Below are positions 1-64,000 of a stretch of DNA of 64,000 bases, one piece after another. This DNA is from Leucoraja ocellata. Lineage: Eukaryota. The stretch spans positions 6,386,001-6,450,000 of the forward strand of contig JAWMAR010000063.1 in assembly GCA_036785375.1 (NCBI GenBank), written 5' to 3'. The position numbers and the translations under genes were made by a program. The notes beneath the pieces were generated by a model that saw only the letters and a program-made list of their open reading frames with translations, did not search any database and was not told the DNA's origin. Position 1 is the first letter of the stretch. Each line of letters begins with the position of its first letter.

Positions 1-300
1 CTCCGTTCTTCAATCTTTCATTCATTGTTCTTTCATCATCGTCTATATCTCTCATTTCGCTTATTCCTAACCAGTCTGAAGAAGAGTCTCAACCCAAAAC
101 ATCACCCACTCCTTCTCTCCAGAGATGCTGCCTGTCCCGCTGAGTTATTCCAGCTTTGTGTCTATGGACAGATACATGGATAGGAAAGGTTTAGAGGGAT
201 ACGGGCCAAACGCAGAGAGGTGGGTCAAGTGTCGATGGGGCAGCTAGGTCTGCATGAGCAGGTTGGGCCAAACGGCCTGTTTCCATATTGTATGCCTCCA
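1..300 (+). repeat. PLE terminal fragment (1-165) joined to a CR1-type 3' end (165-300)
   Basis: Similar to 37620-37785 and to the CR1 3' ends elsewhere in the window. Confidence 0.65.
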
Positions 301-3300
301 TTTACACCAATCTTAAACTAATTTCATTTTATTCCCCAATGCTCCCCAGGTACTATTTAACATTTTGTCTTTCCTGAATACATATCGCAGCACAACCTCC
401 TTTAAGTTTATGTGTATGTATAATATTCATTATCTTCTTTAATGTTTCTTGCAGATTTAATTTTCTTTACTCCTTGTTGCCTACCTAATGACTTTGCTCA
501 TTTCTTTCCAAATCCTTTTAAATTCTTCCCAACTGCGGTTCGCATTGTTGTGCTTGTCCTTAAACTCCAGTTTTTCTTCCTGTTAAATTACCTATGACAT
601 AATTTGTGCTTACTTCATTATTTTCAGTAGTTGTTTATGCCCTGAACTGTTAAATGCTATTTCAATTAATTCCAATTGCCACATTTTTTAATTTTGGAAC
701 AAGGGTGATGAAAAAAATCAGCACGTGTCATTCAACCTATGCCTACTTGTGAATCATGTACAAATTCTGATGCTGATATGGATTCCCTTGAGAATAATTT
801 GCCATAAAATTCAGATAATAATGGACTCCAAAATTAGGGGAGGTAGTTCACCCACTCTGGTCAATAAGGACCACCAGGTTATCGAAGACAGGATCTTGGT
901 GATATTTATTCCACTGAACACATGGGATTGATAGATTGTTGGTGATATTTGGTTTATATCTGACATGAGATCTGAATGTTACATGTCCCATTGACAATCA
1001 CAAATTCTACATCACATCAGTCCATGCACGAGTGCTGACCAGGTGAATGAATGAATATTTTATTGCCACACATACTTCGGTGCAGAAGTGCTTTGTTTTG
1101 CATACAGCCTCAGCAGTGCACGTGGAAAACAGACCATGGCAGCGATGTGGAGAAGATCACCGACAAAGTTATGAAAGTACCCGACAGACAGAAAGTACCC
1201 CCCCCCCCCCTCCCCCTCCCCCCCAATTGTTCTCGGCGGTACACCTCGCTCTCAACATCCACTCTCTCAGCGGCGCAGCTTCCATCTGTGCAAGACTTGA
1301 GTTACTCGGTTAATTCATATATATGCCCAAGAATACGAAGGTATTTAGGAAAAATGGGGGCAAAGCCAGGTACATCGAGCTAGACTAAATCACGATCTAC
1401 CTGTGCCAAATGTCTACATGTGCTAAATGGTCCATCTGCTTTTCTCCAATCATGATTTATGGACATAACCAGCAATACTTTGTGATGACTATTTTAGACT
1501 CTTGAATAATGCCTTATATTCTCAGGAGGCAATGGTGAGCTGCCTTGTTTAACCACTGCTGTCTGTACCGTAGTGAAGCTACTCTAATGCTTACGTCAGT
1601 GTCAGGATATTAACCCAGTGACAACAAAGAAATGGCAATGGTCTTCCAGGACAGGGTGATTCGAGAGGAATAGAGGGACTTCAGCCACTGACAGTTACAT
1701 CAGTTCCTTTGTTTGTTCAGGCTTTGGAGAAGTGATTCTATATCTATCTAAGACCTTGTGGGAAGACAGTATAGGATTGGATGAAATGTGAAATTAGCGA
1801 GTTCCCGTACCTGATAATTGGTGACTTCATCTCTGATGATTCAGTGGAACTGGCTGTCAAACTATGATCTAACCGTGCGTAACTACTTGGATCCATAACA
1901 ATGCACTAATGTTCTACAAAAGGGATGGGAGAATAAAACATGGTACAATTTGAAAGGATAGAGAAAACTCGGGGACTCAGAGTCAAAGTACCTTTGTTGT
2001 AAAGGTCAATCATTTTTTTTTTCATTTAAGCATTTAGTAACAAGTGGTTGTAACTAAATAACAAATATCTGTATTTAAAATTAAACCTCTACTACCAACT
2101 TGAGCACAATCTGGCCTCAAATTTAAGTGCAGTATTGAGGTACTATCTTTCAGATGAGGCATCAATAGATCCCATGGAACAAAATGAAATTGAAAGTTTT
2201 AGCAATGCTCATAAAGGGCTTACCTAGTCAATCATGAACTATGTGAATATGAGATCTCGATTTGTGTCATCTGGGTGCTGCATTTATAACTGTTTAAAAG
2301 TTAATATTTCTAGTGTAAATCATTGGTTTTAATTCCTCTGCGGCACTTAATATAACCTTTAGTTTAACCAGGCTTTCAAATCTTTGTCCTTAAATTTCAT
2401 TAAGTGACTTAGTGTCAGAACTTGAGAAACTCAGTGGGTCATTCAGCATCAAGGCTTCAGCATCTGCAGTTCCTTGTGTCTCCAGTGTCGGAACATATCT
2501 GGTAGCATTCTTTATTAAGGATGCATGTCAAATGCAAATAGCTGATATAACATACATTCTTTCAGTGATGAAATAATACGAATTTATCCAAGCTTTTCCT
2601 TAAATATTTCTGAGTGCTATCGAACAGCTTTGGCACGTCGCGTTACCACCATTATTTGAACTTTTGTCACCTGGGTATTTCAACAGTTGTTTTACACGTG
2701 TTGACATTAAATTTCAACTGCCATTTCTCCACAAAGCATAATTTATCTAACTTGCTCTTTATAATTCCCAAGCAGATTGATGCAATTTTCATCGATTTAA
2801 ATTGAGTTTCAAAATCTAAATCATTCAGATATTGATGTAAGCTCTTATGAAACCCTTGGGCATCTTCCTTAATTGATTGCCCACTACTGATAATGCCATG
2901 TCTCTGCTCTATTGTTTATACTTGGGCAGTTTCTTCAGGATTTTTGTATGATATTCATTTTCGAGCATATTCAAAGTACAGTGTATTTCTAGTTCTTTTT
3001 AAAAAGTTGCATTTACATGGTGCCTTGTTACATCACCAGAATGCTTGAAAGCACTTTAGAAATAGAATAGAATGCCTTTTATTGTCATTCAAACAGCTTG
3101 GTCTGAACAAAATTGCATTTTCTACAGTCTTAACAATTACAAAAAAAAACAAGACCACACTTTACATAAACATCCATCACAGTGAATCTCCAACACTGAC
3201 TTGACTACTGCAACTAATCTGCCAATTGTCTCCTGTAACAAGCAATCATTAAATAAAACAAGGTCGAATTTGTTCATTTATTTTAAGTTCTGACTTTAAG

Positions 3301-4599
3301 ACAAAAGAATAATTTTAACTGGTATGGCACAACCATTACTTATAATTAACAAAAAAAGGAGAGCAGCTGGAGGAATTCAATGGGTCAAGCAGCATCTCTG
3401 GAGGGCAAATGGATAATCAAGGTTTCAATTGAGTTTGTTTTCAAAGGTATTTTGAGATTTTAGACATTTTTAGGATCACACCCACAAAAAGCACACTGTT
3501 CCACAAACAATCCAGTTGGCATCAAGTAACTGATGCTTTAGTTTGTTTCGCCTGGAATGGAAGGCATTATTGTAAGGAGAATTGTGCTGCATGCAGTTAG
3601 TGTCTCAGGTTAAAGACCCTTTGTCAGAAAGAGGAAAGGGAAAAAATAGAGGACCACGGGAAAAGAATCATGGAATTATGATAAAAATAAGCCTGGCGGC
3701 AAAAGAAAATGGTCAGCCCAGACAACTGGATCTTTGGGAAGAGGTAGAAACAGACCATGGCAGTGATGTAGAGAAGATCACCTGCGAAATTTAGGTCAGG
3801 ACTGCCTGGCAGGAAATGAGCTGCTTTTTAGTGATGGAGCCATGGTCCAGAGAGAGGCATAAGGAGGTGGTTGAGAACTGATATTTGTAAGAGCAAGACA
3901 GAGGTCAGTTTGCCAAACCACACAACATTATCCTCGTCAACAGGTCTGATAATGACACTAGGGTCACTCCTGACTAAACAAAGTGCTGCAAGTTCAGAAA
4001 GATTAGGTTACAATGTGTAAGTATAGTGGAAATATTGAGACAGTCAATGTTACAGTATCAGTTTACAATGAGATAAAAGCACTGGGTCTGGAAGCACTTA
4101 CGGTGAGAGAAAGTCAAAATTTCAGTTATCATGATCATTCTAATGAAAGATCATCAACCCTAAAAGCTGTCTGTTTCGCTCACTCAAGATGCTGCTTCAC
4201 CTACCGACTACTTTTGGCATTATCAGTTTTTGTTTCAGATTTCCAGGATTACTTTTGAAACGAATCAAAATAAAAATGACACCAGTCATCAATTTAACAA
4301 TTAACACATTTCCCAATTTTACCAATGCAAAGAAACCCAAGGATGAAATCTAATGAATAGCATTTGAATAAATACCACTCAATTTTTCATGCGATCAACG
4401 TTTGATTCTACAATTACTATCGAGTTGAACTGCACTCTTATGATTTTATAACATTTGCACTAAGTTCAATTTTAGATGAAAATGCTTAATAGCCATCAAA
4501 TTTTGGAATCAGCATGATGGAGGTAGTCAAGTCAAGTCAAGTTTATTCGTCACATACACATACGAAATGTACAGTGAAATGAGAGGGTATGGTGAGGGT

Positions 4600-6577
4600 A
4601 TGTCACTCCGCAACAACCCAGATTGGGTTATCAAACCAGCCGACAAGGGAGGTGCCGTGGTAGTCTGGCGTGTCGATCTCTACAAAGCTGAGGCCACGAG
4701 CCAACTCTCGGACACCTCCTCCTACTTACCCCTGGGCCATGACGCCACTGACGAGCACCAGGCCACCATCTCTAGCACTATCACCGACTTCATCAAATCC
4801 CACGCCTTGCTCGACCGAGCCTCCAACCTCATCGTTCCCCAGCCCCGCACGGCTCGATTTTACCTTCTCCCCAAAATCCACAAACCCGACTGTCCCGGTA
4901 GACCCATTGTCTCTGCCTGTTCGTGCCCCACCAAACTCATCTCCACTTACCTTGACTCCATCCTATCCCCCTTGGTTAAATCCCTTCCTACCTATGTTCA
5001 AGACACCTCAGACACTCTCCTCCGCCTCCTCGCATTCCATTCTCTAGGCCCTCACCCCCTCATCTTCACCATGGACGTCCAGTCACTCTACACCTCCATC
5101 CCCCACCAGGATGGTCTCAAAGCCCTCCAGTTCTTCCTCGACCAGAGAAGCAACCTATACCCAGCCACTGACACTCTCCTCCGCCCAGCGGAGTTGGTCC
5201 TTACCTTCAATAACTTCACGTTTGACTCCTCCCATTTTCTCCAAATACAAGACGTAGCTATGGGCACACGCATGGGCCCCAGCTATGCCTGCCTATTTGT
5301 CGGTTGGTTAAGTCGAGCAATCCTTGTTCAATACATACCAGGGCCCCATCCCCGACCTCTACCTCCGTTACATCGACGACTGCTTTGGTGCCACCTCCTG
5401 CACCCACACACAACTGACTGACTTCATCCACTTCACCACCAACTTCCATCCGGCACTCAAATACACCTGGACTATTTCCGACACTTCCCTACCATTCCTT
5501 GACCTCACTATCTCCATTGCAGGTGATAGACTTCTGACCGACATCCACTATAAACCCACTGACTCCCATGGCTATCTGGACTACACTTCTTCCCACCCTG
5601 CTTCCCCTACGCCCAATTCCTCCGCCTACGCCGCATCTGCTCCCAGGAGGAGGTGTTCCACACCAGGGCATCTGAAGAATGAGGACATTTCAGGGAATGG
5701 GGGTTACCCTCCTCCACCATAGATGAGGCTCACACCAGGGTTTCTTCCATATCCCACAACACTGCTCTCTCCCCATCCCCACTTGCAACAAGGGCAGAGA
5801 CCCCCTAGTCCTCACCTTTCACCCCACCAGCCGTCACATACAAGTAATCCTCCGTCTGTTTCGCCACCTACAACGTGACCCCACCACTCGCCACATTTTC
5901 CCATCTCCCCCCATGTCTGCTTTCCGCAAAGACCGCTCCCTCCGCAACTCCCTTGTCAATTCTTCCCTTCCCTCCCGTACCACCCCCTCCCCGGGCACTT
6001 TCCGTTGCAACCGCAAGAAATGCAACACCTGTCCCTTTACCTCCCCCCTCGACTCCATTCAAGGACCCAAGCAGTCGTTCCAGGTGTGACAGAGGTTCAC
6101 CTGTATCTCCTCCAACCTCATCTACTGCATCCGCTGCTCTAGATGTCAGCTGATCTACATCAGTGAGACTAAGCGGAGGTTGGGCGTTCGTTTTGCCGAA
6201 CACCTCCGCTCGGTCCGCAAGAACCTACCTGACCTCCCAGTGGCTCAGCACTTCAACTCCCCCTCCCATTCCCCGTCCGACCTCTCTGTCCTGGGTCTCC
6301 TCCATGGCCAGAGTGAGCAACACCGGAAATTGGAGGAACAGCACCTTGGGGAGTCTGCATCCTGCGGGGATGAACATTGAATTCTCCCAATTTTGTTAGC
6401 ACTTGCTGTCTCCTCCCCTTCCTCAGCCCTCAGGCTCCTCCTCCTCCTTTTTCCTTCCTTCTCCCCGCCACCCCCTATCAGTCTGAAGAAGGGTTTTGGC
6501 CCGAAACGTTGCCCATTTCCTTCGCTCCATAGATGCTGCTGCACCCGCTGAGTTTCTCCAGCATTTTTGTGTACCTA
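4600..6577 (+). mobile_element. Penelope-like retroelement (Neptune-type), 5'-truncated and frameshifted: RT + Cys linker + GIY-YIG endonuclease + pLTR
   Basis: RT motifs KPADKGGAVVV, FYLLPKIHK, PGRPIVS, MDVQSLYTSIP, AMGTRMGP and RYIDD. Linker CNRKKCNTC. Endonuclease LIYCIRC..YISETKR..RFAEH..VAQHFN. Confidence 0.92.
6483..6510 (+). ncRNA. Minimal hammerhead-like motif in the PLE pLTR
   Basis: CUGAAGA-A-GGGUUUUGGCCC-GAAAC-GUU. Confidence 0.55.
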
Positions 6578-7569
6578 AAGAAGTTAGTCATGGTCAGAGG
6601 TACAGTCAATACACATTACTACAGGATGCGTCTGAGTTTGTCTCTTGTCAACCCACCACAGGACGGGGGGGGGGGGAAAGCACCTCACCTGTGCAACGAT
6701 CTACGAAGAGACGGGCAACACCCTTGGACAGGCACAACTTTATGGCACGACCCCAATATCGGCTGAAAGGATTACACCACCTACAGGTGGCACCTGATCC
6801 ATTGACCCTATACAAGCTTCATCAGGATGGTTGTCAATTATGAGAGTGAGAACTGGTGGCCATACCTTTGGTTTGGTGGACTTTGTGGTACTGTGATACA
6901 TTATGGCTCTATCATTCCGCTAATTACTGCTCTAATACTTGCGTCCATTGTGTGTACCTACAGAGGACTGTGAATGTTATCATGTTTGATCAAAAGGAGG
7001 GAATGAAAGAGCTAATAGTCAAATCTAAATCTAAAATGGAGTCGTTCTTCTACAAAAGCTTGGACTAGTAGAACAAAAGAATGACTCGGTGCCAAGTCTG
7101 AATGACTTTGTAAATTATATGGAACACAATATGGAGGACAGGTTGTCAACAATAAATACAGTAAGATGACAGCCTGCAGTAATTACATGTGCTTCTTTTC
7201 AAGGCCATAAAGAAGCCAAGATGAAAAAAATAGCCAGCGCTCCAGAGGTAAGTAATAACTTGTTATTGGATGAGCTTGATTTGGACCCAGCTTTCCTATA
7301 TTGTGAAAGGCTACAGAATATTTAAGTCATGCCATATTCAGACTTGGTAGGAGCGTTTTACTGATAAGAAAAATGTATAATTGTGCTAACTCTCCTTTGT
7401 TCTGTGAGAGGGAGCCCAAGAAGCACTGAGCAACGTTTGTACTCATTGTAGATCTTTGCCACCCGTCTGACGAATCAATTAAAGATTGCCACGGTTTGCC
7501 TTTAACAGTTTTTTGTTGCTATCTGCTTTAAGAAATGTACTTTGACAAGGGGGAAACTGGACCGGTTCT

Positions 7570-8295
7570 CGATGCTGCACATACACAGACCCGCGCCTCA
7601 TCCGCAGCCAGGATCGAACCCCTGTCCCGCAAGCGCTGCCGAACCGCCACTGGACCGTACCCCCGAGTGTCTCATTCTCGCCCAGGAGGGCGGCTGGAGA
7701 CATCCGGACCAACGGGATGCCGGCCCGGAGCAGCAGCTCTACAGCAAGGATGGTCCCAGGCCTACAGCAAGCATGGAGAAGCGCCAACCCCAGCTCAACT
7801 CCATGCCCACCGTCCCAACAGACAGCCCCAGACCGACGGGACAGCGGCCCACAGCCAGCGCAGAGAAGCGCCAACTCCAGCCCAACCTCGTTCCAACTCC
7901 CGAGGAACCTACTCCCTGACGAGGCGGGCACCCCCGGGCCCACCCACCACCAGCCAACCCCCCTGGTGCCGGCTGCAGGTCCGTGACCGCCACTGCTCCA
8001 GGCCTGCGCCCCGGCTGCCGTCCAACCCGACTGAATAGGCAGAGCCGGGCTGGAGACAGTGTCTCCCACTCGCGCCGGCTGCAAGCCCAGGGCCATCCTG
8101 GCAGGGACGGGACACACGGGAGGGGACTGCCCAGCAGCAACTCAACAGTGCCCGCAGCGCAGGAGACCCGGGCCCGATCCTGAACACGGACGAAATGCAG
8201 GCCTGCACACAACGCAGCACCACAGCTGCCAAGAATGTTTATAGCAAGTGACCTATGATCTGGGCATGCGCAGTCAGAATACCAAACTTGCTTAT
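7570..8295. mobile_element. Second copy of the GC-rich foldback element
   Basis: The right end (8100-8295) aligns with 10510-10710 and the left part is inverted relative to it. A third fragment lies at 16184-16290. Confidence 0.7.
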
Positions 8296-9429
8296 ATAAA
8301 TTGGTTTAAAGGATCTAAATTCTACTTCAGTTCTGTTAAATATCGTTACAAGATATGCATAGAAAAAAAAGTTTTTATTATGAAGTGCAAAAAGACCACA
8401 GAATGCTTTGGATTTCATAGTCCTTTGCTGATAACACAAAGTGGGCATTTTATTCCATCCATTATTGAAACAGAATTAAAAGGAAGTTTTCCAGCACAGC
8501 AAGGAAAAATGTGACATTAAAATTGCTCAGCAGAGATTGTGAAACTATGAGCAAATAAAATAGCAATTTCAAAACAAAGAATAGATGTTGCAAAACATTT
8601 TGAGAATTGCAACAATTGAAATAAGAACAGTTACAGAAACACTGAGATGTCCACTTTAATTATTTTAGCATAGACTTTGTTTAACTTACCTCCCTGGGAA
8701 ACTAAACCACTCTTCTCCAAGGATACACTTCTAATCTAAATCAAGTCACTAATCAATGATCTGGTTACCTGATCAGGGACAGTGAGCAATTACTGATTAT
8801 TGTATATTTGTTTTGTTGTGTACTGCATTAATTGGCCTGTAAATCTGCAAAAAGAAAGAATTTCAATGTTCTATCCCCAGTACATATGACAATTAAACAC
8901 TGTTGACAATCCTAATGTGATGTTCAAGGTGGATGAGAAGATTGCTTTTGCTCAAGGTAATCAAATAGCAAAGCAACTTAGCTGGGTCAGTTGGGGTGGG
9001 GAAACTGAATAAAAGCAGAACATCTTGTTTTTAAAAGTTTCATCCCCCTGCGCACCTCTCAACAATTAACTTTGATCACTTTTTCAAAACATTAAGTCAC
9101 CAACAATAATACAATTTTCCTATTTACTTTACTTCCAAAATACATAATCGGATGTAAAGCACAAGGCTGTGTTATGCAGAATGTGCAACCATGAGAAACA
9201 TTAACAAACAAAATCAAGGATATTTTTAAAATGCATAAAGCAGAAGTAGATAACAAAAGTGTAGTTTCCATTAGAAACCAATTGTGACTTGGGTGTGAAG
9301 GCAGAAGATGTGTACATTTCTGAATAAATACATTGCATCACTCTTCACAGAAGAGCGGAACGATTACAGCAAGGGGAAACACTAATATTGTTAGTGAGGG
9401 ACAGTGAGCAAGTAACCGACTCATTTCCA

Positions 9430-9840
9430 GACACCCTGAAGTTTCCCAGCATCTACAAGACAGTCATAAACTATCCACTTGCCTGGAAACTGTAACTCCA
9501 CCAACATTTAAGAAACTTGTCATCACCCAGATTAAAGCAACTTGCTTGATTGCTCCCTCATCTATCACAGGGGCACAGTGAGTACCATCCACAAAATGCA
9601 CGCAGCTTGGATTTCTCTGAAAGAACGGTCTCAATCCATAACCACTCATTTAAGATGATCAAGGATCCAAGTCCCACACCATCCTGATTGGAAACATCAC
9701 TTTTCCTTCATCACTGGGGTCAAATCCTGGAATTCCCTACTCAGCATGACATGACGAGGACTACAATAATTCAAGGTATTGGCAATTAAGAATGGGCAAT
9801 AAATGTGGTCCTTGCCAGTGACATATCGATCCAAATAAAT
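9430..9840 (+). mobile_element. Ancient non-LTR retrotransposon 3' remnant
   Basis: Degenerate IYK..YPLAW..PTFKKL..QIKATCLI, ending GGCAATTAAGAATGGGCAATAAATG. A related end lies at ~22790-22880. Confidence 0.45.
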
Positions 9841-9902
9841 AGAAACGCTTCTCCGCTAATCTTACTCTCACCAATTAGATTAACCATATAAAGTTTGGAA
9901 GA

Positions 9903-10710
9903 ATAAGTGAGTTCGGTAGTCCGAAAAACGCAAGGAATCATGGGATTTTTCAACGATCACTCGCGATAAACATTCTCGGCAACTATGCTGCTGCTTGTGT
10001 ACAGACCTGCGTTTCATCCGTAATCAGGATCAAATCGGGTCTCCGGCGCTGCAAGTGCTGTTGAATTCCTACTGGACCGTCCCAGTCCCCTCCCGAGTGT
10101 CCCATCCCTGTCAGGGGGTGGCCGGAGATGTCTGCGGTGACCCTGGATTGGCGGGACACTGGCCCGCAGCAGTGGCAGCCCAGGCTTAAAGCCAGCACGG
10201 AGAAGAAGAGCTAACTCCAGCTCAACACTGCCTCTCCCACCGGGCTAACTGACAGCCCTGGACTGACGTGACACCGACCCGGAGCAGTGAAGTTAGCGCT
10301 TCTTCTCCGTGCTGGCTGTAAGCTTGGACCGCCACTGCTCCGGGCCGGTGTCCCGTCAGTCCAGGGCTGTCGGTTAACCCGGTGGGACAGGCGGATTTGA
10401 GCTGGGGTTAGCGCTTCTTCTCCATGCTGACTGTAAACCTGGGCCACCACTGCTCCGGGCCGGTGTCCCGTCCATCCAGGGTCACCCCGGACATCTCCAG
10501 CTGACCATGGACAGGCATGGGAGACTCGGTATGGGACGGGAATGGTCTAGTAGTAGTTCAACAGCGCTTGCAATGCCGGAGACACGTGTTCAATCCCGAC
10601 TACGGATGAAACGCAGGTCTGTATACATGCAGCAGCACAGCTGCCGAGAATGTTTATCGCGAGTGACCTATGACCTGGGCATGGGCAGTCGGAATACCAA
10701 ACACGCTTAT
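9903..10710. mobile_element. GC-rich foldback/MITE-like element, superfamily unassigned
   Basis: Imperfect long inverted arms (ATAAGTGAGTTCGGTAGTCCG...CGGAATACCAAACACGCTTAT; 9957-10115 vs 10510-10668). Confidence 0.75.
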
Positions 10711-13387
10711 AAGAGGGGATATTTCATTGAAAGAAACAATATATTTCAAGAGTCAAGCAAGCCGTTTTCCCCAAATTGGTCAAAATATACCCATCACCAA
10801 TGTTACCATTCTTCTTGGCAAACACCCAAACCAAAACTAGTCTAATTCATCACTGTGGTATCACATCTGAACCTGGGATGAGTTCATGACCAAACAAATT
10901 CCTAATCATAAGTGTACCAATGGCCATCCTTATAATACTACCAGACCCTATCCATGTTTCAACTAATCTGCTGTTAAATTCTCATCATATCTATGGCAAT
11001 ACCAGACTTGACTAACCCAATACATCATTAACTGACCTCCTTCAAACCAGGTCATCCAAAACTTTGCTGCCCATCTTAACTTTCACCCGTCCTTGTTGAT
11101 TTAGGATAACTCCATTAAGATTTTTTTTTTGTAATTTCCTTCCCCCTTTCATATCTCTCAACCCTCAATCCCCTTAACCTATTGTCCTCTTTATTTTCTC
11201 CAGTTTTAAAAATATTTGAAATGTATGCATTTCTCCAATGTTGGCCTTCTGAACTTTAATTGTTGCACTAGTGGCAGTCTATGCCCTTAGTTTTGATATT
11301 CCTTTGGTATAAAGCTCTTTTCTTCTGCTCCTTTTTTAAAAATCACATGCTTTATCTATGGCTCGGTAGCAAATTGTGCTTGCTAACATGACTCGGGAGT
11401 ATCCAGGGACATTTCTCCATGTTAAAAGTTCCACACAAATGGATGTTGTTGTTTTTGATGCTTGCAGGTGAAGTCACTCTGGGATACTTGAGCTTCTTGC
11501 AGCATCTGATTACAGAGAAACACTCCAAGCACAACACCTGCTCACACACTGAAGAGATATTAAAAACTCATTCTTCCACCCTACTCTTTAAAAAAAACAA
11601 ATTCTCCAAGATGTGCAGCATTTTATTTTCATTTCAGGCTTCCACCACCAGCAATCTTCAAGCATTTATCTGTAACACACCCAATACACAATGGAAGCCT
11701 GAAAGAACTCGGCTAGTCTGCCCTACAGATCATTCTAAATCTATCCTCAATTGATCTGCACAAGGATACATTTCCAGGCAAGATCATTGGAAAGTGGGCT
11801 GGATATTTCTTTATTTACACCCAAGGGTCATTGCCCAAGCAGCTTGTTGCTTTCTCAGGACAGAATTAAATGAGGCAAGAAACCACTAGGGCTAGATGGC
11901 TGGAGAATGGTTTATCATTTTATCCCCTTAAGCAAATCAGTTTTTCTTGTATAAAGCAACACAGATCAATAATCTATTACTCTCTCCAGCTTTTGGACCC
12001 CTGCAAATATTGTCCTATACAAGACATGCCTCTTAATACACTAGAGAAAAACATAATTGTTATAATCGCCAATATAGTTGTTCAAACAAGCAAAAGTGTT
12101 CAAATGACCTAGGGCATAGGCAAGGCATAAAAAGACCACCAAAAAGTAAGTGCCATACAGGCTCAGATAATTCAAGACAAAGATTGACAGATGTTTGGAT
12201 GTTAAAGGAATCAAGGGATGTAGGTCAGCATAACAAACCAGTGCCTTTGGATAGTTAGCCATACTCTTATTGAATGGCTGCACAAGGGGGACAAATGACA
12301 TACACCTGCTTCTATGTTCGAATACAGAAGGAGAAGCATGATTGTATCTTGTGGGAATGAATAGAACAGAAAATAAATTAAAGGATCTCTGAGGTCATGG
12401 AAACAGCCTGGTAAAAGGTCATGGTTAGGAATGATAGTACCAAAAGCAGGATTAAAAGGTATTAGATAAGTTAAATGTTTACTAGTCATAAAAACAGGTG
12501 ATTCTCTGGAAATACTCAGGTTAGACAGCTTCTGTGGAAAAAGGGACAGAGGTAATGCTTCACGTCACAGACCGTTTGTTAAATCTCTGATGTAAACTCA
12601 GTTTCTTCTTCCACAGTTGCTGCCTGACCTGCTGAGTATTTCCATAATTTCTCATTGTATTTCTGATTCCCAGCATCTGCTAACCCCCATACCCACCACC
12701 CTACCAAAGGCTGTTTACAAGATTGCAAATTTAAAAATAATACTACAGGGATCAAAATTAATACATTTAATAAAACTAAAGCAGGTATCATTTTCCCCAA
12801 TTCCAGTTGATATACATTCAAATTCAAAGAATCATCCATACGTGAATAAAGCCAGAGGACATGGAATCAAAAATATTGATGAAATAAAATCTGATAATTG
12901 TATGCTGATTAGTCTAATATACTAAAGGGAGCTATGATGAAAGGAACACAAAATTAATGAGGCCATCTAGAAAATGAACATAACAAAAAAACCCCAGGCT
13001 TTACCAAAGCTCTACATAGGTCCTCTATGATAATTATTTGAACTACCAATGAAAAAAATGATTCATTTAAAGTTAAGTATCACAAGTAGGCTCACGATAA
13101 AGATAAGGCATATACATTTGAGATTATCAATGATGAATGACTAGATTGGCTAAAAAGTAGTATTCCTGCTAATCTGCTAAAGCATCATACAACTGTCACC
13201 TAAGAGTTAAAAAAAAAGTGGTATTGTAGTAGTATTATAGCAGCATGATTCTCAGCTGAAGACTGTTCCATTTGAGCATTGATGGTCTTGTAGTCATGAT
13301 GGCACGGATAAGGACAAGGATGTCAAAGAAACTCGTATCTTGAAAGTTAAGATTTTATTACTGTTTTGGTATTTGAGAAGCAAAGTA

Positions 13388-14122
13388 CAGGTGCACAACC
13401 TTTTATCCGAAAGCCTTGGGACCAGACACTTCTCGGATTTCGGAATTTTTCGGATGTCGGAATGGAAGATTTTTAGCGTAGAATAGGTAGGTAGCGCGGG
13501 CGGCCTGGAAAGTCTTGGAAAGTCTGGAGCGGCTGCCTCCTCCCTGGGGAATCATTGTAAATCATTGCTTAAATGTTAGTCAGTTAGTTTGGAGGGGTTT
13601 TATGTGGTGAAGGGGGGGGGGGGGGTGGGAGGTGAAGGGGGAAACTTTAATTCTTAGTCCCCTACCTGGACGGAGAGGCGGGGAGCGGGCAATGCCTTTC
13701 TGGGTCGCCGTGCCGTAAGCTTCGGAGCGCTGTGGCCGCCGACTCCCAACATCGCGGAGCTGGGGCTGCGTGCGCCGGCCGCGGGCGGCACTGGAATTGG
13801 AGCGCCGCGGAGCCAGGGATCGAGTATTAAAGTTCTCTGGAGAATTAAAGTTTCCCCCTTCACACCCCCCCCCCCCCCCCCCCCCCCCCCACCACATAAA
13901 AGCCCTCCAAACTAACATTTAAGCAATGATTTACAGATGTTTAAGTGTCTCCCGGAAGGAGGCAGCCGCTACAGTAGTACACACCTGGGTTGACCGTGGA
14001 TCGTTTCGGGTCAAGTTTGGCACCAAACGCGAGCTTTGGTGTGCAGACGACATCCTGGAAAAAATGTCCGGGTTTCGGAGCTTTTCGGTTTCCAGAATTT
14101 CGGATAAAAGGTTGTGCACCTG
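13388..14122. mobile_element. Tc1/mariner-type (pogo/Tigger-like) MITE
   Basis: Perfect 25-bp TIRs (CAGGTGCACAACCTTTTATCCGAAA) with TA on both sides. A second, internal inverted repeat spans ~13540-13655 / 13840-13970. Confidence 0.9.
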
Positions 14123-14777
14123 TAATTCCAATTAATTTGAATTCAATGTGATTTCAACCGTTTATATGTGGATGTGTTTTGGGATGACACTGCTTCAATA
14201 AAATAATCACTTATTGCTGATCAACAAGAATTAAAAAAAAAAAAAACTGGTGCAATGAATCCACCACACATGAAAAGCTCCAGTAATAGTGTTGCATCTT
14301 GTTTTTCTTTCAAGGGGAAAAGAATGGTTGCCTGGGATAAAGGCCTTTTAAACCTCAGGAATTCCCAGAAGAGAATATTGTGATCCCAACTGTGCTGCAG
14401 GTGGTGAGTACATTATAAACCAATGGCAAACCACTTGGCAAATGTACAGCGTGAGAATGGAGCGGGTGACGCAGAGAAATTAAGTCATTTTGAAAAAATA
14501 TTCATTGAATCATGTAACTGCAACAGTACACTTTAAAATCTTCACTTTCCATGGACTAAGTAGTTTGAAACCCATTGCATTTCCGTTGATATAAAAAGCA
14601 CAAAAATATACTGCAACTTGCATCAAGTGGAGACAAAGAATAATTTCAAATAATTGCTACTTCCACCATTACCTGTCACTAAAATCCCATCATTCAAGTG
14701 TTATAGATTCTGAGCTTTGTTGCTAAGTGAGATACAAGATCACAACTAAATGTTAAACTGCCTAACAATTTCTCTCT

Positions 14778-15680
14778 AAACATAGAAACATAAAAATAGG
14801 TGCAGAAGTAGATCATTAGGTCCCGAGCCTGGCTGATCATCCAAAATCAGTACCCCTTTCCTGCTTTCTCCCCATATTCATTGATTCCCTTAGCCCTAAG
14901 AGCTATATGCAACTGTCTCCTGAAAACATCCAATGAATTGTCGTCCACTGCCTTCTGTGGCAGAGAATTCCAGATCCACAACTCTCTGGGTGGCTGATTC
15001 TGGACTCCCCAACATGGGGAACATTTTTCCTGCATCCAGCCTGTCCAATCCTTTAAGAATGTTACATGTTTCTATAAGATATCCTCTCATCCTTCTAAAT
15101 TTCAGCGAATACAAGCCCAGTTGACCCGTTCTTTCATCATATGTCAGTCCAGCCATCCCGAGAATTAACCTGGTGAACCTACGATGCACTCCCTCAATAG
15201 CACGAATGTCCTTCCTCAAATTTGGTGCCCAAAGCTGCACACAATACTCCAGGTGTGGTCTCACACTACAACTGCAGTAGGGCCTCCTTGCTGCTATACT
15301 CAAATCCTCTTGCTATGAAGGCCAACATGCCATTTCTTCACTGCCTGCTGTATCTGGCATGCTTACTTTCAGTGACTGATGTACAAGGACACCCAAATCT
15401 CGTTGCACCCCCCCTTTTCCTAATCTGACACCATTAAGATAATAATCTGCCTTCTTGTTTTTGCCACCAAAGTGGATAACCTCACATTTATCCACATTAT
15501 ACTGCATCTGCCACTTCACCCAACCTACCCAAATCACCCTGCAGCCTCATAGCATCCTCCTTGCAGCTCACCCTCCCACCCAGCTTTGTGTCATATCCAC
15601 AAACTTGGAGATGTTACATTTAATTCTTTCATCCAAATCGTTAATATATATTGTAAATAATTAGGGTCCTAGCACGGAGC
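14778..15680 (-). mobile_element. CR1 LINE 3' fragment
   Basis: WQMQYNVDKCEVIHFG and VRPHLEYCVQLWAP; short tandem-repeat tail. Confidence 0.9.
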
Positions 15681-16379
15681 ATTCTAGTTTTAAACTCGAG
15701 CATAAATTGTGATTTATTACTATTTGCCTCTTCCTATCCCTCTAGACCTCCTATCTGAAGTCATGAGAATTCTTTAATGAACATCCCATGTAAAAAACAA
15801 ACTTGCAGCAGGTTTCCATTTCCAAAAGTGGGAAAAATGCTACATAGCTTCTGCAAATAATTTTGAAGCATATATCATTAGGAATTTCAGTAGCACAAAA
15901 CCTGCGGCAGAGCATAAAGCATGAAGGCTTGTTAATTACAAATCTGTTCACAATAATAAATTACTTTGCATCTTAAAAAATACTTGAAATTGCACACAAA
16001 AATAACAGAAATAGCTAAATTGAGAACATAATATTTATTGAATTATTTTTTTAAAAGCAACATTTCATGGTGGATATTTTTTAACTTTGTGGACTGCACT
16101 AAAATATTGTTGTAATCTCACGATCTACATATGAAGTTCATTTACCTCCCAGTGACCTGGTCATTTTTCAATAGACCTTTGAGAATAAGTGAGTTTGGTA
16201 TTTCAACTGCGCATGCCCAGGTCATAGGTCATTCATGATAAATATTCTCACCAGCTGAGCTGCTGCGTGTATACAGACCTTCGTTTGATCCATATTTTCC
16301 AGTTTTGCTTCTTTGAGGTAAGAAAATACTACTTTCAAAACTATTAACTAGGTGTATTTATGGTTCATTTGTGCAAAAG

Positions 16380-16881
16380 ACATAAATACATTCTTGCCAT
16401 AGAGGGAGTACAGAGAAGGTTCATCAGACTGATTCCTGGGATGGCAGGACTTTCATATGAAGAAAGACTGGATAGACTCGGCTTGTACATGGTGGAATTC
16501 AGAAGATTGAGGGGGGATCTTATAGAAACTTACAAAATTCTTAAGGGGTTGGACAGGCTAGATGCAGGAAGATTATTCCTGATGTTGGGGAAGTCCAGAA
16601 CTAGGGGGTCACAGTTTAAGGATAAAAGGGAAGTATTTTAGGACCGAGATGAGAAAATTATTTTTTACACAGAGTGGTGAATCTGTGGAATTCTCTGCCA
16701 GTTCATTGGCTATATATAAGAGGGAGTAAGATGTTGCCCTTGTGGCTAAAGGGATCAGGGGGTATGGAGAGAAGGCAGGGATGGGATACGGAGTTGGATG
16801 ATCAGCCATAATCATATCGAATGGCGGTGCAGGCTCAAAGGGCCGAATGGCCTACTCCGGCATCTATTTTCTATGTTTCTA
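16380..16881 (+). mobile_element. CR1 LINE 3' fragment
   Basis: AIEGVQRRFIRLIPGMAGLSYEERL; ends with CTATGTTTCTA. Confidence 0.9.
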
Positions 16882-16979
16882 AAACTACGATGATTTTGTT
16901 GGTTTTATTGCTCTATGCTTCAGTGTTTTATTGCCTTATGCTTCGGAGCGTATAACTGTTATACCAGTGTCTCAAACTA

Positions 16980-17330
16980 ACTTTAGGAGGGCACATCATC
17001 CGAGGACGTACACTCCATTGAGGATAAATGGGGATCCTGTGGATAGGGTGAACTGTTTTAAATATCTGGGAGTCCACATCTCCGAGGATAGGACATGGGC
17101 ATCACACGCCTCAGCACTCGTGAGTAAGGCAGGGCAGCGCTTTTACCACCTCAGGCAATTGAGGAAATTCAGAGCATCTCCGAGAATCCTCCAGTGCTTC
17201 TACGCAGCGGCGGTGGAAAGCATCTTGTCCGTTGCCATGCGGTGAGAACGGAGAGGTTGAGAAGGAGTTTCTTCCCAGAGGCCATTCGGACTGTAAACGC
17301 CTATCTCACCAGGGACTAACTCTACTGAAC
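16980..17330 (+). mobile_element. Rex1-like fragment
   Basis: INGDPVDRVNCFKYLGVHISED..FYAAAVESIL. Confidence 0.8.
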
Positions 17331-17334
17331 GTTT

Positions 17335-18570
17335 TTCCCGAGCTTTCATCAGTCCCATATTGAGGACGTTGACTGGTGGATGCCGTGGGGTGCTGCTGCT
17401 TGGGTATTGTAGGTCTTGGTTTGCTCGTCCTGGGGCCTGCCCTCATGAGGCCGAAGGTTTTCGCTGCTTCCTCCATGTCCCTTAGTTTCTTGTTGAGGTC
17501 CTTCCCAAATAACAGAGCGTCCGTCTCTGCAGCTGGGGCTCTGCACAACCCAGCAAATTTGGGATTGAGGGCAGGTCTTATGATTTCCCGCCGGAGATTA
17601 TTGATCTCAAACTGAGTGTTGCACATCAATGCCAGCACATCCTGCTGGCAGGTGTCCATCTCCGTGCTTTCCACAGAACGAGCAAAGGCTGTGATGGCCG
17701 ACGTCAGGAGCCTTAGGATCCGCTGTAGCTTTAGTTCATGGTTACGAATGTGTGACCCCACGTGCCCCCAGATTTGGCTGTTCACAGTCTGCACTCTGAG
17801 GGCCTCACAGTTCTCTGGTGTTGTGTAGAGATCTAGCGCCTCAGAAAGCACCTTCTCCTGCAAGGGCTTATTTGAAAGATGATTGATGCTGGCCGCCAAT
17901 TTCGGTTCCAGTGGTCTTCCAACACGTGGGGGTTGCTACATAGCGGTCCACCACACCCAGCAGCTCTTCCTGCTCCTGCACCCCTTGCATACTCCCGAAC
18001 TCGTCCGCCAGCCCGTTCCAGACCAGCCCAGCCCTGGTCACCAATGCTAGCCTCCAGTGATGAGGGAGCAGAGGGCAGTGTGCAAGACACTGTGGAGGAG
18101 GTGCCTAGCCTTCCTCCGCGAGAACGTTCTTTCTGCGTATCCCGCTGGAGCATCTGCTCCAAGAGCTGTTGTATGCAGCTCAGGCGGCTGTCTCTCCTCC
18201 GTTTAGGTGGAGACATGTCCCCCTCCGACGAATCGGAAATCACCGGCCAATTAATTTTCCTGGTGGATTTTTTCCCCTTCCGCTGTTCAGGCATTAGCGG
18301 GACTGGGCTTGGCTCGGTGTCGGGAATGGCGGAGCGCTCTATGAGCGGTCCTGCCGCCAGTTGCTGCCCCCCTGAGATTTCCTCTGGTGGAGTTGAGCGG
18401 GGGGGCAGTTCTCTTCGAGAGTCTTTTCCTGAGTGTACTCATTTCTGTAAGTAGAAACACACACACGACTCTCCTTCTCTGTTAGACTCCTTCCACAACT
18501 CAGTGTACTTACCTAACGTTCCGTTTTTTAAACTGCAGCGGGAGAGCCTAACTCCAGCTGCCGCCGCTGT
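17335..18570 (-). mobile_element. DIRS-like (tyrosine recombinase retrotransposon) gag/ORF1 fragment
   Basis: ORF 17306..17899 shows the DIRS-gag-like pattern PENCEAL..VNSQIW..LQR..RREIIRPAL..LC..LLFGKDL. No RT or recombinase is seen. Confidence 0.7.
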
Positions 18571-19233
18571 TGATAAGGACTTGTAGTACTGTATAGAGCT
18601 TACATATTCTCTATGTAAATGTATGGGTTTCTCCCTCCAATTTCCTCCACAATTACATGTATTGGAAGTTTAATAGACCATTGTAAATTACCTCAATCTG
18701 GTGAAGTTGATGGGAATGTAGGGCGAATAAAATGGGAATACAGAATTAATGCATGTGTGCTTGATAGTCACTATGGGCTCAGCAGGACAAATGCTTATTT
18801 CCATATTGCTCGATTCATTATTTTAGTCTCTTCTTTATCCATGTCCAGTCCTTTCCCCACTTACACGTGTGATAACTCCGATGCCTTCTGCTAGTTTGAC
18901 AGCTTGGACGTTCCTAGTCCCAACCATCTTATTTTCACCACAGATAACACTAACTTCATTCCACCATTGGACGGTGCAGGACACCTTTGCTTCTTCATTA
19001 AACTGAAGCAACAGTGAAATTCATCTTGTCCTGACCTTCCACCCACAACCGTCTCCAACAATCCTTTGTAATTTCCACCATTTTCATCGTGACACCACCA
19101 CCAGAAAAATCTTCTCCTCTCCTCTCATTATCCCAAAACCACTGAAATTACCGACATTATTTTGTAAAACCAGCCCCCCCCAATATGTATCAGAACTGGC
19201 CATTGCTGATGGAAGGTCCCCCCTCCGGACATA

Positions 19234-19820
19234 CTTCGAGCCAGCACCACCATTCTCCGTGATCATGGCTGATCATCCACAATCAGTACCCTGTTCCTGC
19301 CTTCTCCCCATATCCCTTGACACCGCTATCTTTAAGAGCTCTATCTAACTCTCTTGAAAGCATCCAGAGAATTGGCCTCCACTGCCTTGAGAATTCCACA
19401 GATTCACAACTCTCTAGGTGAAAAAGATTTTCCTCATCTCTGTTCTAAATGGCCTACCCCTTATCCTTAAACTGTGGCCCTTGATTCTGGGCTCAACCAA
19501 CATCGGGAACATTCCTGCCCCTAGCGTGTCCAATCTCTTAATAATCTTATAATTTTCAATAAGATCCACTCATCCTTCTAAATTCCAGTGTATACAAGCC
19601 CAGTCGCTCCATACTTTCACCATATGACAATCTCACCACCCCAGGAATTAATCTTGTGAACCTACACTGCACTCCCTCAATAGCACGAATGTCCTTCCTC
19701 AAATTTGGAGACAAAAACTGCACACAATACTCCAGGTGTGGTCTCACTGTAGAAAGACCAATTTGCTCCTATACTCAACTCCTCTTGTTATGAAGGCCAA
19801 CATGCCATTGGCTTTCTTCA
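19234..19820 (-). mobile_element. CR1 LINE 3' fragment
   Basis: RPHLEYCVQFLSPNLRKDI. Confidence 0.88.
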
Positions 19821-20279
19821 ACTTTATAAACTTTATGGGGAAACATTTTCAGGATCATTTTAGCCATTTCATGATTGACTGATGATTCAGAGAACTAAAG
19901 AATGTTGGTTGATTTGAAGTAGGGACATTATCACGCATTCCACAAATCCAAGTTTGATTCCCACATTGTAAAAATAGTTCCAAGTTTACAAAGTAATGTT
20001 TGCATGTTGGCCTATTCAACTTCCCTCTGCACCTGCAATCCTTGACATTTCACGGTTTGTGTCATAAAGAAACTGATAGATATGCTTTTGAAGTGCACAA
20101 AATATATTTATAAAACTTGTGAGTCATCGTAGGAAGAGGGTGTGGGATTGACAGTGGAAATCTGCAGAACAAGGAAATGCTGTTAAGTTTTGATCAATCC
20201 AGTGTATGAATCATTCTGTGATGATGTACTGCCATGAGGGTTTATTGCTCAGTATTAGTAATACAGTATTAGTAATACT

Positions 20280-21811
20280 TCTTCATCATCAACAATAAAA
20301 ATAGAGGAGGTGGAGAGGCCTTTCAGAAGACAGAAAAGCCGGAAATCTCCAGGACTGGACAATGTTGTCCCATCTACTATCAAGCTCTGTGCCAAACAAC
20401 TGGCACCGGTCTTCAGAGACATTTTCAAACAGACCCTGCCTGCTTCAAAGTCTCCACTGTTGTCCCAGTACCCAAAAAGGCAAGGACTACTGGTCTTAAT
20501 GACTACAGGCCTGTCGTACTGACCTCTGTAATCATGAAGACCCTTGAAAGGCTTGTGCTGGCCAAGCTGAAAAATATCACAAACCCCCTGCTAGACCCTC
20601 TGCAGTTTGCATATCGGGCCATAGATCTGTGGATGACTTAGTCAACCTGGGCCTGCACTTCATCCTCCAGCACCTAGACTGCCAGGGGACCTATGCGAGG
20701 ATTTTGTTTGTTGATTTTAGCTCTGCTTTCAACACCATTGTGCCAGAGCTACTACACTCCAAACTTTGAGTTGACTGTGCCTGAACCCCTCTGTTGGTGG
20801 ATCACCAGCTTCCTGACAGACAGGAAGCAACATGGGAAAGCACATCTCGCACCCACGAACCCTCAGCATAGGAGCACCGCAAGGCTGCGCACTCTCCCCT
20901 CTCCTCTCTCTCTCTCTCTACACCAATGATTGCACCTTCACCGACTCCTCCGTCAAGCTTCTCAAGTTTGCAGACGACACAACCCTGATTTGACTGGTCC
21001 AGGATGGGGAGGAATCTGCCTACAGACAGGAAGTGTCACAACTGCTGTCCTGGTCCCATCACAACAACCTGGAGCTCAATGCTCTTAAGACAGTGGAATT
21101 GATTGTAGACTTTAGGAGGGCTCCCCCTCCCCTCACCCCACTCACCACCAACAATACCACAGTCACATCTGTGGAGTCTTTTAAGTTCCTGGGAACCATC
21201 ATTTCCGAGGACCGTCAGTGGGGGGTTACCATCGACTCCACAGTCAAAAAGGCACAATGGAGGATGTACTTCCTGCGGCAGCTGAGGAAGCACAATCTAC
21301 CACAGGCAATGATGGTCCAATTCTATAGGATCATCGTAGACTCTGTCCTCACCTTCTCCATCATGGTCTGGCTCAGCCACCAAGCACGACACCCGGAGGC
21401 TGCAGCGAATCTTCCGATCAGCTGAGAAGGTTATTGGCTGCAACCTTCCCTCCATTGACGAACTGTACGCTGCAAGGGTAAGATCATCTCTGACCCCTCT
21501 CACCCTGGCCACAAACTCTTTGAATCACTTCTCTCTGGAAGGTGACTCCGGACTGTCAAAGCCGCCACAGCCAGACATAAAAACAGCTATTTCTCACGAA
21601 TAGTAGCTCTACTCAATAACCAAAAATCTATAGCCTCCTTTTGCTCTGGTATTTTATTTAATTCACATGTTTAATCAATAATGTTTGATTATTAATGTTT
21701 TATGCATCATTCTTAACTGTCACTGTACATCATGTTGTCACTTGTGGGTGGAGCACCAAGGCAAATTCCCTGTATGTGAATACTTGGCCAATAAACTTAT
21801 TCATTCATTCA
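20280..21811 (+). mobile_element. Rex1/Babar-like LINE (degenerate RT and 3' end)
   Basis: KSPGLDNV, LDPLQFAYR, VDFSSAFNTI, KFADDTTL and LELNALKTVELIVDFRR; (ATTC)n tail. Confidence 0.88.
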
Positions 21812-21869
21812 TACTGTTAAGTAGTTTTCATAAGGACCAGTTTTTATTTACTCAATTCCTATTTTATTC

Positions 21870-22012
21870 TTTAGACTTTAGAGATACAGCGTGGAAACCG
21901 GCCCTCAGCCCACCGAGTCCATGCCGACCAGTGATCACCCCATATACAAGTTCTATCCTACACATTCGGGACAATTTACAATTTTTTGAGAAACCAATTA
22001 ACCTACAAACCT
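21870..22012 (-). repeat. SINE 3' portion with CR1-derived tail
   Basis: (TCTAAAG)n tail and a GGCCGGTTTCCACGCTGTATCT end shared with CR1-type 3' ends. Confidence 0.55.
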
Positions 22013-24759
22013 CCAGTCAATTGTGCCATGTTTTTTATTACAATGTTGATGTTTTATGCTCATCAAATATTTTCACTTTCTGTAAAACACAACACAGAAC
22101 AGTTTCAGTTTCATTTTGGAGCGTCCTTACCCTGCAACCAAACACTGGCAAAGCTATGAATGAAACTGAACATCTAATCACGCAGTTTCGTTCAATCCAA
22201 TTAGGTTCAGTTTGTTCAAGAGCTGTTCATTACATTACTTTCTAATATGTGAAAAATTCCCAAACATTGACAGAAAAATAAGTTAATGGGAACATGTAAA
22301 TCGTGGGACTCCTAAAATGCTTCGACTTGCCTGTAAAAAGGCAAACAAATTCAAACCACCCCCAAAATGGTTCTGCTAGATTAAAAGATAACAGATGTTT
22401 AATGCAGGAAGTCATTTCATCATTTTTAAAGCAGACAAAAAATTCTCTCCTTCTGTGCATTCCTGCCAAAGGCAGTGAAAGGTCAGCTAAATCAAAAAGT
22501 GTAATTTCAACTTGGACAGCCGGAATACACGAGGACCTGGGTATAACTTAGTACTCCTGAGAAACGGCAAGGGATAGAAAGACGGCCATAACATTATAGA
22601 GGCCAAAAGGAAGTTCTCGTGGAATTCCAAAGTGCTAGATTGCTAAAGTGCTAAATCTCACCGTGCCATTACCAAAACAATCCAGATAAATAGTGATTAT
22701 AAAGCTACTGATAGTTAGTTGGAAAAAAAATCTACCAATACCTTTTAGGACCTGACCCAATGGGATCTTTGTAACTCTATATCCAAAGCAAATGGTTGAT
22801 TTTTAACTGCCCAAGTCACAGCCTGAGATATGCAATTAGCAATGGATTTTAAAAGCTGACAGTGCCAGTAATCCTATGAATGATTAAAGCCCACATTTTA
22901 ATGCCTTTGGAGAAAAAGAGCATCCAGTATGCTGGATGTTTAAAAGTGTTTATTTCCAATTTATTATCAACATAGCTTTCTTTTTCAATACAAAATCAAA
23001 ATATTGCTTTGCCCCATTAAATCCCAGTGCTTTTCTTTAGAAGCTGTTGATTCACATCTCCAAATATTGATTACTTTATCTTCTGCAGCAGGCAATGAAT
23101 TATGGCTAACCAATTTTACCTGAGGCCCCAAGCTATGGAACTCGGGCTCCTTCCTCTAAATATTTTCCTTAACCTGTCTTTCTCTACCATCTTTTAATTA
23201 ATTATGAATTAAAAAATGTATTCTACTACATAAGAAAGAGGTGACACAAGGCCACTCCATCTTACTATGCAGTTTAAGAAATTATGGCTGCTCAAATCTT
23301 TTACCTCAGCTACCTTTTCCTGTCCTTGAATCTCCCTATAGGTTAAAAAGAAAACCCTGTCTGTTGGTACCCATAATGGCCACACCCACATGTCTCTGGA
23401 ATTAGAAATTCCAAAGATGTGAAATAATAGGCAGCAGATGCTGAAATCTTGAGCAAAAAGAAAACTCGACAGGTCAGGAAGCATCTGCAGAGGGAAATGG
23501 AGAGATGAAGTCTCGGGCAAATTTAAATTCAATTAATTATTTCAGTAATTCTGGAATAAAGAGTCAAAATTAGAAACCAAGTTATATTAAAACTAGAACA
23601 AAAACAATTAAGAATAAAAGCAGCACCTGCCTAGACACACAACCCCGCAGTCTTTCCTACAGGCATTTGGCGCCAACACTAGGAAAACTGACCCGCAGAC
23701 CAGCCAAACAAAAGTGGCACATTCACTCATTCGCTAAGGTCTCAAGAGTCTTTCAGCCCAACATCCTATGGATATCATCACCTCTGATCTGGTCACTTCC
23801 CCTCCACAACCCCCAACCTTATCATTTCCTTGTCCCACACTGCCCGTTTCAAACTCCATCCCAAAATCCACAAACAGGCCTGCCCTGGCAGACTCACAAG
23901 CAGTTCAAAACTAATAGGTAGACTGGCAGAGGGGAACAAGTGCAAGAAAACGTCCCACTGATTAACTTCTACAACACTCCCACAGTGGATGAAAAACATT
24001 CCTCCATGTTGTACTTTAGTTGCGTGCACGTATTTAACAAGGGCATAGAATGTACTCCAGATGAAACACTGCAATGTTCATCACTAGGAATGACTCAGCA
24101 GCAACAAACTGACCAAATCGAGGAGGACAGCTGCCAGAAAGAGCACTGGCAGCCAATATTAGCAAACTACAGAATCTCAGAAATTTATGGCACAAAAAGG
24201 AGGCTACTCAGTTCATTGCATCCATGCCAACTTAAAGTTTCTCAGCTCTTGGCCCACAACTTTGTTGGCTCTTCCAGGGAATATGAATCTGCTTCTAAAT
24301 GTGGCAAAGATTTCTCTATCATACTTCCAGAAAGGAACCAAATGTATCCTCTTTTTAACCTATTAAGCTAAACCCATGTCCATGTACTGCCGCCTCTTCT
24401 TAGTGAAATGGGTTCATTCTTTACCCTGTTAGGCCTATTCACTATACACCTCAATTCAACCTCCCTTGAGTCTCTCCAGGTTTCAAAGGAAACAAGACCA
24501 ATCTAGATAGTCATTAATTAAGGTAACCTTCTAGCTCTGGTAACATCCTAATTGATCCTCTTCACCCTTTCTAGCGTTATCACGTTTTCACTTTTTAGTG
24601 TGATGGTCAGCCAACCAGTGATCTTCTTTCTGTTGTATTCAGTATACCAGCTAAAATAACACAAATATCCCCTTTGCCTTTTTAACCATCTTATCCATCA
24701 CTTCTGCTACCTTTAACTCGTTGGTCGTCGCTTTGTTGCTCGACCCACCTTTATAGCCG

Positions 24760-25430
24760 TATGAAAGTAAGCATGCAGGTACAGCAGGCAGGGAAGAAAG
24801 CGAATGGCATGTTGGCCTTTATAGCAAAAGGAGTTGAGCATAGGAGCAAAGTACTGCAGTTGTATATGGCCCTAGTGAGACCACACCTGGAGAATTGTGT
24901 GCAGTTTTGGTCCCCGATTTTGAGAAAGGACATTCATGCTGTTGAGGAAGCGCAGCGTAGGTTTACACGTTTAATTCCTGGGATGGCGAGAATGTCATAT
25001 GCTGAGAGAATGGGGCGACTGGGCTTGTATACTCTGGAGTTTACAAGGATGAGAGGGGATCTTTTTGAAATATAAGATTATTAAGGTTTGCACACGCTAG
25101 AGACAGGAAACATGTTCCCGATGTTGGGGGAGCCCAGAACCAGGGGCCAAAAATAAGGGGAAGCCAGTTAGAACGGAGACGAGGAAACATTTTCTTCTCA
25201 CAGAGAGTTGCGAGTCTGTGAAATTCTCTGCCTCGGAGGGCGGTGGAGGCCAGTTCTCTGGATACTTTCAAGAGAGAGCTAGATAGGGCTCTTAAAGATA
25301 GCAGAGTCAGGGGATATGGGGAGAAGGCAGGAACGGGGTACTGATTGGGGATGATCAGCCATGATCACATTGAATGGCAGTGCTGGTTTGAAGGGCCGAA
25401 TGGCCTACTCCTTCACCTATTGTCTATTTA
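24760..25430 (+). mobile_element. CR1 LINE 3' fragment
   Basis: KKANGMLAFI and LVRPHLENCVQFWSP. Confidence 0.9.
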
Positions 25431-27579
25431 TCCTCGTGTTGTTTGCTCTCCTCAAAATGTAATTATTCACCCTTCACTAGATTGCATTTCCATACTTACT
25501 TTTGTATCCACCAAACAAATCCACAAGAACTTTGTTCGTCATCATCCATCACAATGATAATTTTGGTGTCGTTGACAAATTTCTTTTTTTGTGGCCTCTG
25601 AATGCAAGTCCAGATTATTTAAATTGTTTGACAATTTACTTTCTCACATAGTCATCTTTTAATCAAAGCTACTTGCCCATGCAATCCTCCTGCACCACTA
25701 GAAATCTATAGTTAGAGTTTGTGATAGTTCCTGCTTTTTTGAAGATCTTGTAATATATTTTATCTGACACCAATGACTGATCCACAGAGTAATCCTGAAT
25801 ATTTAATATGCAATCTCTGATCTTCATTCTTTCCAACACCATGTTCTTCCTTCTTAATATCAACCATCCTCTTATCAACTGCCCACATGATCGTCCGCTT
25901 ACTTAGAAGGCAGATGCTAAGTGTTTATTCATAACTTTACATCTCCTCTGCCTGCACACTAGGGCTGTTATTTTAGTTTTTATTAGGATCCACTGTTTAT
26001 TTGCCAATCCTCTTGCTTCAAAGATTTATAGAACACCTTAAGCTTATTTTTGTTTTATCTGAGTTTTTCCAAAGAACCACTTTACTTTTTTAATGTCCTT
26101 TTGGTTTAACGCAGCACCTTCTGTACTTTTCTGCTCTCAACCTTTCAAAATCATTTCATCCGATTTTGTAGATTTTTCCAGTAAATTATCTTTCCTCACA
26201 GTTGTACGTTATTGTTAACCAGTCTTTAAGCCTTATATATGACCATCAGGTTGAAGAACAGCTTCATCCCATTTTTGCACTATAATCACCGTGCATTACC
26301 GTTATTAAATATATAATAATCAATAATACAATAAATTATATGTGTTGATGCATTAACACAGATAATTGCTGCTGTTAAGCTGCTGTTAAACTGCAGCAAG
26401 AAAATAATTTCATTGTTCCATTGCCCGTACATTTGACAATTAAACCCTCTTGTCATACTCTAAAAAGTCTTTCTAAACCCTCAGGAGCACTGCCTTTATT
26501 CCCTGGACTCTTTGCTGTGAAGAATAATTAAGTGGTTTCTTTATTTCGCAGACTTTGTCTCCTCACCCTTCCAGGCTCATTTACAAAACCTTTATTTTCA
26601 ACATCCAATTTTCCCTGTTCCCTTCTTCAAAATTACTTAATAACCTGTCCAAATATATTGAAACTTCTCTGCCAGGAAATGAGGCTTCATCCAGTTGACC
26701 TGAATCTCACCTAGCTTGTGCGGATCCCACTGTTGCACGAATCTAAAGCTGCATCCCTTCATCATTCCAGAAGCCACATGTTCATTTCTTCTATCCTCCC
26801 ATTTATTCATTGACATACGGCACTGGTAATGATCCACAAATTACTAAATTAATGGTCCTGCATAGTAATATAGTAACATCCTCCCAAACTCCCCACAATC
26901 TGCTTGCAGCCCCTCATTCTTCTCTCTCGCCACGTCACTACTAACAATATGGACAATAACCTCCAACCGTTTACACTCTTCCCCCACCCCCCCTCAGAAT
27001 ATTCATCAACTGAGCTGTGACATCGTCGATCCTATGATAGAGGGAATGTTTCACATCATACAGGTACAAAACATACTCAAAATATCAAATATATTTGGCC
27101 AACTACTATTTGGTGATTTCCCACAACAGAGAGTATAAGCAGGTGCAATATCAACTTACTCACCGAGCATCTCCTCAGCTTTCCATTCACCAGGACCAAA
27201 CAGCTCTACAAGTTACCACAGCCTTCGAACAAACAGACCCTGTGTGCTCAGAATAAGTGCCAACAACCTCAAGCAGTTCCGGCAATGTGCATCAGGGTGT
27301 AAACTTCACTCGGACTACATTTGTACCAAGAGCAAGAGATGGTTGGTCTTCTCAACCCCAGGACATTAAGACAGGGAATTCACCAGGCAGCATCCAAGTC
27401 CAAACCTAAACATTTCCTCAATCAAAAGTTGGGGCATTCAAGTGTGATTACAGTGTTTAGTTCTATTTTCAGCTTATTAATGTAGTCTACGTTTACACAC
27501 AAACAACCTAGACAACAGTCAGGCATTGGCAGAGAAAGGAGTAAATGACAGGAAGCTTAAATGGACCAACCAACTACTC

Positions 27580-28518
27580 TATGTTGTATATTAATGATTT
27601 GGATGAGGAGATTGAAGGCTTTGTGGCCAAGTTTGCAGATGATACGAACATAGGTGGAAGGGCAGGTAGTGTAGAGAAAGCAGGGACTCTGCAGAAGGAC
27701 TTCGACGTTGGGAGAGTGGGCAGATGGAATATAGTGTAGCAAAGTGTGAAGTTATGCATTTTGGTAGTAGGAATAGACTATTTTCTAAATGGGGAGAGAA
27801 TCCAGAAATCAGAGGTGCAAAAGACTTGGGAGTACTGGTGCAAGATTCCTAAAATCTGCAAGTCAAATCGGTAGTAAAGAAAGCAAACTCAATGCTAACA
27901 TTTATTTCAAGAGGGCTTGAATACAAAAACAGGGATGTAATGCTGAGAATCTATACGGCGCTGGTAAGGCCGCATTTAGAATAGTGTGAGCAATTTTGGG
28001 CACCATATTTGAGGAAGGATGAACTGGCTCTGGAGAGGGTCCAGAAGAGGTTCACACTAATAAACCTAGGAATTAGCAGGTTAATTTATCAAGAGCATTT
28101 GTCCTTGACCAGTACATGCTGGAGTTTGGAAGAGTGAGGGGGGACCTCATTGAAACATACAGAATAGTAAAAGGCTTAAATAGAGTGGATGTGCCCACTA
28201 GTGGGAGAGTCCAGGACCAGAGATCATTGCCTCAGAATTAAAGGACGTTCGTTTAGGAAGGAGATGAGGAGAAATGTATTTAGTCAGAGGGTGGAGAATC
28301 TGTGGAATTGTTTGCCACAGAAGGCTAAGGAGGCCAAGTCAGTGGATATTTTTTAAGGCAGATATAGATAGATTCTTGATTAGCACAGGTGTCAGAGGTT
28401 ATGGGGAGAAGGCAGGAGAGAGGGGTTAGGAGGGAGAGATAGATCAGCCATGGTTGGCTGAGTAGACGGTGGGCCGAATGGCCTAATTCTACTCCTATCA
28501 CTTATGACCTATGACCTA
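27580..28518 (+). mobile_element. CR1 LINE 3' fragment
   Basis: YINDLDEEIEGFVAKFADDT; (TATGACC)n tail. Confidence 0.88.
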
Positions 28519-29612
28519 ACCACATAAAAGTGCAGCTACTAGAACTGATCAGATGCTGAGTATTCTGCAATGGGCAATTCAGTTACTGAACAATGTATAT
28601 TTATCACTCTAAATATGACTAGTGTTATGCTATGCAAAATGCTAGATGCAAGGCTTCTCAAACAAGAGTTCCCAAATCATCTACCACTGCCACCCAGGCT
28701 GATGCCAGCAAACATGCAAACACACCATTGCCCTTTTTACAATATTTTTTTCTTGCTGTCAGTTGTAATTCAATGGTGCTTTTATTGTCACATGTGCAAA
28801 GTGCATTATTATCAGATTATAAAAGCTAGTTCACCTACTTACTAGCTCATCTGAAATGTCATCCTAAACCTGCTATAACGGATCTCATGGTTCTATAATT
28901 CAATGCAAATAATTTATTAAAATTACACTAACCCAAGAAATATTTCTTAAGGTGACATTAGAAGTTAAACTGCCAAAAGACTGATTGAACAAAATAGTTC
29001 AAATTAATCGCAAGGAGTGTAGCTCCTACCTTTCCAACAAAGCAGATATAGGGATTTTATGGTAAAATGCACGGCAAACTTTCTTATCATCACTTTTTGT
29101 CATTCAGGACAGGTTAATACTAGGTTTACTTCCATTATCCTATAAGAGTGTATTTAAATAAACTAGACAGAGGCATATCATTCTTCAATGAAAGCAAGCT
29201 ACCAAAAAGACAAACATTAAACAATTTTACCAAAATTTGCACTGCTACAACCAAGTAAAATAGTCCAGCATGTCTGGACTTGGCCCATCATTGAAATTAG
29301 TCAGCAAATTAAATTGCAATTTATCAAAAAAAAGTGCACCCACTGACAAGGAATTTCTGAATATACATAACTCAGAAGCATTTCTATTAAGTTGGGACAA
29401 AGGTTTGTCAGTGACGGATCAATCAGAGAGGAGCATTATTGAAGATATTCATTGCCCAAATCATTTGATCCTCAGAATGTGAGGTGCACAATCAATTCAG
29501 CAATTCAGAGACATGCCAAAAGAGAAAAGAAATAAACACTACACAGAATCACACTTGTACATGCTCCCATGGCTATTTCCAGAAAAGAGCTGAAAAACCT
29601 CAGTTTATCTAC

Positions 29613-29983
29613 NNNNNNNNNNNNNNNNNNNNNNNNNNNNNNNNNNNNNNNNNNNNNNNNNNNNNNNNNNNNNNNNNNNNNNNNNNNNNNNNNNNNNNNN
29701 NNNNNNNNNNNNNNNNNNNNNNNNNNNNNNNNNNNNNNNNNNNNNNNNNNNNNNNNNNNNNNNNNNNNNNNNNNNNNNNNNNNNNNNNNNNNNNNNNNNN
29801 NNNNNNNNNNNNNNNNNNNNNNNNNNNNNNNNNNNNNNNNNNNNNNNNNNNNNNNNNNNNNNNNNNNNNNNNNNNNNNNNNNNNNNNNNNNNNNNNNNNN
29901 NNNNNNNNNNNNNNNNNNNNNNNNNNNNNNNNNNNNNNNNNNNNNNNNNNNNNNNNNNNNNNNNNNNNNNNNNNNNNNNNNNN
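29613..29983. other. Assembly gap (371 N)
   Basis: Run of N. Confidence 1.
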
Positions 29984-31310
29984 TACTCAGATCTTGAGAG
30001 TATAAGACTTTGGGATATAGGTGATGATTATTTTGTTATAAAATTCTGCAAAGAACTGAATGTTACATTGGAACCAGCACGCAGTGCAACAGATAATTGT
30101 TGCAAGATACCATAAAGAAGTGATCAGTGCAACCTTCACCTTATTTCATTGCATCCTTTTCGGAACACGAACTACAAGTAATACAGAGATTTGCATGTTC
30201 ATTTTGGAAAAACATTATCGGCCTGTTTTAGTCATACATCTTCACAAATGTGTTTGTTAAACCTCATGCTGCCAACTTACCCATTAGTCAATCACCGTAA
30301 ATGCTTCCATACAGAATTAATCATATATCATTAGTCAGCACCCTGTATTACCTTCGAGTATCACAACACAATTGCATCAGTTTTCCAAAATATTGCTGAT
30401 TTTTAACAATATAATTATTGTAGGTCTTTTACGACTGTAACATCATTGATTTTAATGACAACACAAGATGTCTTAAGTGAAAGAAGTCAGGATTAATTTT
30501 TGCTTTGGTTGGTGGAATCAATTACTTCAACAGCAGGCAGCCGAGATATTAACCTGCACCAATTCAGAATCTTCATAAAATATTGGTTAATTTACAAGAG
30601 TAGTATTGTTATCTGCTAACTTTTACATCTTCAGTTTAGAATCAAGCTAAAAGAAGCTAACATTGGCACGATCAGAAACTATGCTGTAATTAAAACCAGG
30701 TTTTGAATGAAAATTCAATGAATACATCTGTTTAAATTACTTAATTAGAAGTATTCACGTGAAATTATTATTTACCCTCATACTGCGCAGTGCCATTTGT
30801 TTTTTTTTCCACTATTTGCTGTTTATAAATATAGACAAACTGAAAAGCCTTGCATTTAAAGCGTAATGATGGATCTATCCTTAGTTTCGCTCACAGTTAC
30901 AATACGAACCTCAGATTGATAAAATGACCGATGACAGGTTCAACCAGTACATTTCGATGCCGGCTTCAGTCACCATGCCCCGCTAACCACTGGAAATGTA
31001 CTGAGTGGAGTTACAAGATTCCCTTCATTCCCCAAAGAACAGTCGCAACATCACTGCAGTTAAGTTACTGCAAGTGCAATTTCTGGGCTGGGAAACCAGA
31101 CTTTTGACGTAACGATCGCCTGTCTAATTAACTTTCTCTTTGTAGTAGGGCCGTTTACAAATATCGCAACTAGTTTGCTGTCCTATTGGCGGGAGTGGTG
31201 TGAACCTCTCCGGTGCTGTACTTAAATCTCGCCCTGATCCCCCCGCCGCGCATTTCAGGGCGTTTTCGAGCATCTTCCCCAGTGCTATGTGTCGAGACAG
31301 CGCTTCGTAC

Positions 31311-31329
31311 CTGGGGTTCCGATTTCCAT
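31311..31329 (-). CDS. AGO3: First coding exon of the next Argonaute paralog, probably AGO3 (ATG GAA ATC GGA ACC CCA G| = MEIGTPG)
   Basis: Lies in the CpG island downstream of AGO1 on the same strand, with donor CAG|gtacga. The peptide resembles the vertebrate AGO3 N-terminus (MEIGSAG), and the position fits the known AGO4-AGO1-AGO3 tandem order. Only 19 coding nt are visible. Confidence 0.8.
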
Positions 31330-31787
31330 TCATGGAGCCCCTTCCTACACGCACTCCTTAGTTTGCTTTGCAGCAACCTCTTGACGGACGGCAGCAGCCG
31401 GCGGCGGCGGTCGGTCGGTCGGTCGGCCGAGCCGGTGACAGGCGAAGCTGGGCTGGGAACAAGTGGCTTGTCTCCGCTGGCGCACCTCCTGAGCGGCGGG
31501 GCCTCGGCTCTCCTCTCGCTGCTGACGGCTGGGAAATGCCGATGAGGCCTCTGGCTTACGGGCGGGGACGATGGATGCGGCTGACTCGGCGGCGCTGGCT
31601 GCTCCCTTCACTTTCTCCACGTTCCGGCCCCGCTCACCATCTACTTTTCTCTCTCGCTCTCTCCCTCTCTCCGCCGCTTTCGTCTTCTTTTTTAATTCTC
31701 ACCTACGGCGACTAAGCGGAAACACCGTCATCCAACCGCCGGATATGACGAGACCCGGACTGATTCATAAACATTCCGGGCGAGGGG

Positions 31788-31799
31788 CGTGACGTCACG
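31788..31799. promoter_or_regulatory. Palindromic CRE/ATF site (CGTGACGTCACG) with neighbouring AP-1-like TGATTCA (31761-31767) and ETS-like CCGGAA (31774-31779, minus)
   Basis: Full TGACGTCA consensus inside a 12-bp perfect palindrome, upstream of the putative AGO3 leader. Confidence 0.6.
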
Positions 31800-32334
31800 A
31801 CGCCTGCGTAATATTCAGGAATTCGACGTTACGTAGGATGTTATTATAATGAGGTCAGGGCGAGGATCTGACATTGGCGACGAGGACGAAGTGGCGTTTA
31901 ATGGAGTCGAACCAGCGTGGATTGCAGGTTTGAATTCATACGAGCCGAGTGGGGAAGCGAGTGTGGTGAATGAATGTACGTTGGGAGGCATGGTTAGAGG
32001 AATTAGATGCCTACGCAGACAGACGGAGACTGTTATGCGATGGGGCAACGCTGGTGCAGCTCACACGACGGCGAGCATCGTTATTGTACAGTTCTGGAGC
32101 TCCAGTTCAGGGGACTTTCAGGACGCTTCCAGAGACAGAAGGCAAAGTGGATTATGCGATCGATGGCTGTTGATGCGTTGACGAAGCACTTTTGTGGTGC
32201 GAACAAATCTACTACATGTCAATGACATGTATTTCGCCAGACGACACAGGGAGGGCTGCAACAATGGAGCTGAGTTGAGGAATCATCAGTGATCAGGTTG
32301 TACAAAGTTGGATATCAAATGGCGTGAGACACAA

Positions 32335-32469
32335 TGTTTAAGAAGGAACTGCAGATGCTGGAATATCGAAGGTACACAAAAATGCTGGAGAAACTCAGCG
32401 GGTGCAGCAGCATCTATGGAGCGAAGGAAATAGGCAACGTTTCGGGCCTAACCCCTTCTTCAGACTCAA
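32335..32469 (-). mobile_element. ~135-bp solo PLE terminal element inserted in Gypsy gag
   Basis: Same family as 47459-47594. Flanked by the 13-bp direct repeat GCGTGAGACACAA (32322-32334 / 32470-32482). Confidence 0.85.
32436..32463 (-). ncRNA. Minimal hammerhead-like motif
   Basis: CUGAAGA-A-GGGGUUAGGCCC-GAAAC-GUU. Confidence 0.5.
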
Positions 32470-34904
32470 GCGTGAGACACAAGTTGCTGGAGAAAGGTGA
32501 CACGATAACATTAATGGAAACACCGCTTCATTTGAAGATGTGAAAACCCAGTTTCAGACCAGAGATTGGATGGTGGAAGCCACTTTAACAAGATGACCCT
32601 CTGACACTCGCAAGGGTCATTCCAAAGCTGAAGATGACTGAATGTTTTAGATGTGGGATTTTTTGACATTTTGGCAAGGATTCATGTTGTTCTGGCAAGG
32701 GTCAAACATGCAGAAAGTGTGGAAGAAAATACCATTTTGCAAGAAAGTGTCGAGCCCCAGGCAAACAAAGAGAGATCAGTTTATGCCATATTGATAAATG
32801 TGGCATAAATGTGAATGTAAATGTGACGAAACACAGATGGATGCATGATATGTTATTGCTATCAACAATAAGCACAGAATGTACTCAGTGATGATTGGAG
32901 GTTTGGATCCATTTGACCCAAGTGAGGAAACGAGTGTGGTGAGTGCACGTTGGGAGGCATGGTTAGAGGAATTAGATGCCTACGCAGGCAGCCTGGGACT
33001 GTTTGTCGATGGGGCAACGTCAGTGCAGCTCACACGCCGGTGAGCATTGTGATTGTATAGTTCTGGTGCTTCAGTTCAGGACACTTTCAGGACACCTCCA
33101 GAGACAGGAGGCAAAGTGGATTATGCAATGGCTTTTGATGCGTTGAAGAAGCACTATGTGGTGCAAACAAATACTACATTTCAATGTCATGTATTTTGCC
33201 AGATGACACGGGGGGGGGGGGGGGGGGGAAGCAATGCCCAGTTTGTCACAAGATTGCATCAATTTTCTGAGGACTGCAACTATGGTGCTGAACTGGAGAA
33301 TCAGAAGCAGCTGGGAATAGAGGTTTGAAACCATCAAAATATATACCATGATGATGAATGTCCATGTGAATGTAAATATGCCGAAACATGGATGGATGCA
33401 GGATATGCTTTTGTATTAAAAAATAAGCACGCAAAGATGCCAGTGATGATTGGATGTGTGGAAATAGACATTATAATACTCTGAAAGTGATAGCAATGTT
33501 ATCGATAGAGCACTGTGGGAAGTCTTAAAACTGAGCAAGATAAAATGCACTTTAAGGATGTGTAAGAAGAAATTGTATCCTTATACATGTCATCGAAAAC
33601 CACTCCAGACGATGTTTCAAGGTAAATGTCCAAGCTGGTGATAAGCACGCTTTGGCTGAATTTGTGATCATCAAGGAGTAATGAGAACCGCTCATGAGTA
33701 GAGAGATTTCCCAAGCATTCGGTGTGCTACACTTTGGGATAAATGTGAACTCACTGAAGTCATATGCAGACCTAAAGGGAAGCTCAGGTCAGTATAATTG
33801 GAAAATTGCATGATCGTCAGAACAAACTTGAGATAAACCCAGATGTTTAGCTTGTAGCACAACCAATGAGAAGAATCTCATTTGGGTGAAGCGAGAAGGT
33901 TGAGGCCAAGATCCAAGAACTAATTGAACAGGATATAATTGAGCATGTTGAAGAATCAATGCCATAGGTCAGTCCAATTATAGCAGTACCAAAACCAAAT
34001 GGAGAGACAAGACTTTGCGTGGACACGAGACAAACAAATGAGGCAATAATACGAGAGACACGCCATACCTACTGTCGATTAGGTCCTATAAGAGCTATCT
34101 TCAAGCAAAGTATTTTCTAAGCTAAACCTAAAGTTGTGTTATCATCAGTTGGACCCAGAGTCAAGGAAAATAACAACTTTTGACACACATTGTGGACTCT
34201 ACTGATATGAGGTTGTTGTTCGGAATCAATGGATCACCAGAGATTTACCAACATGAAATTCACAACGTAATTGAAGGCGTTCCTGGACAGCAAATGATAT
34301 CAACATTCACTGTACCACACGAGGAACAGACGCGGACAGACGCTAGCTTGGGCAAAGGCTGCAAGATTTACATTGATTTTGAGATATAAGCCTCACTGGT
34401 CCTTATTTATTGCCCCATTTTTGTCGAGTTGTTGGCCATTGACATTTCTCATGAACATCTAAACTTTGTATCAGTTCTATACTACAGACTGCTTAAGTCA
34501 TATGAGCCAACAATACCTAGTTATACAACAATCTACACACTACCTAAGTAAATGGAGAATCCTTCACACATCAAAATCTGCGAAGAGAATTACATCCTTA
34601 TCTTCCTTTCAACAATTTAAACCTTTTAAAATGCCAGGAACAGGCAAATGTTTTATTTGTCATAATAGCAGAATATAAATGCAGTTGACAAGAAATTAGA
34701 AAAAAATATATACTGTATTGCCTGAGTGTTAAATTAATACTTGCCAAAATTGTGAATTCAAGTTCATGAATTTTGTGTCACAGCATTACACATTTATCAT
34801 CATGTAAATAAAACTAGTCTTCAAGATATTTATAATTCAACCTATTAAAGTTTCTTATTAATTTAAACTACCAAGTAACCAGCCTGGTTAAATCAATTTG
34901 AAGA

Positions 34905-35175
34905 AAAAGTTTGAAGAAGTGTCCCGACCTAAAACATCACCTACCCATTTTCTCCAGAGATACTGCCTGACCCGCTGAGTTACTCCAGCATTTCGCGTCC
35001 ATCTTTGGATAAATCAGTTATTCGGTTCAATCATCATTGATTCAAACATCGGTCTGAAGAAGGTTCTCGACCCGAAACGATACACATTCCTTCTCTCCAG
35101 AGATACTGCCTGTCTCGCTGAATTACTCCAGCATTTTGTGTCTATCTTTGATTAAAACCAGCATCTTTCCTACAC
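34905..35175 (+). repeat. Two tandem degenerate PLE terminal repeats
   Basis: Two copies (starting ~34911 and ~35052) of (C)TGAAGAAG...CCAGAGATACTGCC...TACTCCAGCATTT. Confidence 0.7.
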
Positions 35176-35219
35176 ATATTCAGTTCAATCCATTTGTATC
35201 AGAACTGTTGCATTGTAGC

Positions 35220-37785
35220 TGGCAGACCCATTGCTTCTGCTTGTCTATGTCCCACTGAATTAATTTCCACATACCTCTACTCCATCCTATCCTCCCCAGA
35301 TCCAATTACCCTCTACCTATGTCCAAGACACCTCACACACTCTCTGTCTCTTCAATGACTTCCGTTTTCCAGGCTCCCACTCCCTCATCTTTACTATGGA
35401 TGACCAGTCACTCTACACCTCCATCCCCCACCAGGAAAGTCTTAAAGCCCTCAGTTTCTTCCTCGACTGCAGAACCAGCCAATTTCTGTCTGGACAATAT
35501 GTGCAGGATAGGCCATTCGGCCCTTCGTGTCAGCACCGCCATTGAATGTAATCATGGCTGATCATCGCCAATCAGTACCTCGTTCCTGCCTTCTCCCCAT
35601 ATCCCCTGACTCCACTATCTTTAAGAGCCCTACCAAGCTCTCTCTTGAAAGTATCCAGAGAACCGGCAGAGAAGCAGAGTTCCACAGACTCACAACTCTC
35701 CGTGTGAAAGTGTTTCCTCATCTCCGTTCTAAATGCCTTTCCCCTTATTCTTAAACTGGCCCTGGTTCTGGACTCCACCAACATCGGGAACATGTTTCCT
35801 GCCCCTAGCGTGTTCAAACCCTTAATAATCATATGTTTCAATAAGAAACACTCTCATCCTTCTAAATTCCAGAGTATACAAGCCCAACCGCTCCATTCTC
35901 TCAGCATATCACAGTCCTGCCATCCCGGTAATTAATCTTGTGAACCTACGCTGCACTTCCTCAATAGCAAGAATGTCTTCCACAAATTAGGTGAACAAAA
36001 CTGCATACAATACTCCAGGTGTGGTCTCACCAGGGCCCTGTACAACTGCAGAAGGATCTCTTTGCTCCTACACTCAACTACTCTTGTTATGAAGGCCAAC
36101 ATGTCATTCGCTTTCTTCACTTCCTGCTGTACCTGCATGCTTACTTTCATTGACTGATGAACAAGGGCCGCCAGATCCTGTTGTACTTCCCCTTTTCCCA
36201 ACTTGGTACCATTTAAATAATAATCTGCCTTCCTGTTTTTGCTACCAAAGTGGATAACCTCACATTTATCCACATTAATCTGCATTTGCCCACTCACCCA
36301 ACCTGTCCAAGTCACCCTGCATTCTCATAGCATCCTCCTCGCACTCACTGTCTACTAACACTCTCCTCCGCCCGGCAGAGCTGGTTCTTACCCTTGACAA
36401 CTTCTTCGACTCCTCCAACTTCCTCCAAATCCAAGGCATAGCTATGGGCACTCGCATTGGTCACAGTTTTGCCTGCCTCTTTGTAGGGTTCGTCGAACAC
36501 AGGTGTACACTGGCCCTATCCCCAAACTCTACCTCCGCTACATTTTCAACTGCATCGGCGCTACCTTCTGCACCCATGCAGAACTCAATTACTTCATCAA
36601 CTTCACGACTAATTTCCATCCTGCACTCAAATTCACTTGGTCCATCTCTGACATCTCACTACCATTTCTCGATCTCACTGTCTCCATCACAGGAGACAGA
36701 CTATTGACTGACATCTATTACAAACCCACTGACTCCCATAACTATCTACACTACACTTCTTGCCACCTTGATTCCTTCTATCCCTTGCTCCCATCTGTGC
36801 CCATGATGAGGATTTCGGAGATGTCCTCATTCTTTAGGGAACGGGGGTTCCCCCCTTCCATTATAGATGAGGCTCTCACTAGTGTCTCCTCGATATCCCG
36901 CAGCTCCGCTCTTGTTCCCCCTCCCCCTATTCATAACAAGGACAGAATCCCCCTTCTCAACTTCCACCCCATCAGCTGTCACATGCAGCATATAATCCTC
37001 CAACATTTTCACCACCTCCAACGGGATCCCACTACTGGCCACATCTTCCCATCTCCACCCCTTTCTGCTTCCGCAGAGACCGTTCCCTCCACAACTCCCT
37101 GGTCAACTTGTACTTTCCCACCCAAACCACCCCCTCCCCAGGTACTTTCCCCTGCAACTGCAGGAGATGCAACAGTGGAGTCCCTTTACCCCACCCCCTC
37201 GACAAATGTGGGGTCCCTTTACCCCACCTCCTTGACTCCAGCCAAGGATCACAACAGTCTTTTCAGGTGAGGCAGAGGATCACTTGTACCTCGTCCAACC
37301 TCATCTACTGTATCCACCGTTCCAGTTGTCAACTCTTGTATATCGGTGAGACCCAAGTGCAGGCTCAGTGATCGTTTCACTGAACACCTCCTCTCAGTCC
37401 GCCTTAACTTACCTGATCTCCCTGTTGCTCGGTACTTTACTTCCCCCTCCCATTCCCAATCTGACCTTTCTGTCCTGAGCCTCCTCCATTGTCAGAGTGA
37501 GGCCCAGCGCAAATTAGAGGAACAGCACCTCATATTTCACTTGGGTAACTTGCACCCCAACGGTATGAACATTGACTTCTCTGAATTCAAATAGCACTTG
37601 CGTTTCCCCTCTCTCCATCCCCTCCTTCCCAGTTCTCCCACCAATCTTAGTCTCCGATTACATTCTATCTCTGTCCCGCCCACTCCCCCGACAACAGTCT
37701 GAAGAAAAGTCTCGACTCGAAACATCACCCATTCCTTCTCTCCAGAGATGCTGCCTGTCTCGTTCAGTTACTCCAGCATTGTGTC
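35220..37785 (+). mobile_element. Penelope-like element, degenerate, interrupted by a CR1 insertion
   Basis: Same RT and GIY-YIG motifs as 4600-6577 (LPFLDL, DIYYKPTDSH, LIYCIHR..LYIGET). The PLE sequence resumes at 36354. Confidence 0.88.
35492..36347 (-). mobile_element. CR1 LINE nested in a PLE
   Basis: NVDKCEVIHFG and LVRPHLEYC; candidate TSD CTGTCT (35486-35491 / 36348-36353). Confidence 0.88.
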
Positions 37786-38828
37786 TACTCGCACTGTAGC
37801 TACACTTGTACGCTTATTTGATGGTGTGCTGATGAAATATGTACTTGCATATTTGCAGAAAGCAGATTTAAGGGTATAGTAAATAAATAAATTGACTGTA
37901 AACACAATTGCAATTAATAGGGTAATCTTTTTCACACAACATACTGTGGCTGTTTAATGCTTTCCAACACATGCGTTTGAGGTTGCCGTCAAGATTTTAT
38001 GATCACATTGCAAACTTTAAGAAACTTACATTAAATTGGTCCAGGAGTTTTCATCACAATAACATCGAGATCCATCAGAATGATTGGGTGAATGTTACCT
38101 TGAGAAAACTAGGTAATTTGAACGCATTTTGAACTCTTGGGAAGGCTCTTCATTTAAAAAAAATTCCAGGAACAAGTTGCAGAAAAGCTCTAATAAGACC
38201 ATAGCTCAGACCCTCTAGTCCTGGCAACACCCTCGTAAATCTTCTCTGTACCCTTTCCAGCTTGACAGCATCTTTCATACAACATGGTGCTCAGAACTGA
38301 ACACAATATTCTGAAGACTGAACACATTTGATATATATTGTGCATGGAGCTCGAATGTGTTGCAAGTACAGGAAAGAGATAGAAAACTTAGTGACATTGT
38401 GTTAGGATGATAACCTCAAGCTCAATGTCAGCAAGACAAAGCAGCTAGTTGTTGACTTCAGGAAGCATGGTGGAGTACATTCCCCAATCAACATCAATGA
38501 TACAGGTGTGGAAATGGTTCAGAGATACAAGTTCCATGGCGTTATTGCAAACGATCGGTCATGGACCTATCACATCGACATGGTAGCCAAGAAGGCATAC
38601 CGACGCCATTACTTCCTGAGGAGACCTTTCTCTGATGGGCCGAGCATCGAAAATGTGTCTAGAATTTAACTTTCGTGACTCATGTCTGGTATCTACTTGA
38701 AATTTGGCACAGATTTAGATAAAATATAATTGAGAAGGAATTCATAACTTGTCAGTGCCAAAATTTGCACACTAATTAATTAAGCTAATTAGAAAATTAG
38801 ATCGAAAAAGTAACAGTGCCATCTAGTG

Positions 38829-39082
38829 TTCAAGAAGGAACTGCAGATGCTGGATTCAATGTTCAATTCTCCCAATTTTGTTAGCCCTTGCTGTCTCCTC
38901 CCCTTCCTCAGCCCTCGGGCTGTCTCCTCCCATCCCCCAGCTCTCGGGCTCCTCCTCCTCCTTCCTTCCTTCTCCCCGCCACCCCTTATCAGTCTGAAGA
39001 AGGGTTTCGGCCCGAAACGTTACCTATTTCCTTCGCTCCATAGATGCTGCTGCACCCGCTGAGTTTCTCCAGAATTTTTTTA
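38829..39082 (+). mobile_element. Short PLE 3' fragment with inverted terminal segment
   Basis: Near-identical to 6375-6570. Begins with an inverted copy of the element end. Flanked by the direct repeat GCCATCTAGTG (38818-38828 / 39083-39093). Confidence 0.8.
38994..39021 (+). ncRNA. Minimal hammerhead-like motif
   Basis: CUGAAGA-A-GGGUUUCGGCCC-GAAAC-GUU. Confidence 0.55.
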
Positions 39083-39109
39083 GCCATCTAGTGCTCAATG
39101 CTCATATTA

Positions 39110-39870
39110 CTGGAGAAACTCAGCGGGTGCGGCAGCATCTATGGAGCGAAGGAAATAGGCAACATTTCGGGCCGAAACCCTTCTTCAGACTGATGTGGGG
39201 TGGGGGGGAGGTGGGAAGAAGAAAGGAAGAGCCAGAGGGCTAAGGGAGAGCTGGGAAGGGGAGGAGACAGCAAGGGCTACTGGAAATTGGAGTAGTCAAT
39301 GTTCAAGCCGCTGGTGTGCAGACTGCCCAAGCGGAATATGAGGTGCTGCTCACTCTGGCCATGGAGGAGACCCAGGGCAGAAAGGTCGGATTCGGAATGG
39401 GAGCGGGAGTTGAAGTGCTGAGCCACCGGGAGATCAGGTGGGTTAATGCGGACCGAGCGGAGGTGTTCGGCGGAACTATCGCCAAGGCTACGCTTGGTCT
39501 CACCGAGGTAGATCAGCTGACATCTAGAGCAGCGGATGCAATAGATGAGGTTGGAGGAGGTGCAGGTGAACCTCTGATGCACCTGGAACGACTGCTTGGG
39601 TCCTTGAATGTAGTCGAGTGGGGAGGTAAAGTGACAAGTGTAGCATCTCCCGCGGTTGCAAGGGAAAGTGCCTGGGGAGGGGGTGGTATGGGTGGGAAGG
39701 GAAGAATTGACCAGGGAGTTACGTAGCGAGCGGTCTTTGCGGAAAGCAGACGGGGGGGAGATGGGACGATGTGGCGAGTAGTGGGGTCACGTTGGAGGTG
39801 GCGAAAATGACGGAGGACTATTTGTTGTACGTGATGGCTAGTGGGGTGGAAGGTGAGGACCAGGGGCACC
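39110..39870 (-). mobile_element. Penelope-like element 3' part (GIY-YIG + pLTR)
   Basis: ORF 39277..39582 reads FTCTSSNLIYCIRCSRCQLIYLGETKR. Confidence 0.88.
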
Positions 39871-39931
39871 CCTCTTGCAAAGACAGGGTTCCCTACTCCC
39901 AATTCCTCTGTATCCACTGCATCTGCTCCCA

Positions 39932-42415
39932 GAAAAGATGAAGTATGATGGTAAGCTAGCCAAGAATATAAAGGAGGATAGTAAAAGCTTCTTTAGGTAT
40001 GTGAAGAGAAGAAAAAAAAAGACAAATGTGGGTCCCTTGAAGACAGAATCAGGTGAATTTATCGTGGGGAACAACAGTTCTGTCTACACAAACAATCTCC
40101 CAGATGTACTAGGGGACAGAGACCCTAGGGTGATGGAGGAACTGAAGGAAAATTCACATAAGTAAGGAGATGGTGTTGGGTAGACTGATGGGACTGAAGG
40201 CAGATAAATCCCCAGGGCCTGATGGTCTGCATCCCAGGATACTCAAGGAGGTGGCTCTAGAAATCATGGACGCATTGGTGATCATTTTCCAATGTTCTAT
40301 AGATTCAGGATCAGTTCTTGTGCATTGGAGGGGAGCTGATGCTGTCCCACTTTTCAAGAAAGGACAGAGAGAGAAAACTGGGAATTATAGATCAGTTAGC
40401 CTGACATAGGTGGTGGGGAAGATGCTGGAGGCTACTATAACAGATGAAATAGCGGCACATCTGGATAGCAGCAACAGGATAGGTCCGAGTCAGAATGAAT
40501 TTACGAAGGGGAAATTATGCTTGGAATTTTTTGAGGATGTAACAAGTAAAATGGACAAGGGAGAGCCAGTGGATGGAGCTAACTTGAACTTTCAGAAAGC
40601 CTTTGATAAAGTCCCACACAGGAGATTAGTGGGCAAGGAAGTCCAGAGGCGGCACGCACACCCCCATCCACATTAACGGGACGGAGGTGGAACGTGTTTC
40701 TAGCTTCAGGTTCCTGGGAGTCAACATCTCCGATGACCTCTCTTGGACCCACAATACCTCTACTCTGATCAAGAAGGCACATCAGCGTCTCTTCTTCCTG
40801 AGGAGACTGAAGAAGGTCCATCTGTCTCCTCAGATCCTGGTGAACTTCTACCGCTGCACCATCGAGAGCATCCTTACCAACTGCATCACAGTATGGTATG
40901 GCAACTGCTCTGTCTCCGACCGGAAGGCATTGCAGAGGGTGGTGAAAATTGCCCAACGCATCACCGGTTCCACGCTCCCCTCCATTGAGTCTGTCCAAAG
41001 CAAGCGCTGTCTGCGGAGGGCGCTCAGCATCGCCAAGGACTGCTCTCACCCCAACCATGGACTGTTTACCCTCCTACCATCCGGGAGGCGCTACAGGTCT
41101 CTCCGTTGCCGAACCAGCAGGTCGAGGAACAGCTTCTTTCCGGCGGCTGTCACTCTACTCAACAACGTACCTCGGTGACTGCCAATCACCCCCCCCCCCC
41201 CCCCCCCCCTCCGGACACTTATTATTTTTTTATTCAAATCGTTTGCTATGTCGCTCTTCAAGGGAGATGCTAAATTCATTTCGTTGTCTCTGTACTGTAC
41301 ACTGACAATGACAATTAAAATTGAATCTGAATCTGAAAATTAGAGCACATAGTATTGGGAGTAGGGTACTGACATGGATAGAAAATTGGTTGGCAGACAG
41401 GAAGCAATGAGTAGGGATTAACGGGTCACTTTCAGAATGACAGGCAGTGACTAGCGAGGTGCAGCAAGGCTCTGTGCTGGGACCGCAGCTATTTACAATA
41501 TACATTAAGGATTTAGATGAAGGAATTAAAAGTAATATTAGAAAATTTGCAGATGACACAAAGCTGGGTGGCAGTGTGAACTGTGAAGAGGATGCTATGA
41601 AAATGCAGGGTGACTTGGATAGGTTAGGTGGGTGGGCAGATGCAGTATAATGCAGATAAATGTGAGGTTATCCAATTTGGAGACAAGAACGGGAAGGCAG
41701 ATTATTATCTGAATGGTATCATGTTAGGAAAAGGGGAAGTACAATGAGACCTGGGTGTCCTAGTACATCAGTCATTGAAAGTAAGCATACAGGTGCAGCT
41801 GGCAGTGAAGAAGGTTAATGGCATGTTGGCCTTCATAACGAGAGGAGTTGAGTATAGCAGCAAAGAGGTCCTTCTGCAATTGTACAGGGCCCTGGTGAGT
41901 CCACACCTGGAGTATTGTGTGCAGTTTTGGTCTCCTAATTTGAGGAAGGACATTCTTGCTATTGAGGGAATGCTACGTGGGTTCACAAGGTTAATTCCCG
42001 GGATGGTGGGACTGTCATATGATGAAAGAATGGTGCGACTGGGCTTGTATTCACTGGAATTTAGAAGGATGAGAGGATATCTTATAGAAACATATAACAT
42101 TATTAAGGGATTGGACGCTACTTGCAGAAAACATGTTCTCGATGTTTGGGGAGTTCAGAACCAGGGGCCACAGTTTAAGAATACGGGGTCGGCCATTTAG
42201 AACTGAGATGAGGAAAAACTTTGTCACACAGAGTTGTGAATTTGTGGAATTCTCTGCTTCAGAAGGCAGTGGAGGCCGATTCACTGGATGCATTCAAAAG
42301 AGAGTTAAAGCTCTTAGGGCTAGCGGAATCAAGGGGTATGGGGAGAAGGCAGAAACGGGGTACTGATCCATGATCACATTGAATGGCGGTGCTGGCCCGA
42401 AGCCGGAATGGCTGG
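39932..42415 (+). mobile_element. CR1 LINE ORF2 fragment interrupted by a Rex1-like insertion
   Basis: KSPGPDGLHPRILKE, GNYRSVSLT, FQKAFDKVPH, QGSVLGPQLF and KFADDTKLGG. Confidence 0.92.
40638..41336 (+). mobile_element. Rex1/Babar-like LINE 3' fragment nested in CR1
   Basis: ERVSSFRFLGV..KKAHQRLFFLRRL..FYRCTIESILT..LPSGRRYRS; (AATCTG)n tail. The CR1 resumes directly after it. Confidence 0.88.
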
Positions 42416-42459
42416 AACAAGCTGACCTACAACTTTAAGCTGTGCACACCATATGCAAG

Positions 42460-43130
42460 AATAGACCCCACCAGCCATCCAACACATCATACTCCGCCAT
42501 TTCCGTCACCTCCAACACGATCCCACCACTAGTCTTCTCATCTCCACCCTTTTCACCTTCTGCAGAGGCCACACCCTCCACAACTCCTTGGTTCACTCAT
42601 CCCTGCCCACCCAAACAACACCTTTCATGGGTACTTACCTCTGCAACCACAGAAGATGTACCACCTGTCCCTATACCTCCTCACATGCCTCCATCCAGGG
42701 ATCCCAACTGCACACAGATTTACATGCATCTCCTTTAACCTCATCTGGCGTTGCCGATGTGGCCTCTTGTACATCGACGAGACCAAGCTTAGACTTGGCG
42801 TCCGTTGCCAGAGGGATGCCACATGCAAACTGGAGGAGGAGCATCTCATATTCCGTGTGGGTAGCTTACAACACAATGGTTTGAACACCGAATTTTCAAA
42901 TTTTAGCTAATGTCCAGCCCCCCCCCCCCCCCCCACCGAATTTCTTTCCCCATCCATCCATCACCTATGCCCCACCTGTTTCTCCACCCTACATCCCCCC
43001 CCCCCCCCTCCTGCTACTTTCCTCCCTCTGGTTTCACAATCCACCTCTTTTCAAAGCTGTTTTAACACCTTCTGCTCGTATCTGTTTCAACCATCTGCCT
43101 GCTGAGTTACTCCAGCACTTTATGTCCTTT
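42460..43130 (+). mobile_element. Degenerate PLE 3' fragment
   Basis: GTYLCNHRRCTTC, LLYIDETK and KLEEEHLIFRVGSLQ. Confidence 0.75.
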
Positions 43131-43565
43131 TGTGCATTGATAACAGAATAAATAACAGAAAACGTGTCCCTTCACCTTGCTCCTGTCAGCCCGAAGGTAC
43201 AGAAGCTTGAAGGCACGCACAACCAGACACAGGAACAGCTTCTTCGCCTCTCTTTTCAGGTTTCAAAATGGGCCTTCCATAAGTTACAGTATTGTTAGAT
43301 TCACCTCTACCCCATTGAGGACATTGGACTTTATCTATGGAACTGATGCAAATTACGAGAAAACAGTTCTTCAGTGCAATTTCTGAAAACAAAAAGGATT
43401 TAAAAAAGTAAATTGTCCCCAAGTTATTATATAATTGCAGTTGTCGTTCAAGCTATTCGTTTCCACTTGGTTGAATTTATGCACCTCAGTTTAACCGTAA
43501 ATTGATAAAAGGAGGCACCTCCTTTGTGGTGAAATAAAATTACTTTGAAAGTTGCTTCAAATCAT

Positions 43566-43571
43566 TTTATT
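43566..43571 (-). terminator. Candidate distal polyadenylation signal (AATAAA)
   Basis: AATAAA preceded by U-rich sequence (TTTTCTATGTTTCTTTTCC) at the edge of the TE-poor block. Confidence 0.45.
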
Positions 43572-45059
43572 TTTTTAAAAACACTTGTGCAGCAAGGAAA
43601 AGAAACATAGAAAATTATAAATATTGTTAACTTCAGTATATTGGATCAGTGTAAGAAAATAAACTACTCTGCCTCAGTAAATTCTCAAGCATAACATCCA
43701 GCATCAAGGCTACACCTTAGCTGAGCATTTTATTTCAATAGGAATTTCCACAGACATGGCTTGGGAATGAATGGGCTCATTCTCCACTTCACAGGAAGTA
43801 AAGTTAGATGATTGGATTGATGAGTTATGAGCTTACTGAGGATTGGATCATCTCATACACTGTCAACTGATGCTGCCGAGATGAAAATGTTTCAAGCTAC
43901 TTTTAACTTCTGTTTAAAGAAATACCAGATTATCATTCTCTCTCTCTCTTTGCAGCTTTGAACTTTACCCTTATAGGCACAGACTTTTTATTCCAGTTCC
44001 ATAATTCCATCTTTTCAGCAATTAGACAATGAAAGGCACCATTACCAATCCCAATTTTGCTGCTTATACCACTGCATTCTTAGCAAGGGTTGGTTGATCG
44101 TGACCTGAAGCAGGTCCCTAATACAAAGATAATTACACACCCACTTGGAATTGACTAACACAACAAGTATCAAAGGAATTTGAGGTGCAGTAATTTGCTG
44201 AATACATTTAAGCTATTGGGAAAGCCCATTTTCACATAGACATTCTTTACCTGCATTAGATAAGAATAAAGATATGTACTTAATCAACCTTCGTAAACCA
44301 AGTCCTTTCGGATTGTTAGAATTCCACTATTTAAGGCAGCAGGGAGAATTAAATTCATGTAATTTGAAATTAATTTGTGCTTTTCTTGTTATACATCCCT
44401 TATTTGCTGCAAGGAGATATAATGATGCGCTCCCAGGCTTCTGTAAGTACACCAATATATATGTGTGGGATAAACAATAGTAACCCAGCCTGGTTTAATT
44501 TTCCTCTTCCAAAGTGTCCAAGCTAAAGTCAGGCAAACTCCAACTGGCAATGCGTTGCAGTAACACCACATTACAACCTTTCTAGGACTTGTGACATTGT
44601 TTACAACCATGTGAAAATCTTAATAGTTTACAGATTGTATCTAGGCACATTGAACATACTTGAGTAATGTCAATCATGCTCTCTTTTATGAGGAGTTTGA
44701 TGACCCCCTCTGTTGTGCTTTTCTTTAAGGTTAAACCATATACCCCATCAAGTGCATCTTATCCATTACTCTACACTGAAATAATTCATAAGAATTTCCC
44801 AACTCTATGTGCATTGCATGCCAATTACCTGAGAGATGCCACTAACATAAAGCTCTGTTATGGCCAGCTATAAAAGCCAGAAAGGGTTAAATTGAGGCGG
44901 TAATTTGCCTCTTACAGACATCAGATTTAATCTTACGTCGATTCCAATTCACTTTGATGCAATTGTTCAAAATTACCCTAAAATCTTCCATAATGGTGTG
45001 TCCGTCTATCTCTATAATCTGCCCAGCCCTAGGACTCTACAAGATTCGGACTCAAGGAC

Positions 45060-45420
45060 CCTAGAGGACTTGAGGGCCTGAGCTACAGGAAGAGGTTGGA
45101 CAGGCCAGGACTTCATGCCCTGGAGTGTTGGAGACCGACAGTGATCTTAGAGAGGTGTATAAAATCAGGGGAATAGATAGGGTGAACAGAATATTTTATG
45201 CAGTGTACAAAACAAGAACCAGAGGACAAAGGTTGAAGGTGAGAGGGGAAAGAGTTAATAAGAAACTGAGGGACAACCTTTTCCACATAGATGTGTATAT
45301 GGAACAAGCTGCTGGAGGTGGTAGTTGATGCTGATACCATAACAACACTTAAAAGTCATTTAATGGTCGGCATGGACAGGTTGGGCTGGAGGGCCTGTTT
45401 CTGTGCTGTATGGCTCTAAG
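45060..45420 (+). mobile_element. Old CR1 3' remnant
   Basis: DLREVYKIRGIDRV..TRTRGQRLKVRGER. Confidence 0.75.
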
Positions 45421-47458
45421 ATAGCTGCACTCCTTGAATTCTGGGCTTTAGATCATTCACAAATATATTTTCATTTTTTTGTCAAATGCCATTATCTGCA
45501 GGGTCCTAAACTCCCATCTATCCTCATTCTACAAACACTCCTCAAACCTAACATTTGATTAATCTTATGTTCATCTCCCATAACATCTTTGTATGTGGCT
45601 CATTGACATATTTTGTTTGACAATGCTGCTGAAGTGATACTTTGCACTTGGTTGTTCAGATAAAGAATGCAAATGTTCCCATGAAAACAGCTGGCAAAGG
45701 AATCATTGAGAAGACTGTGAATCTTCTATTTGTTTTTCTGAAGTTCAGACAGAGGCAGCTGAGGATGACAGGGTAAAGAATGACTTTATCCAGAAAAGGG
45801 CACATCAGTTAGGGTCTCAGTTGCTACAAAGCAACCATTGCTGCTGCAAGCAAGTTTGGTTATACTGAGATAGAATGGGATGGGAATCATGACCCTGATA
45901 TTTAACACTTCCTTCATTCATAAACATGTAGCATGTGGCACAAGATATCAAACATAAGGGAACATATACAGAACTAATTTCTACAAATCGTCTCCTTAAG
46001 GATGAAAGTTGAACAGGGTGGGGATGAAATCAATAGGTTTCACAAATAAAATTCAGGGTTGTGAAATGCTCTCTCATGGTTTACACTTGATAATTTTAGC
46101 TGTATTACTTTTTTAATGGCAGAAGTATTTACTGTCAATTTGTAGTGCTCTATTAATATGGAACATAGTATTTGTACAGCTTTTAGGCCTAATTTTCAAT
46201 CTTTATGCTCCTGTGCAAATGGTGAATATAAAATTATATCCCAAAATGAATACCAAATCGTAGAGCAAATATTGTGGGAAAACTTGCTTTTTTGGGTTTA
46301 CACATACCTCGATGTATATTGAAGTCTGTAAATATAGCATTGGGATATGTGTTGGAACATTTACTCGATCCTTGCAAGAAAAGGAGGAAAAGTTACCTTT
46401 ACTAAATTTGTACATCTCAATTTATGAATCAAATGGTAAAGCTGCACAAAATCTATTTAGTGGTTTCACAGGATGGTTGGTCCAATAAATTAAAATATAA
46501 TACCTGTAGAGGAGGGGAACTCCTCAAAGAATACAAGTATTTGCACCATCAGGGAACAATATAGAAAGCATTTTTCATACACCTTAATCAGGTGATGCGC
46601 ATTCAACAGGTTTTTATATTGGCAGTAGGTTACAAAACCAATTCTAAAGTTTACCTTCAGTGAAAATTTCTTAGAGCATAATAATATCCTTCTCGCCAGC
46701 AAAAAATGTGTATGTCAATACGAGCAAGATGATTATAAATCCAAATAGCAATTACATACTTCAACATTTGTATTGGTTTGCTTTATAGAAAATGGAATTT
46801 CAATCCTTTGAAGTAAATGACTTAAAAAAGGGATTTAAACTATGCTTCTTATTCATCCATGTGTGCTTTCAATTAATTAGCAGCTTCCAAAGAGAATTAC
46901 TGTGCGAGTTCAGCTGACGTGCAATTCTTCTGCTGAATAGCTAAAGATCATTCAAAAATTTCTTAAAAAGACTCCAGACTCTGCTTTATTCATTCAACTA
47001 TCTGCTAAAACTGAATCTATAAATCTACTTGTTTCATTGCGGCCATATTCAACCCCCATGTATAAAAGGGTCTGTGCAGGAGTGGCTCACAATATCAGTA
47101 AAAGTGAAGAGCAGCCATTGCAACCTTGTACGTTACTTAATGTGATATTTAAAAAAAAAAACTTTACAAGTTTCCATTTGTTCTACCTCAGATTCAAGAC
47201 TTATTAGCGTTTCCATATATTCATAATAACTTTCTAAAGTCCAGACTTTAGAAAGTGACCACATAACATTAAGATCTCTTTCGATTGTGTATATACACAA
47301 TTTTCTGTACTTGCTTGGATGAAACACGAAAGCACAATAAAAATAATGTCAAAAGAACATAAACAGGTTGAAAATGATTGATTAGTTTGTGCCAAGTTAA
47401 GAAAATGTCCATCAGACTTACAAATTCAAATAATTACTAGTCCAGGCACTAAGTTGAA

Positions 47459-47594
47459 TGGTTGTGTAAGAAGGAACTGCAGATGCTGGAAAATCGAAGG
47501 TAGACAAAAATGCTGGAGAAACTCAGCGGGTGAGGCAGCATCTATGGAGCGAAGGAAATGGGCAACGTTTCGGGTCGAGACCCTTCTTCAGACT
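47459..47594 (-). mobile_element. ~135-bp solo PLE terminal element with hammerhead-like motif, inserted in the AGO1 3'UTR
   Basis: Matches the PLE terminus at 6480-6577. Flanked by the 11-bp direct repeat ACTAAGTTGAA (47448-47458 / 47592-47602). Confidence 0.85.
47564..47591 (-). ncRNA. Minimal type I hammerhead ribozyme-like motif
   Basis: CUGAAGA-A-GGGU(CUCG)ACCC-GAAAC-GUU. The core boxes and helix II are intact; helix III is a loopless palindrome and helix I is weak. Confidence 0.6.
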
Positions 47595-47990
47595 AAGTTG
47601 AACAGTTCAGCTTTTGGACCTGTGGAATTTTTTTTAACCCTTGAACAATTCAATTGAAGTAGCTGCTTTCTGAGCATTTGTAATCCTCGTGTCTAAAAAC
47701 TAAAAGGAGTTTGGCAGTGAACATTTGCACTTTACATTAAGTCATCAATATATTGCATAAATACATGTAAAAAATAAAACATAAATGTGAAATGTGTTTT
47801 TTGTCATCTATAATATGCTTGGCCAATCTTTCTCCACCAGTTATTAGTTCTTTGAAAAATGCTCTTGTAAAATACAACTTGATCCCTTCCAACCTCCAAG
47901 ACACATCCTGTAGAAGGTGCTTATATGTTCTTGCATGGCTGCTTATAGTCCAGAAGGCTGGTAAGTTGAAGTGACTGAATATTCAGAGAG

Positions 47991-48099
47991 TTAAGCAAAG
48001 TACATTGTGCGTAAGGTATCCTGGTGAACTTGTACAGCTTTAGCCAGTGCCTGGGGATCCCGTCCATTACTCTGTCCAGAGATATGACTGCCTTCGCCA
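47991..48099 (-). CDS. AGO1: Argonaute-1 terminal coding exon ([36 protein letters not shown])
   Basis: Acceptor tgtttacag|. Encodes the canonical AGO C-terminus TMYFA, with a TAA stop at 47991-47993. Confidence 0.96.
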
Positions 48100-49189
48100 C
48101 TGTAAACAAAATAAGAAAAGTGAACTCAATTCATTTGTCTACTCCAACCACTTCTGCAGAAGATATTAGCAAATATTTTATAACCCAGTTAGTGACCAGC
48201 AGCTGTAACTGGCGACGATGAGGGAAGCTTGTGGCCAGAGTAGTTGACTATTTAATGAACTAATGCAGAAAGAGGCGAGTTGTTTTTGAAAGAGCGAAAA
48301 CAAGTGAGCCATTAGCCATTTCTAATACAGCTAATTTATCAAGTGCCCGCAAGAAAACCTTCCTAAAGATGTTTATCATTACATCTTTAGTTTCCCAACC
48401 TAGTTTTTCCATTACGACATCCTAGGGTATCTCAGTTGCCCTAGATACAGGTAATAACAACATTTTTAACACCATGTCGATCAAACCATTTCTGTCATTT
48501 TCCATGAAACAAGCCCCATGTTGGTTCTCCCGATCCAAAGGGAGCAAACTGAAGAAAAATCTAGTGTGCAATTAATTAGCAGCTCTATCAAATAAAAATT
48601 ACTGTATTCTAGTTAGTGAATAGGGTGGGGGGCGGGGAGAAGAGAAGCGATAAATTTCAGTTTATTTTCTTCACCGGGTGCTCCTTATTCCCCAATTATT
48701 CCTCCAAATTGAAATTATTCCCCAATATCCCTCCAAACTCACTTTGATTATGAGAAGTTCATGGGACTTCCTCAACACCATACCGGCCTTACCCAAAGCA
48801 ATTACATATCTCAGCCAGTTTCCGTCCTTGGCCAGGTCCTTAACCGCCCCATTTGAGATCTACTTTTGTTTTCATTAAATTACTGAGTAACCGTATTTCC
48901 GTCCTGTATGTCAGTTGCCCATGTTAATGGTTACATCTTTGGGGCACCGTAACAAAACCTTTCACATTTACCATTGCAATCACCTGGAAAAAATCCCCTT
49001 AACCCGTCTGTGCTTACAAACCCCTCATTCAACTTCAATGTCCCTGCTTTTCCAAGATTCCAGAAGGTATTCTGGCACTTCCCACCAATCTCTTTCTCCA
49101 CTAGGTCGAAAAATGTTTCAGTGCCCCTTCCTACATAATTTGTCAATTTCAGTACCTTTTTCACCAACTTCCATCAAACCCTGAAATTT

Positions 49190-49810
49190 ATCTGGAGTAC
49201 TTTTGATACTTCTCTTCCTTTTCAGGATCTCTGTCTCAATTTTAGGTACAGACTTGCCACTGACATCTTCTATAAATCCACCTGGATCAGGGACCTAATC
49301 CACCCTTCCAAGTGAGGCAGAGATTCACCTGCAATTCCTCCATCCTGGTCAATTGCATTCAGTGTTCTTCATGTGACCTCTTCTGCATTAGTGAAACCAA
49401 GTGCAGCCTTGGTGATCATTTCATCGGGCGCCCACACTCTGTCCATTGTATTCGTTGCTCATTTCGTAAACAAAATGTCAGGTTGGGTGATGTTGTAGAA
49501 TGCCTCTTTACAGTTTGTAAGCATGACCAAAACCTTCCAGTCACCTGTTCTCTAATTGTTCACTACAGATCTACTGGCTTTCCTCTTTTGCCTTCTACTG
49601 TCATGCTTTCTCGCAATTAATCTCTCCTTTTACCAACACAGCACAGGCATTCACTATGTTTCCTTGTTACTTATTATCCTGTTGCTGTACCTCTATCACC
49701 ATTTGCCATATCCTTAATTTTTCCATGTAATCGTTAATATTGACCCCGAAATAGTAACTCTTTCTATCTGTAGATGTTGCCTGATCTGCTACGCATTTTT
49801 AGCATTTGTT
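49190..49810 (+). mobile_element. Old PLE remnant in the last AGO1 intron
   Basis: RQRFTCNSSILVNCIQCSSCDLFCISETKC. Confidence 0.6.
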
Positions 49811-50031
49811 TTAACTTATGGGGAGAAGGCAGGAGAATGGGGTTAGGAGGGAGAAATAGATCAGCCATGATTGAATGGCGGATTAGACTTAATCGACCAA
49901 ATGGCCTAATTCTGCTCCTATCACGTCAAAAAAAGGCAACATTGTAGGAAAAGGTGTTATTGAGCCTTTGTGTTATGCAAAATATCTATCAATCAGTAAA
50001 TTAACAGCAATTATTCAGACCATTTATCTTA

Positions 50032-50295
<264 letters not shown>

Positions 50296-51732
50296 TTAAC
50301 CTACACAGCCATTGATATCAATCTTAACTCCAAAGTACATTGCATTTATTTGTTTTGCAGTATTTTAAAAAAACATACAAACTCATTGCCACAATCTGGA
50401 AAGGTTTTACTTGCCTGCTGTCATCTCTTCCTGCAAAGTAAATTTAAGTTAGCAACATGAGGCACAGTGATAGAGTTGCTGCCTTAAAGCGCCAGAGATC
50501 TTGCACCCCTCTTCATCCTCCTGTAACTTCAGTCCATTTTGGGTGTCTTGGTTTAATTAAGCAAAAGCAGCCTTTAACGCAGCATGCAACCATGGGAAGA
50601 CCCAACTTGGTATAAAGGAGAAATGAGAAGAGGCAAAACCGTGAAACGTATGTGGAACAAAGAGATGTTGATTTTTATTGCTTTGTGATATTGCAAGAGA
50701 GAAATAACAAGAGGACTACTGTACTTAGGATAAAACATAGGTTCCAAGAAATATAAGTTCCCAGAAAATCAATGTTCTTTGCAATGACTGCCAATACAGC
50801 AGTAGCCCAGTGGAGGCCCAACTTTTCTCCTGTCTGCAAAACCCTTATAATACCAGTGCAGAAGAATATAGATATATCTAGAGCTTACCATCTGAATGCC
50901 AATTTACATCACCCCTCCTGCTGCTGCATAGTAGCATTACAAAACAGAAAATATGTAACCTTACATCCTCAATGTCAACAAATTCAAAAACTTCAAAACT
51001 ATATTTTTTACTTCTCTTTCCCACTCTTTCCTTTATCCATGATTTTCAAACCTTTAAGGAGTCCATCTCAACATAATTATTATTCCAGTATGCTATATAT
51101 ATCTTTAAGCATGATATAGTTCTCTAAAGCCGGATACTGTCCATCATAAATGTCTTAATAATCGGATTGCACAATGCTTCCACCATGCCATGAGCTTCTT
51201 TCTTGGTAATTGATATCAACACTGTAGATGTCCTCTGTAGGTGTCTTGTAAATGATATCATGACAGGGAGGGGGGAGGCAATAAGTGAAAAGCAAGTACA
51301 CCCATGGAAGAAACTTTGACAAATAATTTTTGAGCAGATTGTTCAAAGTGGATGGACACATGCATTTTCGTCCAAAAGTTAGAATGATAAAACCAGTCCT
51401 GTGAACTGGCCCCCTTGTTGACTTGCTTCCTTTGTGTTTCACTTTGTTGATTTACCTTTTTTTAAATGTCCATATATATCTCATATACTGAGGTTGCTTG
51501 TGATTGGTTTTGTAAGTAATGCATCATCAGTAAACCTGTAACTAACCTCAGACATCATTGCTATTAGTTTCCCAGGACCTGAACAGTTGCATTGAAGGAG
51601 CGAACAAAAGTCAAGCTGGTAGTTTAACATGCTTTGCACGCTAAAGTAATTCTCAACACTGCCATGGCAAGTCATGTGTATACATTGTCTGTAATTCTGT
51701 AATGGTTACAAGTACTAAGAAATTGAACTAAC

Positions 51733-51834
51733 CTGAATCCCAGCATGACTGCACAAGTAGAAATCAAACTCAAATGGGTGGGTGATATTAGTATCAACTG
51801 TTGTTCCTGCTGGTATGTTCCCACTTTTACCAAT
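51733..51834 (-). CDS. AGO1: Argonaute-1 exon ([34 protein letters not shown])
   Basis: 102 nt, phase 0/0. Acceptor ttttatag|, donor CAG|gttagt. Confidence 0.96.
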
Positions 51835-53398
51835 CTATAAAATTAAAAGTTCAGTATTTAATAAACAGCTAGGAAATATTTTGGCATATTTAAACATAAA
51901 GGCTTATACCATATATTAATTTGATGTAACTTCAGGTTTGTGCACATTCAAACTACACTCCAAGTTAATTTGACATTAGTACCCTTGAAACAATGACAAC
52001 ACACTGTATAACCACACCATTGTCACCAGTGTTGCAACAATTCAGTGAATATTGAGTTTGAAATATATTCTCAACAAAAGAATGGATACAGCACTTATAG
52101 CCCACCATGCAGCATGATTAGATTAGTTATCTAATTTATACCAATTAGCAACAATTGATCAGAAGAAAATATATCAGTACGGGTTATATAGAGGATGATT
52201 TTGGTAATACCTCGAATAGTAGAAACAAGCTTCAGAGTATTTTTTTGCATCCAAATGACTAGCATAATCAAGAGGACCAAGCAGCGGTCGAGGAAAGGGT
52301 CGGCAGTCGAAGTTGACAATGGGCGCCGGTGTTCAAGGAGGACATGGACGGGCCGGCGGAGGTTGCCGGTGGTCGGACGGGACCATGTGGGCGTTGGGGA
52401 GGGGGGGGGGGGGGGGGGGAGGAGGGCTGCCAGGAACAAAGAGGACTAAATGGAGTACTTTGTAACTTTGTCGGCACCCTATATGTTGCTATACTATTTG
52501 TGTACGCAAAACAAAGAATCTCACTGTGACATGTCACATGTGATTATAAGGTATCATCATCTATGCAATAGAACCCAGTTTAGACGTTTCACTTCTCGAA
52601 CATTTACACAGAATTCATTGGTATTGGCTAAATTACAATCGGTGAAAACAGCTGCCTCAGAAAATGCTTCTGCGAGGAACTTTTATTAACGTAGAAATTC
52701 CATATTCAAGGGATTTATGGGAATCAAATTGCTCAATGTAGTTTGTAGTAAATAATGTTTACACCCAGTAAAAACGTCCTTATCCCGTCAAGCAGACAAT
52801 GACACTGAATCTTAGCTAAAATAACACAAATCTCAAATGCCACACTGGTCAGCCAGAGGAAGTATCTAGGCAGGTATTCATATAGTGTCTACATATTGCT
52901 CTCCAGCAATCTTTGATATTTCTCACTTCGGTCACTGAAAAAAAATGCACATGTTGGAATCTGGAATTCAGAGAAAGTGCTGGAAGCTCTCAGCAGTCCA
53001 GACTGTCTCTGAAAAGAAAAAAGTCAATGTTTCGAAGAATTCTCCATGTTGTTCAAGAGTCAAGTGTGTTTAACTGTGCTATGCACCAACATGGACCAAT
53101 GAAATGCTTACTTGCAGCGGCATAAAATGTCTGTAAATCCAGGACTCAATAAATAATACAATACAAAACAAAAAATACGTTCAATAAATTAAAACCACCC
53201 GATATTAGTGCAAATCAAAACAAACGCCTAAAGTACCTAAAGCAACAGAGACTGTTCATAGTTCTAAGTTTAGTTGGTGCTTAGTTGGTGTTTGCAGTGT
53301 TCAATAGCCTGATGATTGTTGTAAAGAAGCTGTTCCTGAACCTGACCATCATGGTTGTCAGACTCCCATACCTTTTTCCTGATGGCAGGAGTGAAATA

Positions 53399-53545
53399 CA
53401 GTGTCCTCCATAATGTTTGGGTGGGACAAAGACCCATCATTTATTTATTTGCCTCTGTACTCCACAATTTGAGATTTGTAATAGAAAAAAAAAATCACAT
53501 GTGGTTAAAGTGCACATTGTCAGATTTTATTAAAGGGTATTTTTA
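53399..53545 (+). mobile_element. Tc1-like transposon end fragment
   Basis: TA followed by CAGTG(T)CCTCCATAATGTTTGGG, which is a Tc1-type terminus. No partner end is seen. Confidence 0.5.
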
Positions 53546-53819
53546 AGTGCATGGCCAGGGTGGATTGGCTTCTTCATGATGCTGGCTGCCTTTTTGAGGC
53601 ATCCATTTGATGATGGGGAGGTCAATACCTGTGATGGAACGTGCAGTGTCCACCACTTTTTGTAATCTGGATGGCTGAGTTGCTGAACCAGGCCGTGAGG
53701 CAACCAGCCTATATTTTCCCTGCCATATACGTGTAGGAATTAAAGAGAATATTTGTTGACATACCAAATCTCCTCAATCTTCAATGGAAGTCGAGGTGTT
53801 AATGAGCTTTCTTTATTAA

Positions 53820-54790
53820 TATTATTCTTGATGACATTAAGTCCTGGTTGGCCCTAAACTTTCTTGGATTTAATGAAAAGAAGACAGAGGTGATTTTATT
53901 TGACCCCAATGGCTGCCGTGAACCTCCATTTGTTGATTTAGGTCCATTGTCAAGGTACGTGAAGCCAACGGTTGTGAACCTGGGTTTTAGGATGGACAGT
54001 GACTTTAAATTAGATCGCCAAATATGCGCGGTGGTTAAGTCCAGCTTCTTTCACCTAAGGAAGCTGGCGAAGGTGAAGCCCATTCTCGAGCGGCAGCATT
54101 TTGAGACAGTAATCCATGCCTTTATTACATCTAGGCTGGATTACTGTAACGCGCTCTATTTTGGTGTTGCTCGTTCTTCATTGGCTCGTCTCCAGTTGGT
54201 TCAGAATGCTGCTGCTCGCCTTTTAACAGGGACTCGAAAGAGGGAGCACATATCGCCAATTCTGGCCTCCCTACACTGGCTCCCGGTGCACTTTCGGGTT
54301 CATTTTAAGATACTGTTATTTGTTTTTAAATCTCTGAATGGGCTCGCCCCGCCTTACCTCTCTGAGCTGCTCCACCCATACGCTCCTGCCCGGTCCCTCA
54401 GGTCAGCTGGTCAGCTGCTCCTGGAGGTACCGAGGTCTAGTCGGAGGCTCAGAGGGGATAGAGCCTTCTCTGTTGCTGCTCCGGCACTCTGGAACACCCT
54501 GCCGTTGCACATCAGACAGGCCCCCTCACTGTCCATCTTCAAATCCAGTGTTAAAACGCATTTGTACTCCCTGGCTTTTGACCATGCCTGAGGCTTTGCT
54601 TCTGTTTGTGGTGTTTTTGATGTTTCTTTATTTTACATGTCTTTTCCTACTATTTCTTTTGATTGTTATTTTTGGTGTGTATTAACTTTTTTGTCAATGA
54701 TTAGTGATGTACAGCACTTTGTTGCAGCTATGTTTGTTTTTAAAGTGCTCTATAAATAAAATTATTATTATTATTATTATTATTATTATT
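53820..54790 (+). mobile_element. L2-clade LINE 3' fragment, apparently young
   Basis: Uninterrupted 247-aa ORF (HAFITSRLDYCN, RLQLVQNAAARLLT, LASLHWLPV, DRAFSVAAP.LWN.LP), followed by AATAAA and an (ATT)n tail. Confidence 0.93.
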
Positions 54791-55711
54791 GCATCAATGT
54801 GCTGGGTCCAGGACAAATCTTCAGATATGCACGGCTCAGAACTTGAAGTTGTTGACTTTCTCCACCACTGACCTGTTGATGAAGACAGGTTTGTGGATCC
54901 TTGAAGTTTCTCTTCTAAATTCAACAGTTAGCTCCTTGGTCTAACTGACATTGAGAGCAAGGGGACAGTTCATCCACCTTTCAATCGAACAATTTATCTC
55001 CTATACTTTGACTCATCATTACCTATAATTCGTCAAACAACAGTAGTGTCATTGGCAAATTTAAAGATGGAGCTGGAACTGTGTCTGGCTACACAGTCAT
55101 GGGTATCAAGTGAGTAGAGCAGGGTACTGCTTCTTGAGGTGCCCTTGTGATGATGGTTATTGAGGAGGAAGTGCTGTTGCCAAGTTGTACTGATCGTGTT
55201 CTGTGATGCAGAAGTCAAGGATCCAGTTGTAAAGAGATGTAGAGAGGTCCAGTTCTCTCTGAGCTTAGTAACAAGTTTGGAGGGGATGATAATGTCGAAT
55301 GCTGAACGGTCGTCAATGAACAACAGCCTGACATGTGTTTTTATTGTCTTAAGTGGTCCAATGCAGAGTGGAAAGCCAGCGAGTTTGCATCCCTCATTGA
55401 TCTATTATGGCAGTAGGCAAATTGTAGTGGATCCAAGATCTTGCTAGGGTGGGAGTTGATATGTGCCATAACCAACCTCTCAAATCACTTAATCACCACA
55501 GGCATTAGTGCCACCAGTCGGTCATTGAGGCATGTTACCTTACTCTTTTTACCGTTTTTATCTAATATACATTTTTCATTAATTGATCTTATACATGATG
55601 AAAAGATACATTAGAGAGGTGCTACAAGGACCATAGCACCTTTGGGATATACTAAGCAACCTGCGCCTTTGAAAAGGACGGAAAAGGAGAAAGTTATTTC
55701 ATTGTACTTAC

Positions 55712-55846
55712 CCTTTCGCTTTTATCTGCACAGAATAGTCGTGTATGATGACGTTTCTGGACAACTATGTAGGTAATTCCAGGTTGATAATCTTTTTCCA
55801 GTTTGATACATGCATCACGAATAGCCAGGAGCTCATAATGTAAAAT
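55712..55846 (-). CDS. AGO1: Argonaute-1 exon ([45 protein letters not shown])
   Basis: 135 nt, phase 0/0. Acceptor tttttcag|, donor AGG|gtaagt. Contains the PIWI motif QKRHHTRLF. Confidence 0.96.
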
Positions 55847-56431
55847 CTGAAAAAGGAAGTTTCAGTCAACGTTAATAAAAGTTGTAAACATTTTTGATGA
55901 GGAGCATAGATGCAGCTGTTTATAAAATGTCTTTTTAAGCCAAAGGAATAAATAATTCAAGATCAGGAGAAATATACGGCATCAGTGAGATTATTTATTT
56001 AACCAATTATATTGCCGGAGCTATTTTGGAAAAGATGTGAAATCCCTATTAAAACTTTCACCGCAGAGTTTATGTGGAGGGACCAACTACTTTTCATTAT
56101 CCAAATCATACTAAGTACACAATGCACTTTCCAAGTTACCTCATTTGAACTATAGCTCCTAGCAACTGATTACAATATGGCATTGATAACCTCTGTCCAT
56201 GAGGCAGACTATCCTTCCTCCCACTGGGAGGAAGCTGTGCTGAACAGAATAAAGGAGAACAGTTAGTACAAATATTAAATCCAGCTTAATTGTTTTGTTC
56301 ATATTGTTCACCTGCCTGTATCTAAATCCATCAAGGTAACCCCTGTAGATCTGAACATTGCTTCAGTTGACTTGCACGACTTTGGCCATTTCAGGTGTTT
56401 ACTTCAGTGAGGGTTTGGAACTTTGAGCTAC

Positions 56432-56626
56432 CTGTGGTAATTGTCCTTCAGGGACACCATCTCTATAGAAAATAATCCTTGTTGGCTTGAAACGGGTTGA
56501 TTTGTAAAACTGGATCAGGAGTTCTCGAACCATGTAGGAAAGGTCTTCAATTATCTCCTGACGGGGTCGCTGCACACGGACTGTGGCACAGTAACGACTT
56601 GGATGAGCATCCATGCTGCCAACCAC
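56432..56626 (-). CDS. AGO1: Argonaute-1 exon ([65 protein letters not shown])
   Basis: ORF 56399..56626. Acceptor ctcaccag|, donor CAG|gtagc. GVPEGQLPQ and IEDLSYMV are AGO1-diagnostic. Confidence 0.97.
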
Positions 56627-57784
56627 CTGGTGAGAAACACAACTCTCAGGATGACTCGTGTTATTGCTGAAGTGACAGCACTGCCAAAAACAAAGTTCTG
56701 AATGTGCTTGAATAACCCAAATCCAGATTCCATTGGATAATGAACTGCCTTGAATGTCTTTTATCTATAATACTGATTTAGCAACTCAAGATTGGCTGTA
56801 GAATTGCACAGAAAACTGCCATGGCTCCTCTTGATGGCTCAGTGCTCTATTCTCAATTCCCCCAAAAGCCGAAATACAGAATTAGTTTACATGTTCATTT
56901 GGTTGAACTTACTGTGTTAAGCAAATTCATACATGGCAATGTGGAGCAATTCAGGTGCTCTCAGTAACTTTCATCTTAAAAAACAAAACAAACATTCAAT
57001 GAGTATTCTTACACATTCTCAACATGGCAGAATTTATTATGCATGTTTCCAGGTAAAGGTTATTACTACCCGAGATATCCTTATATATGCTCACTGAAGA
57101 TCACAGCTTCCCAAATCTGTACCCTCACCTCAAGAACAAAAATGTCCATTAGAGAGATGAAAGGTTACGTAAACTTCAGGCAATATGCTTCCTTTCAGTT
57201 TCCTGCTTTCTTACATATTCTTTTTACAAACATGCTTTATTAGTTCTGGGAGCTTGTACACGAGTTCCCCTTGTATGTACAGGACAGTTAACCCAATTTG
57301 GCCAAATGTATATGATTAACCATTGAATAACCTTCACCTATTCCTGCTCTTAAAAAAAAATACTATTAACTTCCAAGCTTCTCCTGGCAGGTCAATGTTA
57401 CATGTGACTTTACCAAGTAAATGCCAAAGGCATTAGAGCAGATTTTGTAAATTAAGGTGGGTTAGTACTTGACAACATAAAAAGTCAGGAAGCGAGAAGC
57501 AAAGGGAAATAGGAAAATAAAACATGAAGCACACCTTTACACAACTTTCTACACAACAAACAGTAATGGTGAATGAAATTGGTAAATGCAAGGGTTAATG
57601 TAGTAAGAATTCCTAATTTGCATGTGAGGTTGTATACCACAGGGTTGTTACCTCTTGAAAACCTAAATATAAATGGCAGATTTGCCAGGGATACTGAAAC
57701 CTTCATTCAGATTCTTAAGTTCTTATCCGTGCTTACTTTTTCTGTCCTCCGAGGCATTCTAGAAGAACCCAATCTGTGTTTTTA

Positions 57785-58460
57785 TAGAACATAGAACAGT
57801 ACAGTACAAGAACAGGCTTTACAGCCCACAATGTCTGTGCCAACACGATGCCAAGACTAATTTTTTTCTGCCAGCACATAACCTATATTCCTCCATTCTC
57901 TGCATATCTATATGCCTATCCAAATGTCTTTTAAATGCTACTATTCTATCTGCCTCAACCACCTTAAGTAGTGGTAGTGAGTTCCAGGCACTCATCACCC
58001 ACTATGTAAAAAACATGCCCCATGAACTTTAAACTTTGCCCCTCGCACCTTAAAACTATGCCCTCTAGTATTTCATTTTTCCATCCAAAAGATTCTTACT
58101 GTCTGTCTATGCCTCTCATAATTTTATAGACTTCTATTCTATCAGGTCTCCCCACAACCCCTGGCATTCCAGAGAAAATAATCCAAGCCTGTACAACCTT
58201 TCCCTGTGGTTAATGCTCCTTAATCCAGACATTTTTCTGGTAAACGTCCTCTGTGCCCTTTCCAAAGACTCCATATCCTTCCTGCAATGGGGTGACCAGA
58301 ACTTCACATTATATTCCAAAGCATAATCAAAGTCCTATAAAGCTACATCGTGGCCTCCTGACTCTTATAGTCAAAGCCCCAACTAATGAAAGCAAGCATC
58401 CCATAGGTCTTCTGTACCACTCTATCTACTTGTGTTGTCACATTCAGGGAGTTATGGCCT
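57785..58460 (-). mobile_element. CR1 3' remnant (older subfamily)
   Basis: EYNVKFWSPHCRKDMESLERAQRTFTR. Confidence 0.8.
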
Positions 58461-60217
58461 TGATGTTCCATGCATTCACAACGTCAAGTTATGGCGCAAA
58501 CGAATTTTGAGCTGAAGAGCTAGCTAATGGTGGTGACAAAATATCCAATAAGATGCGACCCATTGATTTAACAGTGATTATCTTTAAATATCCATCTGAG
58601 ACACTGAGGTTGCTCAAGATTTTTTCTTCAATTATATAATTGAACCTTGACTAATTTATAAATCCAATTTATTTTCATGTGCTTAACTTCTACAATATAT
58701 GTTAACAGTCTATTTTTATTTATATTGTATATAGTCGTTTGAACAAAGGTGTGAAACAAATAAATATTTTGGACACCAAAATCAAAGTATCATATTTTAC
58801 AACAGCCCCAAAACACATTGCCAAGATATTTTGACATGGATTAAAATAAATAACTTTAAAATTATAATGACTGTTGCCACATTGGCAAATACACCTGCCT
58901 CTGCATCATACAAAAGCAATTAGATGAATAATTAACAGTGAAGAGCCTTTTTCCAAACAAAATGTGGGCAGCATCGATCAATGTTAATATGACATTGATC
59001 AAAGAACTGTCCAAAAATTACATAAATAATATAAAGCAATATTATTTTTATTTGTATTATTTCTCAACCCCAAAAAAGTAAGCATGTTTCCAATTAGGAC
59101 AGGTAGTTCTGCTATGATGTATTTTTTTCAAAATGAGAATTGGATATAACATGTTTGATGAATTAGGGAACACCATTATGTGGACCGAACTGGTTATTTT
59201 GATTTGGAACTGGAGAACCAACTTAAAAGTTACTTTTGTAATTGACAAGCAGACAAAAAAGTTGTTGGGGGAGAAAAAGTCTAGGTACAAAAAAAACGTT
59301 CTCATGTAACCTTCCTCTAGTATTCAGACACCATTGCTTCATGAGAACAGTCTGTCAGTTTCAGCACAGGTCGCCAATTAAATGCAAACCAATCACTTCC
59401 CTCGACACTCGTGGAATGATGCTCTATTAAACAATGTAACATATCGCCTTTAGTATTTTTGACCTGCAGTAACAAACTTAAAACGATTATATAAAACAAA
59501 ACTATTGCAAGTCTGAAACTATCCAGCCCATAACACCCATTGACACAATTGTTTTGATAGAGATTTTCCATGATGTGACATTTCCTCGGAGCATAATTAT
59601 CATGTTATCGCAGAACTACCTGTATAAGGAATGTCATATCTAAAGGATATGCATTCGTAAAAAAAGGATGACTAAATAACACCAGAAAGCAGAGATCTAC
59701 AAGATTTTCTGGTCCAGTTATTAAACACTAAGATTACATTTAATGGTATGAAATTTAACTTCAATCAGAAGATATAATTACTGGGCAATCGTGTTTTAAG
59801 CAACCAGTTAGTTTAGTTTATTGCCACGTGTACCGAGGTACAGTGAAAAGGTTTTGTTACGTGCTAACCAGTCAGCAGAAAGACAATACATGATTACACG
59901 TTTGCCCAATTTATAGCAGTTGCCCAATTTATTTTTCTTCTGTGGAAAGGTTAATGGGATGGGATAAATGGATGAGGCTATTTAAACAAAGCTACCAATA
60001 ACAGCACAATAATACATTGTACATTAAGTTTAAAATTACTTTAGTCTTATGGAACCGGGCCCGTTAACTGGTGATAAGTATATATACACACAAAAGTCAC
60101 AAGCACACAGCCCTTGGGCCATTAGGAATTTCTCTGATTCCAGGAAGAAAATTCATCAATTATATTTCACCTGCAATAATTGTCAGTAATATTTTGATAT
60201 CAAAAATGTAAACTTAC

Positions 60218-60308
60218 TGCTGTTATTGATGGCTTCTTGCCATCTCCAGCTGGTGGGTGTGTGACATCAGCTCCCAAGAATATCACAGGCTGCTGGAACA
60301 CAGCTGAA
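60218..60308 (-). CDS. AGO1: Argonaute-1 exon ([30 protein letters not shown]; first catalytic-tetrad Asp)
   Basis: Read by hand; not in the ORF track. Acceptor catttcag|, donor GCA|gtaag. RSAVF and SITA are AGO1-type residues. Confidence 0.95.
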
Positions 60309-60759
60309 CTGAAATGAAACGGGTAGATATCCATTTTTAATTTACGTATAGTGAATAAAGTGTCTTCAGCACTGAATGGTACCCAAGCATCAATAGAACA
60401 TTGAAGACATTTATTTTGTAAAAGTACATAATAATGCCCATTTAGTTGTTTGCAAAATTGTATAATTACAAAGTTCTAAATGGTCATGCAAAATAGTCAA
60501 CATGATCTTTATGCTTCTAGACAGAAGTAATAAAATTAATATTTCAATTAATCTTGGTTTTTAAATTACATTAAATCATCTATTTCTTTTGTACAGAAAT
60601 CAAAAGTCTTGACACAAATGGATATGACTTCTTGATTTTGATCATTTAAAAAAAAAAATCACCGGCCAAGGATTCAACCGTCAGTGCGGAGGTTACATTT
60701 TTTTAAGGAGTAAAATTCATTTAAAATTCAAAAATTCATAATTCATTTTTTCAGTGAAT

Positions 60760-61070
60760 GTTCTTCAAGTGTTTTCTTTGTTGTTCTGGAAATCTTTTGC
60801 TGTAACAGTGCTCAACGTTTGGAGACTAATGTCGGTTATGTGGCCGATATGGTCTGCACATCAGATCTGGTGGAGTGTGATCCGAGCTTTGAAGCTGGAA
60901 ATGTTAGTGTGGAAGAGGTATATTGGCTTTTCTTTCCTGCCAATAAATTTGGAAAATTTGTCGTGCCCACAATGGAGGTCCTTTCAGGTGCTTTCTGTCG
61001 GTTATCCAGGAGTACACATTATACACATGCAATTTGATTATTTCTTAAGAGTAAATCCAGCCTCCAGACT
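60760..61070 (-). mobile_element. RTE/BovB-like remnant
   Basis: Degenerate QIFQIYWQE..NISSFKARITLHQ...DHI resembles the RTE RT C-terminal motif (WQ.....LRWAGH). Confidence 0.45.
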
Positions 61071-61417
61071 AACTAACAAATGAATCCTTTGGCTACTTGA
61101 TTTGGTATTTGCTCAATAACTAAAAAAAATAATTCTTAATCATAATTATACATGCATAACATTAGTATGCCACTCTCGTAAACTTGATAAGTGATTGAAA
61201 ATAAGCTCATTATGTTCACTTCCAAAATATCCGTTTGCATTTTTAAGTGCAATCGCTAAGCTGTGTGTGATTTTTGGAGGTGGGGGCCTTAGAACGTGCC
61301 TTTCAAGACAAGAGAATTTCTAGTTGTCTTTATACCAAAACTGCAGCATCAGTGACCTATGAACTCCAATACCAACTAGTCCAATTTCCATTTACTTACA
61401 TGGAACATACATCTTAC

Positions 61418-61577
61418 CGTTGATGAGGCACTAGAATGTTGTTGATTCCACCCAATTTCACATTGATTTTCAGGCAGAGGTTAGAAAGTGTCTGAGGAGA
61501 AGTTCTCACAACATTTTTCACCTGAACACATTGTGTGGCCATTCCAAGAAGCGTGTCTCCCACTCGTTTCACCTCAG
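61418..61577 (-). CDS. AGO1: Argonaute-1 exon ([54 protein letters not shown])
   Basis: ORF 61414..61725 contains the peptide. Acceptor ccatgtag|, donor CG|gtaag. The LVPHQR ending is AGO1/3/4-type. Confidence 0.96.
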
Positions 61578-61660
61578 CTACATGGAAGGGGGTGGGGGAG
61601 AGACATGTTATTGTCACAAATTGACGGTTTTGTAATTGTTTTAGCTTATTTGAAATATTT

Positions 61661-62745
61661 AACAATAGACAATAGACAATAGGTGCAGGAGTAGTCCATT
61701 CAGCCTTTCGAGCCAGCACCGCCATTCAATGTGATCATGGCTGATCATCCCCAATCAGTACCCCGTTCCTGCCTTCTCCCCATATCCCCCGACTACGCTA
61801 TCTTTAAGAGCCCTATCTAGCTCTCTCTTTAAAGTATCGGCCTCCACCGCCTTCTGAGGCAGAGAATTCTACAGACTCACAACACTGTGAGAAAAAATAT
61901 TTCCTCGTCTCCATTCTAAATGGCTTACCCCTTATTCTTAAACTGTGGCCCCTGGTTCTGGACTCCCCCAACATCGGGAACATGTTTCCTGCCTCTTGCG
62001 TGTCCAAACCTTTAATAATCTTATATGTTTCAATAAGATTCCCTCTCATCCTTCTAAACTCCAGAGTGTACAAGCCCAGCCGCTCCATTCTCTCAGCATA
62101 TGACAGTTCTGCCATCCCGGGAATTAATCTTGTAAACATACGCTGCACTCCCTCAATAGCAAGAATGTCCTTCCTCAAATTAGGAGACCAAAACTGCACA
62201 TAATACTCCAGGTGTGGTCTCACTAGGGCCCTATACAACTGCAGAAGGACCTCTTTGTTCCTATACTCAACTCCTCTTGTTATAAAGGCCAACATGCCAT
62301 TCACTTTCTTCACTGCCTGCTGTACCTGCATACTTACTTTAATTGACTGATGAACAAGAACCCGTGGATCCCGTTGTACTTCCCCTTTTCCCAACTGGAC
62401 ACCATTTAGATAGTAATCTGCCTTCCTATTTTTGCTACCAAAGTGAATAACCTCACATTTATCCACATTAAACTGCATCTACCATGTATCTGCCCACTCA
62501 CCCAACCTGTCTAAGTCACCCTGCATTCTAATAGCATCCTCCTCACAGTTCACACTGCCACCCAGCTTTGTGTCATCTGCAAATGTGCTAATGTTACTTT
62601 GAATCCCGTCATCTAAATCATTGATGTATATTGTAAATAGCTGCGGTCCCAGCATCGAACTTTGCGGTACCCCACTAGTCACTGCCTGCCATTCTGAAAG
62701 AGACCCTAATTTTGTCCACTAATCTTCTACGTGGGACCTTATCAA
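61661..62745 (-). mobile_element. CR1 LINE 3' fragment in an AGO1 intron
   Basis: ORFs 62479..62682 and 61813..62478 (SGVPQSSMLGP, FADDTKLGG, VRPHLEY); (CTATTGT)n tail. Confidence 0.93.
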
Positions 62746-63804
62746 TCTAACATTTAAAAATAAACACTGTAGCCTATGAAAATTCCAATTTCTAGATTTT
62801 GTTAAAAATTATATGTTAGTTTTAGTAGTGATTGCCAAAAATCTTCCTGAATAAATTGGATGAGCTATTTGCTTGAGTATAAAAAAAACTTCAGCTTATA
62901 TCAATGGATATTAGATGAGACTTAGTAATTATCAATAATGTACTGCACAGCCTGGAAGCCTTACTACCTTTCTTTCCTTCTGAAACTACAATGATTGTAT
63001 AGGGGTGCCACTACAGGCTACCAAAATCCTGCACATAGTCACCTCCTTACTGCAGACTTTCTCTTTATTCTTTCTGCCCCATGCCTCTCAATTTAAAACA
63101 TGCCCATTTCTCATTTCTGGTGAAGGGTCATTGGCCTGAAGCATTAACCATTTCTCTTCACAGATCATTATCTGATCTGCTGAGTATTTTCAGCACTTCC
63201 TAATGTCATTTAAGATTCCCACAGTACGTATCCCAAATGACAATCCTTAAAATGTAATATTGGATGGTAAATATTATCAAATTACCCAAATCTAACGGAG
63301 TTGTAGATTTGAACCCAAATTCTGTTTTTGGACAAGTTAATTTGACACATGTGCTTTGTAATTAAGATGCAGAATACAATCTAATCTGCCCCTTTCTAAA
63401 CTTGCTTTCATTTTTAATAAAACAGTCTTCCCCCGCTGACATCATCTAATTTTACAAGGAGCAATAAATGATTTTTAGAATACTCTGATATGAAGGAATT
63501 AATTATTGACTGAGTAAATGTGCATAGGTTTCAGGATACACTCGAATGTAAAGTTAGTGACACTTTCGGAATATGGCCCATAAAATATGATTGCAGATAA
63601 CTGAATCGAAACGTCAACTATCTATGTTTTCCAGAGATGCTGCCTGACCTGTTGAGTTACTCCAGCACTGTGTCCTAACTGAATCTGTTACTTGATCCAA
63701 AATTGAGAGAGGAATGAGAGAAAAATCAGTGTTTGTCACCAGATGGTGCTAGAGTACTTCATGTGTGACCACTTCAGAATACACTAACCCTCTGCACTTC
63801 TTAC

Positions 63805-63989
63805 CATAGACAGGTGTTTTCCCAGGTAGAATTACTATGACAAGTTGGAGTCCCGAATAAGTATTCTTTAGATGCCTGAACATCGGTTCCACGCTGTCAG
63901 CTCCTTGTGCATATTTACAAAAGCATGGCTGTCCTTGAATTGGCATTCCTGCATCCTTAGATATCTTCCGCAGTTGGTCAGTAAAACTC
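63805..63989 (-). CDS. AGO1: Argonaute-1 internal coding exon (MID domain; (K)[61 protein letters not shown])
   Basis: The translation matches the vertebrate AGO MID domain. Acceptor is catacag| at 63990-63991 and donor is G|gtaag at 63804. The phase joins the next exon (G|CT = Ala). Upstream exons lie beyond the window. Confidence 0.96.
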
Positions 63990-64000
63990 CTGTATGATTG

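What the first reader, a model, noticed from the sequence alone, without database searches (positions are those of the whole stretch)
47448..47602. Hammerhead-ribozyme-bearing mini-element in sense orientation inside the AGO1 3'UTR
Seen: ~400 nt after the AGO1 stop, a TSD-flanked ~135-bp insertion puts AGU-CUGAAGA-A-GGGU(CUCG)ACCC-GAAAC-GUU on the mRNA strand, upstream of every candidate poly(A) signal. Known: Penelope-like elements carry minimal hammerheads with a palindromic loopless helix III that are thought to cleave as dimers, and 3'UTR hammerheads can lower mRNA output. Inference: a TE-donated self-cleaving element could tune expression of a core RNA-silencing gene. Caveat: helix I has only ~2 bp here and no second sense copy lies in the UTR, so it may be inert unless a partner RNA is supplied in trans.
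Basis: partly seen in the sequence, partly recalled or inferred. Interest (0 to 1): 0.7.

Follow-up and report, generated by a model that had tools for sequence, protein, structure and literature searches.

The report
Penelope retrotransposon tip in AGO1 UTR
A short end piece of an extremely common jumping gene sits in the tail of the AGO1 message; it carries the known minimal self-cutting RNA motif, but it is one of roughly a hundred thousand similar copies and is likely an inert passenger, not a regulator.

Summary
A 132-134 nt insertion (47594-47461, minus strand), with an 8-11 bp target duplication, lies 396 nt after the AGO1 stop, in sense, before every poly(A) hexamer. It carries an intact minimal hammerhead core. 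It is the pLTR tip of a Penelope-like element: an RT/GIY-YIG copy in the window ends in the same sequence (94%).

The family is enormous: 437 hits in 799 kb sampled, 35 with an intact core. A sense, hammerhead-bearing copy falls in 227 of 480 UTR-sized tiles, so this placement is what chance gives. This copy is ordinary in divergence and CpG retention. It has a 2-bp helix I, stem II is predicted 1-9% formed, and no cis partner exists. Sense copies are not depleted in AGO introns (27 vs 22). Likely-RNA contigs of a relative cross the core with no depth step. Regulation of AGO1 is unsupported, though the insertion is shared with that relative and cleavage was not assayed.

This scan already found the family on other DNA of this genome. 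Side result: the mini-elements look like run-off cDNAs from an internal priming site to a likely initiator-type start at the hammerhead's front edge.

The parts
47461..47594 (-). Penelope-like element pLTR tip (mini-element with tail), 132-134 nt, sense to AGO1
   Evidence: 93.8% identical over 97 nt to the end of the ORF-linked copy at 6480-6576; family boundaries
47562..47593 (-). Minimal type I hammerhead: helix I 47593-47592 with 47563-47562; CUGAAGA 47591-47585; extra A 47584; stem II 47583-47580 with 47575-47572; GAAA 47571-47568; palindromic loopless helix III 47568-47565; U17 at 47564
   Evidence: descriptor scan, alignment, pair counts
47461..47498 (-). Optional ~36-nt tail between the family's two 3' ends
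   Evidence: loose ends at 47463/47467-8 and 47498-9/47506-7; 115 hits end at model 131-136 and 144 at 93-105, of 437
47592..47602 (-). Target-site duplication, upstream copy (last 3 nt shared with the element start)
47448..47458 (-). Target-site duplication, downstream copy
47991..48100 (-). AGO1 last coding exon and TAA stop
   Evidence: contigs of three likely-RNA runs leave the genome at 48101 or end there
43586..47990 (-). AGO1 3' UTR, about 4.4 kb, likely ending at the AATAAA at 43571 or 43734
   Evidence: contigs of X8, X14, X19 cover 26-28 of 30 bins down to 43586 and little or none of the upstream intron (RNA status is the tool's guess)
4480..6576 (+). Broken parent-type Penelope-like copy: RT, CX4CxxC linker, GIY-YIG-type endonuclease, pyrimidine tract, hammerhead, tail-less end
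39102..39992 (-). Second ORF-linked copy (endonuclease end plus hammerhead at 39188); nearest intact sense copy, 8.4 kb downstream and beyond the covered UTR

Best explanation
The insertion is the 132-134 nt hammerhead-bearing tip of a very abundant Penelope-like retrotransposon family, and it likely sits in the AGO1 3' UTR as a neutral, non-cleaving passenger. Shown: identity with ORF-linked copies, target duplication, the two family 3' ends about 36 nt apart, the 5' edge at the hammerhead front, copy density, and sharing of both junctions with organism F. Inferred origin: the element's RT primed internally at the AC-rich end and ran off the 5' end of an uncleaved element RNA that likely starts at the A of TCAGT (initiator-like, recalled consensus), three bases before the core; target-primed insertion then left the duplication. 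Inferred inertness: a loopless helix III needs a second hammerhead and probably the element's protein, helix I has 2 bp, an alternative hairpin buries G16.2/C15.2 and the core, and the mRNA holds no partner.
For: Abundance: 437 hits in 799,400 bases, 77 of 80 stretches hit, 35 intact cores; 227 of 480 strand-specific 4.4-kb tiles hold a hammerhead-bearing copy and 41 of 480 an intact one. Ordinary copy: 5.3% from its subfamily majority (median 6.1%, n=14); 6 of 6 CpG kept, as in 4 of 14 kin; GUU|G is the subfamily state in 10 of 14. Folding: stem II 1-9% in five contexts, helix I 0; the dimeric active fold is 11.7 kcal/mol above two monomers, and 7 of 32 intact copies have a lower penalty. Orientation in 180 kb of AGO4/AGO1/AGO3 gene bodies, sense vs antisense: 27 vs 22 hits (p 0.57), 13 vs 11 hammerhead-bearing, 4 vs 2 intact. 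Only 13 of 437 hits start near the cut site, against 84 abrupt plus 36 inverted starts at the core's front edge among 172 scored, so templates were uncleaved; an organism F contig runs from spliced exons through the core to 47544; depth is 24 upstream, 20 and 15 downstream; 8305 raw poly(A) reads, nearly all from other copies, show no place where many molecules begin or end. Literature (sections read): single min-HHRs showed no cleavage and dimers little (PMC4209133); the Anolis PLE hammerhead cleaved only with PLE protein, and no RNA-seq ends were found at its site (PMC11167929).
Against: The core is intact, which holds for only 35 of roughly 295 copies that include the front end. The insertion is on both haplotypes, identical (0.5% flank divergence makes this uninformative), and is shared with organism F, whose distal UTR differs by about 5%. 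It lies in the better-conserved proximal UTR (11 differences in 558 nt, of which 111 nt coding). The 5 kb below the AGO3 and AGO4 stops hold no copy, and AGO1 introns hold few (6 in 50 kb), so local density is below the genome mean. Family RNA is abundant in poly(A) reads, so trans partners exist. The contig bridges the cut with only 20 letters on one side, below the tool's 31-letter rule; contig depth is a poor expression measure; AGO1 itself was not sampled in the raw reads. Nearest-neighbour energies ignore tertiary and protein help. The orientation test has little power for intact copies (n=6).
Confidence: 0.85

Rival explanations
1. Conditional switch: the motif cleaves AGO1 mRNA only when PLE protein and a second family RNA are present, lowering AGO1 when the element is active (element counter-silencing or host feedback).
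For: Intact core, sense orientation, upstream of all poly(A) signals; shared with organism F and family RNA abundant; protein-assisted cleavage shown for the Anolis PLE (PMC11167929, sections read).
Against: Placement expected by chance; no sign of special preservation; 2-bp helix I and an 11.7 kcal/mol penalty. The Anolis element needed RNA well 3' of its RT start sites (first 172 nt of the ORF, starts at 111-118), whereas this tip ends at the start site (by analogy, different clade). Family RNA appears on both read orientations, so antisense copies could also mask it (strandedness not established).
Confidence: 0.05
2. The insertion affects AGO1 without catalysis: as an internal promoter or initiator giving a sense RNA of the distal UTR, as a pairing site for antisense family RNAs or piRNAs, or through a structure or binding site.
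For: The 5' edge context TTAGT resembles the family's TCAGT (26 of 40 long copies); Penelope has an internal TATA-less promoter (PMC2377424, passages read); family RNA is abundant.
Against: No depth rise downstream of the element in X19, X8 or X14 (weak); the element folds no better than shuffles (z -1.1); the same would hold for very many genes.
Confidence: 0.08
3. Constitutive monomeric self-cleavage that shortens or destabilises AGO1 mRNA, as for CLEC2.
For: Location in a 3' UTR, as for the CLEC2 hammerhead (PMC6155905, passages read).
Against: Helix III has no loop and cannot close in a monomer; helix I pairing probability 0; monomeric min-HHRs were inactive (PMC4209133); the long UTR is covered on both sides at similar depth.
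Confidence: 0.02

Closest known systems
[quoted passage not shown]
   Same: Conserved core, extra base between positions 9 and 10.1, G10.1-C11.1 pair, palindromic loopless 15.2-16.2, mostly solo copies from truncated PLEs
   Different: Stem II 4 bp and helix I 2 bp (7-8 and 4-5 bp in Schistosoma; 2 bp also in D. virilis); U at 17 in this subfamily; estimated copy number far above the 4,000-9,000 reported for coelacanth and Xenopus; no shark or skate names in the supplement file searched
Neptune-type EN+ Penelope-like elements (PMC8557442, passages read)
   Same: RT, then CX4CxxC linker, then C-terminal GIY-YIG-type domain, then pLTR with hammerhead; optional 30-40 bp tail; inverted 5'-truncated partners (36 of 172)
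   Different: No tree was built, so the clade rests on the linker motif; window copies are frameshifted
Poseidon PAc of Anolis (Frangieh 2024, PMC11167929; parts 1-2 of 4 read)
   Same: Two insertion ends a tail-length apart in an AC-rich stretch; uncleaved RNA as template
   Different: Here the products also share a sharp 5' edge 3 nt before the core; no ORF start was located inside the tip
CLEC2 3' UTR hammerhead and the RECK/CTCL intronic hammerheads (PMC6155905, passages read)
   Same: Hammerhead motif in the sense strand of a host transcript
   Different: Those are described as self-cleaving or ultraconserved co-opted motifs (CLEC2 a discontinuous type III); this is one of about 10^5 intact copies with no closed helix III and no shown conservation
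Non-LTR retrozymes (bioRxiv 10.64898/2026.07.22.740005; part 1 of 5 and passages read)
   Same: Non-autonomous, type I hammerhead, PLE pLTR-derived, reported in one chondrichthyan
   Different: Retrozymes are defined by tandem units each with a hammerhead; this copy is solo, and 3 of 172 sampled copies looked tandem

Membership tests
Metazoan PLE min-HHR | CUGANGA and GAAA core with NUH triplet | tested here: met
   CUGAAGA, GAAA, GUU
Metazoan PLE min-HHR | Unpaired base between 9 and 10.1; G10.1-C11.1 pair | tested here: met
   A47584; G47583-C47572; 11 of 12 distinct rows G-C
Metazoan PLE min-HHR | Palindromic 15.2-16.2, loopless helix III | tested here: met
   ACGU at 47568-47565
Metazoan PLE min-HHR | Covariation supporting the helices | tested here: inconclusive
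   92.7% of cells paired, one-sided U-A/U-G changes, but 112 of 500 shuffles reach the score
Metazoan PLE min-HHR | Located in the pLTR of an RT + GIY-YIG element | tested here: met
   Same sequence about 80 nt after the ORF end at 6480 and 39191; Atlas leads RVT_1/DUF8422 at 0.96 and GIY-YIG at 0.96 (family shares 12-22% for RVT_1 and GIY-YIG); Pfam RVT_1 only E 0.0014, below cut-off
Metazoan PLE min-HHR | Cleavage as a dimer or with protein | not testable with these tools
   Needs a bench assay
Neptune clade | CX2-5CxxC linker between RT and EN | tested here: met
   CNRKKCNTC in the frame 5727-6089; criterion from PMC8557442
Neptune clade | RT phylogeny groups with Neptune | not tested
   No reference set on hand
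Rfam hammerhead families | Covariance-model match | tested here: not met
   No hit
Non-LTR retrozyme | Tandem units each with a hammerhead | tested here: not met
   Single copy with target duplication
Domesticated host-mRNA hammerhead (CLEC2/RECK type) | Foldable as a monomer or in cis | tested here: not met
   Helix I probability 0, stem II 1-9%, no cis partner
Domesticated host-mRNA hammerhead (CLEC2/RECK type) | Orthologous conservation beyond neutral expectation | tested here: inconclusive
   Present in organism F; the orthologous letters were not obtained; no excess preservation within the family

The most novel reading that the evidence does not exclude
A Penelope-derived minimal hammerhead in the AGO1 3' UTR is a protein- and partner-gated cut site: when the Penelope-like element is expressed, its RNP folds the motif with a family RNA and clips AGO1 mRNA (and other sense-bearing mRNAs), coupling retrotransposon activity to Argonaute dosage.
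Probability: 0.05. Interest if true: 0.85.

Novelty: new member of a known kind. Interest (0 to 1): 0.15.

Why it matters
As a likely inert insertion it matters little: many genes in this genome would carry such a copy. If gated cleavage were real, it would be a retrotransposon ribozyme acting on a core silencing gene, and it would imply a transcriptome-wide effect of about 10^5 intact motifs. The side result is more useful. Sharp ends at both sides of the mini-elements match the run-off product expected from internal priming (PMC11167929) and point to a likely transcription start 3 nt before the core, which would explain the 2-bp helix I and is testable by CAGE or 5'-RACE.

Tried and rejected
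Rfam: no hammerhead hit. Pfam at E<=0.001: 0 of 4 PLE fragments; at E<=10 only a weak RVT_1 in 1 of 4. Run search: no RNA holder listed as such on record, which is no evidence either way. Raw reads X22 (6% of the run) had zero depth on unique UTR, so they say nothing on AGO1 cleavage. Organism B contigs break near the element and do not show presence or absence. No lay on DNA of organisms B-E was obtained, so presence there and the orthologous letters remain open. Distal extension of helix I with upstream sequence: the best duplex is out of hammerhead register, both here and in the ORF-linked copy. Higher core conservation within the family (0.94-0.99 vs 0.87-0.93) was rejected as evidence, because copies were chosen for matching the 5' end. 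GUU as decay: rejected, it is a subfamily trait (16 of 35 intact cores); that GUU cuts more slowly than GUC is recalled only, and PMC3138052 (passages) merely lists it as cleavable. Splice acceptor as the cause of the 5' edge: disfavoured, since in 4 of 10 copies with a duplication it ends at or before the A, so the first bases are element-derived. Literature searches that showed nothing on this locus or on a skate PLE hammerhead, judged from listings and abstract starts: (swamped by ecology papers). bioRxiv supplements and one supplement file of PMC4209133 were not seen and may list the family. Look-up of earlier findings by sequence gave nothing.

Full report
Observation. The gene is AGO1 on the minus strand. 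An internal exon matches human AGO1 best and is identical over 64 residues; the C-terminus ends at TAA 47993-47991; paralogous exons place it in an AGO4-AGO1-AGO3 cluster. The host is likely a cartilaginous fish; this rests on recall of its repeats and was not tested. At 47594 the mRNA strand reads AGU-CUGAAGA-A-GGGU(CUCG)ACCC-GAAAC-GUU, with a predicted cut at 47564|47563. An 11-nt direct repeat flanks the insertion, 8 nt of it outside the element. All eight AATAAA/ATTAAA hexamers between the stop and 43300 lie downstream. Contigs of three likely-RNA runs from relatives cover 26-28 of 30 bins down to 43586 and stop at the exon boundary, so the UTR is about 4.4 kb and includes the site (RNA status is the tool's guess). 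Rfam has no match.

What it is. The same sequence ends two ORF-bearing copies in the window, at 6480 (+, 93.8% over 97 nt) and 39191 (-), about 80 nt after the ORF. Their frames give Atlas leads to RT clusters and GIY-YIG clusters at 0.96, a weak Pfam RVT_1 hit below cut-off and a CX4CxxC linker, which PMC8557442 (passages read) ties to Neptune PLEs. The motif has each trait listed for metazoan min-HHRs in PMC4209133 (parts 1-2 read): the extra base after A9, G10.1-C11.1 and a palindromic loopless helix III. Pair counts are compatible with the helices but do not exceed shuffles (112 of 500).

How common. I took 80 ten-kb stretches at round positions on large contigs, 799,400 bases (spread by hand, not strictly random). 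A profile of the tip gave 437 hits, with 77 of 80 stretches hit; a strict descriptor gave 35 intact cores against 0 in five shuffles. Scaled to the 3.44-Gb assembly, which holds both haplotypes at this locus, that is about 1.9 million hits and 150,000 intact cores, perhaps half per haploid genome. Of 480 overlapping strand-specific 4.4-kb tiles, 227 hold a hammerhead-bearing copy and 41 an intact one. Density around the AGO cluster is lower, 142 hits and 11 intact cores in 464 kb. A sense copy in this UTR needs no explanation, and an intact one is a roughly 1-in-12 event per long UTR.

How it arose. 3' ends cluster at two sites: 115 of 437 hits at model 131-136, 144 at 93-105 and 50 between. 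Loose ends in four runs fall at 47463-47468 and, in three, at 47498-47507. This is the 30-40 bp PLE tail, which PMC11167929 (parts 1-2 read) traces to two internal RT start sites in an AC-rich stretch. Of 172 copies that include the front end and scored at least 60 bits, 84 begin abruptly at the hammerhead's edge, 36 are inverted junctions, 49 extend into the pLTR and 3 are tandem (some of the 84 keep a few pLTR bases). Only 13 of 437 begin near the cut site. Ten of 31 full-length abrupt copies have a target duplication, against 0.17 with swapped flanks. In 4 of the 10 it ends at or before the first A, which argues against a splice-acceptor edge. The edge reads TCAGT in 26 of 40 long copies, like an initiator (recalled), and Penelope has an internal TATA-less promoter (PMC2377424, passages read). 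I infer that the mini-elements are run-off cDNAs of uncleaved RNA that starts 3 nt before the core.

Does it cut AGO1? Probably not. The monomer cannot close helix III. Predicted stem II occupancy is 1-9% and helix I 0 in five contexts, and the dimeric active fold costs 11.7 kcal/mol against two monomers; 7 of 32 intact copies do better. The UTR has no second copy, AGO1 introns have no intact one, and the nearest intact sense copy is 8.4 kb downstream. In 180 kb of AGO gene bodies (AGO3 intron 1 inferred) sense copies are not depleted: 27 vs 22, 13 vs 11 and 4 vs 2 for all, hammerhead-bearing and intact (low power for intact). The copy is 5.3% from its subfamily majority (median 6.1%, n=14), keeps 6 of 6 CpG like 4 of 14 kin, and shares GUU|G with 10 of 14 (72 full-length copies of the 437 hits were used). 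In organism F one contig runs from upstream exons through the core to 47544, 20 letters past the cut and so short of the tool's bridging rule, at depth 24 against 20 and 15 downstream. Among 8305 raw reads, nearly all from other copies, no place shows many ends. In print, single min-HHRs did not cleave and dimers barely did (PMC4209133); the Anolis motif needed PLE protein and showed no ends in RNA-seq (PMC11167929).

Against this reading. The core is intact, as in about one in eight copies that include the front end. The insertion is on both haplotypes, and both junctions appear in organism F, whose distal UTR differs by about 5%. It lies in the more conserved proximal UTR. Family RNA is abundant in poly(A) reads, so trans partners exist. 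The orthologous letters were not obtained, so selection on the core is untested, and no cleavage assay exists.

Verdict. The feature is real and correctly described, and it is a new member of a known kind. A likely neutral passenger (0.85); non-catalytic effect 0.08; gated cleavage 0.05; constitutive cleavage 0.02. Five earlier notes of this scan describe the same family and its sharp edge on other DNA of this genome; I saw them after reaching this reading, and they are not independent support. Interest 0.15.

Noticed in passing
window 47594 and family-wide (L031-L110): Sharp 5' edge of mini-elements at the A of TCAGT, 3 nt before the core; likely a transcription start rather than a splice acceptor or the ribozyme cut.
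   Followed up: partly
window 38961-39221: An ORF-linked copy with an inverted partner 37 nt away forms a 112-nt palindrome of two intact hammerheads on opposite strands; a similar pair lies at G000:C63:6347107/6347276 in an AGO3 intron.
   Followed up: no
window 47544-48101 vs 43586-47491: In organism F the proximal UTR plus last exon differs at 11 of 558 positions, the distal UTR at 65 of about 1397 and 88 of about 1675: the proximal UTR looks constrained.
   Followed up: no
window about 45040-45450: A second, different interspersed repeat lies inside the AGO1 UTR (high depth in all four runs).
   Followed up: no
window about 31000-32000 (-): GC-rich stretch with a likely first exon and start codon of AGO3, about 12 kb below the AGO1 UTR end.
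   Followed up: partly
window 47991-47943 (-): The AGO1 stop is TAA with 15 open codons before the next stop; the human AGO1 read-through isoform uses a TGA stop (recalled), so read-through may not be shared.
   Followed up: no
L008, L018, L020, L022, L027: Several family copies continue 3' into one and the same other repeat, with overlap at the AC-rich end, suggesting a preferred target or 3' microhomology.
   Followed up: no
window 10036-10586: 254-nt inverted repeat, 83% complementary, 43-nt spacer.
   Followed up: no
window 29613-29983: A run of 371 N.
   Followed up: no
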